This document shows positions 1-64,000 of a stretch of 64,000 nucleotides of DNA, piece after piece. Under the pieces are notes generated by a model that saw only the letters and a list, made by a program, of their open reading frames with translations, made no database searches and was not told where the DNA came from. This stretch comes from Promethearchaeota archaeon (GTDB lineage: Archaea; Asgardarchaeota; Lokiarchaeia; Sigyniarchaeales; SOKP01). The stretch's first letter is position 1. Every line of letters starts with the position of its first letter. The translations under genes and the position numbers were made by a program. The stretch is taken from the NCBI GenBank assembly GCA_030603385.1, contig JAUVXW010000003.1, positions 124,637-188,636 of the forward strand, written 5' to 3'.

Positions 1-248
1 ATTTGATATACTTTGAAAAACTATAAAAATTAATGATGAAAATAAAAATCCAATGACGAAAAGTGATAGACTTATTATAGAATATGCATTATATTTTTCT
101 ATTTTTGTTAACAATGTCGTTCCTCCATTTTTTTGTTATATATGTTTTTTCTTTTGATATATAAATATTAAATAATGAATAATTAATAAAATGTTAGGAT
201 AACTAATTATTTTTCTAATTTTAATTAAAAAATTTTTTTTAAATATTA

Positions 249-1553
249 TTAAGCATCTGTATTTTCAATTATCATTGCAGTTCCTTGTCCACCGCCACAA
301 CACATTGTAGCGAGACCATATTTCGCGTTTTTCTCTTTTAAAATTCTTGCCAATGTACCAACTATTCTGGGGCCTGTTGCTGCTATTGGGTGCCCTATTG
401 AAATGGCACCACCTTTAATATTAATATCGTCAATTTTATCATCTAACCCAACTTCATGAACCCAATTAAGTCCTACACTACCAAACGCCTCATTAATTTC
501 CCAAAAGTCGATATCATCTATAGTTAAGCCCGCATGCTTTAACGCCATCCAAGTTGCAGGAACAGGACCTCTTCCCATAACTGTGGGATCCACCGCACCA
601 TATCCATTCGAAACAATACGAGCTAATGGATCAAGATCATGTTTTTTCATTGCATCTTCTGACATTAATAACAAGGTAGCAGCTCCTGCATTAATTGGGC
701 ATGAATTTCCCGCAGTTACTAGGCCCAGTTCTGTCCCAAACTCTTTAACATATTCATCTTTACTCATGAGTGGTCTATAGTATCCACCATCCCAACCAGG
801 TTTACTTAGAGCTCTTAAATCCTTTGTTCCTTCATAGGTGGCATTTTTCCTGACAGAAAGATCATGCTCAATTAACATAGGAGTATCCTCATCACCTTCA
901 GCATGAGCCATTACAGGGGCAATTTCTCCCTTGAAAAACCCTTCTTCTTGACCTTTAGCAGCTAATTGATGACTGCGAACTGAAAATCTATCATAGTCTT
1001 CTTTAGTGAAAATACCAGCATTCATTTCTGAGAGTTTTTGAGCTGTTTGTAGCATTGAGTACGAGCAACGGAAATCAACGACATCATCAACAAAAAGCTC
1101 ATGTCCTACCCTCATAGCAGGGGGTGTTTCTCTTACCGTTGGACGTTTTGATCGTGACATAGTAGCATTATTTTTCCCAGTCGCTATCACTACATCAGAA
1201 TACCCCATTGCAATATTATTATATCCTATGGAAGCGCAGGTCATTCCTGAACCACATTGCCTATCTAATGCGATAGACGATATTTTTGCTGGAAATTTCG
1301 CTAAAAACAGGGAATATCTTCCTCCAAAGGCTATATTTTCATAATTAAAATGAGTAGCTCCTACATAAAACTCATCTACATCTTCAGGTTTTACTTTATC
1401 TTTTAGACGGTTGTCAAACATATCTATTAATGTTAGAGCAGTCAATTCATCAGGACGTAAGGTTCCAAACGCATCTCTTGCTGGTTCTCTTGGTCGAGAT
1501 CTTGAAAAAGGAGTTCTTACATAATCAGTAATATATACATCTCTTATTTTCAT
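249..1553 (-). CDS. Acetyl-CoA C-acyltransferase (thiolase)
   Basis: RTPF N-terminus; DRQCGSG (nucleophile Cys), EINEAF, GHPIAATG and MCCGGGQG catalytic motifs all intact. Confidence 0.92.
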   Translation of the reverse strand: MKIRDVYITDYVRTPFSRSRPREPARDAFGTLRPDELTALTLIDMFDNRLKDKVKPEDVDEFYVGATHFNYENIAFGGRYSLFLAKFPAKISSIALDRQCGSGMTCASIGYNNIAMGYSDVVIATGKNNATMSRSKRPTVRETPPAMRVGHELFVDDVVDFRCSYSMLQTAQKLSEMNAGIFTKEDYDRFSVRSHQLAAKGQEEGFFKGEIAPVMAHAEGDEDTPMLIEHDLSVRKNATYEGTKDLRALSKPGWDGGYYRPLMSKDEYVKEFGTELGLVTAGNSCPINAGAATLLLMSEDAMKKHDLDPLARIVSNGYGAVDPTVMGRGPVPATWMALKHAGLTIDDIDFWEINEAFGSVGLNWVHEVGLDDKIDDINIKGGAISIGHPIAATGPRIVGTLARILKEKNAKYGLATMCCGGGQGTAMIIENTDA

Positions 1554-1593
1554 ATTTTTTAAACCTCTTTTTATTTTTTACCTCATATTATAC

Positions 1594-2928
1594 TCACATA
1601 TCTATATTCTCAATTACTACAGCTGTTCCCTGACCCCCCGCACATGACATAGCAGCAAGACCATATTTTGCACTCTTCTCTTTAAGAATTCTAGCTAATG
1701 TTGTCGTGATTCTCAGACCCGTAGCGGATGCTGGATTTCCTATCGCTATTGCTCCTCCATGAATATTCATTTTATTTTCCCAATCAATACCTAATTTATT
1801 AGCAGCATTAAGTGCTACAACACTAAAGGATTCATTAATTTCCCAAAAATCAATATCTCCCACTTTTAAACCTGCATGCTCTAAAGCCATTTTGGATGCC
1901 GGTACTACACCTCGTCCCCATACAGTTGGATCTACCCCCGCAAAACCAATTGATATAACCTTCGCCATGGGTTTCAAGTTGTATTCTTCAAGTGCATTTT
2001 TAGATGCTAATAAGCAAAGTGAAGCTCCATTACTTATTGGAGAACTATTTCCTGTTGTAATAATACCCTTCTCTGTTCCAAATTTTGCAATATATGCCTC
2101 TTTAGAAAGTACAGGATTATTATAGCCACCTGCCCATCCTGGAGTGCCTATGGAAGGCATATTTGCAATATTTTCCAAAGTAATCGCCTTTTTGATAGAT
2201 TGATCTATTTCAACCTCAATTTGGGTATCAGGTTCACCTTCTTTATGCCCTTTAAGAGACATAATTTCTTCTTTGAAATATCCATTTTCCAAAGCCTTCG
2301 CTGCTAAATTATGGCTACGTGTACTTAATTTATCCATTTCATCCTTTGTGAGAAGCTCTGCTTCTTCCTCAGCAAGTTTTTGAGCTGCTTGAAACAATAA
2401 CCGACTCGTTTTCCAATCATATAAATCATCATTATACCATTTGCTATCTGGATCAAGCATAAGTTTATCTGGCGGCATCCCATATACTGTTACTTTTCCA
2501 TCGTAACTATGCATTGGTACTCGAGTAAATTGATCAAAACCTAAGGATACCACCACATCGGAATAACCCATTGAAATATTGCCAAAACCAACATGTAAAG
2601 TTGTCATGCCGGAACCGTCTTGTTTGTCAAATATCGTTGCAGGCACATGAAAGGGAAATTTTGCCATAAATATAGGAATCCTTCCCCCAAATGTCCCATG
2701 CTCATGTTGTAATAAAGTACTGCCAATCAAAACCTCAGAAACATTCTCACGTTTGAGTGTGCTTCCCTTGTTTGGTATACGTTTGTCAAACATATCTATC
2801 AAAACATGAGCTGCAAATTCTAATCCCTGCTTATTACTAAAAACATCATCAGCAGGATCCAGAGGATTTGCTTGAGAAAATGGTGTCCTTACATGGTCTA
2901 CTAAATATACTTCTCTTGCTTCCTTCAT
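1594..2928 (-). CDS. Thiolase-family protein with degenerate active site
   Basis: Full-length paralog of 249..1553, but has DKQDGSG (Cys->Asp), GNPASATG (His->Asn), MSCAGGQG (Cys->Ser) and NESF. Confidence 0.88.
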   Translation of the reverse strand: MKEAREVYLVDHVRTPFSQANPLDPADDVFSNKQGLEFAAHVLIDMFDKRIPNKGSTLKRENVSEVLIGSTLLQHEHGTFGGRIPIFMAKFPFHVPATIFDKQDGSGMTTLHVGFGNISMGYSDVVVSLGFDQFTRVPMHSYDGKVTVYGMPPDKLMLDPDSKWYNDDLYDWKTSRLLFQAAQKLAEEEAELLTKDEMDKLSTRSHNLAAKALENGYFKEEIMSLKGHKEGEPDTQIEVEIDQSIKKAITLENIANMPSIGTPGWAGGYNNPVLSKEAYIAKFGTEKGIITTGNSSPISNGASLCLLASKNALEEYNLKPMAKVISIGFAGVDPTVWGRGVVPASKMALEHAGLKVGDIDFWEINESFSVVALNAANKLGIDWENKMNIHGGAIAIGNPASATGLRITTTLARILKEKSAKYGLAAMSCAGGQGTAVVIENIDM

Positions 2929-3061
2929 ATTTTATGTTCTCTTTTTATTTAAAATATAAGATTATAATGTTGAAATTTAACGATAAATAAATATTTTCAT
3001 ATCATTAAAAATAATTATACTAGTTAAAACTAAAAAAAATAAAAAAGAAGTATATTAATTT

Positions 3062-3844
3062 TTACCTTCCCTTAAAGATGGGTTTACGTTTTTCTACAAA
3101 AGAGGTAGCAGCTTCCTTATGGTCTTCAGAAGCATAACATTTGGCATTAAATTCTCCTTCAATCTTTAGCATTTCATCAAAAACCTTATCATAACCTCTA
3201 TGTATCGCTTCCTTCGAAAGGGCCAAAGCAAGTGGTGCTTGTTCTGCTAGATGATTAGCAAACTCCAACGTTTTAGGTAATAACTCTTCATGAGGAAATA
3301 CTGCATTAACCAACCCAATCTTATAAGCTTCATCAGCAAATATACGTTTACCACTAAATATAAGCTCTTTTGCTTTATGAACACCAATAAATTTAGGTAG
3401 TAAAAAACTACCATTCATATCTGGAATTAATCCCATGCGAATGAAGAATTCTCCAAAACTAGCTTTCTCTGATGCGTAAATAATGTCGCAACTTAATGTT
3501 AAATTGGTTCCAAACCCAACTGCTACACCATTTACCGCAGCAATAATTGGCTTGTATAATCGAAAAAAATCATAAGGGTGAATAGTTACAGCACCACCTG
3601 AAGTTTCTTCCCTAAATTTCCCGCTAGCAAACTCTTGAACATCTGCTCCTGCACAAAATGCTTTCCCTGCTCCCGTTATGACAATTACTCTCACGTCAGA
3701 ATCTTCTTTAGCAGCCTTTAGTGAATTTTTCAAATCTGCATTCATTTGTACATTGATAGCATTCATTCTCTCAGGACGATTAAGTGTAATAACCGCCACC
3801 ATACCTTTTTTCTCGTATAGAATAGTTTCATATTCTGGACTCAT
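3062..3844 (-). CDS. Enoyl-CoA hydratase/isomerase (crotonase family, PaaG-like)
   Basis: LNRPERMNA, AFCAGAD, KPIIAAVNG, FVEKRKP; lacks both canonical Glu and has GLIPD Asp. The ATG at 3844 follows a GAAGGTG RBS (the ORF track extends to 3862). Confidence 0.88.
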   Translation of the reverse strand: MSPEYETILYEKKGMVAVITLNRPERMNAINVQMNADLKNSLKAAKEDSDVRVIVITGAGKAFCAGADVQEFASGKFREETSGGAVTIHPYDFFRLYKPIIAAVNGVAVGFGTNLTLSCDIIYASEKASFGEFFIRMGLIPDMNGSFLLPKFIGVHKAKELIFSGKRIFADEAYKIGLVNAVFPHEELLPKTLEFANHLAEQAPLALALSKEAIHRGYDKVFDEMLKIEGEFNAKCYASEDHKEAATSFVEKRKPIFKGR

Positions 3845-4073
3845 AAACAATAACACCTTCAAATAAAAACTATTAAAATTCTGTAATTTGTTAGTTTTTA
3901 GTTTGTATTAAATAAAATTGATTCTTGTACTATTTAATTTTTTTACTTTTTACATTTAGAAGAAACAGCACTAAAATTATCAAGATAAAAAATAAAACTT
4001 TATTATCATACCAATTTAAATAAAATATTGAATGAATATTAACCTAAAAAAAAGTATTATTTGATGATAAAAA

Positions 4074-5204
4074 ATGAGTAGTAAAGCTGAATATGAAAAA
4101 GCTCTTAAAACTTTATTTAAAGCAGGAGGATTTCAATTCCCATTTTCAGAAACTATACATGAAATTCTAAAAATAACTATCAAAGATGAAAATCTAGATT
4201 TCATAATAGCTTTTGAAAACCAGACCTCTCAAACAATGGAGCAATTAAAAGAGAGTAGTGGATTATCTGAAGAAGAAATTCTAGAAAAAGCAGACGCTTT
4301 AGCAAAAATGGGGGTAATAATCAACCAACCTAATCGTAGTGGGGTAATGGTATATCAATTATTCCCTTTTCATAGGCAATTTGAATATATTTTTATGCAA
4401 AACCTTGAAAAAACGGAAGAGAATTATAAGATAGCACGGTTATTCGGTAAATTGAATGAAGAACATAGCGATATTGTCCAATCTCAATATGACGGATATA
4501 GTGCTGCATTGAATCGTATGCCCGCAATGGATCGTACGGTTCCGATATTGGAGGATTTGGAAACAGGTGAAGAAATTAATGTTATTGTAAATGAAGAAAT
4601 AGAAGTGCCAAAAGAAAAAATATTACCGACTCAACAAATTAGAGAACTTATTGAAAAATATGATGATATCGCTGTAGGTAATTGCTACTGTCGTCAACAT
4701 CAAGAATTTCTAGGTAATCCCTGCAAACAAATCGAACTTACACCAAGTTGTATGACCTTAGGTAAATCTGCAAGGCATACTTCTAATCATGGTTTCTCTA
4801 AATTGGTGTCTAAGGAAGAAGCTTTGAAAATTCTTAAAAAATGTGAAGATGCAGGATTAGTCCATAAAGCCTATCATAAATACGGTAATTCATCAGCAGA
4901 GGAAGTCGCAATCTGTAATTGCTGTAACTGTTGTTGCATGACTGCCCGAGATTGCTTAATTTTTCCTGTAGTCAATGAGACAAATTATTTAGCTAGCATC
5001 GATGAAGATTTATGCACAGGATGTGGTACCTGCGTAGATTTATGCTATAATAAAGCGATTGAATTAAATGATGACAATAAAGCGGAAAGAATAGAAGAAT
5101 TCTGTGCAGGATGTGGTGTGTGTGCTTATCATTGCCCTGAAAATGCAATTTCTCTTATCGAAGGACCGAGAATGGTAAGAATGCTCCCTCCACGTAAAAA
5201 TTAA
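4074..5204 (+). CDS. Uncharacterised 4Fe-4S dicluster protein (HTH-like N-terminus, CxCR / ICNCC domain)
   Basis: CYCRQH, GLVH, ICNCCNCCC and two CxxCxxCxxxC ferredoxin motifs; paralog of 28819..29937. Confidence 0.85.
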   Translation: MSSKAEYEKALKTLFKAGGFQFPFSETIHEILKITIKDENLDFIIAFENQTSQTMEQLKESSGLSEEEILEKADALAKMGVIINQPNRSGVMVYQLFPFHRQFEYIFMQNLEKTEENYKIARLFGKLNEEHSDIVQSQYDGYSAALNRMPAMDRTVPILEDLETGEEINVIVNEEIEVPKEKILPTQQIRELIEKYDDIAVGNCYCRQHQEFLGNPCKQIELTPSCMTLGKSARHTSNHGFSKLVSKEEALKILKKCEDAGLVHKAYHKYGNSSAEEVAICNCCNCCCMTARDCLIFPVVNETNYLASIDEDLCTGCGTCVDLCYNKAIELNDDNKAERIEEFCAGCGVCAYHCPENAISLIEGPRMVRMLPPRKN

Positions 5205-5470
5205 ATTTTTTCTTTATTCGTTTTTTTTTAATTGAATGATTCTTATGTATTCTCAAGTCATCGTGAGAGGCTTGCCTTAATCAAATAAATTGAATTTTAT
5301 TGAGAATTACACTTGAAGCATGAGAATAGATTTAAATTTTAATTTTTAGATTAAAAGTTCAAATATGTTTTCTAAGACAATATCTATTCGGGAAGATGGA
5401 TTTAATATGAATAATTATAAATGTATATAAAAAATATAATACTTAATATATAAATGATGGTAATACCAAT

Positions 5471-6229
5471 TTGACTATTATTAATTTTAAAGTGGATGAA
5501 GGGAAAAAGAAGAAAATCGAAGAAATTGCTAAGTTTAAAGGGTATAAAAGTGTCAGCGAATTCATTCGGGAAGCTATTGATGAAAAAATGAATTTGCAAA
5601 AATTAATTGACGACTTTAAAGAAAAAAATCCTCCTATCGATTTAGATAAAATTGACATACCTGATTTCATACCAGATGGAAAGTATTTAGGAATCTCTAG
5701 AAATACAATTGTAGTTATTGGAGATACATTGCAAGAAGTAATGAAAACGCTTTATGAAAAGTTCCCAGAAGCGTCTGCAGGGATTCTACGTAAAGGTAAA
5801 GAAATGGAGCAGTTTGAGACACTATTTTCACAATTTTCTACTGAAAATACCAAATGTTTCCAGCAAGCTGAAATTGCTAAAAGATTTTTTCCTATTTTAG
5901 AAATTTTCATATCACTTAATGGAGATAAAAAGTCTTTACTTGGATTAGTTGATACTGGAGCATCGATCATGGCCCTTGATAGAAAGTTCATTGAAAATTT
6001 TGAATTAAAACCTATTAGAAAAAGTAAAATATTAACTGCGAATGGAATTATTGAAGCACCAATCTATAAAAGCATGTTCCAATATGAAAATCTCTCATAT
6101 GAATTAGAATTCACATCATCTGATACTAGTGGATTACCAATTCAAGTACTAATCGGAAAAAATTTTATTGATAAGTTTAATATACTTTTCCTAGGGAGAG
6201 AAAAATTGTTTTGTATCCAGGCGCTATAA
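5471..6229 (+). CDS. Ribbon-helix-helix / DUF5678-like / retropepsin-like aspartic protease fusion
   Basis: N-terminal INFKVDE...SVSEFIREAI (CopG-type RHH); middle GKYLGISRNTIVVIGDTLQEV; C-terminal LVDTGAS...VLIGKNF clan-AA protease motifs; TTG start. Confidence 0.72.
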   Translation: MTIINFKVDEGKKKKIEEIAKFKGYKSVSEFIREAIDEKMNLQKLIDDFKEKNPPIDLDKIDIPDFIPDGKYLGISRNTIVVIGDTLQEVMKTLYEKFPEASAGILRKGKEMEQFETLFSQFSTENTKCFQQAEIAKRFFPILEIFISLNGDKKSLLGLVDTGASIMALDRKFIENFELKPIRKSKILTANGIIEAPIYKSMFQYENLSYELEFTSSDTSGLPIQVLIGKNFIDKFNILFLGREKLFCIQAL

Positions 6230-6429
6230 ATAATTCTATTTTTGGAAATTCATCGAATATTGAACTAGACATTTGATTCTATCTCATCTTAATTTTTTAA
6301 TTGTTTTTTTTTAAATTGAATAATTCTTGTGTTAAAAGTTGTTTAAAAAAATCTTAATACATGTAAATAATATAAATAATAGAAAAGAGATTTAATAATT
6401 AAAGAAGTGAAATTTAGCTAAGAATTCTA

Positions 6430-6834
6430 ATGGATAATTTAAGAATTAAGCGATATCATGATAAAATAAACCATGTAATAGATTATATAAAGGATTTACC
6501 AATAGAACCAAAAAACGAACTTGAAAAACGTGGGATATTTTATTCCTTACAAACATCCATTGAAGCAATTGTAGATTTAATTGCAATGCTTATTAAAGAT
6601 TTAGGAATTCAAGTTAAAGATGATGTTGCCAATATTTCGGAAATTGTCAAAGTTAGAAAACTAAAATCAGAGTTAGGAGAAAACTTAAAAAAAGCTAATG
6701 GTATGCGAAATATTATAGTCCATCGTTATAATAATTTTGAAGAACAAATAATCCTAAATTCTGTCGAAGAAATAAAAGATCTTTTATATCAATGGATAAA
6801 AATTGTGGAGGAAATATTAAATGAAACTATATAA
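6430..6834 (+). CDS. HEPN/DUF86 (HepT-like) ribonuclease toxin
   Basis: YSLQTSIEAIVD helix and RNIIVHRY = R-x4-H-x-Y motif. Confidence 0.88.
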   Translation: MDNLRIKRYHDKINHVIDYIKDLPIEPKNELEKRGIFYSLQTSIEAIVDLIAMLIKDLGIQVKDDVANISEIVKVRKLKSELGENLKKANGMRNIIVHRYNNFEEQIILNSVEEIKDLLYQWIKIVEEILNETI

Positions 6835-7219
6835 GATAGCGGAATTAAGGGAAAATTTAAGATCACTAAAGCAGAATTATGACGTGATTATATTTGGATC
6901 CCAAGTGGAAGGTGGAGCACGCCCAAATTCAGACATTGACATTGCTGTGATTTCACGTGAAAATGTTATAGAAAAAAATATTAACTTGCAAAAAGAACTT
7001 TTAGGAAAATTTTCTTCAAAATTTGACGTTCGCGTATTTGAATTATTTCCAATCTATATTCAAATTTCTATTATTGACCACTATGAAGTTATTTTTGGAG
7101 ATATTTTAGAGATTTCTGAATATTTTTATACTTTTCGCAAAAAATGGGACGATTGTAAACACCGGATATTATCAAATCAGTTTTCAAGTTATCAAGAGCG
7201 TCTTTCTTTAATTAAATAA
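6821..7219 (+). CDS. Minimal nucleotidyltransferase (MntA-like antitoxin)
   Basis: FGSQVEGGARPNSDID = GS-x10-DxD; overlaps the HEPN gene by 14 nt. Confidence 0.88.
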   Translation: MKLYKIAELRENLRSLKQNYDVIIFGSQVEGGARPNSDIDIAVISRENVIEKNINLQKELLGKFSSKFDVRVFELFPIYIQISIIDHYEVIFGDILEISEYFYTFRKKWDDCKHRILSNQFSSYQERLSLIK

Positions 7220-7308
7220 AGATTGAGAATTACTTTCCAAATGAATGTGGGTTACTAATTAATTTTAATAAAAAGATGATAAAAAGAAAAAAAGAATGAT
7301 TTTTTAAA

Positions 7309-8139
7309 TTACTCTACAATGGCGTAGGCATTACCAAGTACAACTGGGCCTCGGTCAGTTCGTACTTGAATGATATGACGACCGTTATCCTTCCAACCTT
7401 CTGTTGTGAGGGTCTCTCCAGGAAACACGACATCTTTAAATCTTGCACTGAATTCTTTAAAACGAGAAACATCCCCATTACATAGTCCATTTACAATAGC
7501 ACGTGTAGCAATCCCATATGTACATAAACCATGAAGGATTGGTTTTGGTTGACCTGCCATTTTAGCAAAATTCGGATCTATATGTAGTGGATTAAAATCT
7601 CCATTTAGTCTATAAAATGCTGCTTGATTTGTACTGGTCTGATAAGAAATGCTAAAATCTGGTTCTACTCCTTCGGGAGGAATTATGGGCTCAGTTTTTG
7701 GCCCTGGGTCCCCACCGAAACCTCCTGAACCACCAACGAAAAAGCCATACCTTGTATCAAATATATGCTCACCTTCTGACGAATATCCGGATATTTTTGT
7801 ATGTATGACAGCAGCTTTACCTTTATCGTATATATGTTCTATAACGGCTTTTGTATTTATTGTTCCATTTGGTTTAAAAGGTACATAAAGACGGATTAAT
7901 TGCTCACCATGTAATAATCGGACAAAATCAGTTCCCTTTGGGAAAAGTAGTCCGCTACCTGCTACTATCGTTGCAAAACTCGGAAACACTTTCATACCGC
8001 CTTTTACTCTTTCATAAACAAAGGATAAATCTTCTGCTTGTGCACCAATTCCCAAATTATACAAGGCACTCATTTTCCAATCATACTTAAATGTTCCCTC
8101 TCTTGTTTGTCCTACTGAATTTAAATCTATTTTTGACAT
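7309..8139 (-). CDS. MaoC-family (R)-specific enoyl-CoA hydratase 2 (double hot-dog)
   Basis: LYNLGIG, LHGEQ, YRLNGDFNPLHIDP, PILHGLCTYG. Confidence 0.9.
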   Translation of the reverse strand: MSKIDLNSVGQTREGTFKYDWKMSALYNLGIGAQAEDLSFVYERVKGGMKVFPSFATIVAGSGLLFPKGTDFVRLLHGEQLIRLYVPFKPNGTINTKAVIEHIYDKGKAAVIHTKISGYSSEGEHIFDTRYGFFVGGSGGFGGDPGPKTEPIIPPEGVEPDFSISYQTSTNQAAFYRLNGDFNPLHIDPNFAKMAGQPKPILHGLCTYGIATRAIVNGLCNGDVSRFKEFSARFKDVVFPGETLTTEGWKDNGRHIIQVRTDRGPVVLGNAYAIVE

Positions 8140-8259
8140 TCCGATTTTTCACTTATTTTTATAAGTTGAATTCTTTGAGTAATTATACTAAATACAGATC
8201 AAATTAAAAATAATTTCTAAAAAAAGGTAAATAAAAGGGATTTGAAATGCAAATTTATT

Positions 8260-9099
8260 TTACTCTACAACAGCGTATGCATTACCTAAAACTGTTGATC
8301 TTTCAGTTTTTACTTGGATTATATAGCGTCCGTTATCTTTCCAGCCTTCTGTTGTCAAAGTTTCACCAGGATATACCTCGCTAGTAAATCTTGCTTTAAA
8401 TTCTTTAAAACGTGAAACATCTCCATCACAAAGACCATAAACTATAGACCTTGTGGCATAGCCATAGGTACATAATCCGTGAAGGATCGGTCTGTCAAAT
8501 CTTCCACTTCTCTTAGCAAATACAGGATCTAAATGTAACGGGTTGTAATCGCCACTTAATCTATATATAGCTGCTTGATTTATATTGGTTTTATATGATA
8601 AACTAAAATCTGGTTCTTTTCCCTCAGGAGGATCTAACGGTTCAGCTTTGGGACCACGATCTCCACCCCAACCACCTTCACCAATATAGAAATGAACATA
8701 TTTGGCGTCGAAAATATGTTCGCCATCAGGAGTTCTACCCGACATTCTAGTATGAATAACAGCAGCTTTCCCCTTATCAAACATATTTTCGCATACACCT
8801 TTGACTTTTAATTCCCCTTCAGATGGAAAAGGCTTAACAAGTTTTATCATTTGTTCTCCATGGATAAATCGCGCACCATCAACTGGCTTACTACTAAATC
8901 TTGGGAATCCTGCTCCCGCGAGAATACAGGCATAACTAGGAAAGACTTGCACACCTCCAGGTGTTCGCTCATAAACAAACTTAAGTTCATCTGGTTGAGC
9001 ACCAATCCCGAGATTATAGAGTATTACGTCTTTCCAAGTATATTTAATGGTTCTTTCTTCAGTTTCTTTACCAATAATATCTAAATTTAAACTTGTCAT
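8260..9099 (-). CDS. MaoC-family (R)-specific enoyl-CoA hydratase 2
   Basis: IHGEQ, YRLSGDYNPLHLDP, PILHGLCTYG; tandem paralog. Confidence 0.9.
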   Translation of the reverse strand: MTSLNLDIIGKETEERTIKYTWKDVILYNLGIGAQPDELKFVYERTPGGVQVFPSYACILAGAGFPRFSSKPVDGARFIHGEQMIKLVKPFPSEGELKVKGVCENMFDKGKAAVIHTRMSGRTPDGEHIFDAKYVHFYIGEGGWGGDRGPKAEPLDPPEGKEPDFSLSYKTNINQAAIYRLSGDYNPLHLDPVFAKRSGRFDRPILHGLCTYGYATRSIVYGLCDGDVSRFKEFKARFTSEVYPGETLTTEGWKDNGRYIIQVKTERSTVLGNAYAVVE

Positions 9100-9272
9100 T
9101 TTTACTACTCACTAATTTTTAGATTTTTTTTAATTAATTTATATTTCGAATAATTAATTAATCATTTCAATTAAACATTATTTCTGCTTAATTTCTCTGG
9201 AGTTAAGTTACAATGAAAGAAACAACATAAAAATAGAAAAAAAAGAAAAAATTGTTAATATTTTTTTAGAAA

Positions 9273-10106
9273 TTACTCAACAATTGCATGAGCGTTGCTG
9301 AGGACTACTGTATCTCCTTTTCGAACTTGAATTATATAACGCCCGTTATCCTTCCAGCCTTCAGTAATGAGTGTTTCTCCGGGATAAACGACATTTGTAA
9401 ATCTTGCTTTAAATTCCTTGAAACGAGACACATCTCCATCACAAAGACCATATATTATAGCTCGAGTTGCATGGCCATAAGTACATAACCCATGGAGTAT
9501 TGGTTTCTCTTGACCACCTTGACGTGCCAATACAGGATCTATATGTAAAGGGTTCAAATCACCATTAAGTCTGTAAAGAACTGCTTGATTTTCAGTAGTT
9601 TTGTATGTTATACTAAAATCTGGTTCTACACCTTCAGGGGGTGTTAAAGTTTCACTTTTAGGACCTCGTTCTCCTCCAAATCCACCTGCCCCCAGGTAAA
9701 AGAAAGCTGATTTGACATCAAATAAGGGTTCTCTCTCTTTGGTAAGAGCGGTGAATTTAACATGAATAACCGCTGCTTTACCTTTATCAAAAATATCGGT
9801 GACCTCACTGAAACAGATTACTTCTCCTGAAGAAGGAAAAGGTTTATGCAAATGGATTAATTCCTCTCCATGTATGAACCTGGGAAAAAAAACATTTCCC
9901 ATGTTGCGTGGAAACGCAATTCCTCTAGCGATGGTTGCAAAACTGGGGAATACTTTAATTCCCCCTGGAGTATTCTCATAAACAAAGGGGAGTTCATCTG
10001 CCTGAGCACCAATTCCTAGAGCATAAAGTACTGCATCCCTCCAAGTATATTTAAAAGTCACTTCTGGGTTCTTAACACCAACGCAATTTAAATCTAATCC
10101 AGACAT
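9273..10106 (-). CDS. MaoC-family (R)-specific enoyl-CoA hydratase 2
   Basis: LYALGIG, IHGEE, YRLNGDLNPLHIDP, PILHGLCTYG; tandem paralog. Confidence 0.9.
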   Translation of the reverse strand: MSGLDLNCVGVKNPEVTFKYTWRDAVLYALGIGAQADELPFVYENTPGGIKVFPSFATIARGIAFPRNMGNVFFPRFIHGEELIHLHKPFPSSGEVICFSEVTDIFDKGKAAVIHVKFTALTKEREPLFDVKSAFFYLGAGGFGGERGPKSETLTPPEGVEPDFSITYKTTENQAVLYRLNGDLNPLHIDPVLARQGGQEKPILHGLCTYGHATRAIIYGLCDGDVSRFKEFKARFTNVVYPGETLITEGWKDNGRYIIQVRKGDTVVLSNAHAIVE

Positions 10107-10215
10107 TTTTAACCATTTTTTAATTTTTATTTTTTTTAATTATTTTTTATTTCTGATAATATATTAATCATTACGATTGTATGTTTTTCATTATTAGTCT
10201 TTTTATTCATTCATT

Positions 10216-11100
10216 CTAAATAAAACCACTTAATTTCAAACCTTCTATTAACCATTTTATATTCATTTCTAAATCATCTAATAATCCATATTCTACCATT
10301 TTAGAATTAGGAATAAAAGTCTTAAAATATTTAAGAGCAATTTCTCTGCTGGAGAGATTCTTATTGTACCATTGAATTATTGCATTTTTTGTTTTAAAGT
10401 GAAATTCTTCCATCTCATCAAGAATTGTTTCAAAATCTGCATCTGTCCATACTCCGAAATGAGCCAAAGTAATAGAATTTAACTTACCTTTCATATCTCT
10501 AAGTTTTTGAAAGGTTTTAAGTAATTCTGATTCATTGAACTCAGGAGGCATAAAAGTTGGTTGAACATACGTATATCCTGATTTATTCATAATTGCATCC
10601 CCAGTAAAAATATTTCTGTTTTTCTCATCGAAAAGTGCAATGGAATCCATTGTATGACCAAAGAAATTAAATACTTCTAATTTCAGACCATTTAGATCGA
10701 TTATATCACCTTCTTTTAACGGAGTTACTTCCTCTATAGGTTCCACAATAGCTTCAAATACATCATTCATGGCAGCGGGTTCCTTTAAGTTATCTATTGC
10801 ATTTTCAGAAGCTAATACTTCAATATCAACCTCCGGCATTAATGCTTTTAACTCATTCACTCCAGCCGTATGGTCCCAATGTGCATGAGTAAGTAAAATC
10901 TTATGGATAGGGTAAATTTGGTACATTTTTAACTTTTTAATAATTCCTTTTGCCTGATCTGCTGTTGATGTATCAATTAGCATTCTAGTTCCTTCATTTT
11001 CAACTACATAAAGGGCTAAACTTCTTGACGCCCCAAATAAAAAACCATCAATTAAAAAACTGTTATCATTAAATTTCCCTTCTTTATGGATAAAAACCAA
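10216..11100 (-). CDS. MBL-fold metallo-hydrolase
   Basis: THAHWDH (HxHxDH), GHT, FTGD, AHFG. Probable TTG start at 11100 after GAGTGA (the ORF extends to 11124). Confidence 0.85.
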   Translation of the reverse strand: MVFIHKEGKFNDNSFLIDGFLFGASRSLALYVVENEGTRMLIDTSTADQAKGIIKKLKMYQIYPIHKILLTHAHWDHTAGVNELKALMPEVDIEVLASENAIDNLKEPAAMNDVFEAIVEPIEEVTPLKEGDIIDLNGLKLEVFNFFGHTMDSIALFDEKNRNIFTGDAIMNKSGYTYVQPTFMPPEFNESELLKTFQKLRDMKGKLNSITLAHFGVWTDADFETILDEMEEFHFKTKNAIIQWYNKNLSSREIALKYFKTFIPNSKMVEYGLLDDLEMNIKWLIEGLKLSGFI

Positions 11101-11189
11101 TTTGATCACTCTTTTAATATACACTTAAGATTCTAAGAATTTAATAAACATGCAAATAAAATATAAAAAAAAATGAAGTATGTCTTTTA

Positions 11190-12128
11190 TTATTTCATTA
11201 ACTCATCTTGAGAAACGGCACCTTCTCGTTTAGAAGGTAAGTCTTTCATTAATTCTGGAAATCTTTCCGCTAACTTTTGAGGAGTAAATGGTTGCCAATC
11301 ATTTGATATTTTCTTTACAGCCCTCCATCCTCTGTATACCCAGACTTTATCAGCGATCGCTCTAAAGACCTCTCCATTGATACCTTTAGCCTCATCTGTA
11401 GCGAGATAGGCTACCAATGGTGCGAAATGTGAAGGATGAAAGATATCAAAACCATCCGGAGTTTTTGCTTTCATATAATCTCCCATTCTTGGAGTTAAAT
11501 CAGTTGTCATACGTGTCCTAGCACTTGGTACAACACAGTTTACGGTTGCGTATTTAGCAACCTCTCGAGAAATTATTACTGTGAAAGTAGCTATACCAGA
11601 TTTAGCGGCACCATAATTTGATTGACCTACATTACCATATAGACCAGAATCAGAAGCAGTATTGATTATTCTGCCAAAATTTCCTAAAGACTCATCCGCT
11701 TTTCCTTTTTCCCTGAAATAAGCAGCAGCGTGTCTAGTCAAATTAAATGTCCCCTTCATATGAACAGCAATAACAAGATCAAACTCTTCTTCTGACATAT
11801 TAAATATCATTCTATCTCGCAAAATACCTGCATTATTCACAACGATATCGATTTTACCAAATTCAGAAATTGCTTGGTCGATCATTCCTTTTGTCTTGTT
11901 AAAATCAACTACAGAGTCATAATTTGCTATTGCTTTGACTCCAAGGTTTTTACACTCTTCAACAACGCTATCCGCGATTTTAACATCTTTATCCAAATGA
12001 GTAGCCCCACCACCTATATCATTAATAACTAAATTACAACCTTCTTTTGCCATAATTAAGGCTTCTTCGCGACCTACACCACGACCCGCCCCAGTAATTA
12101 AGGCAACTTTTCCGTCTAACATTCCCAT
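11190..12128 (-). CDS. SDR oxidoreductase resembling the (3R)-hydroxyacyl-CoA dehydrogenase domain of MFE-2
   Basis: TGAGRGVG, VINDIG, NNAGILRDRM, GLYGNVGQSNYGAAK (YxxxK). Confidence 0.85.
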   Translation of the reverse strand: MGMLDGKVALITGAGRGVGREEALIMAKEGCNLVINDIGGGATHLDKDVKIADSVVEECKNLGVKAIANYDSVVDFNKTKGMIDQAISEFGKIDIVVNNAGILRDRMIFNMSEEEFDLVIAVHMKGTFNLTRHAAAYFREKGKADESLGNFGRIINTASDSGLYGNVGQSNYGAAKSGIATFTVIISREVAKYATVNCVVPSARTRMTTDLTPRMGDYMKAKTPDGFDIFHPSHFAPLVAYLATDEAKGINGEVFRAIADKVWVYRGWRAVKKISNDWQPFTPQKLAERFPELMKDLPSKREGAVSQDELMK

Positions 12129-12209
12129 ATTTTATCACTTAAAGTTTGTGTAAATTATTTTAGGGGAAGAAATTTTCCTTAAACTTTAAATCTTTCATAT
12201 TATTAAGAT

Positions 12210-13010
12210 CTAAATTCCAGCATTAATAGTAAAACCACCATCAACAACTATTTTTGCACCTGAAATATAACTTCCTGCTTTTGATGCCAAAAAGACAATT
12301 GTTCCCTTAATGTCATCTCCTTTGCCGAATCGCTTCATTGGTATTAGGTTCAATAAAGGTATTCCAATCATTTTGTACATTGGTCCATTTTTATCTTGAA
12401 GAAATTCCATCATACCCTCTTCCATATTACCTGGAAGAATAGCATTTACCCTAATATTATGTTTACCCCATTCTACTGCTAAAGATCTCGAAAGACCTAT
12501 AACTCCTATTTTAGAGGTAGCATAAGCAGTCATCCCACTTGAAAACCCTACTTGTCCATTTTCACTTGAAAAATTGATAATACATCCGTTTTTTTGTCTA
12601 ATCATCATTTTTCCTATTTCGCGGCAACATAGAAAGGTTCCTGTTATATTTGTACTGATGATACTATTCCATCGTTCCAAACTATATGTTTTGGATTGTG
12701 CCATATCTGATATTCCAGCATTATTCACTAATATATCGCATTTTCCGTAGTGGTCTTTCATAATATTTGCCATTTGCTTTACATCATCTTCCTTTGTTAT
12801 ATCACATTTTATTGAAATGCTATTACTGCCAATTTTTTTCAACTTTTCAACTGCATCCTCTAATTTTCCATGAATATCTCTGCCACAAATCGCAACATCT
12901 GCTCCCGCTTCAGCTAATCCTTCAGCTGAAAAGAATCCTAATCCTCTACCTCCACCAGTGACAAGAGCAATTTGATTATCTAATTTAAACAAATCTTTTA
13001 TATGCGTCAT
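12210..13010 (-). CDS. SDR family oxidoreductase (FabG/gluconate 5-dehydrogenase-like)
   Basis: TGGGRGLG, NNAG, YATSK, NIRVNAILPG, VDGG. Confidence 0.88.
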   Translation of the reverse strand: MTHIKDLFKLDNQIALVTGGGRGLGFFSAEGLAEAGADVAICGRDIHGKLEDAVEKLKKIGSNSISIKCDITKEDDVKQMANIMKDHYGKCDILVNNAGISDMAQSKTYSLERWNSIISTNITGTFLCCREIGKMMIRQKNGCIINFSSENGQVGFSSGMTAYATSKIGVIGLSRSLAVEWGKHNIRVNAILPGNMEEGMMEFLQDKNGPMYKMIGIPLLNLIPMKRFGKGDDIKGTIVFLASKAGSYISGAKIVVDGGFTINAGI

Positions 13011-13109
13011 AAAATCACTTTGAGTATTGATTTTATTAAAAAATAGTATATAATAGTAAAAAAAAAGAATGTGTTTATTCTTATTAAACTAGAAATAAAT
13101 AAAAAACAG

Positions 13110-14387
13110 TTAGGCGTCAAGATTTTCAATTATTGTTGCTACTCCCTGTCCGCCTCCAACACAGGCGTTGGCTATACCGTACTTAGCTTTCTTATCTTTC
13201 AAAATCCTTGCTAAGGTTCCTGTAAGTCGAATCATAGTTGACCCTAAAGGATGCCCAATAGCAGTAGAACCTCCCATAACATTGACTTTTTCCCAGGGAA
13301 GGTTGAATTTGTCCATGCAATTCAATGCAACAATACAAAATGCTTCATTTATTTCCCAATAATCAATATCTTCCGCTTTCATGCCAGCGATATCTAAAGC
13401 TCGTTTGGTAGCAGGAACTGGCCCTCTACCCATTGTTGAGGGATGTACTGCTGCCCAACCAATAGATATAATTCTCGCCATAGGATCAAGACCTCTCTTC
13501 TTTGCTTCTTCAGCTTCCATACAAACGGCGGTTGTAGCACCAGCATTTAGTGGTGAGGAATTTCCTACAGTGATTACACCTTGGTCTGTCCCTTCTCTCT
13601 TTACATAACCATCTTTACCGCCATTTTTTTCTAAATAAAATGGGCGAGATAATCTTGGTAATTTGGCATGACTTTCCATACTCGATGGTCTTACGTTCAT
13701 ATCTCTATCTACCATTAATGGAGTGCCAACATCTCCTTCTACGTGTCCTTCAATTGGTATGATTTCACCTTTAAACCACCCTTCTTCATGACTTTTAACA
13801 GCTAAATTATGAGCTCGTACTCCAAACTTATCTAAGTCTTCTTTAGTAAATATAGGTACTTCTTGTTCATATAATTTTTGAGCTGTTTGAAGCATGTTAA
13901 ACGATGTCTGCATTTCTAAATCAGGACGAAAATATTTACTGTTTTTATCTATCAATTTTAAATTAGGTTCAGTACCTCTACCTCTAACTCGAGTCATATG
14001 TTCAAAGCCACTTGCCAATACACATTTAGCGTTTCCAGTCATAATTTCCATAATTCCAATATGCATTCCTGAACCTGCTGAACCACATTGTCTGTCAATC
14101 GAAAATCCTGGAACACTTTCAGGAAAACCTGCTAAAAAAAGGGGAATTCTCCCTCCATATGACCAGTTTTCCAAAGTCCCATTTGCAACTCCAAGAGAGG
14201 CTTCTTCAATATCTTTTCTTTCTACGCCTTTATCAGCTAATTTCTCATCAAAGAATTTTATCAACAATTCAGCAACCAATTCGTCTCCTCTAATTTCACC
14301 AAAAACATCTCTTTCAGGTTGTTTTGGTCTAGAGCGCGAAAATGCAGTTCGAGCATAATCAATCAACCAAACTTCTTTTAAATCCAA
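13110..14387 (-). CDS. Acetyl-CoA C-acyltransferase (thiolase)
   Basis: DRQCGS, GFEHMTR, EINEAF, GHPLGS, ACVGGGQG. Confidence 0.92.
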   Translation of the reverse strand: MDLKEVWLIDYARTAFSRSRPKQPERDVFGEIRGDELVAELLIKFFDEKLADKGVERKDIEEASLGVANGTLENWSYGGRIPLFLAGFPESVPGFSIDRQCGSAGSGMHIGIMEIMTGNAKCVLASGFEHMTRVRGRGTEPNLKLIDKNSKYFRPDLEMQTSFNMLQTAQKLYEQEVPIFTKEDLDKFGVRAHNLAVKSHEEGWFKGEIIPIEGHVEGDVGTPLMVDRDMNVRPSSMESHAKLPRLSRPFYLEKNGGKDGYVKREGTDQGVITVGNSSPLNAGATTAVCMEAEEAKKRGLDPMARIISIGWAAVHPSTMGRGPVPATKRALDIAGMKAEDIDYWEINEAFCIVALNCMDKFNLPWEKVNVMGGSTAIGHPLGSTMIRLTGTLARILKDKKAKYGIANACVGGGQGVATIIENLDA

Positions 14388-14633
14388 TATTTTTACACTT
14401 TTTTGTAGTTTATTTTATTTTGAAATGAAATTGTAAATTAACAATAAAAATTAAAGATATCATATTAACAATTTTAATTTAAAATTTTAATTTAGTATAC
14501 TTTAGAAGATGCCTAAAAAAAGTATATTTGTAGGGTACTATAACCTTATAGCTATGACACTTAACACCCTTGGTGTTCAATTAGAAGGTATGAATAAATC
14601 CGAAAAAAATCTAGTAGAATAGAATAATTTTAA

Positions 14634-15908
14634 TTATAGCCATAACACAAATACTAATCCAACTAGGGGAATTAATGCCGCATAGGGTAAAACCAGTGTA
14701 GGTGAAAAAATAACCCATAAAAATGCGAATACTAAGTAAGAAATTATTTTGGCAACCTGAAGATCTGTAATCCAAATACCCATATAGAAAGCTCTGTCCA
14801 AAGGTGCCCGATTTACTATATATTTCACTGCTCCAGTATAAATACATCCCCACGCAAAACCAAGACATATCTGACCCATTATGAAAAAGATAATATTACC
14901 TGTAGCTGAACCTCCTGCATAGCAGAACAAAGTTAAAGCTGATAAGATAAATCCAACAGCAAGCATTATTTTTTCTGAAATTTTAGGGTTATCAATAATT
15001 CTTCCACTAAGAACCATTGCTAGTATTTGTAAAATTGGGTTGAGAGCAATAATAAAACCTGCTAACCCTATAGATATCCCCGCGTCTGTTAATATAAGGC
15101 TTATTATTTGGAGGAATGCTATTAGACCAAATTGACGGAAAAAGACACTGATAAAGAGAATAGATTTTACTTTTGCTCTTTTTCTTTTGGTTTCTGATTT
15201 TCCTTTTACTGACTCTTGGACTATTAGTTCTTCCTTAGTTCGTTCAATATCACTTTCTTTTTCTATAATTTCTCCTTTCTTTATATCTTGTACTGGAATA
15301 GCAAAGATTAATGATATTGTGGTTGTAATTATCAAGAAAAGAACTAGTGATCCTATTCCAAATATAGTAATGACAAAACTTGATCCTAGGACCCCAATGG
15401 CCCAACCAGTGCTTTTAACTGCGCTAAGGAGTGATAGCTGGGTTCCACTAACCTCAGTTGTTCCCAAATTTGCTCTTATTTCCTTCTTTTTATTTGATTT
15501 TTCCACAATATCAGCAAATAAAGCATCTGATGCAGGCATTCTCATTCCTAATAAAGAACCCCTAATAAAATTTAGAATACAATGATAGATGATATTATTA
15601 TTTAGATTTAACAGCATAAATACGATAATTTGAGAGAAGAGGGCTACAATAAAAAATAATTTTCTACGACCTGTTCTATCACTTATTCTTCCAAAAAACC
15701 ATGAAAAGACTGCCATCCCGACTCCCATCCACATCAGTGTAAATATTATTTCCCCATCAGAGAATCCTTTTGAATATAAAAATACTGGTAAAAATGCAAA
15801 ATACGCGTACCCCGCTATTCCTGCAAAAAATACCGCAGTAATAAGGAAGAATTTATTTACAGAGAGCCTTTGTTCATCGGATTTGTATTGTAGCTTCAGT
15901 GTTTTCAT
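14634..15908 (-). CDS. MFS transporter
   Basis: About 12 hydrophobic segments; motif A GRISDRTGRR; central hydrophilic loop. Confidence 0.85.
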   Translation of the reverse strand: MKTLKLQYKSDEQRLSVNKFFLITAVFFAGIAGYAYFAFLPVFLYSKGFSDGEIIFTLMWMGVGMAVFSWFFGRISDRTGRRKLFFIVALFSQIIVFMLLNLNNNIIYHCILNFIRGSLLGMRMPASDALFADIVEKSNKKKEIRANLGTTEVSGTQLSLLSAVKSTGWAIGVLGSSFVITIFGIGSLVLFLIITTTISLIFAIPVQDIKKGEIIEKESDIERTKEELIVQESVKGKSETKRKRAKVKSILFISVFFRQFGLIAFLQIISLILTDAGISIGLAGFIIALNPILQILAMVLSGRIIDNPKISEKIMLAVGFILSALTLFCYAGGSATGNIIFFIMGQICLGFAWGCIYTGAVKYIVNRAPLDRAFYMGIWITDLQVAKIISYLVFAFLWVIFSPTLVLPYAALIPLVGLVFVLWL

Positions 15909-16115
15909 AATATTTAAATTTTATATCGGTATCATAATCAGCTTTGGTTCATTAAATTAAATAAATCAAAAAAAGGTTTTCAGATAAGTAAAAGTATAAT
16001 ATTTTGCACATAAAGGTCTATACCTAGAACGTTAAAAAAAAGAATTATTAAAAGAGAAATTTGATTTTTATTATCATCAATATAGTTTTTTAGAACTAAT
16101 GAGGAGATAAATGGA

Positions 16116-17261
16116 ATGAAAAAAAAAATTGAAATTCATGGCTTTTGTGATGACCAATTCGAAAATGTAAAGGAAGTTTTCGCTGAAAACTTTAAACCCG
16201 ATTTGGATGTAGGTGCTTCACTTGCACTAACAATTAATGGTAAATTTGTAATTGATATTTGGGCTGGCTATGCTGATGAGGCTCAAACTAAACCATGGGA
16301 AAAAGATACAATAGTTAATGTATATTCAACTACGAAAGTAATGACAGCCCTTTGCGTGCTCATGCTAGTTGATAGAGGTCTTCTTGATCTTGATGCCCCC
16401 GTAGCACAATTTTGGCCTGAATTTGCTCAAGCAGGTAAAGAAAATTTACCTGTACGTTATCTTCTTAGTCACACAGCAGGTATTCCTGGTTTCGATAAAC
16501 GTATACAGGCTGAGACGCTCTACGATTGGGATGCAATAGTTAACATACTTGCTGCACAGAAATCCTGGTGGAAACCTGGAACTAAAAGTGGATATCATTC
16601 AATTACATTTGGGTATCTTCTAGGTGAATTGGTTAGGCGGATAACAGGTAAAACGCTTGGTACTTTTTTTAAAGAAGAGGTGGCAGAGCCCCTTAAAGCA
16701 GACTTTCATATAGGGCTATCTGCAGAACATGATTCCCGCGTTGGAGAATTAATTCCTCCTTCTCCAGCAGATCTTCAAAATGTGGGGGATATTGATCCAA
16801 ATTCAATTCCGATAAAAGTTCTATTGAACCCTATTCTAACAGCTAGAGAAACTCTAACTCGTGAATGGCGAGCAGCAGAAATCCCTGCTTCAAATGGTCA
16901 TGGGAATGCTAGATCAGTGGCTCGAGTAGGAGCAGCATTAGCTTGTGGTGGAGAGATTGATGGAGTAAGGCTGTTGTCTTTAAAAACTATTGAGAAAGCT
17001 TTAGAAGAACAATCATATGGTACTGATTTAGTTCTTACTGTGCCCACGCGTTTTGGTTTAGGTTTTGGTCTTGTTAGTAAAGATATGCCAATAAGTCCAA
17101 ATCCGCGTGCATTTTATTGGGGTGGATGGGGGGGATCACATGTTACTATGGATCTTGATGCTAAGTTAAGCTGGGCATATGTTATGAATAGAATGATGAT
17201 GTCCCTAACTGGAGACCCTCGTACTATGAATATACGAGAAGCTATATATAAAGCTTTATAA
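16116..17261 (+). CDS. Serine hydrolase, class C beta-lactamase-like (family VIII esterase)
   Basis: YSTTK (SxxK), LLSHTAG, GYHS, YWGGWGG. Confidence 0.9.
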   Translation: MKKKIEIHGFCDDQFENVKEVFAENFKPDLDVGASLALTINGKFVIDIWAGYADEAQTKPWEKDTIVNVYSTTKVMTALCVLMLVDRGLLDLDAPVAQFWPEFAQAGKENLPVRYLLSHTAGIPGFDKRIQAETLYDWDAIVNILAAQKSWWKPGTKSGYHSITFGYLLGELVRRITGKTLGTFFKEEVAEPLKADFHIGLSAEHDSRVGELIPPSPADLQNVGDIDPNSIPIKVLLNPILTARETLTREWRAAEIPASNGHGNARSVARVGAALACGGEIDGVRLLSLKTIEKALEEQSYGTDLVLTVPTRFGLGFGLVSKDMPISPNPRAFYWGGWGGSHVTMDLDAKLSWAYVMNRMMMSLTGDPRTMNIREAIYKAL

Positions 17262-17311
17262 TTTTAATCTTTATTATTTCAAAAAAGAAAATTAAAAAAA
17301 AGTAATAATTC

Positions 17312-18139
17312 TTATTTACCTTGAAATATTGGAGGTCTTTTTTGATTAAACGCCATGACCCCTTCAGTAGAATCCTTTGATAAAGCGTTGAGGGCATAAC
17401 CCCAGTGTTCAAATTGTAATCCTACATTTAAAGGTACTTGAGTTCCATATTGAATGCATTTTTTTATGACGAATAGCGAATTTGTAGCAGCATTTCCCAA
17501 CCATGAGGCTTTTTCATGTACAAAATCTTCAAACTTATCATCATCTACTAAGAAAGATATAAATCCCCATTCATTCATCTGTTCTGCAGTGAAATGTTCA
17601 CCAAAATACATCATTCTGTTTACTCCCATTTTTCCAAGTTGCCTAATCATGCGTTGTGTGCCCCCATTGCCAGGAAAAATCCCTCGCTTAATTTCGGGGA
17701 AACCGAATTGTGATCTTTTTGATGCTATAACAAGATCACATACTAAAACTAATTCTAATCCACCCCCCAAAGCATACCCATCAACTGCTGCTATTAAAGG
17801 TTTTGGAAATTCTTCAATTAAATCATAATACTTATGTCTTAGATACATTGCGTGACTTCGATGGCGTATATTACTCATATCAAGCGTAGGGCCTCCTCGA
17901 GCGGATAGGTCAGCACCCGCAGAGAACGCAGGTCTTTTAGTATATTCTTTAACTCCTCGTAAAACTACACAGCGGACATTCTGATCGACCTCTACGGTTT
18001 CTAACGCTTCTGCAATCTCTTTGAGTGTTTGATTTTGAAGGGCATTTAATTTATTAGGACGTATTATTGATACAACTGCATAATTGCCTTCTTCTACTTT
18101 TTCAATTTTTACATGTTCAAACTTTTTTGGTTCAGACAT
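17312..18139 (-). CDS. Enoyl-CoA hydratase (crotonase)
   Basis: AFSAGAD, ALGGGLE, FPEIKRGIFPGNGGTQR: both catalytic Glu present. Confidence 0.9.
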   Translation of the reverse strand: MSEPKKFEHVKIEKVEEGNYAVVSIIRPNKLNALQNQTLKEIAEALETVEVDQNVRCVVLRGVKEYTKRPAFSAGADLSARGGPTLDMSNIRHRSHAMYLRHKYYDLIEEFPKPLIAAVDGYALGGGLELVLVCDLVIASKRSQFGFPEIKRGIFPGNGGTQRMIRQLGKMGVNRMMYFGEHFTAEQMNEWGFISFLVDDDKFEDFVHEKASWLGNAATNSLFVIKKCIQYGTQVPLNVGLQFEHWGYALNALSKDSTEGVMAFNQKRPPIFQGK

Positions 18140-18275
18140 ATTATCTAACCTTTTTTTTAATGTGTATAGTATAATAATTAAAGGATTAATTATGAAAAAG
18201 AATTTCTATTAGTAGAAAATGGGTCATAAAAAAAAATATAAAAAAATTAGATTGTTGTATTAAAACTTAAACTAA

Positions 18276-19775
18276 TTACAAAATATCTTCCCAGGCCATC
18301 CTCTCATTTCCATAAGGATCTTGTTCTATAGTAATCTCTTTGTCAAAAATTATCGTAGCTCGTTTTTCTATTTCATATGGAGGTAATTTAGGCATGTTCT
18401 CATGATTCGGATTTCCGGTTTGAGCAAATGAAATCCAAGCATCCATCATTTTTTCTGATAACCTTTGCGTTTCTTCAGTTCTACATGGAAAAATTCCAAT
18501 ATCTTTATCCCCTAGAAGACCGAATACAAATGGAAGCTCAAGAGCATGCATTGCCCCAAATTTTCCCCCTTGGATTGGGCTTTTCCAGATAAACAAATAC
18601 ATAAAAGTATTGGGTTGATGTTTACTTTGAACTTCTGCTAGACGAACAGAAGGGATGCGAAACATATAATCAGTTAAAATAGCATCCAATATATCTCTTG
18701 GAGTTTTTCTTAATTGCCTATAAATATTTATTATCTCTTTAGATTTGCCTTCTTCTTGTCTTGCGATTTTCATAATAGTTTTTACATTCTTCTCTAATCT
18801 CTCTTCAGTAAGATCAAAAGCTTTAGGTGTCCACATTAACCATAATTTGTTTTCGTCTAAGTTTGATCCTATAAATAAGTCAATATCCTTAGCAAAACCA
18901 TTCCTAACTGCTTCAAGGGGGTGTTCTGGTAATGTTTTCTCATCAACAACAGGTCCTACTCTTAATACACCTTCTTGTAACCTCAAAGTATTTTCCTGAG
19001 GTACAATAAACTTTTCAGCAGGAAGTTTCCGCAATGCCTCGATATCTCCTTTTTCTATTCCTAATTTCTGAATCAATTCTTCATAAACTCTTATTCCTAC
19101 TATTGGATTGAAACTTAACTTATGAGCTGATCCAGAATGAGGAATTGCTCGATGGAATAATCGTTTAGCGGCAGGCATGGCAAGCAAACTTGCCACAGCA
19201 AAACCACCTGCGGATTCACCGAATATTGTTACATTGTCTGGATCACCCCCATACTTAGAGATATTATTTTTGACCCATTTAAGCGCTGCAACCATATCAA
19301 GTAAACCCGCATTCGCAGTTGCATCCTTCTCATCAGGCATGTAAAGAAAACCCAAATACCCTAGACGATAATTGATACTTACCACCACCACATCTCCCCT
19401 TAGTGCTAGTCGTGCTCCATCTAAAGCTGCACCATTTCCTGTTATGAATCCTCCTCCATGTATCCAAAACATAACGGGCCTCTTACCATTATCTAATCCA
19501 GTGGTCCATATATTTAAAGTTAAACAATCGGCTTCACTCTGTGGCATTGGTTCTCCAAATTGTGCTTCGAGAGCTGAAGGTGGCTGAATTGAAATAGGGC
19601 TATATTTTGTTGCATCAAACACACCACTCCAAGGCTCAACTGGAGCTGGAGGTTTGAAGCGGAGATTTCCTATAGGTGGTGCAGCATAAGGGATACCCTT
19701 AAATTTTATAATACCTCTTCTGCTGTATCCACGTACTTTACCATGAGTAGTCTCTACAATAACATTATTTTCCAT
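18276..19775 (-). CDS. Type-B carboxylesterase (para-nitrobenzyl esterase-like)
   Basis: FKGIPYAAPPIG, HGGG, FGESAG, HALELPFVFG; ATG at 19775 (the ORF extends to 19784). Confidence 0.92.
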   Translation of the reverse strand: MENNVIVETTHGKVRGYSRRGIIKFKGIPYAAPPIGNLRFKPPAPVEPWSGVFDATKYSPISIQPPSALEAQFGEPMPQSEADCLTLNIWTTGLDNGKRPVMFWIHGGGFITGNGAALDGARLALRGDVVVVSINYRLGYLGFLYMPDEKDATANAGLLDMVAALKWVKNNISKYGGDPDNVTIFGESAGGFAVASLLAMPAAKRLFHRAIPHSGSAHKLSFNPIVGIRVYEELIQKLGIEKGDIEALRKLPAEKFIVPQENTLRLQEGVLRVGPVVDEKTLPEHPLEAVRNGFAKDIDLFIGSNLDENKLWLMWTPKAFDLTEERLEKNVKTIMKIARQEEGKSKEIINIYRQLRKTPRDILDAILTDYMFRIPSVRLAEVQSKHQPNTFMYLFIWKSPIQGGKFGAMHALELPFVFGLLGDKDIGIFPCRTEETQRLSEKMMDAWISFAQTGNPNHENMPKLPPYEIEKRATIIFDKEITIEQDPYGNERMAWEDIL

Positions 19776-19796
19776 TATAATCACTTATTTTTTGTT

Positions 19797-20354
19797 TTAC
19801 AATTTTGATTTATAAATTACCGAAGGTTTTATTTTTTTATTATTTTGAAATCCTATGGCTTGAGTATTAGATCCATATTTTTTTCTCAATTGTTCCATCG
19901 TACCTACATCTAAAGCATACATTGGACAAGCCTCTACGCATATTGTTTGTTGACCTTTTTCCAATCTCTCTACACATAGATCACATTTTCTCATTTTAGC
20001 ATTAATAGTTGAATTAAATTGCGGCACATCCCATGGACAAACTTTTAAACATTTAGCTCCACATTCTTCTTTACCTAGGCACAGTTCTTGATCCACTACA
20101 ATAATTCCATCAAATTCTCTTTTTATAATTGCATTTGTAGGACATGCTTTTACACATGGAGGATCAGCACAGTGATTGCATGCTAATGCGAGGTAAGAAA
20201 GAGATAAATTAGGAAACTTCCCCTTTTCAATTACTATTATACGCATCCAATTTTCAGGTCCCGCATCAATATCATTCCAGTCTTTACAGGCAACTGAGCA
20301 TGTATAACAACCTGTACATCTTGTTTGATCAAAGTAAAATCCCATTTGTTTCAT
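19797..20354 (-). CDS. DMSO-reductase-family iron-sulfur subunit (DmsB-like)
   Basis: GFYFDQTRCTGCYTCSVACK, CNHCADPPCVKACP, KCDLC...CVEACP; overlaps the stop codon of the catalytic subunit gene. Confidence 0.88.
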   Translation of the reverse strand: MKQMGFYFDQTRCTGCYTCSVACKDWNDIDAGPENWMRIIVIEKGKFPNLSLSYLALACNHCADPPCVKACPTNAIIKREFDGIIVVDQELCLGKEECGAKCLKVCPWDVPQFNSTINAKMRKCDLCVERLEKGQQTICVEACPMYALDVGTMEQLRKKYGSNTQAIGFQNNKKIKPSVIYKSKL

Positions 20355-22648
20355 GAAGATCCCTCCGATTCTTTTTTTGAATATAGTTCTACTTGAACTA
20401 GGGCGCTATTCATGGGAAAAGCTCCTCCAGGAGAACGCGAATCTTTTGTCAGAACGTTCCCGCACCCTCCAACATCAACACCCTCTTCGTTTGGATTATA
20501 CCATGCTCCTTGATAGATCACTACTGCCCCAGGTATCACACGTTCTGTAACATTAGCAGGGATACGAACTCGTCCCCTATCGTTAAAAATGTCGACTAAA
20601 TCTCCGTGCTCAATCTTTCTTAATTCAGCATCTACGGGATTTATCCATACCATATGAGGTTCTACTTCCTCAAGCCATGGAATCATGTTTATACTTGAGT
20701 GAGTTCTTCTTTTATTATGGGATGTGAGTAGTTGCAAGGGATATTTTTTTGCTAAAGGAGCATCATAATGTTCTTCATGACTTAGATATTTAGGAATCGG
20801 TGGCATATTTGGGATATTTAATTCTGCAATATGTTCACAATATATCTCAATTTTACCCGATAATGTAGGGAAGGGATTATTCTCTGGATCCGCTATTTGT
20901 TCTTTAAAAGCAACGAATGTCTCATCGACTTTTACTTTGTAAAATCCATCTCTTTTCATTTCGTCATAACTTTTTATGTCTTTACGAGGGGATGTAAATA
21001 TTCGTAAGATTTGATCTTCTGATAAATTCAATAGACCTGGTTCAATACCTAATTTTTTAGATAATTCCTTGCATATCTCCAGATCCGATTTCGATTCATA
21101 TAAAGAATCAATCGCTTTATTTAAGTAAATGTAATAAGGTGAACCAAGCCAAGGTACTGCAATATCATTACGTTCCATAAAAGTATTAACTGGTAATAAG
21201 ATATCCGCAAATTTAGCTGTTGGTGTCATAAATTGTTCATGAACTACAATAAATTCAAGAGATTTTAAAGCTTTTACGCCTTTGTTAACATTGCTATATT
21301 GATTTAAACGATTTTCTGCTGCTATATAAGCCATTTTCAAATCCGCGGGATATCCTCCTTTTCGTCCCTGTAATATAGCATCATAATATTCATTAAAATG
21401 AATACGAGTACTTGCTGGATTAGTCCCTCCTCTTAATTTATGTAAAGCATCTATTCGAGGAGGCGCTCTAAAGTCAACAGGATTACCTCTTGGAGTTTGT
21501 TTCTTTTCGACTTCTTTTTTTTCTTCTTGTTTAATAGGTCCTGTCTTTTTTTTCCTTGTTGATGAAACTGTCTCCCGACTATAATATGCCCGCATGAAAC
21601 CAGAGGCATATCCACCATCAATACCGATATTTCCAGTAATAACACAAAGCACATTAGCAGCTCTAGAATATTGTTCTCCCAATGCAGTTCGAGCAGGACC
21701 CCATCCTGCCATAAGAGCTGCTGGTTTATTAAGAGCGTACTCTTTAGCTAGACTTATAATTGTTTCTGCTGGCACTTTAGTAATTTCTTCCGCCCATTGT
21801 GGTGTCTTTGGGATTCCATCTGCTTGTCCCATTATATAAGCCTTATATTTATCATACCCAACTGTATATTTATCAATGAAATTCTGATCTTGAAGGTTGC
21901 CAGTGATAATTACATATGCCATAGCTATTAACATAGCAGTATCAGTACCTGGTCGAATAGGTATCCACTGATCCGCTAAGACCGCTGCTGAATCAGTAAA
22001 AATTGGATCAATATTTATGATCTTGATACCTTTTTCTCTTCCTTTAGCTAACATTAAAGGTGTACCGGGGTCCCATATTGTATTAGCTGGATTCCAACCC
22101 CACATGATGATAAGTTTAGAGTTGAATAAATCCTCACGAGCATTTCCAGTCATCATGGTTCCATAGGTGGCCATAGACGCAAAAAGAGCGCCTTCATAGG
22201 AAGGTGCGCCCCACATTCGAGTATACCCTCCAAATTGATTAAGCATTAAACCTACAGGCACAACACCATGGAGCATACCCTGATTTCCGGAACCGGGAAC
22301 AAATAAAATAGAAGAATTTCCATATTTTTCCTTAATTTCTTTCATTTTATTTGCTACTATATCTAATGCCTCATCCCAAGATATTCTTTCAAATCTACCC
22401 TCACCTCGTTCTCCAATACGACGCATGGGATATTTTAACCTATCTGGATGATATACTTTTTGTCGATATGCCCTTCCACGTAAACAAGCTCGTAATTGGG
22501 GGTCTTCACCATTATCTGTTTCAAAACGTATTATCTTACCGTCTTTAACATGAGCTTTAAGAGTACAGCGACCTCCGCAATCATGACAACAACCAGTATT
22601 AATTATTTTAATATCGCTTTTTTCTATTTCGATATTATCTTTATTCAT
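20351..22648 (-). CDS. Molybdopterin oxidoreductase catalytic subunit (DmsA-like, no Tat signal)
   Basis: CCHDCGGRC...ACLRG Fe-S motif, RLKYPM, RISWDEA, PGTD, FPTLSGKIEIY, RTHS. Confidence 0.9.
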   Translation of the reverse strand: MNKDNIEIEKSDIKIINTGCCHDCGGRCTLKAHVKDGKIIRFETDNGEDPQLRACLRGRAYRQKVYHPDRLKYPMRRIGERGEGRFERISWDEALDIVANKMKEIKEKYGNSSILFVPGSGNQGMLHGVVPVGLMLNQFGGYTRMWGAPSYEGALFASMATYGTMMTGNAREDLFNSKLIIMWGWNPANTIWDPGTPLMLAKGREKGIKIINIDPIFTDSAAVLADQWIPIRPGTDTAMLIAMAYVIITGNLQDQNFIDKYTVGYDKYKAYIMGQADGIPKTPQWAEEITKVPAETIISLAKEYALNKPAALMAGWGPARTALGEQYSRAANVLCVITGNIGIDGGYASGFMRAYYSRETVSSTRKKKTGPIKQEEKKEVEKKQTPRGNPVDFRAPPRIDALHKLRGGTNPASTRIHFNEYYDAILQGRKGGYPADLKMAYIAAENRLNQYSNVNKGVKALKSLEFIVVHEQFMTPTAKFADILLPVNTFMERNDIAVPWLGSPYYIYLNKAIDSLYESKSDLEICKELSKKLGIEPGLLNLSEDQILRIFTSPRKDIKSYDEMKRDGFYKVKVDETFVAFKEQIADPENNPFPTLSGKIEIYCEHIAELNIPNMPPIPKYLSHEEHYDAPLAKKYPLQLLTSHNKRRTHSSINMIPWLEEVEPHMVWINPVDAELRKIEHGDLVDIFNDRGRVRIPANVTERVIPGAVVIYQGAWYNPNEEGVDVGGCGNVLTKDSRSPGGAFPMNSALVQVELYSKKESEGSS

Positions 22649-22733
22649 AATCTTAAATCATTCTCAAAAAATTATTAATTACATAAAAATTTGGTATTAT
22701 TTTAATTTTTATCGAGAAATTCTAAAATTAAGA

Positions 22734-24035
22734 TTAAGAACCTATTAGATAAATTAATCCTTCGGGAAGGTGTTCTCGCCAAGCAATATATTCATGTCCA
22801 CCAGGATATTCTTCATAATTATGTGTATATCCTTTATCTTGGAGCATATTACGAAATCGATGGACTGAAGGCATAGTTCGAGTTTCAAGGCTTCCAACAT
22901 TTACATAAAACTTTAATGGTAATTTTTCACTTCGTAAAAGTTGCTTAATTAGCCAATAATTTTCTTTTTCGTCTTCCTTGGTCCACCAGCGAACATAATC
23001 TTTTCCATAATAATTAAGTAATCGCTGGAAAAATATGTTTCCTGGTGACCATCCATAGAAACCTGATTGTGATAAAATTTTTCTAAAAGTTTCTGGATAT
23101 TTATATCCAATAAAAGCAGCTGCTAATGCACCAGAACTACTTCCCATTAGTACTGATTCATCGGGATCAGAGGAAATATGATAATTTTCTCTAGCCCATG
23201 ATACTAGTTCTTTGGCAATAAAATCTGCGAATGGAGGGTAGCAATCTAAATCTTTTCCTCTTTGGAAACCACTGTAATTATGAATAAAAACAGCCACTAA
23301 AGGTGGAATTTTATTTTTTGCGATTAAATTATCAAACATTATTGGGGGGTGTGTAAAGTCAAGAAATGCCTTTCCATCAAAAATCACTAAGAAATGATAC
23401 TTTTTTCCAGTCTTGGTAAAATTAGGAGGAGTATATATCCAAATCTTACGATTCATATTGAGTATTTTGCTATAAAAATCAATTTCTTCTACTTTTCCCG
23501 ATGGCACATTATCATCTTTTAATGTCCATATTCGTGGTTTAGTATCTGGCATTTCTAAAACTGAATATTCAATTTCAATGCGTTGACCTTCTCTCCGATA
23601 TCTTTGATAGAACTTTTTTGAGTTGAAAGGATCAGGGGAACAAGTATGCCAATTAAGAATTATATTATCATAAAACCTATTATACCTTAGATTGTTATTC
23701 TTACTTATTGTATATATCGTACGAGTTCCATTAAGCACTTTAAAAGTCTTATAGAAAATATTTGTATTTTCAATCCGTTCACATATATTATTCGTGAGGA
23801 CATCATCTTGATTTGCTAACGCAGTTATAATTACAGCATTCTTAGTTTCTTTTGCTCCGGGAACAACAAAGGTTACAAGCTTATAGTTCTCATCAACTTC
23901 GAACGGTTCAATTATAGGAGCACCTGTCCGTTCAACCTTTTTCCAAAATTCATCCAGTGCGGATTTTTTCCCTCCAATTAAATCCTGTTCGAGTTTAGAT
24001 ATAATAAGGCTTGTAAAGTGTTTTTTTCTTAACAT
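22734..24035 (-). CDS. Enterochelin-esterase-like (Fes) alpha/beta hydrolase
   Basis: FWKKV..GAPIIEP N-terminal domain; IYTPP, IFDG, GSSSG nucleophile elbow, SQSG, GGH. Confidence 0.82.
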   Translation of the reverse strand: MLRKKHFTSLIISKLEQDLIGGKKSALDEFWKKVERTGAPIIEPFEVDENYKLVTFVVPGAKETKNAVIITALANQDDVLTNNICERIENTNIFYKTFKVLNGTRTIYTISKNNNLRYNRFYDNIILNWHTCSPDPFNSKKFYQRYRREGQRIEIEYSVLEMPDTKPRIWTLKDDNVPSGKVEEIDFYSKILNMNRKIWIYTPPNFTKTGKKYHFLVIFDGKAFLDFTHPPIMFDNLIAKNKIPPLVAVFIHNYSGFQRGKDLDCYPPFADFIAKELVSWARENYHISSDPDESVLMGSSSGALAAAFIGYKYPETFRKILSQSGFYGWSPGNIFFQRLLNYYGKDYVRWWTKEDEKENYWLIKQLLRSEKLPLKFYVNVGSLETRTMPSVHRFRNMLQDKGYTHNYEEYPGGHEYIAWREHLPEGLIYLIGS

Positions 24036-24142
24036 GTTATTTTACTATATGAATTATCAAAACGAATACTTTAGTAATGTAATTACATTTCTTTAATTCA
24101 ATCGTAATGATAAACTTTTCTAATTATGAGGTTTGATTAATA

Positions 24143-26398
24143 TTGATACAAGAAGATTTAATTGACAAATTAGATAACGGGATATTATCCACATCAGATT
24201 TAAATGAATATTATGAAATCTATATTAAAATTGCTAATGAATCTGATTATATTCAAGAATTCTGCAAAGACTGGAACGTTATAATTTTTTTTAATACAGA
24301 AAGCGAAGCAGATCATTGGATTAAAGTCGAAAACAGCCTTTTTTCCTTTGGAATGGGTCAAATTGATAAACCTGATGTAACTTATAAAATTACTGCAAAT
24401 GAATTTTTAGGTATTTTATCATGGCAAAATGATTATATCTTCACACTTTTTAACGCTAGGTTGACAATTGAGGGTAATATTTCAGATTCGGATAAATTTA
24501 TTTGGATAGATTCAAAAATTCGGGGCAATATGTTAAGTATCATTAATAAAATCAAATCTAATCACGAAGTTAAGGATAAATATACTTTATCTTATGAAGA
24601 TTATCTTTTATTGCAACAAAGACTTCGGTTAAAACTCGAGAAACTGAGTAAATTCAGAGAAGAACCCTGGTATAGTGCTAGTCGAGAAAGCAAAGATTCC
24701 ATTGGACTTCGCATAGAACAACGAGCAAGGGAATATCCTGATAGAATGGTAATGTACTATGAAGAAGAAAAATACACTAATAAAGAATTTAATGAATGGA
24801 TAAACAAGTACGCAAATTATTTTTTGAATGAAGTAGGATTAAAGAAAGGTGATGTAGCTGTTGTTTTTCTTGAAAACCGATCAGAAATAATGTTTATTAT
24901 TATTGCGATGGCTAAAATCGGTGTTATATCTTCATTGATTAATACAAGGCAACGGGATCAAACCTTAATTCATTCTATAAATCATGCTCCAGGAAAAATT
25001 TTTATTATTGGAGAAGAGTTAATTGATCCTTTCTTAGAAATTCAATCAAGATTAAACCTATCACAAGATCAATTACAACACCTGTTTTTCGTTCCTGATA
25101 AAGGAAAAATAAACACACCAGAAGGATTTATTAATTTAGAGAACATAATTGCAGATTCTCCAATGATTAACCCTTCAACAACACCAAGGATACGGTTAAA
25201 ACTTCCTTATTCATACATATTTACTTCGGGAACAACTGGTTTGCCCAAAGCTGCAATAATCACCAATGCTCATACTATAGGATCTGCTTTCTACTGGGCA
25301 TACATTGTTATGGATATGACACCAGACGACATAACTTATATAACTACGCCAATCTTTCATTCAAACGCCATCAACATAGGTTTTGCATCAGTACTAGGTG
25401 GTGGTGGGGCAATGGTTATCAGAAGAAAGTTTTCAGCAAGTAATTTCCTAAAGGATGCACGAAAGTATGGCTGTACTGCTTTTAATTACGTTGGTGAGAT
25501 ATGCCGCTATTTGTATAACCAACCTCCTCGGGAAGATGATAAAGACCATCCTATAGTAAAATGTGCTGGAAATGGTATTAAACCAGAATTTTGGATGGAT
25601 TTTAAGAATAGGTTTGGGATCGAAAGAATTCATGAACAGTATGGCGCGACTGAAAGGTTTATCCCAAATTTTGCTAATATTTTTAATCTTGATAAAACTG
25701 TTGGAATTTCCTCATCACCCTATGCAATCGTTAAATATGATGTCGAGAATGATGAACCCAGGCGGGACAAAAATAATCATATGATTAAAGTAGAACCCGG
25801 AGAGATTGGTTTATTACTTGGACAGGTTGATCCAAAGTCGTTCTATATGTATAAAGATAAAAAAGCTACTGAGAAGAAAGTTTTTAGAGATGTTTTTTAT
25901 GATGGGGATGCGTGGGTAACTTCTGGAGATTTATTACGAGATATAGGATTTAGGCATGCGATGTTCGCAGATCGATTAGGAGATACTTATAGATGGAAAG
26001 GGGAAAATGTTTCAACAGAAGAAATGGAAATTATTATTAATACTTTCGATCAGATTGAATACTCATGTGCATACGGTGTTTTAATCCCCGGAACTGAAGG
26101 TCGTGCTGGGATGATTTCATTTATTAAGAAAGGAGATGAAGAATTTGATTTTGATAAGTTTTCAAAGTTCATCAACAATAAAATACCTGCCTATGCTATC
26201 CCTATTTTCATCCGGATTAAAAAAGAATTTGTGACCACAGCAACCGATAAGATTCAGAAAGTCCAGTTAAAGCAAGAAGGATATTCTATTAATAAAATTG
26301 AAGATCCTACCTATATTTTACTCCCAAGGGCTTCTAAGTATATTCCACTAACAAAAGAAATTTATGAAGGAGTAATAGCTGGTAAGTATAGATATTAA
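24143..26398 (+). CDS. FATP-type long-chain acyl-CoA synthetase with N-terminal SCP2-like domain
   Basis: YIFTSGTTGLPKAA, YVGEICRYL, DRLGDTYRWKGENVS; the first ~125 aa follow an SCP2 pattern (KPDVT...LTIEGN). Confidence 0.88.
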   Translation: MIQEDLIDKLDNGILSTSDLNEYYEIYIKIANESDYIQEFCKDWNVIIFFNTESEADHWIKVENSLFSFGMGQIDKPDVTYKITANEFLGILSWQNDYIFTLFNARLTIEGNISDSDKFIWIDSKIRGNMLSIINKIKSNHEVKDKYTLSYEDYLLLQQRLRLKLEKLSKFREEPWYSASRESKDSIGLRIEQRAREYPDRMVMYYEEEKYTNKEFNEWINKYANYFLNEVGLKKGDVAVVFLENRSEIMFIIIAMAKIGVISSLINTRQRDQTLIHSINHAPGKIFIIGEELIDPFLEIQSRLNLSQDQLQHLFFVPDKGKINTPEGFINLENIIADSPMINPSTTPRIRLKLPYSYIFTSGTTGLPKAAIITNAHTIGSAFYWAYIVMDMTPDDITYITTPIFHSNAINIGFASVLGGGGAMVIRRKFSASNFLKDARKYGCTAFNYVGEICRYLYNQPPREDDKDHPIVKCAGNGIKPEFWMDFKNRFGIERIHEQYGATERFIPNFANIFNLDKTVGISSSPYAIVKYDVENDEPRRDKNNHMIKVEPGEIGLLLGQVDPKSFYMYKDKKATEKKVFRDVFYDGDAWVTSGDLLRDIGFRHAMFADRLGDTYRWKGENVSTEEMEIIINTFDQIEYSCAYGVLIPGTEGRAGMISFIKKGDEEFDFDKFSKFINNKIPAYAIPIFIRIKKEFVTTATDKIQKVQLKQEGYSINKIEDPTYILLPRASKYIPLTKEIYEGVIAGKYRY

Positions 26399-26510
26399 AA
26401 TTTTTACATATTTGCAAGGAAAACACCGAATAATATAATTACGATTCATAATTTTAACTTAACAAAATTAGTCAAATTAATTTTTTACACAATAAAAAAT
26501 CTTTCTACAA

Positions 26511-28700
26511 ATGATTGCAACCATTCCAGATAAAATTCCTAAGCAAATTTTAAAAAATATTAAGAAGGAACAATATGATAAGGTAATTCTATTTACCCTC
26601 GCGGTTTTTGGCACTCATAAATTGAATGAATTTGTCAATGATCCTAAAAACTCTATTAATAACAGGATGGACGAAACCAAATTTATAGAGTGGACTGACC
26701 AATTAAAAAAGAAGCAATACATTAAAGAATATGAATTAGATGATGAAATATACTATAGAATTACATCTAAAGGGGGAGATGAAATATTAGATTACCTGAA
26801 AGATCTGAAGATTTTTAAAATCCTTGAATCCTCTTTCATGGAATACTTCGATCCAACTGAAAAGAAGGATATACCTTCAAAATCTATATCTAGCTATACT
26901 ATAAGCTATAAAGATTTCATTTTCGGCCTTTTTTCAATCTATTGGCGATTAAACTCCTTTCTAATACCAAAAGAATTTGAAAAAATCGGACCAGATATAA
27001 AGGGGTCACTTGGGATGGTGTTAGAGCGGAATGCTATAAAATTTGCTAATAATAAAGCTCTATTCTTTGAGGATGAAGTATATACACATAAAGAATTTAA
27101 TGAATGGGTCAATCGCTATGCAAATTTCTTCCTTTCTTTAGGAGTAGAAAAAGGCGAAGTCATCAATGTATTTTTGGAAAATAGACCCGATTTAATGTTT
27201 ATAATGGGGGCAATGTCTAAAATTGGCACAATTGGTTCTTTGATAAATACAAGGCAGAGAGCAACCACACTTCGGCATAGCTTGAAATTAAATCATGTAA
27301 GATTCTATTTTATTGGAGAAGAACTTATTGATGCGTTTGAGGAAGTTAAAGGAGATCTGGAATTGTCGGAAAAAGATAAACTTTATTTTCTAAAAGAAAA
27401 CGATGAATCTGTTATACCTGAGGGGTATATTGATATTCGGGAAGAAATACAGCATCAAAGCATTAAAAATCCCCCTACTACTAATCAAATGTTCGGAAGG
27501 GATACATATGTTTTTATTTTTACTTCAGGAACTACAGGACTTTCAAAAGCAGCTCACATACGTAATGTACATACTCTTGGAGCTATTTTAGGCTGGGGTA
27601 AAATGGCACTGAATATGCAACCTGATGACATTTACTACATATCTCTTCCAATGTATCATAGTAATTCTTTACATATTGCATGGTCAGCCACTCTTGCTAA
27701 TGGTTCTGCAGTAGCATTGGCACGAAGGTTTAGCGTATCTAATTTTTGGAAGGATATAAGAAAATTCAAAGCCACTTGTTTCAACTATATCGGTGAAATC
27801 TGCCGGTATCTCTATAATCAACCACCTAACCCGAATGACAGGAAGCATACGGTAACTAAAATTGCGGGAAATGGACTTAGACCTGAGATGTGGAAGGCAT
27901 TTAAAGAAAGATTCGGAATTAGAAAAGTTGCCGAACATTACGGGATGACTGAAATGCGGGGGATGTTCTGTAATTATCTAAACTTAGATTGTACAATCGG
28001 TATTTGTTTAAGCCCTCATACTATAGTGAAATATGATATTGTTAATGATGAGCCAATCCGAGGGAAGGATGGCTTTCTTCAAAGGGTTGAAGAAGGTGAA
28101 ATAGGGCTATTTCTTATGGAAATTCAAGATCCATATACGTTTGCCGGATATACAAATAAAGCTGCAAGTAAACAAAAAATACTTGAAAATGGATTTGAAG
28201 AAGGTGATATGTGGTTATATTCAGGTGATTTAATTAGATATATAGGGTATAATCATGCTCAATTCGTAGATCGTCTTGGGGATACATTTCGGTGGAAAGG
28301 GGAGAATGTGTCTACATCTGAAGTTGAAGATGTAATATCTTCTTTTGAAGAAGTTGACCATTCATCTGTTTATGGTGTTCAAATACTTGGTACTGAAGGA
28401 AGAGCCGGAATGGCTTCAATCTTCTCCAATAAGAAACCTGATGAGTTTGATTTTAACGGAGTTTTAAAAATATTAAATGAAAATCTACCCAAGTATGCTA
28501 TCCCCGTTTTCATCCGCTTTTTATCAGAATTATCTACAACAGCTACCTATAAAATCCAGAAATCCGATATGAAAGAGGTTGGCTTTGATATTAGAAAGAC
28601 AAATGATCCTATTTACATACTTTTACCTGATAATTCAGAATACAAACTTCTTACGGATGAGATTCATTTAAATATTATCAATGAAAAATATAGATTTTAA
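26511..28700 (+). CDS. FATP-type long-chain acyl-CoA synthetase with N-terminal winged-helix-like extension
   Basis: FIFTSGTTGLSKAA, YIGEICRYL, DRLGDTFRWKGENVS; N-terminal LKKKQYI...YYRITSKG. Confidence 0.88.
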   Translation: MIATIPDKIPKQILKNIKKEQYDKVILFTLAVFGTHKLNEFVNDPKNSINNRMDETKFIEWTDQLKKKQYIKEYELDDEIYYRITSKGGDEILDYLKDLKIFKILESSFMEYFDPTEKKDIPSKSISSYTISYKDFIFGLFSIYWRLNSFLIPKEFEKIGPDIKGSLGMVLERNAIKFANNKALFFEDEVYTHKEFNEWVNRYANFFLSLGVEKGEVINVFLENRPDLMFIMGAMSKIGTIGSLINTRQRATTLRHSLKLNHVRFYFIGEELIDAFEEVKGDLELSEKDKLYFLKENDESVIPEGYIDIREEIQHQSIKNPPTTNQMFGRDTYVFIFTSGTTGLSKAAHIRNVHTLGAILGWGKMALNMQPDDIYYISLPMYHSNSLHIAWSATLANGSAVALARRFSVSNFWKDIRKFKATCFNYIGEICRYLYNQPPNPNDRKHTVTKIAGNGLRPEMWKAFKERFGIRKVAEHYGMTEMRGMFCNYLNLDCTIGICLSPHTIVKYDIVNDEPIRGKDGFLQRVEEGEIGLFLMEIQDPYTFAGYTNKAASKQKILENGFEEGDMWLYSGDLIRYIGYNHAQFVDRLGDTFRWKGENVSTSEVEDVISSFEEVDHSSVYGVQILGTEGRAGMASIFSNKKPDEFDFNGVLKILNENLPKYAIPVFIRFLSELSTTATYKIQKSDMKEVGFDIRKTNDPIYILLPDNSEYKLLTDEIHLNIINEKYRF

Positions 28701-28818
28701 GGAGAATATTACAAACATTAACGAGAAATTTTTAATTTAATACTTATTTAAACTCTAATATTACTTATTGGATTAAATTACAGTAAAAAAATAAAACAAA
28801 AAACATAATGTGAAAAAA

Positions 28819-29937
28819 ATGTCTGAAGCTTTAGACAACAAATATAAAAAAACAGCTCAAACAATTGGTGCCACATTCGGTGTAAGCGACACTTTAGTAG
28901 CTATATTGAAGCATCTAATCGAAGAAAAATATTTAGATTTTATTTTAGCATTTAAAAGTAAAAAATCTCAAACGTTGGAGCAATTAAAAGAAAGTAGTGG
29001 TCTTTCTGAAGGAGAAATCTTGAAAAATGTTGAAGTGCTTGCTAAAATCGGATTAATTTTTAATCAACCAAATAGAACTGGTTTGATGGTATTTCGATTA
29101 ATGCCCTTCGTTAATGTTGGGATTTTTGAATATACTTACATGAAGGCATTAGAAGAAACTGAGGAAAATAAGGAAATAGCAAGATTATTTCAAATATTAA
29201 AGGAAGAAGGTAAACAACGTCTTCAAGCTAATTATGATGCGTTTCTTGGATACATTAAACAAATGCGTCCAATTGATAGAACTATACCATACACTGTTAA
29301 CAAAGAATCTGGAAAAGAGATCGAAGTTCTTGTTAATGAAGAAATGGAAGTACCTGAAGAAAAGGTATTACCGACTCAAACCGTAGAGGAAATAATTAAC
29401 AAATTTGATGAAATTGCTGTAGGTCATTGTTTTTGCCGACATCATAAAGATCTAATAGGAGAACCATGTAAACAAACAGATGTAAGAGAAAATTGTTTTA
29501 CATTTGGAAAGTCTGCTCGTTATACCACTGAACAAGGATTTGCAAGGATGGTATCAAAAGAAGAAGCTTTAAAGATTATAAAAAAAGCTGAAGAAGATGG
29601 ATTGGTACATAAAGCTTATCATCCTAATTTTGATATTACCAAAGACGAAACTAGTATATGCAACTGTTGTACATGTTGTTGCGGACAGGTAGGAGGACCT
29701 ACAGCTAATGCAACCAACTTTATCTCTCAAGTTGACCATGATAAGTGTGTCGGTTGTGGAACTTGCGTCGAAAATTGTCACACTGGTACAATGCAATTAA
29801 ATGATGAAGGAAAGGCTGAAAGAGTAGGTGAATACTGTATAGGTTGCGGTGTTTGTGCCGCTTTTTGTCCTGAAAATGCAATCTCTTTAGTAGAAAACAA
29901 AAGAGTTGTTAGAATAGCACCAGCTAGAGCAAATTAA
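28819..29937 (+). CDS. Uncharacterised 4Fe-4S dicluster protein (CxCR / ICNCC family)
   Basis: CFCRHH, GLVH, ICNCCTCCC, two ferredoxin motifs; paralog of 4074..5204. The ORF extends to a GTG at 28810. Confidence 0.85.
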   Translation: MSEALDNKYKKTAQTIGATFGVSDTLVAILKHLIEEKYLDFILAFKSKKSQTLEQLKESSGLSEGEILKNVEVLAKIGLIFNQPNRTGLMVFRLMPFVNVGIFEYTYMKALEETEENKEIARLFQILKEEGKQRLQANYDAFLGYIKQMRPIDRTIPYTVNKESGKEIEVLVNEEMEVPEEKVLPTQTVEEIINKFDEIAVGHCFCRHHKDLIGEPCKQTDVRENCFTFGKSARYTTEQGFARMVSKEEALKIIKKAEEDGLVHKAYHPNFDITKDETSICNCCTCCCGQVGGPTANATNFISQVDHDKCVGCGTCVENCHTGTMQLNDEGKAERVGEYCIGCGVCAAFCPENAISLVENKRVVRIAPARAN

Positions 29938-30046
29938 AAAAAAAATTACTCTTTATTTTTCAAATAAATCTTTTTATCGAAAAATTATTTTATCATAATT
30001 ATTATACTAAGATACTTTAAATTCAATTTTAAGAAGTTGAGATTTA

Positions 30047-31081
30047 ATGTTAAAAACAAATATAACTGAAATGTTTGGGATAAAATTTCCGATTTTTTCT
30101 GCCCCAATGGGGCCTTTCCATACCGAAAAAGTCGCTGCTGCTGTCTCAGAAGCAGGAGGATTAGGTGTACTAGCTCATGTTGGGCTTATTGGGGAGAATC
30201 CTGTATCTGTAATGAAAGAGAATATGAAATATGTTGTGGAGCACACAGATAAACCTTTTGGGTTTAACATACGTACAGGTAGAATAGAACAATACTGGTA
30301 CGATAAGTTAGTAACCGAAATCCCAGAATTTATAATGGACAATCCTAAAATAAAAGAACAATGTATATATGCTGTGACAAGTGCAGGTTCATCAAGAATC
30401 CTCCCTCAATCTAAAGCCTTTCAAAAATTAAAAAATGTATCTCCGATTAAACATTTTCATGTTGCTCCAGCTTTTTGGCTAGCTGAGAAATGTGTAAAGT
30501 ATGGAGTTGATGGATTATGCGTTACGGGTTATGAAGGAGGAGGACATCAGTCTTATGAAGGTGTTGGAGGTATTGTACTGTTAAATCAAGTTCAACAAGC
30601 GTTTCCAGACATACCTAAAATTGCTGCTGGAGGTATTGCTACGGGTATTCAATTAGCTGCTGTTTTATCTATGGGTTATGGAGGTGTGGTTATGGGTACT
30701 CGCTTTATTGCCTCAGAAGAGTGTGGATTTCCTCAAGAATATAAACAGCTTACTATTGATGCTCAAGCAAAGGATACTGTTATATTGAGAGGGCAATTAG
30801 CTAATATACGGTTATATAATAATGACTATGCGAAATCTCATCAGGTTATAGTTACCAAAGAAGAAAAAATAGCATATGAACAAAGTTTGAGCCAAGAACA
30901 AGCTATAGAAAATGCATTAGCCTATGATAAGTTGTATGAAGGAGATATTGTAAACACAGCTATACCTATGGGTCAAAGTACTGGCTTAATTCATGATATT
31001 AAAGAAGTTACATCTATCATAGAAACTGTTATGAAAGATGCTGAAAATTCAATTAAGAATACTATAAAACTATTTAGGTAG
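30047..31081 (+). CDS. FMN-dependent nitronate monooxygenase / FabK-like enoyl reductase
   Basis: PIFSAPMG, VSEAGGLG, KPFGFN, EGGGH, AAGGI, MGTRF, MGQS. Confidence 0.85.
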   Translation: MLKTNITEMFGIKFPIFSAPMGPFHTEKVAAAVSEAGGLGVLAHVGLIGENPVSVMKENMKYVVEHTDKPFGFNIRTGRIEQYWYDKLVTEIPEFIMDNPKIKEQCIYAVTSAGSSRILPQSKAFQKLKNVSPIKHFHVAPAFWLAEKCVKYGVDGLCVTGYEGGGHQSYEGVGGIVLLNQVQQAFPDIPKIAAGGIATGIQLAAVLSMGYGGVVMGTRFIASEECGFPQEYKQLTIDAQAKDTVILRGQLANIRLYNNDYAKSHQVIVTKEEKIAYEQSLSQEQAIENALAYDKLYEGDIVNTAIPMGQSTGLIHDIKEVTSIIETVMKDAENSIKNTIKLFR

Positions 31082-31089
31082 ATAATACA

Positions 31090-31887
31090 ATGGATTATAA
31101 ATATATTATTGTTGAAAAGAAAGAACATATTACAATTGTTCGCCTTAACAGGCCAGAAGTAAGAAATGCAATCAATCCATACGTAAGCCTTGAGTTAGAA
31201 GATGCGTTTCATGAGTTTGAAAATGATTCAAATGCATGGATTGCAATCGTGACGGGAGTTGGTGATAAAGCATTTTCTGCTGGATTTGATTTAAAATGGG
31301 GTGCTACTGCTAGTGTCGAAGAACAAAGAGAAGCCTTTGGTAAACTTAAATACAAGGCAGTTACTGGAGGTCTAACCTTTAATCCCAATATTACTAAACC
31401 AGTCATAGCTGCTGTAAATGGTTTTGCCTTTGGTGGGGGATTCGAACTTGCATTAGGCTGTGATCTTATCATTGCTGCTGAACATGCTGTTTTTTCATTG
31501 CCTGAACCATTAGTGGGGCGGGTTCCTACTGAAGGAGGTGTTCATAGATTAGTAAGACAAATTCCATATCACCTAGCAATGGAAATCCTCTTTACTTATA
31601 AACGTATTTCCGCTCAAGAAGGCGTACAACTTGGTTTTGTAAATAAGGTAGTCCCATTAGACCAGTTAATGGCTGAAACAGAGAAAATGGCAAATGTTAT
31701 AATGGAGGGTTCACCATTAGCGATTCGAGCGATAAAGCAAATGGCAAATGATGGACTTGAGACAACATTGAGAACAGCCTTTTCTACAACGTTCCCTCTA
31801 TATAGAAAATTTACCCAGTCTCATGATTTCATAGAAGGTCCGAAAGCTTTCTCAGAAAAAAGAAAACCGAAATGGAAAGGAATCTAA
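31090..31887 (+). CDS. Enoyl-CoA hydratase (CaiD-like crotonase)
   Basis: LNRPEVRNA, AFSAGFD, GGGFE, LPEPLVG, FSEKRKP. Confidence 0.9.
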   Translation: MDYKYIIVEKKEHITIVRLNRPEVRNAINPYVSLELEDAFHEFENDSNAWIAIVTGVGDKAFSAGFDLKWGATASVEEQREAFGKLKYKAVTGGLTFNPNITKPVIAAVNGFAFGGGFELALGCDLIIAAEHAVFSLPEPLVGRVPTEGGVHRLVRQIPYHLAMEILFTYKRISAQEGVQLGFVNKVVPLDQLMAETEKMANVIMEGSPLAIRAIKQMANDGLETTLRTAFSTTFPLYRKFTQSHDFIEGPKAFSEKRKPKWKGI

Positions 31888-31922
31888 ATTAGATAGACGT
31901 TAAAAAAAGGATGTGAACAAAA

Positions 31923-32714
31923 ATGGATTACAAACATATAATTGTGGAAAAAAAAGAACATCTTACAATTGTCACCCTAAATCGACCAGAAGTATTAAAT
32001 GCACTTCACCCTTATATACAATTAGAACTTGGGCAAGTATTTAATGAATTTGAGGATGATCCAAATGCGTGGATTGCCATCTTAACAGGTGTAGGAGAAA
32101 AAGCATTTTCTGCTGGTGCTGATTTAAAGTGGGCAGCAACAACTAGTGCCAAAGAACAGAGAGAAGCTTATGCAAAGGTTAGAAATCAAGCAGGTTACCT
32201 TATAAGAAATTTTAGAATTACAAAACCTTTAATCGCTGCCGTAAATGGTCTTGCATTTGGTGGAGGTTTTGAACTTGCTTTGAGCTGTGATCTTATTATT
32301 GCTGCTGAAAACGCTACTTTTTGTCTGCCCGAACCTTTAGTAGGGAGAGTTCCTTCGGGCGGGGGGATTCATCGATTAGTACGACAAATTCCGTATCATA
32401 TAGCCATGGACATCCTCTTTACTCGTAAACGCATGTCTGCTCAAGAAGGTGTACAGCTTGATTTTGTAAGAAAAGTGGTTCCATTCAATCAATTGATTTC
32501 TGAAGCTGAGAAAACTGCAAATATAATAATGGAAGGCTCACCTCTATCGATTCGAACAATAAAACAAATGGCTAATGATGGACTTGAAATGACATTAAGA
32601 GAAGCACTCTTTGCAAATTTTCCACTGTTTACGAAATTTCTCCAATCCCACGATTTCATAGAAGGACCAAAAGCTTTCTCAGAAAAAAGAAAACCGGTTT
32701 GGAAAGGTATTTAA
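31923..32714 (+). CDS. Enoyl-CoA hydratase (CaiD-like crotonase), tandem duplicate
   Basis: AFSAGAD, GGGFE, LPEPLVG; highly similar to the preceding gene. Confidence 0.9.
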   Translation: MDYKHIIVEKKEHLTIVTLNRPEVLNALHPYIQLELGQVFNEFEDDPNAWIAILTGVGEKAFSAGADLKWAATTSAKEQREAYAKVRNQAGYLIRNFRITKPLIAAVNGLAFGGGFELALSCDLIIAAENATFCLPEPLVGRVPSGGGIHRLVRQIPYHIAMDILFTRKRMSAQEGVQLDFVRKVVPFNQLISEAEKTANIIMEGSPLSIRTIKQMANDGLEMTLREALFANFPLFTKFLQSHDFIEGPKAFSEKRKPVWKGI

Positions 32715-32830
32715 TTATAATGACGTACTTTGTGTAATTATAAAAAGTAAAAGTAGGGTAGCAAACTTAACTAAAATTTTTATTTATGAAAATATAAAAC
32801 TAAAATTAAAAAAAGAAAAGTAAAATTCTT

Positions 32831-34012
32831 ATGACTTTATCTAAACGAGAGAGAATAATACGTTTTTTAGAACTTGATGATGAACCTGATAAATGCCCAA
32901 TCTTTACATTTGGCTTTGAAACATCAGGTTGGGGTATGCAACAATATTATAACTCAGAGGAATATAAAAAAATCTTGATAAAACCAGAAGAAATAGATTT
33001 TGGTCCAGAGAGATTTCGAACCAGAATTGCATGGTTGATTACTCAGATGAACTTTTGGAATGCTGATTTAGTTATGAGTGACCCCTTTAAAAAGTATCAG
33101 AGAAACATTTATCCTATGCCCGAAGGGTATCCTGACGCAGAAAAACATAATTGGAATTGCATTAGCGGAAGGATTATGAGTGTTGGAATATCTCCTAGAA
33201 CGGGGAGAGCTCATGAATGGTATGTAGATGGATTTTTTAAAACCAAAGAGAAACTTCATGAGGTTTGGGATGAATATGGAAAACCCATCGATCGTCTTAC
33301 TGAAGGGGAGCTTTCTCCTAAATTATGGAAAGAATATGTTGATGGTTTAAGCCCTTATGTATATCCTATGGCAAATCTTAGTTTAGCTATGTCAGAATAT
33401 TTATGTGAAGGTCACACTCATGGTTATGCTATGTATTTAATGCGTAAGGATCCCAAACATATTCATTATGTTATGAATGAGTATACTAAAGCTAATGTAG
33501 AAACTATAAAGAGATTAGCTGATGCTGGAGTTGAAATCGTTATGTTCCTAGATGATTTAGGTTATAAAGGGCGAGGAATTTTTTCACCAAAAAATTTTAA
33601 GGAATTTGTTCTTCCTTATTATACACGTCTTTATCAAGCTGCTCGAAAGAGAGGGATGTTTATGGTTCAGCATAGTTGCGGATACCTACATGATTACCTC
33701 CCTCTTATGGCAGATGCTGGATTAAATTGTATTCAAGCAGTACAACCAACCGCAGAAAATGATTTAGCTTATTTAGTTGATTCACTAGGTGATAAGCTTT
33801 CGTTTATGGATTGCCTTGATGATACTCGTGTTTTAGAATTCGGAACACCGAAGGATGTTGAAGAAGATGTTAAAAAATATATCAGAATTGCTGGACCAAC
33901 AGGAAATTTCTGCCCTGGACCCACAAATACCGTATTGGACCCTCCATGGGAGAATGTCCTTGCATTAATTGCTGCTTTAGAAAAACATCGGAGTTATCCA
34001 CTAACAGTATAG
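32831..34012 (+). CDS. Uroporphyrinogen decarboxylase / MtaA-CmuA superfamily protein
   Basis: MTLSKRERI start, DDLG, QHSCG, GTPKDVEEDV, PWENVLA. Confidence 0.8.
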   Translation: MTLSKRERIIRFLELDDEPDKCPIFTFGFETSGWGMQQYYNSEEYKKILIKPEEIDFGPERFRTRIAWLITQMNFWNADLVMSDPFKKYQRNIYPMPEGYPDAEKHNWNCISGRIMSVGISPRTGRAHEWYVDGFFKTKEKLHEVWDEYGKPIDRLTEGELSPKLWKEYVDGLSPYVYPMANLSLAMSEYLCEGHTHGYAMYLMRKDPKHIHYVMNEYTKANVETIKRLADAGVEIVMFLDDLGYKGRGIFSPKNFKEFVLPYYTRLYQAARKRGMFMVQHSCGYLHDYLPLMADAGLNCIQAVQPTAENDLAYLVDSLGDKLSFMDCLDDTRVLEFGTPKDVEEDVKKYIRIAGPTGNFCPGPTNTVLDPPWENVLALIAALEKHRSYPLTV

Positions 34013-34116
34013 ATTTCTTTTAGGCTATTTTTAACCTCATAAGATTTTTTTCTCACTTGATCAATCTTCCTGATAAATATATTTCAAATAAGAAAACAAA
34101 AATAAAAGAATTAAGT

Positions 34117-35787
34117 TTATTTTTCCTGAATTGGAATATAAAGATCTAATTCAGAATAATCAGATTTTAAACTAAATCGCTGGTCATACCATTCAAATTC
34201 AGGAGCAAATGGCGATCGATCGTAATTGGGGTTGTTAGGAAGCCAATCTCCGATTATATATCTGTAAGTTTCACCTAAATTGTTCAATTTTCCAATTAAT
34301 GTAAAAACAGCATACTTTTGAGCAGGAAATGTTTCAGTTATCATTCCTTCAGGCACATCTTCAACTTTGGATACTTCATTACAAACAATAAAACGATTTT
34401 CTCCTTTTTCAGCGAGTTCTTTAGTAATTATAGAAATTGCTAATGCATGGGATTGATCTTTGTGAGGGACTTTAGTAATGAGCCCTTGAAACTTTGGCCA
34501 TATAGTTGCGGGGTTACGCGTTTCTCTTTTGCCAATGTCGTCTACACCTACCACCTGGAACTTTTCTTTATCTACAAATGATGGTCCTCTCAAAAATAAT
34601 TTAAATACGCTTGAAATTTCTTGTTTTTCACCTAAAACTAAATGAACTTTTTCCAGTTCAGTCGGAATATCGATCATCTGAGGGCACTTTTCAAGGCATT
34701 CACCACACTTTATACAAAGAGAAGCATTCCCTTCATCCTCCATCGTTTTTAACTCTTCTTCAGATGTTGCTAATGTGTTATATTTGGCTATCTGTTCCTC
34801 TTTATTTTCAATCCAAAGAAGTTCGTTTAATAACCTAAAATTTTGAGGGATATTAACTCCAGAGGGACATGGTTGGCAGTACAAGCAAAATGTACAAGGG
34901 ATTATTGATTTTTTTCTATAGCGAATAGCCATATCGGAAATTAAATCCAAATCTTCTTGACTTAAAGTATTAATCCCTGAATTATTTGCACTCTCTATGT
35001 TTTCTTTAACCATTTGCATTGAACCCATCCCGGACAATACCACAGAGACACCAGGATGATTCCATACATACTGAAGGGCCCAATCTGCCGGAGTTCTTTT
35101 TTCAGGGGCTCTTTCGATTAATTCTTCAATCTCCTTTGTTGGGGTTGCTAATTTCCCCCCTTTAATCGGCTCCATCACAACAACTGCAATGCCCTTGCCA
35201 ACAGCATACTCTAATCCTTTTGTAGTTGCTTGAGTGTTATGATCGACAAAATTCCACTGAATTTGTGACATATCCCAATTATAGTAATCAATGATTTCTT
35301 TGAAAACATCAAAGGAGTCATGAAAAGAAAATCCAATTCCTTTAATTTTTCCTTTTGCTTTGGCTTCTTCCATTTTTTTAATTAAATCCAGTTTTTTCAC
35401 AAGCTTAAATGTTTGTTTATTTAATCCATGAAAGAGATAGATATCAACATATTCAGTTTGTAGTTTTTTCAGTTGAATATTTAAAAATTTATCAAAATCC
35501 TCAGTTTTGGTTACTCGACCCATTGGTAACTTAGTTACCAGTTTTATTTTCTCACGATACCCATCTTGCAATGCTTTTCCGACGATTACTTCACTCATTT
35601 CACTATGGTACGGAAAAGCAGTATCAAAGTAATTAACACCATTATCGATTGCATATCGAATCATGTTAATTGCGTTTTCTTCATCTACCACTTCATTCCC
35701 ATTTACTTTCTTCGTGAGGAATCTCATGCATCCAAAACCTAATGCCGAGACTTCCCAATCCAAGGATCCCATTTGTCGATACTTCAT
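34117..35787 (-). CDS. Aldo/keto reductase with 4Fe-4S domain and C-terminal GyrI-like domain
   Basis: SALGFGCMR, YFDTA..Y, TKLP, GFSFH, CTFCLYCQPCP, CIKCGECLEKCP; C-terminal KYAVFT...WLP...FEWYD...LYIPI. Confidence 0.85.
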   Translation of the reverse strand: MKYRQMGSLDWEVSALGFGCMRFLTKKVNGNEVVDEENAINMIRYAIDNGVNYFDTAFPYHSEMSEVIVGKALQDGYREKIKLVTKLPMGRVTKTEDFDKFLNIQLKKLQTEYVDIYLFHGLNKQTFKLVKKLDLIKKMEEAKAKGKIKGIGFSFHDSFDVFKEIIDYYNWDMSQIQWNFVDHNTQATTKGLEYAVGKGIAVVVMEPIKGGKLATPTKEIEELIERAPEKRTPADWALQYVWNHPGVSVVLSGMGSMQMVKENIESANNSGINTLSQEDLDLISDMAIRYRKKSIIPCTFCLYCQPCPSGVNIPQNFRLLNELLWIENKEEQIAKYNTLATSEEELKTMEDEGNASLCIKCGECLEKCPQMIDIPTELEKVHLVLGEKQEISSVFKLFLRGPSFVDKEKFQVVGVDDIGKRETRNPATIWPKFQGLITKVPHKDQSHALAISIITKELAEKGENRFIVCNEVSKVEDVPEGMITETFPAQKYAVFTLIGKLNNLGETYRYIIGDWLPNNPNYDRSPFAPEFEWYDQRFSLKSDYSELDLYIPIQEK

Positions 35788-35846
35788 ATAATTCACTTCT
35801 TAAATTTATTTGTATTTAATAATAATAAAAATAGATTAAAAAAAAA

Positions 35847-36392
35847 TTATTTTCTTTGAGCTAAAAAGGTACACATTCCATCATTAGGCATCTCCTGAGT
35901 CTGACTAAACTCAACATCATCCATTTTAAGAATATTAAAGATTGTTTTCCAAGCTGTTACACATCCACTTTTACAGGGTAGCGATTTCAATTCCTCTTCT
36001 GACAATGTTTCTTTTAGTTTATTATGAACTGAACACGTTCCTTCTTCAATTGAGAAACTAAATTCTTTATTATATGCAGTTTGGATTAACACAACACTCA
36101 TTAAATGAACTGATAAGCATGCAATTTCAATAAACCTTTGAGCTTCATGAGGAAATCTTACCTCACCTGTTTTTTCAGCAACTAATTTGACCATTTCATA
36201 CATGTGATCATTATATTCTGGTTTTATTCCTAATTCATAGGTTCTTTCCATGAGCCTTTTTCCCCATTCCTCAAAAACCGAAGCATTTTTCGATTCCAGA
36301 TATTGTTCAGCAACTTTAGCTCCAGCAAATTCTTCTTCTATTGTTTTAAATAGTTTTTCAGGGATGTTATAATCATATTTTGGTTGCATCAT
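35847..36392 (-). CDS. Hypothetical protein, possible V4R-like Cys-ligated domain
   Basis: C...PCxxxC...CxF pattern in the C-terminal half; translationally coupled to the ferredoxin gene. Confidence 0.55.
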   Translation of the reverse strand: MMQPKYDYNIPEKLFKTIEEEFAGAKVAEQYLESKNASVFEEWGKRLMERTYELGIKPEYNDHMYEMVKLVAEKTGEVRFPHEAQRFIEIACLSVHLMSVVLIQTAYNKEFSFSIEEGTCSVHNKLKETLSEEELKSLPCKSGCVTAWKTIFNILKMDDVEFSQTQEMPNDGMCTFLAQRK

Positions 36393-36796
36393 ATTTTTTT
36401 CAACCCCTTATATGTTGAATCTAATTCTTCAATACGTTTTTGATTTTCCATCGCAACTTCTATTGAGTCAAATGGATGTTTATATGGATTTTCTCCTTCC
36501 TTTACTTCAGGAACTTTAATTTCAATAGTGATTGCATCCTCTGGACAATGTTTAGTACATTCCATGCATCCAATACACTTTGGTGCAGCAGATCCTGCCA
36601 CTAGATAATGTTTTGGACTATTTGGATCAGGTTTCATGAAAGCCCCAGACACATTTGGGTATGAATGGACATGAAAAACACCTTGAGGACATTTAGTATA
36701 GCATTTATAATCACAAATCATTGGTAATTGACATTTTTCTCTATCTACTTTTACTCTTATAGTTGGTATATCTAAATTTTTTATTTGTATTGCCAT
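36389..36796 (-). CDS. Ferredoxin-like 4Fe-4S protein
   Basis: CQLPMICDYKCYTKCP and CIGCMECTKHCP. Confidence 0.8.
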   Translation of the reverse strand: MAIQIKNLDIPTIRVKVDREKCQLPMICDYKCYTKCPQGVFHVHSYPNVSGAFMKPDPNSPKHYLVAGSAAPKCIGCMECTKHCPEDAITIEIKVPEVKEGENPYKHPFDSIEVAMENQKRIEELDSTYKGLKKI

Positions 36797-36808
36797 TTAT
36801 TCCACCTC

Positions 36809-37672
36809 CTACCAATCATACCTTAGAATTGGGAAATCACGCCTATTTCTCAGTTCAATAGCGTCAAATTCGCAAACACTCTCACAGAGACCACATCCAA
36901 AACACATCTGAGCATCGATCTGCGCTTTTCCCTTGCGAATATCTGCAGCTATAGCACCAAATTGACATCTCTGAATACATTTAAAGCATCCTGTGCATTT
37001 TTCTTCATTATGGATTGCAACTCTTTCTCCTTTAATTAGTTGTCTTTGTCCATAGCGTAATCTATTTTCAATTGAAGCACAATCAGGTCGCGAACAATTG
37101 CATAGACCTCCAATATATGGACCTCCATTTCTCATACCAAAATTCATCAGGTTTTGAACTAATCCTTTTTTATTCCATTTGATGACCCATTCTCGAGCTT
37201 CATCATGGTCTACCCATTCTGCACCAGCAACATATCTTGCGGGTGTTTTTTGCCATCTCATCATACCAATTCCCAGACCTAAGCAAGTCATTTTGGAACG
37301 ATCTCTCTCCACATAACCATACTTAAATTTCCTACACTCACAATGAATAAAACAAATCGGCGAGCTTATATCAATTAGATCTAGTGAATCTTGAAGCGTG
37401 AGTGTCTGAGCACCCTGAACCTGAACATGAAATCTGTTTGCAGCTCGCATTAGATCAGGAAATCTATCTTCTTTAAGATTATAGGCATCTATTGCTTGAG
37501 CGATGAGAGGTCCGGCGGCGGCTTCAATAGCTGCAGTTCCACCTTTTATACGCTTTGTATTTTTTTTCGCTAAATCTACACGATTTCGATGATACATGAA
37601 ACGAGCATATCTCTTCGCATCTTTAAACCATATTTTTGCACTTTCGTTATGAGTAAAACATATATCACACAT
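36809..37672 (-). CDS. 4Fe-4S dicluster protein (CxCR / LCNC family, N-terminal MCxxCxxH)
   Basis: MCDICFTH, CECRK, GLVQ, LCNC, CTGCFKCIQRC, CFGCGLCESVC. Confidence 0.82.
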   Translation of the reverse strand: MCDICFTHNESAKIWFKDAKRYARFMYHRNRVDLAKKNTKRIKGGTAAIEAAAGPLIAQAIDAYNLKEDRFPDLMRAANRFHVQVQGAQTLTLQDSLDLIDISSPICFIHCECRKFKYGYVERDRSKMTCLGLGIGMMRWQKTPARYVAGAEWVDHDEAREWVIKWNKKGLVQNLMNFGMRNGGPYIGGLCNCSRPDCASIENRLRYGQRQLIKGERVAIHNEEKCTGCFKCIQRCQFGAIAADIRKGKAQIDAQMCFGCGLCESVCEFDAIELRNRRDFPILRYDW

Positions 37673-37891
37673 TTTTTATTTTCTCCAAAATTTTTTCAAA
37701 AGAAGTTTATTTGTATTTTATTAAATTTTTTGTGATTTTGGTTATATATAATATTTTTGATTTATTCCAATATCAATTTCCTTTATAACTACTTTAATGT
37801 AATTTATGATAACATTTTTAGTAGTATTAAAGTTTTAAATATTTTGTGAGATAAAATCAGTTAATAACAAAAAAAAATAAAAGGTGAAAAG

Positions 37892-38647
37892 ATGGAATTT
37901 GAAACCGTTCTTTATGAAAGTAAAAATAAAATAGGTTATATTACTTTAAATAGACCTGAAAAACATAATGCATTAAGTTATCAGCTACTTGACGATATTG
38001 ATGCCGTTTTTGATCATGCGGAAGAAGATGACAGTGTAAATGTTATCGTGTTAAAAGGTGCAGGTAAGAGTTTTTGTTCTGGTTTTGACCTTAAGGGATC
38101 CTACTATTTAACAGCCCCAGAGGGGGGATGGAAATATAAAAATTCCTATGATATCTTAAATAAAAAGATATATGCGAAATATCCGCGCATATTTAATTTT
38201 CCAAAGCCAACAATTGCTCAAATTCACGGATACTGTACTGATGCTGGATGTTACCTCCAACTCATCTGTGATATCTCAGTTGCAGCAGAAGATGCAGTTT
38301 TAGGACATCCCGCTCAATTATGGGGCGGATCACAGAGTATGCCTTTATGGCAATTTTATTTAGGTGTTAAAAAAGCACGGTATCTTTTGATGAGTGGTCG
38401 AAGAATTTCCGGAAAAGAAGCAGCAGAAATGGGGCTTGTGAGCATAAGTGTTCCTCGAGATAAACTCGAAGAAGAAGTGAATAAATTAGCCACTGAAATC
38501 GCCAATATACCCGTCGCGGGGGCTTTACATAATAAGATTTGCCTTAATACTGCCCTTAAAATACGAGGTGTTGATGCTTTATTTGACTACTATGGCCAGA
38601 TGAATAGGTTCTGGAGATTTATGCCTGGGAGACCACCTAGAGAATAG
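37892..38647 (+). CDS. Atypical crotonase-family protein
   Basis: LNRPEKHNAL, SFCSGFD, KPTIAQIHG; both catalytic Glu positions are replaced. Confidence 0.85.
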   Translation: MEFETVLYESKNKIGYITLNRPEKHNALSYQLLDDIDAVFDHAEEDDSVNVIVLKGAGKSFCSGFDLKGSYYLTAPEGGWKYKNSYDILNKKIYAKYPRIFNFPKPTIAQIHGYCTDAGCYLQLICDISVAAEDAVLGHPAQLWGGSQSMPLWQFYLGVKKARYLLMSGRRISGKEAAEMGLVSISVPRDKLEEEVNKLATEIANIPVAGALHNKICLNTALKIRGVDALFDYYGQMNRFWRFMPGRPPRE

Positions 38648-38798
38648 CCAATATTAGATTGAAACATTAGTTTTATCAGCTTGATGGTATAAAATAATTT
38701 AAATTTAAAATTAATTTTTTCTATAAAAAGAATTCTTATGATTGAAAATAAAAAGTTCCTGAATAAATTAGAAATCTTTCCTTTAGAGTGATGTTACC

Positions 38799-39155
38799 AT
38801 GTGTGCAAAATTTAGAGGAATCCCCGCTTTAATATATTCAGGTTTATGGAGACGTCAAATATTTGGAAGATTAAAGAAGGACTTTCCAGGTAAAACCAAA
38901 CTAGTAGTTTATATAACTGATTATCCTCCAGCTGTTTCTATTAAAATTGATAGGGGAAATTTTGAGATGGAAAAATTAGAGGAAGTTAAAGAGATTTCAG
39001 AGTTAGAAAATATAGATTGTGATGGGTATTTTGCTGCACCCCAAGGGTATGTGTTTGGAGGTCCTACTGCTCTAATGAAAGGGGTTGAGGAGGGAAAAGT
39101 TAAGATGAAAAATGAATCAATTATCTTTTCAATTTTACTTAGAATTAGAACTTAA
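38799..39155 (+). CDS. Hypothetical protein, SCP2-like fold
   Basis: Beta-rich pattern ending in EGKVKMK, resembling the SCP2 G-K-L-K-I element. Confidence 0.5.
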   Translation: MCAKFRGIPALIYSGLWRRQIFGRLKKDFPGKTKLVVYITDYPPAVSIKIDRGNFEMEKLEEVKEISELENIDCDGYFAAPQGYVFGGPTALMKGVEEGKVKMKNESIIFSILLRIRT

Positions 39156-39172
39156 ATGTAGGCTTGATAACT

Positions 39173-40330
39173 ATGACTAAAGTTGAAAAAATGTCTGCAC
39201 TTGAAAGAATAACAACGGTTCTGGAGGGAAAAATCCCAGATCGCGTTCCTAGTTTTATCTTAGGGGGAGATTGTGATTTTGTATATAGATTCATGAATTC
39301 TCCCTATAAGCTTACAGAAGAAGATATGATACAGTTAGATAAGGATAGAGTTTCTTTTATGATTCCCTTTATTCATTCAATAGTTGCTAAATTTTCTCCT
39401 CCTGATATATTTCCTGGAGGTTTGGATGCAAAAATCGATATGTGTTGGAGCACAACTGGTGGGGGATTTATACAATTGGGCTTCACCGATAGGGTCTTAA
39501 ATAATAACGGAGGTACGTTTGATGCGGTGGTAAAGGAAGATGGGATACCACACTTCTGGTATACGGGACCGGCACTTTTAAAAAAAGAATATATTCAAGA
39601 ATATTGGGAAAAGGAAAAGGAATTGAAACCAAATCCTGCAGCGTTTCGAAATTTATCACGAATTAGAAAAACCATGTTGGAAAAATATGATATTGTAGTT
39701 TCACAGGGGATAACTGGTCCATTTGAGAATTGTGTGTTTGGCATTGGACTTGCCAATTTTGCTCGCTTTGCAAGAAAGGAACCAAGTTTCCTTCAACAAC
39801 ATATAGATTTCCAATGGGAAACAATTGAAGAACCCTCATTAAAGTTATTAATGAATCAAAAACCTGATGTAGTGATGTGTGGGGATGATTATGGATTTAA
39901 TGCGGGTTTACAAATGAATGTGAAAAACTGGCGTAAATATATTAAACCTAAATTGGCGGAATATGTTAAAATTGCACATGACGGCGGTGCTAAATTTGTT
40001 ATCCATAGTTGTGGTAATATAGGTGAGATTTTCCCAGACTTTGTCGAGATTGGCATTGATGGGGTAGAATCTTTGAAACCCAAAAACAATGATTTAAAAA
40101 TGTATAGAGAAAAGTATCCAGAAATTACTCTTATTGGAACAATTGATGATTCAGAAATGTTGATATATGAATCTCCCGAGTATATAAGAAACAATGTAAA
40201 AGATAATATAAATTCACTTGGAAAAAAAGGAGGGTATATTCCTGGCCCCACAAATTTCCTGTTAGATCACCCCCCCGAAAATATAGTTTCTCTCTATAAA
40301 GCAATACAAGACTTTGGGGCTATATATTAA
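39173..40330 (+). CDS. Uroporphyrinogen decarboxylase / MtaA-CmuA superfamily protein
   Basis: SALERI...PDRVP, GDDYG, IHSCG, GTIDD, PPENI; the ORF extends to a TTG at 39164. Confidence 0.82.
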   Translation: MTKVEKMSALERITTVLEGKIPDRVPSFILGGDCDFVYRFMNSPYKLTEEDMIQLDKDRVSFMIPFIHSIVAKFSPPDIFPGGLDAKIDMCWSTTGGGFIQLGFTDRVLNNNGGTFDAVVKEDGIPHFWYTGPALLKKEYIQEYWEKEKELKPNPAAFRNLSRIRKTMLEKYDIVVSQGITGPFENCVFGIGLANFARFARKEPSFLQQHIDFQWETIEEPSLKLLMNQKPDVVMCGDDYGFNAGLQMNVKNWRKYIKPKLAEYVKIAHDGGAKFVIHSCGNIGEIFPDFVEIGIDGVESLKPKNNDLKMYREKYPEITLIGTIDDSEMLIYESPEYIRNNVKDNINSLGKKGGYIPGPTNFLLDHPPENIVSLYKAIQDFGAIY

Positions 40331-40476
40331 ATTCAATTTTTTTTATTTTTTTAGAAATTATATTTTGCACAGAATTATTAAAAGATCAAAACAAACCATA
40401 ATTCAAAGAGAAAATCATAATCTTAACTATAAATATTAGATTATAATTACTCAAACTAAATATCAAAATTAACCAG

Positions 40477-41271
40477 ATGTGTTCAGAAGTTACTAATACG
40501 AAAGTTGATAAAAAAGAGAAATTTAACCATCTTCCCTCTTACGAAATAGTAAATAAGGCATACTGGTTTCAATGGCTGATTGTATTTCTATTAATTGCTT
40601 TAGTAGCAATTATAACTTTTCAATTTATAATAATTGAACTATCAAGAAGTTTAATTATAGCTATATACGTTTTCGATGGGTTCTTACTCTTTTTTCCTTT
40701 TTTTTTTGGATTTTTCCTTAAAAAAACTATTCGAACCTTCATAATTGAAGAGAGTAATCCTTTAAAGAATGAAGGCAACAATAGCCAATTAATATATAGG
40801 GTTCAAATGAGAAAATTAAAAATATCATCAAAATCTTTTCACTTAAATGAAATAAAGAGGTTTGAAGTTATTCAGCAAATGAAAAGAAATAATTTAAAAT
40901 GGTATTGTGCTTTAGTTTTTAATTCGGGAGAGTATTTGACTATTACAACTACTTTAGATGAGCCATTAACGTTCCATTATGCTAAAGAACTAAATAAATT
41001 CTTAGCGTTAAATACTTCTTTAGATAAGAATTTGTTGAAACAAGAATTAGCTCCTTATATTCCCTCAAAAGAACAAACAAAGATTATATTGTTTAGATCT
41101 TTAAAAATATTGGTATTTATCATTACTATGGTTTTTTTAGGCATACTTTCCATCATATTTTGGATCGGGAATATTGAGCTCCTCCCTGGTTTTATAATTC
41201 TTTCCGTTGGTCTATGTATCAATGTTTTTTTAATAATTGCTTTAAATGGCGCCACTTTCGATAGTCTTTGA
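40477..41271 (+). CDS. Hypothetical membrane protein (2 + 2 TM helices around a soluble domain)
   Basis: 264-aa ORF with hydrophobic pairs at both ends. Confidence 0.6.
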   Translation: MCSEVTNTKVDKKEKFNHLPSYEIVNKAYWFQWLIVFLLIALVAIITFQFIIIELSRSLIIAIYVFDGFLLFFPFFFGFFLKKTIRTFIIEESNPLKNEGNNSQLIYRVQMRKLKISSKSFHLNEIKRFEVIQQMKRNNLKWYCALVFNSGEYLTITTTLDEPLTFHYAKELNKFLALNTSLDKNLLKQELAPYIPSKEQTKIILFRSLKILVFIITMVFLGILSIIFWIGNIELLPGFIILSVGLCINVFLIIALNGATFDSL

Positions 41272-41371
41272 GGAATAAGATATTTGTCGAACCATTAATA
41301 AAGGGGCTACATTACAAATGAATGTGAAATTACAAATGAATGCGATAAACAAGATTCTAATAAACCTTTAA

Positions 41372-42807
41372 TTATCTATGGAAATTCTCTGTCAACTGTT
41401 CTGTTCTTTTATTGATTATGACCTGAATTCTTTCTTTATCCTTTTGATAAAATTTTAAAGCGAGAATCCATGCTAAAACTCCTGGTAGTGCTATTATTAT
41501 TGAAATTAATGCAGCTAATTGAAAATTATGATTTAAAAGAGATAATATAAGACCCCCTAATAGCGGTCCGAAGCCATTACCTAAAGATTCCAAAAACTGG
41601 TTCCATGCCCTTATTTGCCCTTGAGCTTCGGGAAGATTAATTTCTTGTAATATTGGTGGTTGGTTTATGTTATAAATTCCCCTAATGGATCGTTGACTAA
41701 AAATCAGTATTCCAGCAATCCAAATGAGTGGGAATTTAAAAATGATCGCAATGTTAGAACCTTCATCTGGCATTAATTGAGGAAATGGAAGAAAAAAATA
41801 GATGAATACAATAAAAAAACATGCAATTAGACTAATAATTATAAATTTAATACGAATAATTGGTTTCTTTTTTCCAATTTTATCGGTTTTTTTTGCCAAT
41901 AATAATTGGCTCATTAACGCACCTGGAAAGCCAAACCCTATTAAAATTATCATTGTATTAAAAGGAGATATGTTATGGGGAGGTGTTTGAATATATGGTA
42001 TTATTAAATTTTCAGTCATTTTAAAAAAAATACATGTAAATAATCCCTCAATTAGTGCAACAAGGTTGGTTTTACTCAACATTGTAGAGCGAAGAGTTTC
42101 CTTATTAATTTGATACTGATATGTTATTTCACTCGTTTGGATTATTTGTTTAATTCCCTCCGTTTGAGCAGCTCTTTTAGGTTCTGTTAATGAAAATCCA
42201 GTATAGATTACAGATGCGAAAATGATAATACCAAAAATCATAAAGAATTGGCTCCAATACCCTAAGGGTATGAGAAAAGAGCTTAAAAAAGGGCAGATGA
42301 GATATGAAATCATATCAATTGTACCTAATACTCCAAAAAATTGAGACCTTTGATCACTTTCTAAAACATCATTCGAAAGTGAATGGATTGCAGGGCGAAT
42401 TAATCCACCAGAACTTCCCAAACCTATAATGGTAATAAAAACCAACCAAAAACTTAAATAACCCTTACCATAGGTATGAGTGCGAGGATTATCAGGAGAA
42501 TCACTTTTATTAAATAGCTTCCTAAGATTATTTTTTTTCGAGAATATTTATCAACCATCTTCCCTAGAAAGAGCCCGGTTATAGAAACTGACCAGAATAG
42601 GGCTGCTAAGATAAGACCAATTTCAAAAGCATGATATTGTTCACCAGGCCATATTAGATATGAGATAGGGACGATATTCACAACAAACGAGGTTACAATC
42701 ATCTCGTAAAATCCTCTAACTAGAAATATACCACTAAAACCCTTTCTTATATTTGATTTTTTAGATTTAGCGTTCTGCATTGGATTAGTTTTCAGATGTT
42801 TTTTCAC
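41372..42807 (-). pseudogene. MFS transporter split by a one-base frameshift near 42472
   Basis: The 5' ORF has motif A (GKMVDKYSRKK). The shifted frame continues ...LIP|YGKGYLSFWLVFITIIG into the 357-aa ORF. This may be a sequencing error. Confidence 0.75.
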
Positions 42808-42913
42808 AAATTATCAAGAATATTTGAAGGAATCTTTTAAATTATTCTATAGAAGAATTAAAATAGTACAAATAATTAGAACTAAAAATTTCTCTGTTTA
42901 ATTTTTTTTCTAA

Positions 42914-44278
42914 TTATAGTAAATAAGATGATTCACTTGGAAGAACAAGACCGACAGGTGGATTAACACACCAGATATAATGACCATCATCTATTTTCAT
43001 TTTGTGAGGATTCATGTTCTCACATTCAGGTGTACGCGCATCTGAGGAACATCTAGGATTAAAATAGCAACCACTAGGAGGAAAAACAGGACTCGGTACT
43101 TCTCCTTTAAGAATTATCTTCTCTCTTCTATGTTCTGGATCGATTGTAGAGCGAGCTGAGAGTAAAGCTATTGAATATGGATGTGTTGTATTTTCAAAAA
43201 TTTGATCAAGATTTCCAGTTTCGACAAATTTCCCTAGGTACATAACAGCAACACGGTCTGCAATATGATGGATCACAGATAAATCATGAGTGATGAATAA
43301 ATAAGTATAACCATACGTTCTTTGGAGATCCTTAAGTAAATTGAGAATTTGCGCCTGCACTGACACATCTAATGCTGAAGTAGGTTCATCAAGTATGATT
43401 AATTTTGGGTTACAAGCGAGAGCACGAGCAATTATTATTCGCTGCTTTTGTCCCCCCGAAAATTCATGTGGAAAACGATCCAAATGCTCCCTTTTCATAG
43501 AGACTATCTTCAGCAGTTCAAGTACTCTTTGACGGAGTATAATATTATTAGTTATTCCCATTAAATTTCTAAGTGGTTCAGAAATAATATCAATGATTTT
43601 CTTTCTTGGATTAAGGGATGCGTCTGGATCTTGAAATATTACTTGAATTTTTTGGCGTTGTAGTTGCGTAAATCGATGAGATAAGGGTTTACCCTCAAAG
43701 AATATTTGTCCTGATTTTTTTTTCACTAGCCCTAAGATTGTTCGAGCAATAGTAGTTTTACCACATCCACTTTCACCTACTAATCCAAGCGTTTCACCAC
43801 TTTCTAATTCAAATGATACACCATTTACAGCTTTAACGTCTGCGAAATGCCTTTTGAATAAACCTTTATAAATTGGATAATATGTTCTAAGATCTTCCAC
43901 CTTTAAAAGGGTTATTCCTTTCTCTATTGGCTTTTGACTTCGGATTTCCATATACGGTATAGTTTTGTAAGTAAAAATCTTTATTATATAATTAAGTAGA
44001 AATGTGAGGATAGCCAACGGAAACCAATATACTGGTGCCATAACTCCGAAATTTTGACCTAAACGGAAATATTCAAGGATAATATAAAAATATACCGGAA
44101 AAATAGTTATAACTACTGTAAGTAAATAGATCATTGGTTTTAGCAATTGGGACTTATCCCCCCAACTTGTAAAAAAAAGAACCAGTGCTAAGAAGAGAAT
44201 TAGAGATGCACCTAATAATAATATCGATAGTAATAAAGGATCAATTGCTTCAATAACTTGAAATACGATGTATATCAT
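42914..44278 (-). CDS. Oligopeptide/dipeptide ABC ATPase (OppF/DppF-like) with N-terminal TM domain
   Basis: GESGCGKT, FSGGQKQR, LDEPTSALD, GCYFNPRC; ~100-aa hydrophobic N-terminus. Confidence 0.88.
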   Translation of the reverse strand: MIYIVFQVIEAIDPLLLSILLLGASLILFLALVLFFTSWGDKSQLLKPMIYLLTVVITIFPVYFYIILEYFRLGQNFGVMAPVYWFPLAILTFLLNYIIKIFTYKTIPYMEIRSQKPIEKGITLLKVEDLRTYYPIYKGLFKRHFADVKAVNGVSFELESGETLGLVGESGCGKTTIARTILGLVKKKSGQIFFEGKPLSHRFTQLQRQKIQVIFQDPDASLNPRKKIIDIISEPLRNLMGITNNIILRQRVLELLKIVSMKREHLDRFPHEFSGGQKQRIIIARALACNPKLIILDEPTSALDVSVQAQILNLLKDLQRTYGYTYLFITHDLSVIHHIADRVAVMYLGKFVETGNLDQIFENTTHPYSIALLSARSTIDPEHRREKIILKGEVPSPVFPPSGCYFNPRCSSDARTPECENMNPHKMKIDDGHYIWCVNPPVGLVLPSESSYLL

Positions 44279-44280
44279 TA

Positions 44281-45960
44281 TTATAATCCCTCTTCTTTAA
44301 TTTTTTTTTGTTGTTCAAATACTGGTGGAACAAGATCTTTATATGCTGGGTCGTAAAGATGGCATGCCACAAAATATCCTGGTTCGACTTCTAATTGCTT
44401 GGGATTGATTGTGGGACAAGGTTCAAAACAGTATTCACACCTGGGATGAAATCGACAACCACCCGGTGGATATATCAAGTTGGGGACCATACCAGGAATG
44501 GTTAATAGGTTTTCTACCTTTTTTTCTACACGAGGGATTGCTTTGATTAAACCTTGTGTGTATGGATGATAAGGTTTTTTAAATAATTGAAAAATTGTTC
44601 CATATTCTACGATATAACCACTATACATCACTGCCACTCGGTCGCAAATTTCGGAAATTAGCCCAAGATCGTGAGTTATCATTAAAATCGAAGTTTTAAA
44701 ACCCTTTTGGAGGCGTTTTATTAATTGTAGAATCTGAGCTTGAATCGTGACATCTAAAGCTGTGGTAGGTTCATCCGCAATAAGCAGTTTTGGACTACAT
44801 GATAATGCTATCGCAATCATGACTCGTTGACGCATACCACCGCTGAGTTCGTGTGGGTAACGATCTAAAATCGCGTCTGGATCAGCAATTCCTACATCTT
44901 TGATGACTTTAGCAGCCCATTTTCTTGCAATTGCGAAGATATTAATATATTTTTCAATCTCTTTTAATTCTTCTTTTAATACTTTCTCTTCACTTAAAAG
45001 ACTCAATAGTTCATCTTCTTCTAGTTCAATTTTTTCAAGATTCTTTGAACTATCTTTTATATTTGGGTCTTCTGACTTAATTGTAATTGTAGTAATTTTC
45101 TCCTTAATCAGATCCATTAATCCCTTTTTTGAAGCAAGATCTGTTTTAATTACATCGTTTTTTAGGGCAGATTTGCCTGCTTCAGCATATAACTCATCCA
45201 TCTTATGATTTAGATAGACCTCTATAATCTGATCACCAACTTTCATTACAGGATTTAGTGAATTTAATGGATCTTGAAAAATCATTGTAATTTGATCTCC
45301 TCGGTATGTTCGCATTTCTTCCCCAGATAATTTTAATAGATCAACTCCTTGGAATAGGACTTTGCCCCCTACTATTTCACCAGGAGATCTGATTAATTGA
45401 AGAATAGATAATGCTGTAACAGATTTACCGCACCCTGTCTCACCAACTAATCCAAGAACTTCATCTTCATAAATCTGAAAGGTTACTCCTTCCACAGCTC
45501 TAACAATTCCCTCTTCTGTGTAAAAATACGTGACTAAACCTTGCACATCTAAAAGCACTTTTTCTTTTTTTAAACTTTCTTCAATCCGTTTTCGCTCCTC
45601 GTCTTTTTCCTTTAATCGATCTTCTAAGCCAATAAGACTTTTTTTGGTTTCATCTCGAACAAATTTCTTTGTAAAAATCCAATTTATAACAAAGAATAGG
45701 ATAACTAAGATAATATGCCAAATTAATGGAATAAAAAATCCTAAACCCATCCCCAGAATGAAGAATTGAAGCGTCCAAATACCATAAGAAATAGCAGCAG
45801 CTATTAAACTGCTCTTTAATAATATATCTTCGGAAACTCTTTTGGTGAATGATATTATTGAGTTAATTAGACGGGATAAAAAAAATGAAATTACGATTAG
45901 TAATCCTGGAAATACAAGGCTATTTACTAGATATGAGACCGTCACAACAACGAACATCAT
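44281..45960 (-). CDS. Oligopeptide/dipeptide ABC ATPase (OppD/DppD-like) with N-terminal TM domain and coiled-coil insert
   Basis: GETGCGKS, LSGGMRQR, ADEPTTALD, GCRFHPRC...VACH. Confidence 0.88.
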   Translation of the reverse strand: MMFVVVTVSYLVNSLVFPGLLIVISFFLSRLINSIISFTKRVSEDILLKSSLIAAAISYGIWTLQFFILGMGLGFFIPLIWHIILVILFFVINWIFTKKFVRDETKKSLIGLEDRLKEKDEERKRIEESLKKEKVLLDVQGLVTYFYTEEGIVRAVEGVTFQIYEDEVLGLVGETGCGKSVTALSILQLIRSPGEIVGGKVLFQGVDLLKLSGEEMRTYRGDQITMIFQDPLNSLNPVMKVGDQIIEVYLNHKMDELYAEAGKSALKNDVIKTDLASKKGLMDLIKEKITTITIKSEDPNIKDSSKNLEKIELEEDELLSLLSEEKVLKEELKEIEKYINIFAIARKWAAKVIKDVGIADPDAILDRYPHELSGGMRQRVMIAIALSCSPKLLIADEPTTALDVTIQAQILQLIKRLQKGFKTSILMITHDLGLISEICDRVAVMYSGYIVEYGTIFQLFKKPYHPYTQGLIKAIPRVEKKVENLLTIPGMVPNLIYPPGGCRFHPRCEYCFEPCPTINPKQLEVEPGYFVACHLYDPAYKDLVPPVFEQQKKIKEEGL

Positions 45961-45965
45961 TTATA

Positions 45966-46970
45966 TCATCCCTTCAACAATTTTTTCAATTTTGGATCTA
46001 GGGAATCCCGCAAACCATCACCTATAAGTTGAAAACCAAGAGCTGTGATTACAATCCACATACCTGGCCAAAACATTGCATATGGATCTCGGTACATATG
46101 GCCCGATGCTTGATTGATATCCCAGCCCCATGTTGGTATATCCGAAACTGCAAATCCTAGAAACGCTAATCCTCCAACAGTCAACGTAGCGACCGCGATA
46201 TGGAAAGAAACCCTCACAATAAGAGGTGAAGCGGCATTTGGGAGGATATGTTTAAACATAATTTTAAATCTCGAAGCTCCTGAGGTTTTAGCAGCATCAA
46301 CATACAATTTTGACTTTTCCTGTAATGTTGAAGCGCGAGAGATACGGGCATATGAAGGTATAGCGGCAAGTCCGATCCCTATCATTATAACATTCATTTG
46401 ATTTCCCCACATTGCAATAAAAATAAATGCAAGAATTAAAGATGGAAAAACCGAAAAAATATCCACTACTCGCATTAATATATTATCAACCCACCCGCCA
46501 GCATAAGCCGAAATTATACCAACTATAGTTCCTAAAACGAACGAGATTACTACAGCCAAAAAGGCAACTTGTAATGAATACCTAGTCCCCCATATATTCC
46601 TAGCAAGGATATCCCATCCTGATTCGCCAATTCCGAGAGGATGATTGGGTGAAGGTGGAGTATAGGGAATTTCATCAGTATTAACCCATACAGCAATATC
46701 ATCGAAAGTGTATTTAGAAGCCCAATCGGGAAATATAGCACACCAAAGTATAAATAAAATACATGCCATTCCTAATATGGTTAATGGTGAAAGAAATCTT
46801 CTGAAAAACGTTCGTTTGGATTGAATTTTACCAAGTTCATATTCTACCTTGTTTATCTCACGAGCACGAAAACATGGAAGTAAAAAGAACTTTAAATACC
46901 GGATCAATTTTTTTTTCTTTGTTTCACCTTCCAATTTTATGACATTTTCAAATGTTTTTAATTTTTTCAT
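45966..46970 (-). CDS. ABC peptide transporter permease (OppC/DppC-like)
   Basis: HPLG, YVDAAKTSGAS EAA motif, KHILPN, GDGLRDSLDP. Confidence 0.9.
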   Translation of the reverse strand: MKKLKTFENVIKLEGETKKKKLIRYLKFFLLPCFRAREINKVEYELGKIQSKRTFFRRFLSPLTILGMACILFILWCAIFPDWASKYTFDDIAVWVNTDEIPYTPPSPNHPLGIGESGWDILARNIWGTRYSLQVAFLAVVISFVLGTIVGIISAYAGGWVDNILMRVVDIFSVFPSLILAFIFIAMWGNQMNVIMIGIGLAAIPSYARISRASTLQEKSKLYVDAAKTSGASRFKIMFKHILPNAASPLIVRVSFHIAVATLTVGGLAFLGFAVSDIPTWGWDINQASGHMYRDPYAMFWPGMWIVITALGFQLIGDGLRDSLDPKLKKLLKG

Positions 46971-46988
46971 ATTTTTTTCACTCTCCTC

Positions 46989-48197
46989 CTACTTATAGAC
47001 GATTCGCGGATCGAGCACTGCGTATAGTACATCAACTACTATATTTATAATTATAACAATAAGGCAGAAAATTACAACACAACCCCGTATCATAAAGTAA
47101 TCTACTTCTTGAAATGCGTTAACCATAGCCTTACCTATTCCATTAAAGTCAAATATATATTCAATATAGGCGGCTCCAGCCACAAAGAACCCAACATTAA
47201 ATCCAACGAAAGTTGAATACGGAATTAAAGCATTCCGGTATGCATGTTTGTTTATGACATCTTTTTCCGGACTCCCTTTTGCTCTAGCTGTTCGAATATA
47301 ATCCTCTTCGATCACATCTAACATGCACGATCTACTAAAACGGAGTGTATGCCCAAAAACTGTCATAAAAAATACTATTGAAGGTAGTATCAGATGCAAG
47401 AGGGTATCTATAAATAAATCCAACTGATTACTTAAAAGCGTATCAATTAACCGAAACCCAGTAACAGTTGGGACGTTCCTATGAATATATCTAGTAGAAT
47501 ACAGTCCCACAACCGGAATATCGATTAGAGCTAATATTAGTATGAACATGCTAAAAAATAACAAAATATACAAACCAGAAAATAAAGGTTTCCTATATCT
47601 CCAATTCTCATTTATAAATTTCTTACTAAGTATAAATACGATTAATACGGAAATAAAAGAAACTAATAAAAACCCAATCAAATTGGGAATTACCGCTCTA
47701 AATAGATACTGCATTACGAGGGCAACCCAAAAAGCTGGTAGGGAAACCATCATAATTGCAGTTCCCCGGACTGCATGATCCCCTTTTTCACCTCTATGAG
47801 TTGCGGTATATTTTCCTAATTTTGCAGCCGTTACATTAACTATAATTATTGGAATAATTGCAAGTTCTAACGTATGAGGGAAATAAACCTTTATCAAATC
47901 AAACACATCAGTTCCTTGATGTTGCAGACTAATCGAAAGTCCCCATTCACCCCTAAAAATTCCTAGTAAAAAATCCCATAATTGCGCGAACCAGGGCTTA
48001 TCAAACCCATATTGACGCATATAATCTAGTCTAATTATTTCTCTTTGGGATGGGTCTTCTGCAGTTACTCGAGCCATAAGTGCTTGTATCGGATCACCCG
48101 GAATAAATCCAATAAAAATCCAAAGCAAAGCTATTACTACAATAAACATTACAACAGCAATAAGAAGCCTTTTAATAATATAGGAAACCAAGCTCAT
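46989..48197 (-). CDS. ABC peptide transporter permease (OppB/DppB-like)
   Basis: YIIKRLL, PGDP, DYIRTARAKG, YAVLDPR. Confidence 0.9.
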   Translation of the reverse strand: MSLVSYIIKRLLIAVVMFIVVIALLWIFIGFIPGDPIQALMARVTAEDPSQREIIRLDYMRQYGFDKPWFAQLWDFLLGIFRGEWGLSISLQHQGTDVFDLIKVYFPHTLELAIIPIIIVNVTAAKLGKYTATHRGEKGDHAVRGTAIMMVSLPAFWVALVMQYLFRAVIPNLIGFLLVSFISVLIVFILSKKFINENWRYRKPLFSGLYILLFFSMFILILALIDIPVVGLYSTRYIHRNVPTVTGFRLIDTLLSNQLDLFIDTLLHLILPSIVFFMTVFGHTLRFSRSCMLDVIEEDYIRTARAKGSPEKDVINKHAYRNALIPYSTFVGFNVGFFVAGAAYIEYIFDFNGIGKAMVNAFQEVDYFMIRGCVVIFCLIVIIINIVVDVLYAVLDPRIVYK

Positions 48198-48201
48198 CTT
48201 A

Positions 48202-48816
48202 TCACACCCTTAATTTTTCCACTTCTTTTTTCTCCTCATTTTCTAACGTTTTCCCTAAAAAAGATTCCTCCTTTTTAATATAAATCCTGACCAGTTCTTT
48301 TACTTGCCATCCAGTAAACGCTCCGGCTAAATTGATTGCAAATAATATCAAAATATTCACCCATCCCTGCCAACTACCAAAAAGCAATATAAAAGGTGAT
48401 ATTGCATTCCAACTAGCATCAGCACTAGGTCTCCAATTATTAATATAAAAATACCAAAAAAATGAACATGAAATAATAAAGGGTACAAACCATATAGCAT
48501 GTTTGAAACCGTATAAGTAGATGTCTTCTTTGTAAGTCAGTATGAAACAAGTAAAAAATAGTATCAAAACCGGAATTATACCAAAATTTATCCAGTTCTC
48601 GGAGTTTGGTATTTGCAGGATCCCCGAAAAAAACCATTCATCTACCTTAGGAAAAGCCAAATATAACCAGATTAACTCTTCATGGATCTCGCGCTTGAAT
48701 GCTTCAGCAATTACTCCAAAAAATGCAAAAAAAATAATGAGAAGTGCTAAAAATAATTTCCCTTGCCTTCCGGAATCGAAAAAGAAATGATCCTCCTGTT
48801 TGGTATCAATTCTCAC
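48202..48816 (-). CDS. Hypothetical 4-TM membrane protein heading the ABC permease operon
   Basis: Hydrophobic 204-aa ORF ending 4 nt before oppB. Confidence 0.65.
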   Translation of the reverse strand: MRIDTKQEDHFFFDSGRQGKLFLALLIIFFAFFGVIAEAFKREIHEELIWLYLAFPKVDEWFFSGILQIPNSENWINFGIIPVLILFFTCFILTYKEDIYLYGFKHAIWFVPFIISCSFFWYFYINNWRPSADASWNAISPFILLFGSWQGWVNILILFAINLAGAFTGWQVKELVRIYIKKEESFLGKTLENEEKKEVEKLRV

Positions 48817-49094
48817 AGTGATTTACTCTTTAAGATTCTTTAAAAACTGATTAAAATAGATAATATATACTAAGTATACTTTTTTTTTTAGTTTTATAAT
48901 TTATTTTTACTTTTAGGTTTTATAATTTATAAATATTTTCAATATTGAACTGAACGATTTGATTTGCTTAATAATTGAATTCATTCATTAGATGATTTTT
49001 ACTTGATTATTTTTTTCTATGAAACAAGAAGCTAAGGTTTCGCGGCATTTAATATTATGTGAATAATTAAAAAAAAAAATTGTTATTAATATTT

Positions 49095-51506
49095 TTAGAA
49101 CTTGCGTTTTAATGTTCTTCGTGTTTTTGTAATAATCGCTAGACTTACCATAGCAACAAGGCTAATACTTACCATAATTCCTGTTGAGTATCCCGGAATT
49201 ATCGCTTCTGTTGGTGCTTCTCCAACCATTGTAAAGTCAGCCCAAGGGTTCTGCCAATTTCCACTAAAAACTCTGTTGTTACCAAATTCCCACAGTGAAC
49301 TAATTCCAGAATATCCATTTGCGCTACAAACCCATATAGAGATGGCATCTTGGTATATTTGATCCAGAATAGAGTTATAATCGAGCATTAGTTGCGTTTT
49401 ATTCTGCTGGAAATACAAAGAAAAAACCAAAGGTCGCATTTTATCAACTGTTGGTACATAACCTGGATAACCCTGTGATATTCCGAAGTCTGAGGTAATA
49501 TTTACCTTAGTTGTCAAATATGTCCAGACATTCCAGGCTAGAGTGTGGTCAGTTGGATCCGTCATATCAAATGCTGGTGTATCATCCATACTCCATTCAA
49601 GCCATTTAAATAAAGTAGGTTCTGGGTAGGTCATAGAATGAAAGCCAACATCTCTAAACCAACGATTAGAATGTACTTCAAAGTTGTCATACTGCGCTTG
49701 AGTCATTGGTGAATTTGCATCTCGGATGACATTAATACCAATTTTTGACATATATGTTTTGAAATTTTGGAATAAATGTGGCATCCAAGCCTGGTCCATA
49801 CAAGTGATATTAGCGATCGGATTAGTAGCAGACATGATAACCCATGTTTCATCAGTATAGAGATCGGTGGTTATATTTAATCCGCGATCTGTAGCTCGAT
49901 TCAGAGGATCATCTGTAAGCAGGTAATACCGGGCTTCTGTCAAGTTATAGAAAAATCCAGGTTCTGTTTGACGAGGGAATGTTGGATAAAGATCATCAGT
50001 TAAATAATCGGTATATAATGCTTCTGCAAATGGACCTTGTTCTCGTACAGCTTCCCATCCTAAAACATCTGGTAAAATAAAATGGTCGTAGTTAAATGCA
50101 AAGCTCATCGCATAACGAAGTGTGTAATCTACTTCGTTCGGATTAAAATAAAAGTGGGCATAATTTTGCGTCGCCGAAGGTCCAAGAAGAGTGAGTAAAG
50201 GATCCGCCTCGATCTGAGCCCTCCAATCCAACCATCTTTCTGTGCAATCGAAGCCATCAAGTTCATGGGCGAGGGCAGCCGTATACAATGCTGTATCAGT
50301 ATCATAATATTTTAATATAAAAATATCCATTTCGGGGTCAACAGCATGCTCCCGATTTGTAACTTCCCAGTTTCCTCCCCAATAATCTTCATTTTTGTTA
50401 AGAACTAAATATTTCTCGGCTTCATTGTACTCATCAAAAGTAAAGGGTCCTGTCCCAATACATGTACTAGGAACATCTGCTTTGAGTATTAAGCCGTCAT
50501 ATTTAGTAGGATACCAATACGATGAATTCGCATATCCTGGACCACCGAGGTCCCAGAATTTCGTTGATGGGTTCCATGTTCCCGTTGGAAACATCATGCC
50601 CATTACGTACAGTCTTGAAGTTTTCATATGCTCCCATGAGGGTACATACAAATTAACGGTTAATTTATATGGCTCGTCTGGGTAGAGTGTGACACTGTCA
50701 AAGGCATTCGTATTCCTGTTATTACCTGGTGCATTACCACTAACATTATCGGGAACATAATATGCTCGTCCAATACCAAGTTCACTCCAATCCCAATATC
50801 CCCATTCTTCATCATTCCAGACAGATCTACCAGCCCACTGATCTATATCAGCAGGCCAAGATAGAAAGGAGGCTGACCAATTAACTGACCCAGGTCCGTA
50901 ATCCCCAGGTCCATACATTGCTGTTGTATTAGTCCCATCCCAATGTTCGGCTGGGTATCTGGAGTCGTCTTTATTCCACCATAGTTCAGGATACAGGGCT
51001 GAATCGTTGTATTCTGCATTATTAGGATCTGCTAAGAGAGCCTCAATTTCATACCACCAGCTCTGAATAACAGCTTGGAACGGATCCCCGTTCCACTCTC
51101 CATACCAGGATGTACCTACAGCTTTTTGCCTATCCCAGTTCCATTTAACGACGCTAGCATTTAATTCTTGCCCGTTCCAGAATTTCACACCTTGATGTAG
51201 AGTCAGGTTAATATGCAACCCACTCGCATCGGCTGATTCTGATTCTACAAGCCATGGAGTTGAATAAGGTACGGAGGCTAAAGGATCATTGTTTTCATAA
51301 CGATAGAGCCCTTCATAACAAAGCTGAGTGAGCGTGTACTGATTATCGCCATTTGAAAGTAAGGGATCTAATTCAAGAATTTCGGACCTTGTTCCGTAAA
51401 CGAAGATTACTGGTTCTTGAGCATGTGCGGTAGGTATTAGAAAGAAAGAATAGAATGGTGTTATCAAAAATAAAGCAATTATTATTATAGTTGTTTTTCT
51501 TTTCAT
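49095..51506 (-). CDS. ABC family-5 substrate-binding protein with Loki-CTERM-like anchor
   Basis: Signal peptide MKRKTT...AHA|Q, LDP, YEGL, GVKF, IGTGPF, KNEDYWG; C-terminal IPGY + TM + basic tail; ATG at 51506. Confidence 0.82.
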   Translation of the reverse strand: MKRKTTIIIIALFLITPFYSFFLIPTAHAQEPVIFVYGTRSEILELDPLLSNGDNQYTLTQLCYEGLYRYENNDPLASVPYSTPWLVESESADASGLHINLTLHQGVKFWNGQELNASVVKWNWDRQKAVGTSWYGEWNGDPFQAVIQSWWYEIEALLADPNNAEYNDSALYPELWWNKDDSRYPAEHWDGTNTTAMYGPGDYGPGSVNWSASFLSWPADIDQWAGRSVWNDEEWGYWDWSELGIGRAYYVPDNVSGNAPGNNRNTNAFDSVTLYPDEPYKLTVNLYVPSWEHMKTSRLYVMGMMFPTGTWNPSTKFWDLGGPGYANSSYWYPTKYDGLILKADVPSTCIGTGPFTFDEYNEAEKYLVLNKNEDYWGGNWEVTNREHAVDPEMDIFILKYYDTDTALYTAALAHELDGFDCTERWLDWRAQIEADPLLTLLGPSATQNYAHFYFNPNEVDYTLRYAMSFAFNYDHFILPDVLGWEAVREQGPFAEALYTDYLTDDLYPTFPRQTEPGFFYNLTEARYYLLTDDPLNRATDRGLNITTDLYTDETWVIMSATNPIANITCMDQAWMPHLFQNFKTYMSKIGINVIRDANSPMTQAQYDNFEVHSNRWFRDVGFHSMTYPEPTLFKWLEWSMDDTPAFDMTDPTDHTLAWNVWTYLTTKVNITSDFGISQGYPGYVPTVDKMRPLVFSLYFQQNKTQLMLDYNSILDQIYQDAISIWVCSANGYSGISSLWEFGNNRVFSGNWQNPWADFTMVGEAPTEAIIPGYSTGIMVSISLVAMVSLAIITKTRRTLKRKF

Positions 51507-51545
51507 AGTATTCTCATTTTTTTTTTGTAAGATTTCTAAAAAAAA

Positions 51546-51565
51546 TAACACTTTTTTTAGTGTTA
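51546..51565. promoter_or_regulatory. Palindromic operator-like site TAACACT-N6-AGTGTTA
   Basis: Perfect inverted repeat between a TTTATATA box (- strand, ~51588-51595) and the SBP start; conserved copy at 52013..52032. Confidence 0.55.
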
Positions 51566-51673
51566 AGGGTAATTTATGTTCATGATATATATAAATCTTA
51601 TTAGAAAAGATAATAAAAAAAAGAAAAAAATGACAATATGGATCTTTAAAACCCTATAACTTTCAAATCTCAG

Positions 51674-51981
51674 TCACATTTTTATTAGAGATAGATCGTG
51701 TTCATCTGGTTCTTCTTGTTTTTTTTTAATATATCCATAAACAAATCCAATTATTCCTCCAGTTTTCTATTTTATAGAAGGCATTCATAGCTCCACCTAC
51801 GTAGTTGACTTGAAATTCCACCCTCACCAATTATTGGATCAAAATTAACGTAATTATCGAGGGTACCAATTATAAATGTTGCGTCATCATCTTGACCATG
51901 TACAGTAGTAATAGGAATAAAACAGAAGAAAGGCATTGCTAAAAATAATGAGATAAACAATAGTGTTCTTGTTCTTTTCAT
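51674..51981 (-). pseudogene. Truncated SBP paralog fused by deletion to the C-terminus of a membrane-protein paralog
   Basis: The N-terminus parallels the 49095 SBP (signal peptide, NFDP, YECL). Downstream, GGIIGFVYGYIKKKQEE resembles the C-terminus of 52168..52659. Confidence 0.65.
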
Positions 51982-52012
51982 ATTTTTATCATTTTTTTTT
52001 TTAAATTAGATA

Positions 52013-52032
52013 AAACACTAAATTTCGTGTTA
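52013..52032. promoter_or_regulatory. Operator-like palindrome AACAC-N8-GTGTT upstream of the SBP remnant
   Basis: AAACACTAAATTTCGTGTTA; same spacing and position as 51546..51565. Confidence 0.5.
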
Positions 52033-52167
52033 TTGATATTTTATGTAGATGTTATATTTAAGTCTTTTGCGCAGTTTTTTATTTATAAACAAATATTCTG
52101 ATGAAAAATTTGATAAAAGTTAATGAATAAGGAAAAAAAATTAGTGATAATTGTACAGAATTATACA

Positions 52168-52659
52168 TTACCCAAAAAAGGAGGGAGATTCTTCACGTTC
52201 TTTCTGTCTTTTCTTATAATACACATATAAATAGCCAATTATAAGACCGACAATTACTGCAAAGGGAGTAAAGTACAATATATATATTCCTAACACGTTG
52301 ATATCAAAAGTATTAATAGAAATATATAGAACCCATTCAAATATGCTTATAAAAAGTGAGGATATTGTCGTCCCACTTACTCCTACAATTATCCCTGTCT
52401 TAGTGAATGGCTGATCTGGTTTAAGAATTTTAAAAGTAAGAACAAGACCAAAAAGACTTCCTATAGAATAATAAATATCACCATACCATATAACAAATAA
52501 TCCAGGATATATGATAAATCCGGTAAAAGAAATAAGAATAGAAACCAATATTCCCGACACCATATTGTATTGTTCATATATCAGTAAACTTACAACAGAT
52601 AAAATGACAATAAAAGGTAATATTCCTATAATTAAAATTAATAAGATTGAAATTGCCAT
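52168..52659 (-). CDS. Hypothetical membrane protein
   Basis: ~5 TM segments, basic C-terminal tail, AGGAGA RBS. Confidence 0.65.
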   Translation of the reverse strand: MAISILLILIIGILPFIVILSVVSLLIYEQYNMVSGILVSILISFTGFIIYPGLFVIWYGDIYYSIGSLFGLVLTFKILKPDQPFTKTGIIVGVSGTTISSLFISIFEWVLYISINTFDINVLGIYILYFTPFAVIVGLIIGYLYVYYKKRQKEREESPSFFG

Positions 52660-52786
52660 AATAAATCTCCTTTTCTCAATTTTTATATTTATTTATAACT
52701 ATTTGACTCATTTAATACTGATCTTTAAATTATTATTCAAATTTTTTATACAAGTTAATATTTACTGAATAATCCAATTTTTATTC

Positions 52787-52833
52787 AAAGTTAATAACTG
52801 AAGGAATCTAGAATTACTTTAAAAAAAATATAA
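52787..52833 (+). repeat. 47-bp promoter-like direct repeat, copy 1
   Basis: 43/47 identical to 53978..54024. Confidence 0.75.
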
Positions 52834-52852
52834 TTTATTAAATTGATTATAT

Positions 52853-53905
52853 ATGGTTATTGAGACGAGTATAACTAAGATGCTTGGGATTAAGCATCCT
52901 ATAATTGCAGCTCCAATGGGTCCTTTTTTTACTACTGAACTCACAATAGCTGTTTCAGAAGCGGGAGGTTTAGGAGTACTGAGTCATACTGGTTTACTTA
53001 GCGAATTTCAAGCTCGTAGATTTCCTACAGAGATAATGAAAGAGAACATGTTAAAAGTTGTTGAACAAACTGATAAACCTTTTGGTTTTAACATCAGAAC
53101 TTCCCGAACCGAGCAAAGTGGTTCGAGAATTTGTAAAGAAATCCCAAAATTCATAATGGAAAACCAAAGGATTCGAGAACAGTGCGTGTATGCTGTAACT
53201 AGTGCAGGGTCTTCAAGAATGTTACCTCAATCAAAATCTTTCCAAAAATTAAAGGAAAACGGTTCAAAAATTAAACATTTCCATGTTGCTCCCGCTTTAT
53301 GGCTTGCAGATAAATGTGTTGCCTCAGGAGTAGATGGGTTGGTGATTACTGGGGGTGAAGGAGGTGGACATCAATCTTACGAAAGGGTGAGCAGTCTAGT
53401 TTTGCTACAACAGACAATACAGAAATATCCCGATTTTCCTATTGTGGCGTGTGGGGGATTTGCAACTGGTCAAAGCCTAGCGGCTGCTTTAGCGATGGGT
53501 GCTGGAGCTGTTGCGATGGGCTCTCGATTTATAGCATCTAAAGAAAGTGAATTTCATGATTCTTATAAAAATATAGTTCCCTCTGCGAAAGCTCAGGATA
53601 CAGTATTAACTACTGGTGCGTTAGGGTTTATTCGTTTATGGAAAAACGAGTATTCACTCCATCATGAACTTGTGGCAAATAAAGAAGAAAAAATGGCTCA
53701 AGAAGCAGCTATGACTCTAGAGGACGCTAATGAAGTAGCAGAAAAATACGAATTAGCTTACCAAGGTAATATAAATGATGGGGCTGTTCCTTTAGGACAG
53801 AGTATCGGAGCTATTAATAATATTGAAGGTGTGTCTGATATTATTGATACCATCATTAAAACTGCAGAAAAAAATCTGAAGAAATCTCATTCCTACTTAA
53901 AATAA
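52853..53905 (+). CDS. FMN-dependent nitronate monooxygenase / FabK-like enoyl reductase
   Basis: PIIAAPMG, EGGGH, ACGGF, MGSRF, LGQS; paralog of 30047..31081. Confidence 0.85.
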   Translation: MVIETSITKMLGIKHPIIAAPMGPFFTTELTIAVSEAGGLGVLSHTGLLSEFQARRFPTEIMKENMLKVVEQTDKPFGFNIRTSRTEQSGSRICKEIPKFIMENQRIREQCVYAVTSAGSSRMLPQSKSFQKLKENGSKIKHFHVAPALWLADKCVASGVDGLVITGGEGGGHQSYERVSSLVLLQQTIQKYPDFPIVACGGFATGQSLAAALAMGAGAVAMGSRFIASKESEFHDSYKNIVPSAKAQDTVLTTGALGFIRLWKNEYSLHHELVANKEEKMAQEAAMTLEDANEVAEKYELAYQGNINDGAVPLGQSIGAINNIEGVSDIIDTIIKTAEKNLKKSHSYLK

Positions 53906-53977
53906 ATCTTCTTTTTTCATTTTAATTAGTAGAAAATCTATTTTTTCTTATCAAATCTGACTTCAAATGATTTCTTT

Positions 53978-54024
53978 AAAGTTAATAACTAAAGGATTCT
54001 AGAATTACTTTAATAAAACTATAA
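53978..54024 (+). repeat. 47-bp promoter-like direct repeat, copy 2
   Basis: AAAGTTAATAACTAAAGGATTCTAGAATTACTTTAATAAAACTATAA. Confidence 0.75.
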
Positions 54025-54076
54025 ATTTTCAAATAACAAAATTATTTCTAAAAAATATAAAATTATCAATAATCTA

Positions 54077-56395
54077 GTGGTAGATATTATGGTAAGTCAA
54101 GAAGATGATGAAGGAGTAAAAATTGTAAGAACTACTTCTGCATTTGATTGTGGTGGTCGATGTCCCTTAAGGTTCCATATTAAGGATGGAAAGATTATAC
54201 GAGTAGAAGGTGATGATTCTGCAGACTCTGACAAACAACTTAGGGCATGTTTAAGGTGTAGATCAATTAGACAGTATATTTATCATCCAGAAAGATTAAG
54301 ATATCCCTTAAAAAGAGCTGGTCCTAAGGGTTCTGGCAAATTTGAAAGGATTTCATGGGATGAAGCTTATGATACTATCGTAAAGAAACTAAAGGAAACA
54401 ATAGAGAAATATGGAAATCAAAGTATATTATATATTACAGGAGGAGGTTATTTTGGAGCATTACACGGTGCCGGAGTGGCTTATGCAAGATTATTGAATT
54501 CGCTTGGTGGATATTCAACATCATATGGTAATATTTCTTCCCAAGGAGCAATTTTTGGAACTCAAGCATCATATGGTTTTGGTCAGATCTTTGTTGGCAA
54601 CAGCCGGGAAGATTGGATGAATACAAAATTAATTATATGCTGGGGTTGGGATCCTGCTCGTCAGATTTCAGGGACAAATACATTATGGTGGTTAATAAAA
54701 GCTAAAGAAAATGGAGCTAAAGTTATTGTTATTGACCCGCGCTATTCGGATACTGCTTTAGTAGCCGCTGATCAATGGATCCCTATAATTCCAGGAACGG
54801 ATACAGCTATGATGGCAGCGATGGCTAATGTTATCCTTAGAGAAAATTTACATGATCAAGAGTTTCTCGATAAATACACTCATGGTTTTGATAAATATAG
54901 AGAATATGTAATGGGAGAGGAAGATGGAATTCCCAAGACACCAGAGTGGGCTGAAAAAATATGCGGTGTGAAAGCTTCTGTTATTGCAGATTTAGCCCGT
55001 GAATATGCCACTACCAAACCTGCAGCATTAGAAGATTGCCAAGGTCCTGCTCGTTCAGCAATGGGCGGACAATACAATCGAGGAGCTATAACACTTTCTG
55101 CAATGACAGGAAATATCGGAAAACCAGGTGGAAGTGCTTGTGGTGGACTTCATGGGATTCCATATGGTCATATGTTTAGAGGAATTATGATTCCTCCAGG
55201 TAGAAATACTGCTTGGCCAAAAGGTAAGTCTTTAAGGGGAAATATTAATCCCAGAGATCGTTTAGATACCAGAGTTCATGTAAATAAGATTTTTGATGCA
55301 ATCCTTCATGGTAAATCTGGAGGTTATCCTTTTGACGTAAAATTTGCTTGGTTTGCGGTTTGTGATTTCGTAAATCAAATAGGAAATGCAAATAAATCAG
55401 CAAAAGCTATGAGCCGAGAGGATTTATTTACAGTTGTTCCAGAACTATGGTTAACTCCCACAGCTCAATATGCTGATATTGTCCTTCCTGTGACAGGCTT
55501 TTCGTCAAGGAGTGACCTTACAAGACCTTGGCCTTCAGGACCTTATTTTGGTCATATGAATAAAGCTATTGAACCTATGGGTGAATGTAAGGATGATATA
55601 CAAATAGCAGAAGAATTAGCTGAAAGACTAGGTATTAAAAACTTTAAAAGAGAGGAACTTATTGAACAATATTTAAAAAACCCCCAACTCGCTCCAATGA
55701 AAGGAATATTAGACAAATATGATGATATTAATGATAAATGGCTTCGCTTACTCGCTGTTATGGGACAAGATGTTCGGGAAAATGTTAAAGATTATGACAA
55801 ATATAAAAAGGAAGGGCTCCATAGAATTGAACTTAAAGAACCATACGTAGCATTCAAAAAGAACATAGACGATATAGAAAAAAATCCATTCCCAACACCC
55901 TCAGGGAAGATTGAAATCTATTCCGATCAAATTGCAAGCTGGAATAATCCTATTTGTCCACCTATTGCGAAATATGTGCCAACGTGGGAGAATCGTGATG
56001 ATCCTTTAGTAGAAAAATATCCACTTCAATTGATTTCACCTCATCCAAGACAAAGGGTGCATTCCGAACTATATAAAATCGAATGGCTCATGGAAGCAAT
56101 ACCTCATCGAATGTGGATAAATCCAGCTGATGCAGAACCTAGAGACATTAGAAACGGCGATATGTGTTTAGTCTCCAACGATAGAGGGACGGTAGCAATA
56201 GAAGCTTTTATCACAAGAAGAATTATTCCCGGAGTTGTTTGTATTTATGAAGGTGCATGGTATGATCCTGATGAGAAAGGAATCGACAGAGGTGCATGTG
56301 CAAATACACTTACCAAGGATGCAATGAGTGAAGGAGGCGCTGCTGCATTAAAAACATGTCTGGTTCAAGTGAAATTGGAGAAAGGAGGTGCCTAA
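54077..56395 (+). CDS. Molybdopterin oxidoreductase catalytic subunit (DmsA-like, no Tat signal)
   Basis: SAFDCGGRC...ACLRC, RLRYPL, PGTD, FPTPSGKIEIY, RVHS; alternative ATG at 54089. Confidence 0.9.
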   Translation: MVDIMVSQEDDEGVKIVRTTSAFDCGGRCPLRFHIKDGKIIRVEGDDSADSDKQLRACLRCRSIRQYIYHPERLRYPLKRAGPKGSGKFERISWDEAYDTIVKKLKETIEKYGNQSILYITGGGYFGALHGAGVAYARLLNSLGGYSTSYGNISSQGAIFGTQASYGFGQIFVGNSREDWMNTKLIICWGWDPARQISGTNTLWWLIKAKENGAKVIVIDPRYSDTALVAADQWIPIIPGTDTAMMAAMANVILRENLHDQEFLDKYTHGFDKYREYVMGEEDGIPKTPEWAEKICGVKASVIADLAREYATTKPAALEDCQGPARSAMGGQYNRGAITLSAMTGNIGKPGGSACGGLHGIPYGHMFRGIMIPPGRNTAWPKGKSLRGNINPRDRLDTRVHVNKIFDAILHGKSGGYPFDVKFAWFAVCDFVNQIGNANKSAKAMSREDLFTVVPELWLTPTAQYADIVLPVTGFSSRSDLTRPWPSGPYFGHMNKAIEPMGECKDDIQIAEELAERLGIKNFKREELIEQYLKNPQLAPMKGILDKYDDINDKWLRLLAVMGQDVRENVKDYDKYKKEGLHRIELKEPYVAFKKNIDDIEKNPFPTPSGKIEIYSDQIASWNNPICPPIAKYVPTWENRDDPLVEKYPLQLISPHPRQRVHSELYKIEWLMEAIPHRMWINPADAEPRDIRNGDMCLVSNDRGTVAIEAFITRRIIPGVVCIYEGAWYDPDEKGIDRGACANTLTKDAMSEGGAAALKTCLVQVKLEKGGA

Positions 56396-56397
56396 AT

Positions 56398-58404
56398 ATG
56401 CAAGTAGGATTTTACTTTGACCAAACAAGGTGCACAGGTTGTAATGCTTGTAGAGTGGCATGTAAAGATTGGCATGACCAACCGTCAAGTCCCGCTTCAT
56501 GGATGAGAATCAATTACCAAGAAGAAGGTCCATTTCCTAATGTCTTTGCTAGCTATCTTATCTCAAATTGTTATCATTGTGAAGAACCTGTTTGTGCTTT
56601 TGTTTGTCCGAATGAGGCAATAAGTAAAAGAGAGGAAGATGGGATTGTTGTAGTTGATAAAGATAAATGTCGGGAAGAAGTTCCATGCGGCTTAATTTCA
56701 AAAGAAAAAATGGGCGCTAGTTACTCATATGGTGAATTACAAGCACCTTGTCAAATCGCATGCCCGGTTCATCTTCATATTCCTGCGTACACTGCTTTGA
56801 TAGCTAAGGGTAAGTTTAAGGAATCTTTAGATTTAATTAGACAGAGGATGCCTTTACCTTCAGTATGTGGTCGTGTTTGCCTTCATCCTTGCGAAGAGGT
56901 TTGTGCTCGAAAAGATGTGGATCAAGCAATTGCTATTGAAGCACTGAAAGGATTTGTAGCAGATAACGTATCTGAAGAACCGCCAAAACGCTTACTGCAA
57001 ACTCAATCAGAAAAAGTTGCGATAATTGGGTCTGGTCCTGCAGGTTTAGCAGCAGCTTACGACCTAATTAGAATGGGTTATGGTGTTACTATTTTTGAAG
57101 CGTCGTCCCGTGCTGGAGGTATGCTGGCCGTAGGAATTCCAGAACACAGGTTACCACGTGATGTTCTCAACAGGGATATTGATTATATTAAAGCACTTGG
57201 GGTTGAAATAAAGACTAATACTTTAATAGATCTAAATCAAGGTTTAGAGGATCTATTAAAACAGGGATATGGTGCTGTACTAGTTGCAATTGGGGCTCAT
57301 AAAGGGAAGAAACTTGGTATTCCTGGGGCTGATCTAGACGGGGTTTTAGTAGGAACTTCATTTATGCGAGATGTTAATCTTGGTAAAGAAGTTAAACTCG
57401 GTAAAAAAGTATTAATCATAGGCGGTGGAAATGTTGCGATGGATTGTGCACGCACTGCCCGTCGTCTTGGTACTACAGAAGTAGGTGTATCCTGTCTTGA
57501 ATGTTGTGATGATATGCCTGCAGATATATTGGAAGTTGATCAAGCTCGTGAAGAAGGAATTCAGATCTATGATTCTCGTTCTTTCACGAAAATTTTGAAT
57601 AATAATGGAAAAGTAGCTGGAGTAGGATGTCTTGAGATTACAGGATGCACATTTGATGATGATGGAGAAGCTCACTTTGATGTAGTAAGTGATGAAGAAC
57701 ACACTTTAGAGGCTGATACAGTTATTTTTGCTATAGGTCAAGTTCCTGAAGTTAGCAATTCTAGTATAATAAAAATCAGTAAGAGGGGTACTATCACCGC
57801 AGATTCTGAAACTTTGATGCTTGTAACCAAGGGCTTGTTTGTTGCCGGAGATTGCTTTAGCGGTATAGCAAGTATTATTGATGCAATCGCGAGTGGTCAA
57901 AAATCAGCATCTAAAATTCATCGTTATCTTCAAGGTGATGTACTTAGAGTTAGATCAAGTCCAGAAATTGCAGCAACCGAAATAATAGTCGACATCCCCC
58001 CAGAGACGGAGAAAAAAGAGCGCCAACCCATGCCACTTCTGTCAGCATCCGAGAGAGTTTCTAATTTCAAGGAGGTCACTTTAGGTTTCAGTGAGGAAGC
58101 AGCTATAACTGAAGCCGAGAGATGTTTTAATTGTGCAGGGCATTTGTGTAAAGATGTCTGTCCTTATTCTGCACCTCAGTTTGTTGAAGAAGAAAAAGCT
58201 AGAATGCAAAAATGTAATTATTGTGTTGATCGATTTGATGTTGGAAAACAACCAATATGTGTTGAAGCTTGTTATGCGCGTGCTCTTGATTCGGGAACTT
58301 TAGAAGAATTAAAGTCAAAATATGGAGATATTCGAAAATCACCGGGTTTTTCTTATTCAATCAGTGTAAAACCAGCAATTTTATTTAAACCAAAAAAGAA
58401 ATAA
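56398..58404 (+). CDS. DmsB-like Fe-S subunit with inserted GltD-like FAD/NAD(P) oxidoreductase
   Basis: DmsB halves at both termini; internal APCQIACP, CGRVCLHPCE, GSGPAG, GGGNVAMD, EAERCFNC; ATG at 56398 after AGGAGGTG. Confidence 0.87.
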   Translation: MQVGFYFDQTRCTGCNACRVACKDWHDQPSSPASWMRINYQEEGPFPNVFASYLISNCYHCEEPVCAFVCPNEAISKREEDGIVVVDKDKCREEVPCGLISKEKMGASYSYGELQAPCQIACPVHLHIPAYTALIAKGKFKESLDLIRQRMPLPSVCGRVCLHPCEEVCARKDVDQAIAIEALKGFVADNVSEEPPKRLLQTQSEKVAIIGSGPAGLAAAYDLIRMGYGVTIFEASSRAGGMLAVGIPEHRLPRDVLNRDIDYIKALGVEIKTNTLIDLNQGLEDLLKQGYGAVLVAIGAHKGKKLGIPGADLDGVLVGTSFMRDVNLGKEVKLGKKVLIIGGGNVAMDCARTARRLGTTEVGVSCLECCDDMPADILEVDQAREEGIQIYDSRSFTKILNNNGKVAGVGCLEITGCTFDDDGEAHFDVVSDEEHTLEADTVIFAIGQVPEVSNSSIIKISKRGTITADSETLMLVTKGLFVAGDCFSGIASIIDAIASGQKSASKIHRYLQGDVLRVRSSPEIAATEIIVDIPPETEKKERQPMPLLSASERVSNFKEVTLGFSEEAAITEAERCFNCAGHLCKDVCPYSAPQFVEEEKARMQKCNYCVDRFDVGKQPICVEACYARALDSGTLEELKSKYGDIRKSPGFSYSISVKPAILFKPKKK

Positions 58405-58481
58405 GCAATACAAAATTTTTTATTTTTTTTGTCTATTTAGTATACTAATATATTTTTAGATATTTAGAGGAATGTTTATAT

Positions 58482-59636
58482 ATGGATGAAGAAATCGAAA
58501 TTCATGGTTTTTGTAATGAAAGATTCACGGCTGTAAAAAAGGCATTTGCGAAAAATTTTGAGATAGACGGAGATATTGGGGCTAGTTTTGCTGCTACTCT
58601 AGACGGGAAGTTTGTTATCGATATATGGGGTGGTTATGCTGACAAAGCTAAATCGAGACCATGGGAAGAAAACACAATTGTAAATGTATATTCGACAACC
58701 AAAGTGATGACAATAATATGTGCACTCATGTTAGTCGATCGCGGACTACTCGATCTAGATGCTCTTGTAGCGAAATACTGGCCAGAATTCGCCCAAAATG
58801 GAAAAGAAAAAATTTTAGTTCGACAAATTTTCAGTCACTCTTCTGGTTTAGCCGGATGGGAAGAGAAAATAAGAGCCGAAGATCTTTACAATTGGGACAA
58901 AGTTGTGAATCTGCTTGCTGCTCAAAAACCATGGTGGGAACCAGGAACCAAGAGTGGATACCATGCTATTACACACGGTTATCTTTTAGGGGAGTTAGTT
59001 AGACGTATTACTGGTAAATCTTTAGGTACTTTTTTTAAAGAAGAAGTGGCTGGACCACTTAATGCAGATTTCCATATTGGATTCGGACAAGAACACGATA
59101 GTAGAGTAGCCGATTTAATTCCCCCCTATGTACCTCAAAAAGGTGATCCAGGGTATGTTGAAATGGATCCTAACTCCATTTTTAGTCGTGTTTTTTCTAA
59201 TCCACTTTTAACGACAGACCATATAAAAACGCGAGAATGGCGCGCTGCTGAGATTCCTGCAGCAGGAGGGCATGGTAATGCAAGATCAGTAGCGAAAGTC
59301 GCATCAGCCATAGCATGTGGTGGTGAAGTAGATGATGTTCGGCTTTTAAAAATGGAGACAATCAAAAAAGCAATGGAAGAGCAAAGTTACATGCAAGATC
59401 TTGTTATGTTAATGCCAATTCGGTTTGGTGTGGGTTTTGGACTTCCGAGTAAAGAGCTCCCTTTTCCAAGCCCTAATACTCTATATTGGGGTGGAGCAGG
59501 AGGAAGTGTAATCGTAATGGACCTAGATAACAAACTTAGTGTATCCTATGTAATGAATCAAATGAAAATGACAACAACAGGAGATACACGATCTGCAAGA
59601 CTAATAATGTCTCTGTATGCTGGGTTGAGTAAATAA
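58482..59636 (+). CDS. Serine hydrolase, class C beta-lactamase-like (family VIII esterase)
   Basis: YSTTK, GYHA, YWGGAGG; paralog of 16116..17261. Confidence 0.9.
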   Translation: MDEEIEIHGFCNERFTAVKKAFAKNFEIDGDIGASFAATLDGKFVIDIWGGYADKAKSRPWEENTIVNVYSTTKVMTIICALMLVDRGLLDLDALVAKYWPEFAQNGKEKILVRQIFSHSSGLAGWEEKIRAEDLYNWDKVVNLLAAQKPWWEPGTKSGYHAITHGYLLGELVRRITGKSLGTFFKEEVAGPLNADFHIGFGQEHDSRVADLIPPYVPQKGDPGYVEMDPNSIFSRVFSNPLLTTDHIKTREWRAAEIPAAGGHGNARSVAKVASAIACGGEVDDVRLLKMETIKKAMEEQSYMQDLVMLMPIRFGVGFGLPSKELPFPSPNTLYWGGAGGSVIVMDLDNKLSVSYVMNQMKMTTTGDTRSARLIMSLYAGLSK

Positions 59637-59784
59637 ATTTAGATCTAAAACCTTTAGAAAGAAGAATTTTTTTCTAATTTTTATATTTTATTAATAACCA
59701 ATACTTTGTCTAATACTTCCCAAACTAATAAAAATAGTAAATAAAATTGATTTTGTAATTATTGGTTTAGAGTTATCGTATAAA

Positions 59785-61098
59785 TTAAAGAGCTTCAACT
59801 ACAGTGGCAATTCCCACACCAAAACCGCCACACATTAATTGTACGCCATATTTCTTGTTGTTGTTCTTTAAATAGTGTACCATCTCACCAAAATAGATTA
59901 CTCCACTTGCTCCAATAGGATGGCCTATAGCAATTGCACCCCCAGTAGGATTAACTCGAGGATCATCAAATTCATAACCAAAATCTTTAGAAAACGCTAA
60001 GCATGGGCTTGCGAAAGCTTCATTAGGCTCTATTACATCCATATCATCTACTGTGAGATCTGCCCTTTCCAAAGCCTTTCTCATGGCGGGAATTGGTGCC
60101 AAAAGCATGATAATAGGCTCACCACCAGCCACTGCGGTTGAAAGTATTCTAGCCATTGGTTTTATTCCCAGTTCATCAGCTTTTTCCCGAGACATTAATA
60201 GAGTTGCTGCTGCTCCATCGACTATTTGTGAAGAATTTCCTGCGGTTACTATACCACCTTTTTGAGCAGATCTGAATACTGGCTTCAAGCTTCTTATCAT
60301 TTCCCAACCTTTTTCTGGATCATCTAAATATACACTCCGTACTGTTTGATCTTTAGTAACCGTAACCTCTTCTACCTTTTGCTTACCTGTATTTTCATCC
60401 TTTATTGGTTTCATATTTTCGTCTGTGTATCTTTTTTGATAAGTAACTGGTACGACTCGTTTGAAATATTCATCTTCATTACGCATTGCTTTCGTGGCTT
60501 TTTGATGGCTCCAAACACCAAATTGATCCAATTCTTCTCGTGTAAAACCATATCTATCATTAATCATCTCTGAAGAAACACCTTGAGGTACGATACTTCT
60601 CAAAGGTTCATTAGTCCATCCTGGAGACATTATCATTGGATAGTTCGGAATTCGACTGGTAATTTGCATATCTGAACCCATCGCATAATGTGTCATTGAC
60701 TCAACTCCCGCTGCTAAACAAATGTCACCATCTCCAACTCGAATAGCATTAGCAACTGTGTTAATGGCTTGAAGTCCAGCGTTACAATACCTATTGACAG
60801 TTGCGCCTGCTATTTCATCAGGTAATCCTGCTAACAGTAATGCAATCCTTGCGATATTACCACCTTGTTCTCCCAATTGTGATAAACAACCCACTTGCAA
60901 ATCTTCAATCTCTTTAGGATCAAAATCTGGATATCTTTCTTTTGTTCTATCTACAACCGACCTTAAAACCGTTACTAATAGGTCTTGAGCTGAACATTCT
61001 CTAAACGAACCACCAAGTTTTTTCATCTGAGCACGCCCTGATTTACCAATTGGTGTTCGAACTGCATCAACAACTACACACTCTTTTAATTCTTTCAT
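59785..61098 (-). CDS. Acetyl-CoA C-acyltransferase (thiolase)
   Basis: VRTPIG, NRYCNAG, GVESMT, NEAFA, GHPIGASG, MCGGFG. Confidence 0.92.
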   Translation of the reverse strand: MKELKECVVVDAVRTPIGKSGRAQMKKLGGSFRECSAQDLLVTVLRSVVDRTKERYPDFDPKEIEDLQVGCLSQLGEQGGNIARIALLLAGLPDEIAGATVNRYCNAGLQAINTVANAIRVGDGDICLAAGVESMTHYAMGSDMQITSRIPNYPMIMSPGWTNEPLRSIVPQGVSSEMINDRYGFTREELDQFGVWSHQKATKAMRNEDEYFKRVVPVTYQKRYTDENMKPIKDENTGKQKVEEVTVTKDQTVRSVYLDDPEKGWEMIRSLKPVFRSAQKGGIVTAGNSSQIVDGAAATLLMSREKADELGIKPMARILSTAVAGGEPIIMLLAPIPAMRKALERADLTVDDMDVIEPNEAFASPCLAFSKDFGYEFDDPRVNPTGGAIAIGHPIGASGVIYFGEMVHYLKNNNKKYGVQLMCGGFGVGIATVVEAL

Positions 61099-61104
61099 TT
61101 TTCA

Positions 61105-62259
61105 TCACTCTACTATTGGATTTTCTTTTTTTATTAAATTTTCTGTCATACTTAATATTATTTCTTCTGCTTCAGTCATTATACTTTGAATTAAATCATG
61201 GACCGTTGGTATTGAGTGAATTCTACCAGTAACAACACCCGCGTTCATAAGGCTTTCATTTTCGTCCTCATCTACTAGTTTCCTGAATCCTCGCTCTTCT
61301 AAGATACGAATTTCATCGGTTGATGGACAAGGTTTCCCACGATATAGATCCGAAGCACCCTTAATAGTTTCATCTATAACCTCAAGAGAGGCAGGATTTA
61401 TTAAGAATCTCATAGGGCCAAATATTCCTCTTCCAACAATGGTGTCAAATTCAGTAGCTTTGACCAGTTGTTCTTTCCACATTTGTTCAAAATCACCCTC
61501 TTGAGTAGCGATGAATCGTGTGCCCATTTGAACTCCTATAGCCCCCAAAGCTAGTGCAGCAGCTAAAGATGCACCATCAGCAAAACCTCCAGCACCAACA
61601 ACAGGTAAATTGACAGTTCTAACTACCTCTGGGAGTAGAACCATAGAAGACGTGTCTCTCCAAGCACAATGCGCTCCTCCTTCCCTTCCTGAAGCGATGA
61701 TAATATCTACACCAGATCTCTCGGCTCTTTTTGACCCTCTCACATTTGGGCATACCTGACACCAAATTATTGAAGGCAATTCCTTCTTGACTTCAAGAAA
61801 TGCCCTTTTAGATCCCTTCTCTCTTGCATCTATAGCCCAAGGAAGCGGATCTCCCGCGGATGTCACCATAACATTTAACTGATTCTTAACTTCTGGTGTT
61901 TCTTCAAAAATCTCAATAACAGCTTTCATAAATTGTCTTGACACCATAGTGAATTCTTTAGCAATTGGTATATTAACACCAAATTTTGCTTCGGGATAAT
62001 CCTTGAGCTTTTCATAAACATATCTTATCGTCTGTTTGAGAACATTTTTGGGGCTGCCACCAACTCCGAAATCAAGTTTTCGATCTTTCTCAGGTATAAA
62101 ATTCACATCAGGACCTGCCATGCCAATTGTTGAGATCAAACCTAACCCACCTTCTTTTGCTACTGTGATACATAACTTTGTGGTCGCATATGGTCCCATC
62201 CCTGCTTGTATAATTGGATACTTCGTCCCAATTATCTCTTGGAATTTTGTTTGTATCAT
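61105..62259 (-). CDS. FMN-dependent nitronate monooxygenase / FabK-like enoyl reductase
   Basis: YPIIQAGMG, EGGAH, GAGGF, QMGTRF; 6 nt upstream of a thiolase. Confidence 0.85.
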   Translation of the reverse strand: MIQTKFQEIIGTKYPIIQAGMGPYATTKLCITVAKEGGLGLISTIGMAGPDVNFIPEKDRKLDFGVGGSPKNVLKQTIRYVYEKLKDYPEAKFGVNIPIAKEFTMVSRQFMKAVIEIFEETPEVKNQLNVMVTSAGDPLPWAIDAREKGSKRAFLEVKKELPSIIWCQVCPNVRGSKRAERSGVDIIIASGREGGAHCAWRDTSSMVLLPEVVRTVNLPVVGAGGFADGASLAAALALGAIGVQMGTRFIATQEGDFEQMWKEQLVKATEFDTIVGRGIFGPMRFLINPASLEVIDETIKGASDLYRGKPCPSTDEIRILEERGFRKLVDEDENESLMNAGVVTGRIHSIPTVHDLIQSIMTEAEEIILSMTENLIKKENPIVE

Positions 62260-62463
62260 TTTATTTCAGTTTTTTTTATTTATTTAGACATTTTACAACC
62301 TAAAATATAATTGTTGTATTAAATTTTACATTCTTTCTAAATAAAACTATCTAACTTTATAAAGAACTCATTCATGTTTCTCTACGTGCAATGTATATCT
62401 AATACTTAGGAATTATTTAAGATTACTTCCCTTCTTTTCGAAGTGCATTTTCTTTATATTAAT

Positions 62464-63582
62464 TTATCTAGTTATTCTTACGAGATTTTGTGCTTTTTCC
62501 TTTATTATTTTTTCTCCAATGTTGGCTATTCTCTGTGCTAATTCTGAAATTTTCCATTTTTCATGACTTTTTACAAATGTAGAAAAAGTATCTTGTAAAG
62601 GATCCTTCCATTTTGCAGGAATTTTGTGAGCTCCATGTACAACGCCCATAAGTGCTCCAATATTCCCACAATTACAATCAGTATCATACCCCATCATCGC
62701 AGCGATACATATGGATCGTCCAAAGGGATCTTGTTTATCTTGAGCACCATATAGAAGTGAGAGTATTATTATTCCGATATTTGGTAATGTATGAACTCCT
62801 CCTAAGCGAGTATTTAGCAAAATACTTCTTTCTATAGGAAAAACTGAAGATGATGCAAGTACTTTGCGTACCATTTTTTTGATCCAATATTCCTTAATTA
62901 AAATTTGCCTTGCGGTTCTAAAATCGGTAGGATTCTCCTCAAAGATTTCAATTGCCTTCATTACAGTCTGAGTATATAAACTATCCTTTTTGGGTGGGAG
63001 GTGTTTGATTGCAGTATTAATGTTCTTCCTTATATCTGACTCAAAGAAGGCTTGAGAGATTAAAACAGCAAGAAAAATCTCACCTTCTATCCCCACTCCC
63101 GCATGAGAAATAGAACCGTCCATTTGTGCGTATTCTCTGGCTAATTTTGGGCACCCTGGAGAAATCTGACCCCAAATATCTGCTCGCATCTGAGCTCCTA
63201 TGAAGTCATAATAGAAATTGTTAAGAACACCGGATTTAGGTGGCAATATCCCGGCTTTAAGATTATTATATGCAATTTTTTCGGCAGTGAATATATTATC
63301 TTCTCTACTAAGAAGGTTTATCCATTCTTGAGCAATTTGTTGTGCAGTTAAATTAACACCGTATTTTTCTAACGCAATCAAAGCAACAATTTCATACATT
63401 TCATCATCATTTACATGACTTAAATTTATAGGTTCCGGATATTCTGTTATATCACCATATTTGTTCAAAATATCTTCATAAGATCTTAACTCAACTGGCA
63501 CACCTACAAAATCTCCCGCGACTCTTCCAATCCAGGATCCTAAAACTCTATCGTAATATTCTTTAGAACTTAATTCCATCAT
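62464..63582 (-). CDS. ADP-ribosylglycohydrolase family protein
   Basis: GDFVGVPVE, NDDE, FTAE, GAQMRAD, DGSISH, GYDTDCN. Confidence 0.85.
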   Translation of the reverse strand: MMELSSKEYYDRVLGSWIGRVAGDFVGVPVELRSYEDILNKYGDITEYPEPINLSHVNDDEMYEIVALIALEKYGVNLTAQQIAQEWINLLSREDNIFTAEKIAYNNLKAGILPPKSGVLNNFYYDFIGAQMRADIWGQISPGCPKLAREYAQMDGSISHAGVGIEGEIFLAVLISQAFFESDIRKNINTAIKHLPPKKDSLYTQTVMKAIEIFEENPTDFRTARQILIKEYWIKKMVRKVLASSSVFPIERSILLNTRLGGVHTLPNIGIIILSLLYGAQDKQDPFGRSICIAAMMGYDTDCNCGNIGALMGVVHGAHKIPAKWKDPLQDTFSTFVKSHEKWKISELAQRIANIGEKIIKEKAQNLVRITR

Positions 63583-63598
63583 GAGATATCAATAAATA

Positions 63599-64000
63599 TT
63601 ACTTTTTTGATTCAATAAATTTTTTATCCTTGTTTATAAAATAAACCCAAGCATTACGAGACATTAGACAATAATCTTCAGCAGCCAGGATTTTTAATAA
63701 TTCAATACGGAATTTCCGCGCTTCAATATTTTCTGGATCTGCTTGAATTAAGACATCTAAGATTTCTAATGCTAATTGTGCTTGGTTTTGTTCTAAGAGG
63801 TCTTGTGCTCGTTTTAGAATTTTTTCAGAGTCTCCTATAAGATTGAGCAACTCCCCCATAACCTCCTTCTCTGGTCTTGGTAGGAGATGAGCCGGATTAT
63901 TATCAAAATAACCGTGATACCATCTATATACATTAAAAGTGAAGAATTCAGGTCTGGAATATGCAGGCGCTAAGTAGGGATTATTTTTAAGATGATCGGG
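63599..64000 (-). CDS. Alkyl-sulfatase-like MBL protein, C-terminal dimerisation region (runs off the window)
   Basis: The frame is open to the window edge: PDHLKNNPYLAPAYSRPEFFTFNVYRWYHGYFDNNPAHLLP...MSRNAW. Confidence 0.75.
   Translation of the reverse strand, partial: PDHLKNNPYLAPAYSRPEFFTFNVYRWYHGYFDNNPAHLLPRPEKEVMGELLNLIGDSEKILKRAQDLLEQNQAQLALEILDVLIQADPENIEARKFRIELLKILAAEDYCLMSRNAWVYFINKDKKFIESKK

What the first reader, a model, noticed from the sequence alone, without database searches (positions are those of the whole stretch)
249..2928. Intact pseudo-thiolase with three catalytic residues replaced, in tandem with an active sister thiolase
Seen: 1594..2928 is full length and retains the thiolase motif framework, yet three catalytic residues are swapped. 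The nucleophile Cys is Asp (DKQDGSG, codon 2617-2619), the GHP His is Asn (codon 1735-1737), and the CxGGG Cys is Ser (codon 1645-1647). The next gene, 40 nt downstream, has all three residues. Both genes share a distinctive insertion (PGWDGGYYRPLMSKDEY / PGWAGGYNNPVLSKEAY). Known: thiolase catalysis needs Cys/His/Cys, and thiolase folds have been repurposed before (the Ltp2 aldolase, the Cys-less trypanosomatid SLP). Inference: targeted active-site changes without decay elsewhere suggest either a heteromeric thiolase with a scaffold/regulatory subunit or new chemistry. The active sister also lacks the usual GxExM Glu (TGKNNATMS), which is compatible with co-evolved subunits.
Basis: partly seen in the sequence, partly recalled or inferred. 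Interest (0 to 1): 0.78.

Follow-up and report, generated by a model that had tools for sequence, protein, structure and literature searches.

The report
Dead thiolase partnered with live sister
Some Asgard archaea keep a full-length thiolase copy that has lost its catalytic machinery, always encoded just upstream of its intact sister gene, so the two probably form a two-subunit thiolase with one working site, which I found in no paper on true thiolases.

Summary
Gene A (1594..2928, minus strand, 444 aa) is an intact thiolase-fold protein with Asp104, Asn398 and Ser428 in place of Cys, His and Cys. Gene B (249..1553, 434 aa), 40 nt downstream, has all catalytic residues and is 48% identical.

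- **More than three residues are changed.** All five thiolase fingerprint motifs are altered in A.
- **One ancient duplication.** A and B are sister clades (support 100/99).
- **Strict pairing.** Every locus with DNA downstream of A carries B right behind it (25 distinct full pairs). In 301 Asgard species genomes, B orthologues occur only beside A.
- **A is under selection.** dN/dS is about 0.13 for A and 0.10 for B.
- **No new shared chemistry.** Deep A lineages carry different residues at the dead sites (Asp, Trp, Ala or Ser; Asn, Glu or Leu).
- **Where A is relaxed.** A varies 1.5 times more than B outside the predicted dimer interface but equally within it.

Best reading (confidence about 0.7): A is a non-catalytic subunit of an A-B heterodimeric thiolase, comparable to KS-CLF or PqsBC. 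Binding is modelled, not shown.

The "distinctive insertion" is shared by other Asgard thiolases, not private to the pair. This scan reached the same reading on other genomes. I found no paper describing this arrangement for true thiolases.

The parts
1594..2928 (-). Gene A: full-length thiolase-fold protein of 444 aa that is catalytically dead (the proposed non-catalytic subunit)
   Evidence: ORF; Thiolase_N and Thiolase_C; dead-site residues; dN/dS about 0.13
2617..2619 (-). Codon for Asp104 at the nucleophile Cys position (CXS fingerprint reads DGS)
   Evidence: Asp in 29 of 34 A-clade proteins; Trp, Ala or Ser in deep lineages
1918..1920 (-). Codon for Trp337 at the Met position of the VMG fingerprint (Arg in most orthologues)
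   Evidence: The A clade has R17, M7, Q4, I3 and W2 here
1828..1830 (-). Codon for Ser367 (NEAF reads NESF)
1735..1737 (-). Codon for Asn398 at the GHP His position
   Evidence: Asn in 32 of 34; Glu or Leu in the deepest lineages
1645..1647 (-). Codon for Ser428 at the CXG Cys position; the next residue, Cys429, is retained
   Evidence: The A clade has S29, P2, A2 and T1 here
1554..1593 (-). 40-nt A-B spacer with an AAAGAGG ribosome-binding-like motif and no oligo-T run
   Evidence: Spacer length is 37-46 nt in nearly all loci
249..1553 (-). Gene B: active-looking sister thiolase of 434 aa (C100, N354, H388, C418)
   Evidence: All five fingerprints are intact in all 29 partners
1152..1178 (-). 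B-clade-specific motif GKNNATMSR with a 2-residue insert, replacing the family's GFEHMTR
   Evidence: N128 and N129 in 16 of 16
3062..3862 (-). Context: upstream crotonase-fold gene that lacks both canonical catalytic Glu residues; an oligo-T run follows its stop codon
   Evidence: Present upstream of A in most but not all loci

Best explanation
Gene A encodes a pseudo-thiolase. It arose by one duplication of an active Asgard thiolase and then lost catalysis and probably CoA binding. It has been kept as the obligate partner of its sister, gene B.

The two are most likely co-transcribed and assemble into the canonical tight thiolase dimer as an A-B heterodimer, or a tetramer built from such dimers. 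That assembly would have one working active site, in B. In the model, A's interface strand and the loops beside it pack against B's CxG loop and against the loop that precedes B's VMG motif. A would therefore serve to complete and hold B's active site, as the second subunit does in every homodimeric thiolase.

Shown here: loss of all catalytic fingerprints, sister relationship, strict adjacency and co-occurrence, purifying selection, and relaxation confined to non-interface regions.

Inferred: physical heterodimerisation, and any benefit of it such as altered specificity, regulation or stability.
For: 1. **Sister clades.** A and B are each monophyletic and are sisters: 100/99, 100/100 and 100/99 under LG+C20. 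All 66 outgroup thiolases are Cys/Asn/His/Cys, so inactivation is derived.
2. **Pairing in loci.** In every fetched locus with DNA downstream of A, B follows on the same strand, usually after 37-46 nt. There are 28 full pairs plus partial ones at contig ends, and 25 distinct pairs including the window's own.
3. **Co-occurrence.** In 301 Asgard species genomes, A occurs in 5. B orthologues (80% identity or more) occur only beside A, and the next-best hit is 51%.
4. **Purifying selection.** The median Nei-Gojobori dN/dS is 0.13 for A and 0.10 for B. Amino-acid divergence of A is 1.29 times that of B, with r = 0.89.
5. **Variable dead sites.** The nucleophile position is D, W, A or S. The His position is N, E or L. 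The CXG Cys position is S, P, A or T. The VMG Met position is R, M, Q, I or W. All 29 B partners keep every fingerprint.
6. **Where A is relaxed.** A's per-site entropy is 1.50 times B's outside the predicted interface and 0.98 times inside it (permutation p = 0.007). The largest relaxation is at A residues 214-273 (the CoA-shaping loops), 294-313, 334-353 and 394-413.
7. **Complex model.** The score was 0.97 in three runs against a best control of 0.00. That mark was reached by 58 of 80 solved complexes and by 2 of 110 mismatched pairs. Partner pLDDT was 94-95 and contacts agreed in at least 96% of cases. Thiolase homodimers are solved, so this pass may come from memory. It shows that A still fits the thiolase dimer, not that this pair binds.
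8. **Transcription signals.** There is no oligo-T run in the A-B spacer, while oligo-T runs follow the upstream gene and follow B.
Against: - No experiment or RNA data is available.
- The complex model cannot separate A-B from A-A plus B-B dimers, and only one such job was allowed.
- Fixed clade-specific substitutions are not significantly enriched at the predicted interface (odds ratio 1.8, p = 0.11).
- The two interface faces show no charge complementarity.
- Within the core clade, Asp/Asn/Ser is fully conserved. That would also fit a specific role for these residues.
- The interface residue set comes from a model, not from a structure.
Confidence: 0.7

Rival explanations
1. Gene A is an enzyme with new chemistry in the remodelled pocket, for example a retro-aldolase, hydrolase or decarboxylase that uses Asp104, Asn398 and Ser428. 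It would work beside B in the same pathway rather than as its subunit.
For: Asp, Asn and Ser are invariant in the core clade, which spans 68-98% identity. Thiolase folds have been repurposed before, as in the Ltp2 and Sal aldolases (PMC12329534).
Against: - Deep A lineages still paired with B have Trp, Ala or Ser at the nucleophile position, Glu or Leu at the His position, and Asp for the NEAF Asn.
- The segments that shape CoA binding are the most relaxed parts of A.
- The Arg220 equivalent is lost.
- No DUF35 partner was found among the neighbouring ORFs that I tested.
Confidence: 0.12
2. Gene A is a regulatory or ligand-sensing pseudoenzyme. It would bind B, or CoA esters, and tune B's activity in the way the trypanosomatid prozymes do, rather than acting as a passive structural half.
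For: The evidence is the same as for the main explanation: pairing, selection and a conserved interface. Dead paralogues that activate their partners are known (PMC5201418 and PMC3663545, listed).
Against: Nothing here separates this from a purely structural role. The relaxed CoA loops argue against A sensing CoA esters.
Confidence: 0.12
3. Gene A is a decaying pseudogene or a strain-specific accident, and its position next to B is only a remnant of a recent tandem duplication.
For: The pair is patchily distributed. It was found in 5 of 301 Asgard species genomes, and in 4 of 23 species of its own genus.
Against: - A is a full-length open frame wherever the contig covers it. Orthologues go down to 56% identity.
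- dN/dS is about 0.13.
- The duplication predates the divergence of all A and B lineages.
Confidence: 0.02

Closest known systems
Ketosynthase / chain-length-factor heterodimers. Examples are type II polyketide KS-alpha/KS-beta, ApeO-ApeC (PMC8358021) and the anammox FabF2-FabFmut pair (bioRxiv 10.64898/2026.05.19.726425).
   Same: Two adjacent paralogous genes of the thiolase superfamily. One subunit has lost the catalytic residues. The pair forms a pseudo-symmetric dimer with one active site.
   Different: Those are ACP-dependent decarboxylating condensing enzymes of the ketoacyl-synthase family. A and B are CoA-dependent true thiolases (Thiolase_N and Thiolase_C). CLF subunits shape a product tunnel; no such role is shown here. 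Binding between A and B is only modelled.
PqsB-PqsC of Pseudomonas aeruginosa (a FabH-like heterodimer, PMC4807248)
   Same: The inactive subunit (PqsB) lacks all catalytic-triad residues and mimics the second half of a homodimer. The active site lies in the partner, next to the interface.
   Different: PqsB is truncated and strongly diverged from PqsC. A is full length and 48% identical to B. PqsBC belongs to another branch of the superfamily (KAS III), has different chemistry, and comes from bacteria rather than archaea.
Thiolase-like proteins without catalytic residues: M. smegmatis TLP1 (PMC3406046) and the Ltp2 and Sal steroid aldolases with DUF35 partners (PMC12329534)
   Same: They have a thiolase fold with the five fingerprints not conserved, and no thiolase activity (TLP1).
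   Different: TLP1 is monomeric and has an extra C-terminal beta-barrel. Ltp2 and Sal are SCP2-thiolase relatives that need a DUF35 partner and use Tyr/Tyr or Tyr/Cys. A has none of these features. It sits inside the true-thiolase family as the sister of an active enzyme.
Prozyme-type dead paralogues (trypanosomatid AdoMetDC and deoxyhypusine synthase; PMC5201418, PMC3663545)
   Same: A catalytically dead paralogue is retained as an obligate partner of the active enzyme.
   Different: Those have unrelated folds and come from eukaryotes. Activation is demonstrated there and is untested here.

Membership tests
True thiolases (Pfam Thiolase_N PF00108 + Thiolase_C PF02803; TIGR01930) | Both thiolase domains present over the full length | tested here: met
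   A scores 79.8 and 124.2 bits, B scores 111.2 and 142.9 bits, all above the cut-offs. TIGR01930 gives 276.9 bits (A) and 318.6 bits (B) against a cut-off of 240.55.
True thiolases (Pfam Thiolase_N PF00108 + Thiolase_C PF02803; TIGR01930) | Five catalytic fingerprints CXS, VMG, NEAF, GHP and CXG (defined in PMC3406046) | tested here: not met
   Not met in A, which reads DGS, VWG, NESF, GNP and SCA. Met in B, which reads CGS, VMG, NEAF, GHP and CCG. A is a member by descent and fold, not by catalytic equipment.
True thiolases (Pfam Thiolase_N PF00108 + Thiolase_C PF02803; TIGR01930) | Tight dimer through the N-beta-3 strand and neighbouring elements | tested here: inconclusive
   The complex model places B93-98 against A98-102, with a score of 0.97 against a best control of 0.00. 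It may reflect memory of solved homodimers.
KS-CLF-type heterodimers of the thiolase superfamily | Adjacent paralogous genes, one of which lacks the catalytic Cys | tested here: met
KS-CLF-type heterodimers of the thiolase superfamily | Physical heterodimer that is required for activity | not testable with these tools
   Only a model is available. It needs co-purification and enzyme assays.
KS-CLF-type heterodimers of the thiolase superfamily | Ketoacyl-synthase family with ACP-dependent decarboxylative condensation | tested here: not met
   The Pfam and NCBIfam matches are to thiolase and acetyl-CoA C-acyltransferase models only. The pair works like KS-CLF but is not a member.
Ltp2 / Sal thiolase-fold aldolases | A DUF35 (Zn-ribbon/OB) partner encoded or fused nearby | tested here: not met
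   None of the neighbouring ORFs that I scanned has a DUF35 match. The conserved neighbours are listed.
Ltp2 / Sal thiolase-fold aldolases | Catalytic Tyr/Tyr or Tyr/Cys pair in an SCP2-thiolase-like clade | not tested
   No structure-based alignment to Ltp2 or Sal was made. A's closest relatives are true thiolases.
TLP1-type thiolase-like proteins | Monomer with an extra C-terminal beta-barrel domain | tested here: not met
   A is 444 aa and aligns end to end with 434-aa B and with thiolases of about 400 aa. It has no extra domain.

The most novel reading that the evidence does not exclude
The dead subunit is more than a structural half. Its remodelled, partly plugged pocket and the loops it lends to B's active site would give the heterodimer a substrate range or a regulation that no homodimeric thiolase has, in the way a chain-length factor does. 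The pair would then serve an undescribed anaerobic acyl-CoA pathway of Asgard archaea. That pathway would also use the neighbouring Glu-less crotonase, the cytoplasmic molybdopterin oxidoreductase and the BaiCD-like flavoenzyme.
Probability: 0.2. Interest if true: 0.75.

Novelty: new variant of a known kind. Interest (0 to 1): 0.55.

Why it matters
Heterodimers of an active and a dead subunit are established for condensing enzymes of the thiolase superfamily, such as KS-CLF, PqsBC and the anammox FabF pair. Four full-text searches found none for CoA-dependent thiolases proper, which are treated as homodimers or homotetramers.

If the pair binds, it shows the same evolutionary route in a degradative or biosynthetic thiolase: duplication, loss of one active site, then retention of the dead copy as partner. 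A and B are still 48% identical, so the pair is a tractable case for asking why a one-site dimer is kept.

There is also a practical point. Source records label these proteins 'acetyl-CoA C-acyltransferase'. Metabolic reconstructions of Lokiarchaeia-type genomes therefore count one thiolase too many.

Tried and rejected
- **Contig look-ups.** Synteny was taken from the search for related loci and the genome search instead.
- **RNA evidence.** Two metatranscriptome runs held small shares of the stretch's words (0.17 and 0.13).
- **Structure of A alone.** AlphaFold2 with the shallow 20-row alignment gave a poor model (mean pLDDT 59) and was not used.
- **Cross-interface salt bridge.** I considered a lost salt bridge between the GxExM Glu and the N-terminal Arg residues: A lost the Arg residues and B lost the Glu. 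I dropped it because neither position is in the predicted interface.
- **Fixed substitutions at the interface.** Clade-specific substitutions are not significantly enriched there.
- **Charge complementarity.** The interface faces show none: net charge is -1.5 for A, -0.4 for B and -1.7 for the outgroup.
- **Co-varying contacts.** A search between the two pair types (L067, L051) and the core clade gave only anecdotal cases, such as A100/B96.
- **Intermediates.** A profile search of 1.84 billion representatives looked for deeper A-like lineages. The A clade collapses into one representative (877 bits) and the next hit scores 420 bits. No intermediate with partly intact sites was found.
- **Literature.** Four searches for a heteromeric or pseudo-subunit thiolase found nothing relevant.
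Full report
**Observation**

The window's first 2.9 kb carries two co-oriented minus-strand ORFs. Gene A is at 1594..2928 (444 aa) and gene B at 249..1553 (434 aa), 40 nt apart. Both match Thiolase_N and Thiolase_C over their full length, and both pass the acetyl-CoA C-acyltransferase subfamily model TIGR01930. They are 48% identical.

Aligned with 120 database relatives, A has Asp104, Asn398 and Ser428 at the Cys, His and Cys positions and keeps Asn365. B and every non-A relative have Cys/Asn/His/Cys. The one exception is P0083, a chimeric-looking protein.

The damage goes further than reported. Using the five thiolase fingerprints listed in PMC3406046, A reads DGS, VWG, NESF, GNP and SCA. 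The equivalents of Met157 and Arg220 (numbering from the alignment to 4n45) are Leu178 and Lys246. Of 108 columns that are at least 95% conserved in 66 other Asgard thiolases, A keeps 81 and B keeps 92.

**What is not special**

The PGWxGGY...SKExY insertion also occurs in other Asgard thiolases.

B's missing GxExM Glu is real and clade-wide: GKNNATMSR with a 2-residue insert, in 16 of 16 proteins. It does not lie in the predicted interface.

**Origin**

The window is G000:C6:124637-188636. Record titles of related MAGs name Promethearchaeota (Loki-type), Hodarchaeota, Thorarchaeota and others.

A quick tree and a careful LG+C20 PMSF tree agree. A is monophyletic (100/99), B is monophyletic (100/100), and A+B form one clade (100/99) nested among active Asgard thiolases. 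This means one duplication followed by loss of catalysis in A.

The basal splits of the two clades mirror each other. P0035 and P0036 are basal in A, and P0042 and P0045 are basal in B. Each pair shares a longest-contig length, which suggests but does not prove that they lie on the same contigs. The locus L051 (A 56%, B 63% identical to the window's genes) shows such a deep pair directly.

**Pairing**

Scans of metagenome and genome contigs, plus whole-genome searches, gave 36 loci that carry an A orthologue. Some of these are duplicates of each other.

Wherever DNA exists downstream of A, a B orthologue follows on the same strand. The gap is 37-46 nt in most loci and 13 nt in one. Two apparent overlaps come from my choice of the longest ORF for B. 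There are 28 full pairs, partial B genes at four contig ends, and 25 distinct pairs including the window's own.

In 301 Asgard species genomes, A was found in five. Four are among the 23 species of the window's genus, counting the window's own genome, and one is in another family, where the contig ends inside A. One genome has two pairs.

Searching the same set with B found orthologues of 80-88% identity only beside A. The next-best hits were 51% or lower. The pair therefore travels as a unit and is an accessory, patchily distributed trait.

**Selection**

Nei-Gojobori estimates on locus pairs with dS below 1.5 give a median dN/dS of 0.13 for A and 0.10 for B. Amino-acid divergence of A is 1.29 times that of B across the same locus pairs, with r = 0.89. 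A is not a pseudogene.

**Scaffold versus new chemistry**

All 29 B partners keep every fingerprint. In A the dead sites vary between lineages that all remain paired:

| Position | Residues seen in the A clade |
|---|---|
| Nucleophile Cys | Asp, Trp, Ala, Ser |
| GHP His | Asn, Glu, Leu |
| CXG Cys | Ser, Pro, Ala, Thr |
| VMG Met | Arg, Met, Gln, Ile, Trp |
| NEAF Asn | Asn, or Asp in deep lineages |

A function shared by the whole A clade therefore does not depend on these residues. Most core members combine Asp104 with Arg337. I suggest, as an inference only, that this pair plugs the former acyl pocket.

**Where constraint sits**

A complex model of B with A scored 0.97 in three runs, against a best control of 0.00. 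That mark was reached by 58 of 80 solved complexes and by 2 of 110 mismatched pairs. Partner pLDDT was 94-95 and contacts agreed in at least 96% of cases.

The model shows the canonical thiolase dimer. Strand B93-98 pairs with A98-102. B's CxG loop (419-424) and residues 316-323 touch A93-96. Thiolase homodimers are solved, so this pass shows that A still fits the dimer. It does not show that the pair binds, and it cannot separate A-B from A-A plus B-B.

Using the model's interface list, A's per-site entropy in 25 distinct pairs is 1.50 times B's outside the interface and 0.98 times inside it (permutation p = 0.007). The largest relaxation lies at A residues 214-273, which align with the cationic and adenine loop region that shapes CoA binding. 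Further relaxed stretches are 294-313, 334-353 and 394-413.

Among all database members, A's interface columns are more conserved than the rest of the protein. The opposite holds for B and for the outgroup.

Tests that did not support interface co-evolution are given under Tried and rejected.

**Transcription**

The spacer has an AAAGAGG motif before B's ATG and no oligo-T run. Oligo-T runs follow the upstream gene's stop codon and B's stop codon. This fits an A-B bicistronic unit, as an inference from sequence. RNA evidence could not be obtained.

**Context**

The conserved neighbourhood, in order, is:

- one to three MaoC-type hydratases;
- a divergent 376-aa Fe-S protein;
- a crotonase-fold gene;
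- A and B;
- a convergent Fer4 subunit and a 749-aa DMSO-reductase-family enzyme;
- a BaiCD/FadH-like flavoenzyme;
- an AMP-ligase-like gene.

The crotonase lacks both canonical Glu residues (GFGTN and GEFF), as does its best PDB match 2ej5. This state is invariant in 22 loci. The substrate of the pair is unknown.

B keeps the Met157 and Met288 equivalents. PMC3406046 links these two residues to short-chain specificity in Zoogloea thiolase. The whole Asgard family keeps them too, so this says little about the pair specifically.

**Comparison with known systems and novelty**

The arrangement works like KS-CLF, ApeO-ApeC, the anammox FabF pair and PqsBC. It is not a member of those families, because A and B are CoA thiolases by every profile.

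It differs from TLP1, which is a monomer with an extra domain. It also differs from Ltp2 and Sal, which need a DUF35 partner and belong to another clade.

Four literature searches found no heteromeric thiolase with a dead subunit.

A profile search of 1.84 billion representatives found no deeper A-like lineage and no intermediate.

Earlier notes of this scan describe the same pair in other genomes with the same reading. Those notes are not independent evidence. The tests reported here were run afresh.

**Verdict**

My confidence in the main explanation is about 0.7. I class this as a new variant of a known kind. The decisive evidence is still missing: co-purification of A with B, and activity of B with and without A.

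Noticed in passing
window 3062..3862 (-): The crotonase-fold gene upstream of A lacks both canonical enoyl-CoA hydratase Glu residues. It reads GFGTN for GGGCE and GEFF for GQPE, like PDB 2ej5. This state is invariant in 22 related loci at about 90% identity. It is probably not a plain hydratase.
   Followed up: partly
L036:9383-12213 (G000:C6, just upstream of the window start); also L067:2540-6858 and L050:1-395: A cytoplasmic-looking DMSO-reductase-family molybdopterin enzyme (749 aa, no signal region aligned) and its 4Fe-4S subunit lie convergent to B in most loci. The second, Trp-type A-B pair also sits next to a diverged enzyme of this family. The link between a thiolase pair and a Mo/W enzyme is unexplained.
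   Followed up: partly
window 1..114, continuing upstream (L036:12341-12751, -): A 136-aa hydrophobic ORF with a GGAGGA ribosome-binding site lies between B and the Fer4 gene in this genome only. In other loci that gap is about 50-100 nt. It has no Pfam match.
   Followed up: partly
L007/L066 and L067 (genome G276 = CAYSZJ01 contigs): One genome carries two A-B pairs: a core Asp-type pair and a Trp-type pair (A 63% and B 82% identical to the window's genes). This raises the question of how cross-pairing is avoided.
   Followed up: partly
window 249..2928 compared with L055, L040 and L043: Synonymous divergence is discordant within the pair. A has dS 0.37-0.39 and B has dS 0.16-0.23 against the same three loci. 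Most other comparisons show B dS equal to or above A dS. There may be a recombination breakpoint between or within the two genes.
   Followed up: no
P0083 (403 aa, on a 2.1-kb contig): This protein has an active-type N-terminal half (Cys at the nucleophile position) and an A-type C-terminal half (GNP, SCGG). It is either an assembly chimera or a natural recombinant between a normal thiolase and a dead one.
   Followed up: no
P0179 and P0269 (library representatives): Two other thiolase-family representatives lack the catalytic set. P0179 has Gly/Asp/Asn and P0269 has Asn/Asn/Ser at the Cys/His/Cys positions. Dead thiolases may have arisen independently elsewhere. Their genomic context could not be checked.
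   Followed up: no
window 4074..5204 (+): A 376-aa protein with a C-terminal 2x[4Fe-4S] domain and a Cys-rich stretch (CNCCNCCC) is divergently placed upstream of the crotonase-A-B genes. It is conserved in nearly all loci at 68-98% identity. Its N-terminal 300 residues have no family match.
   Followed up: no
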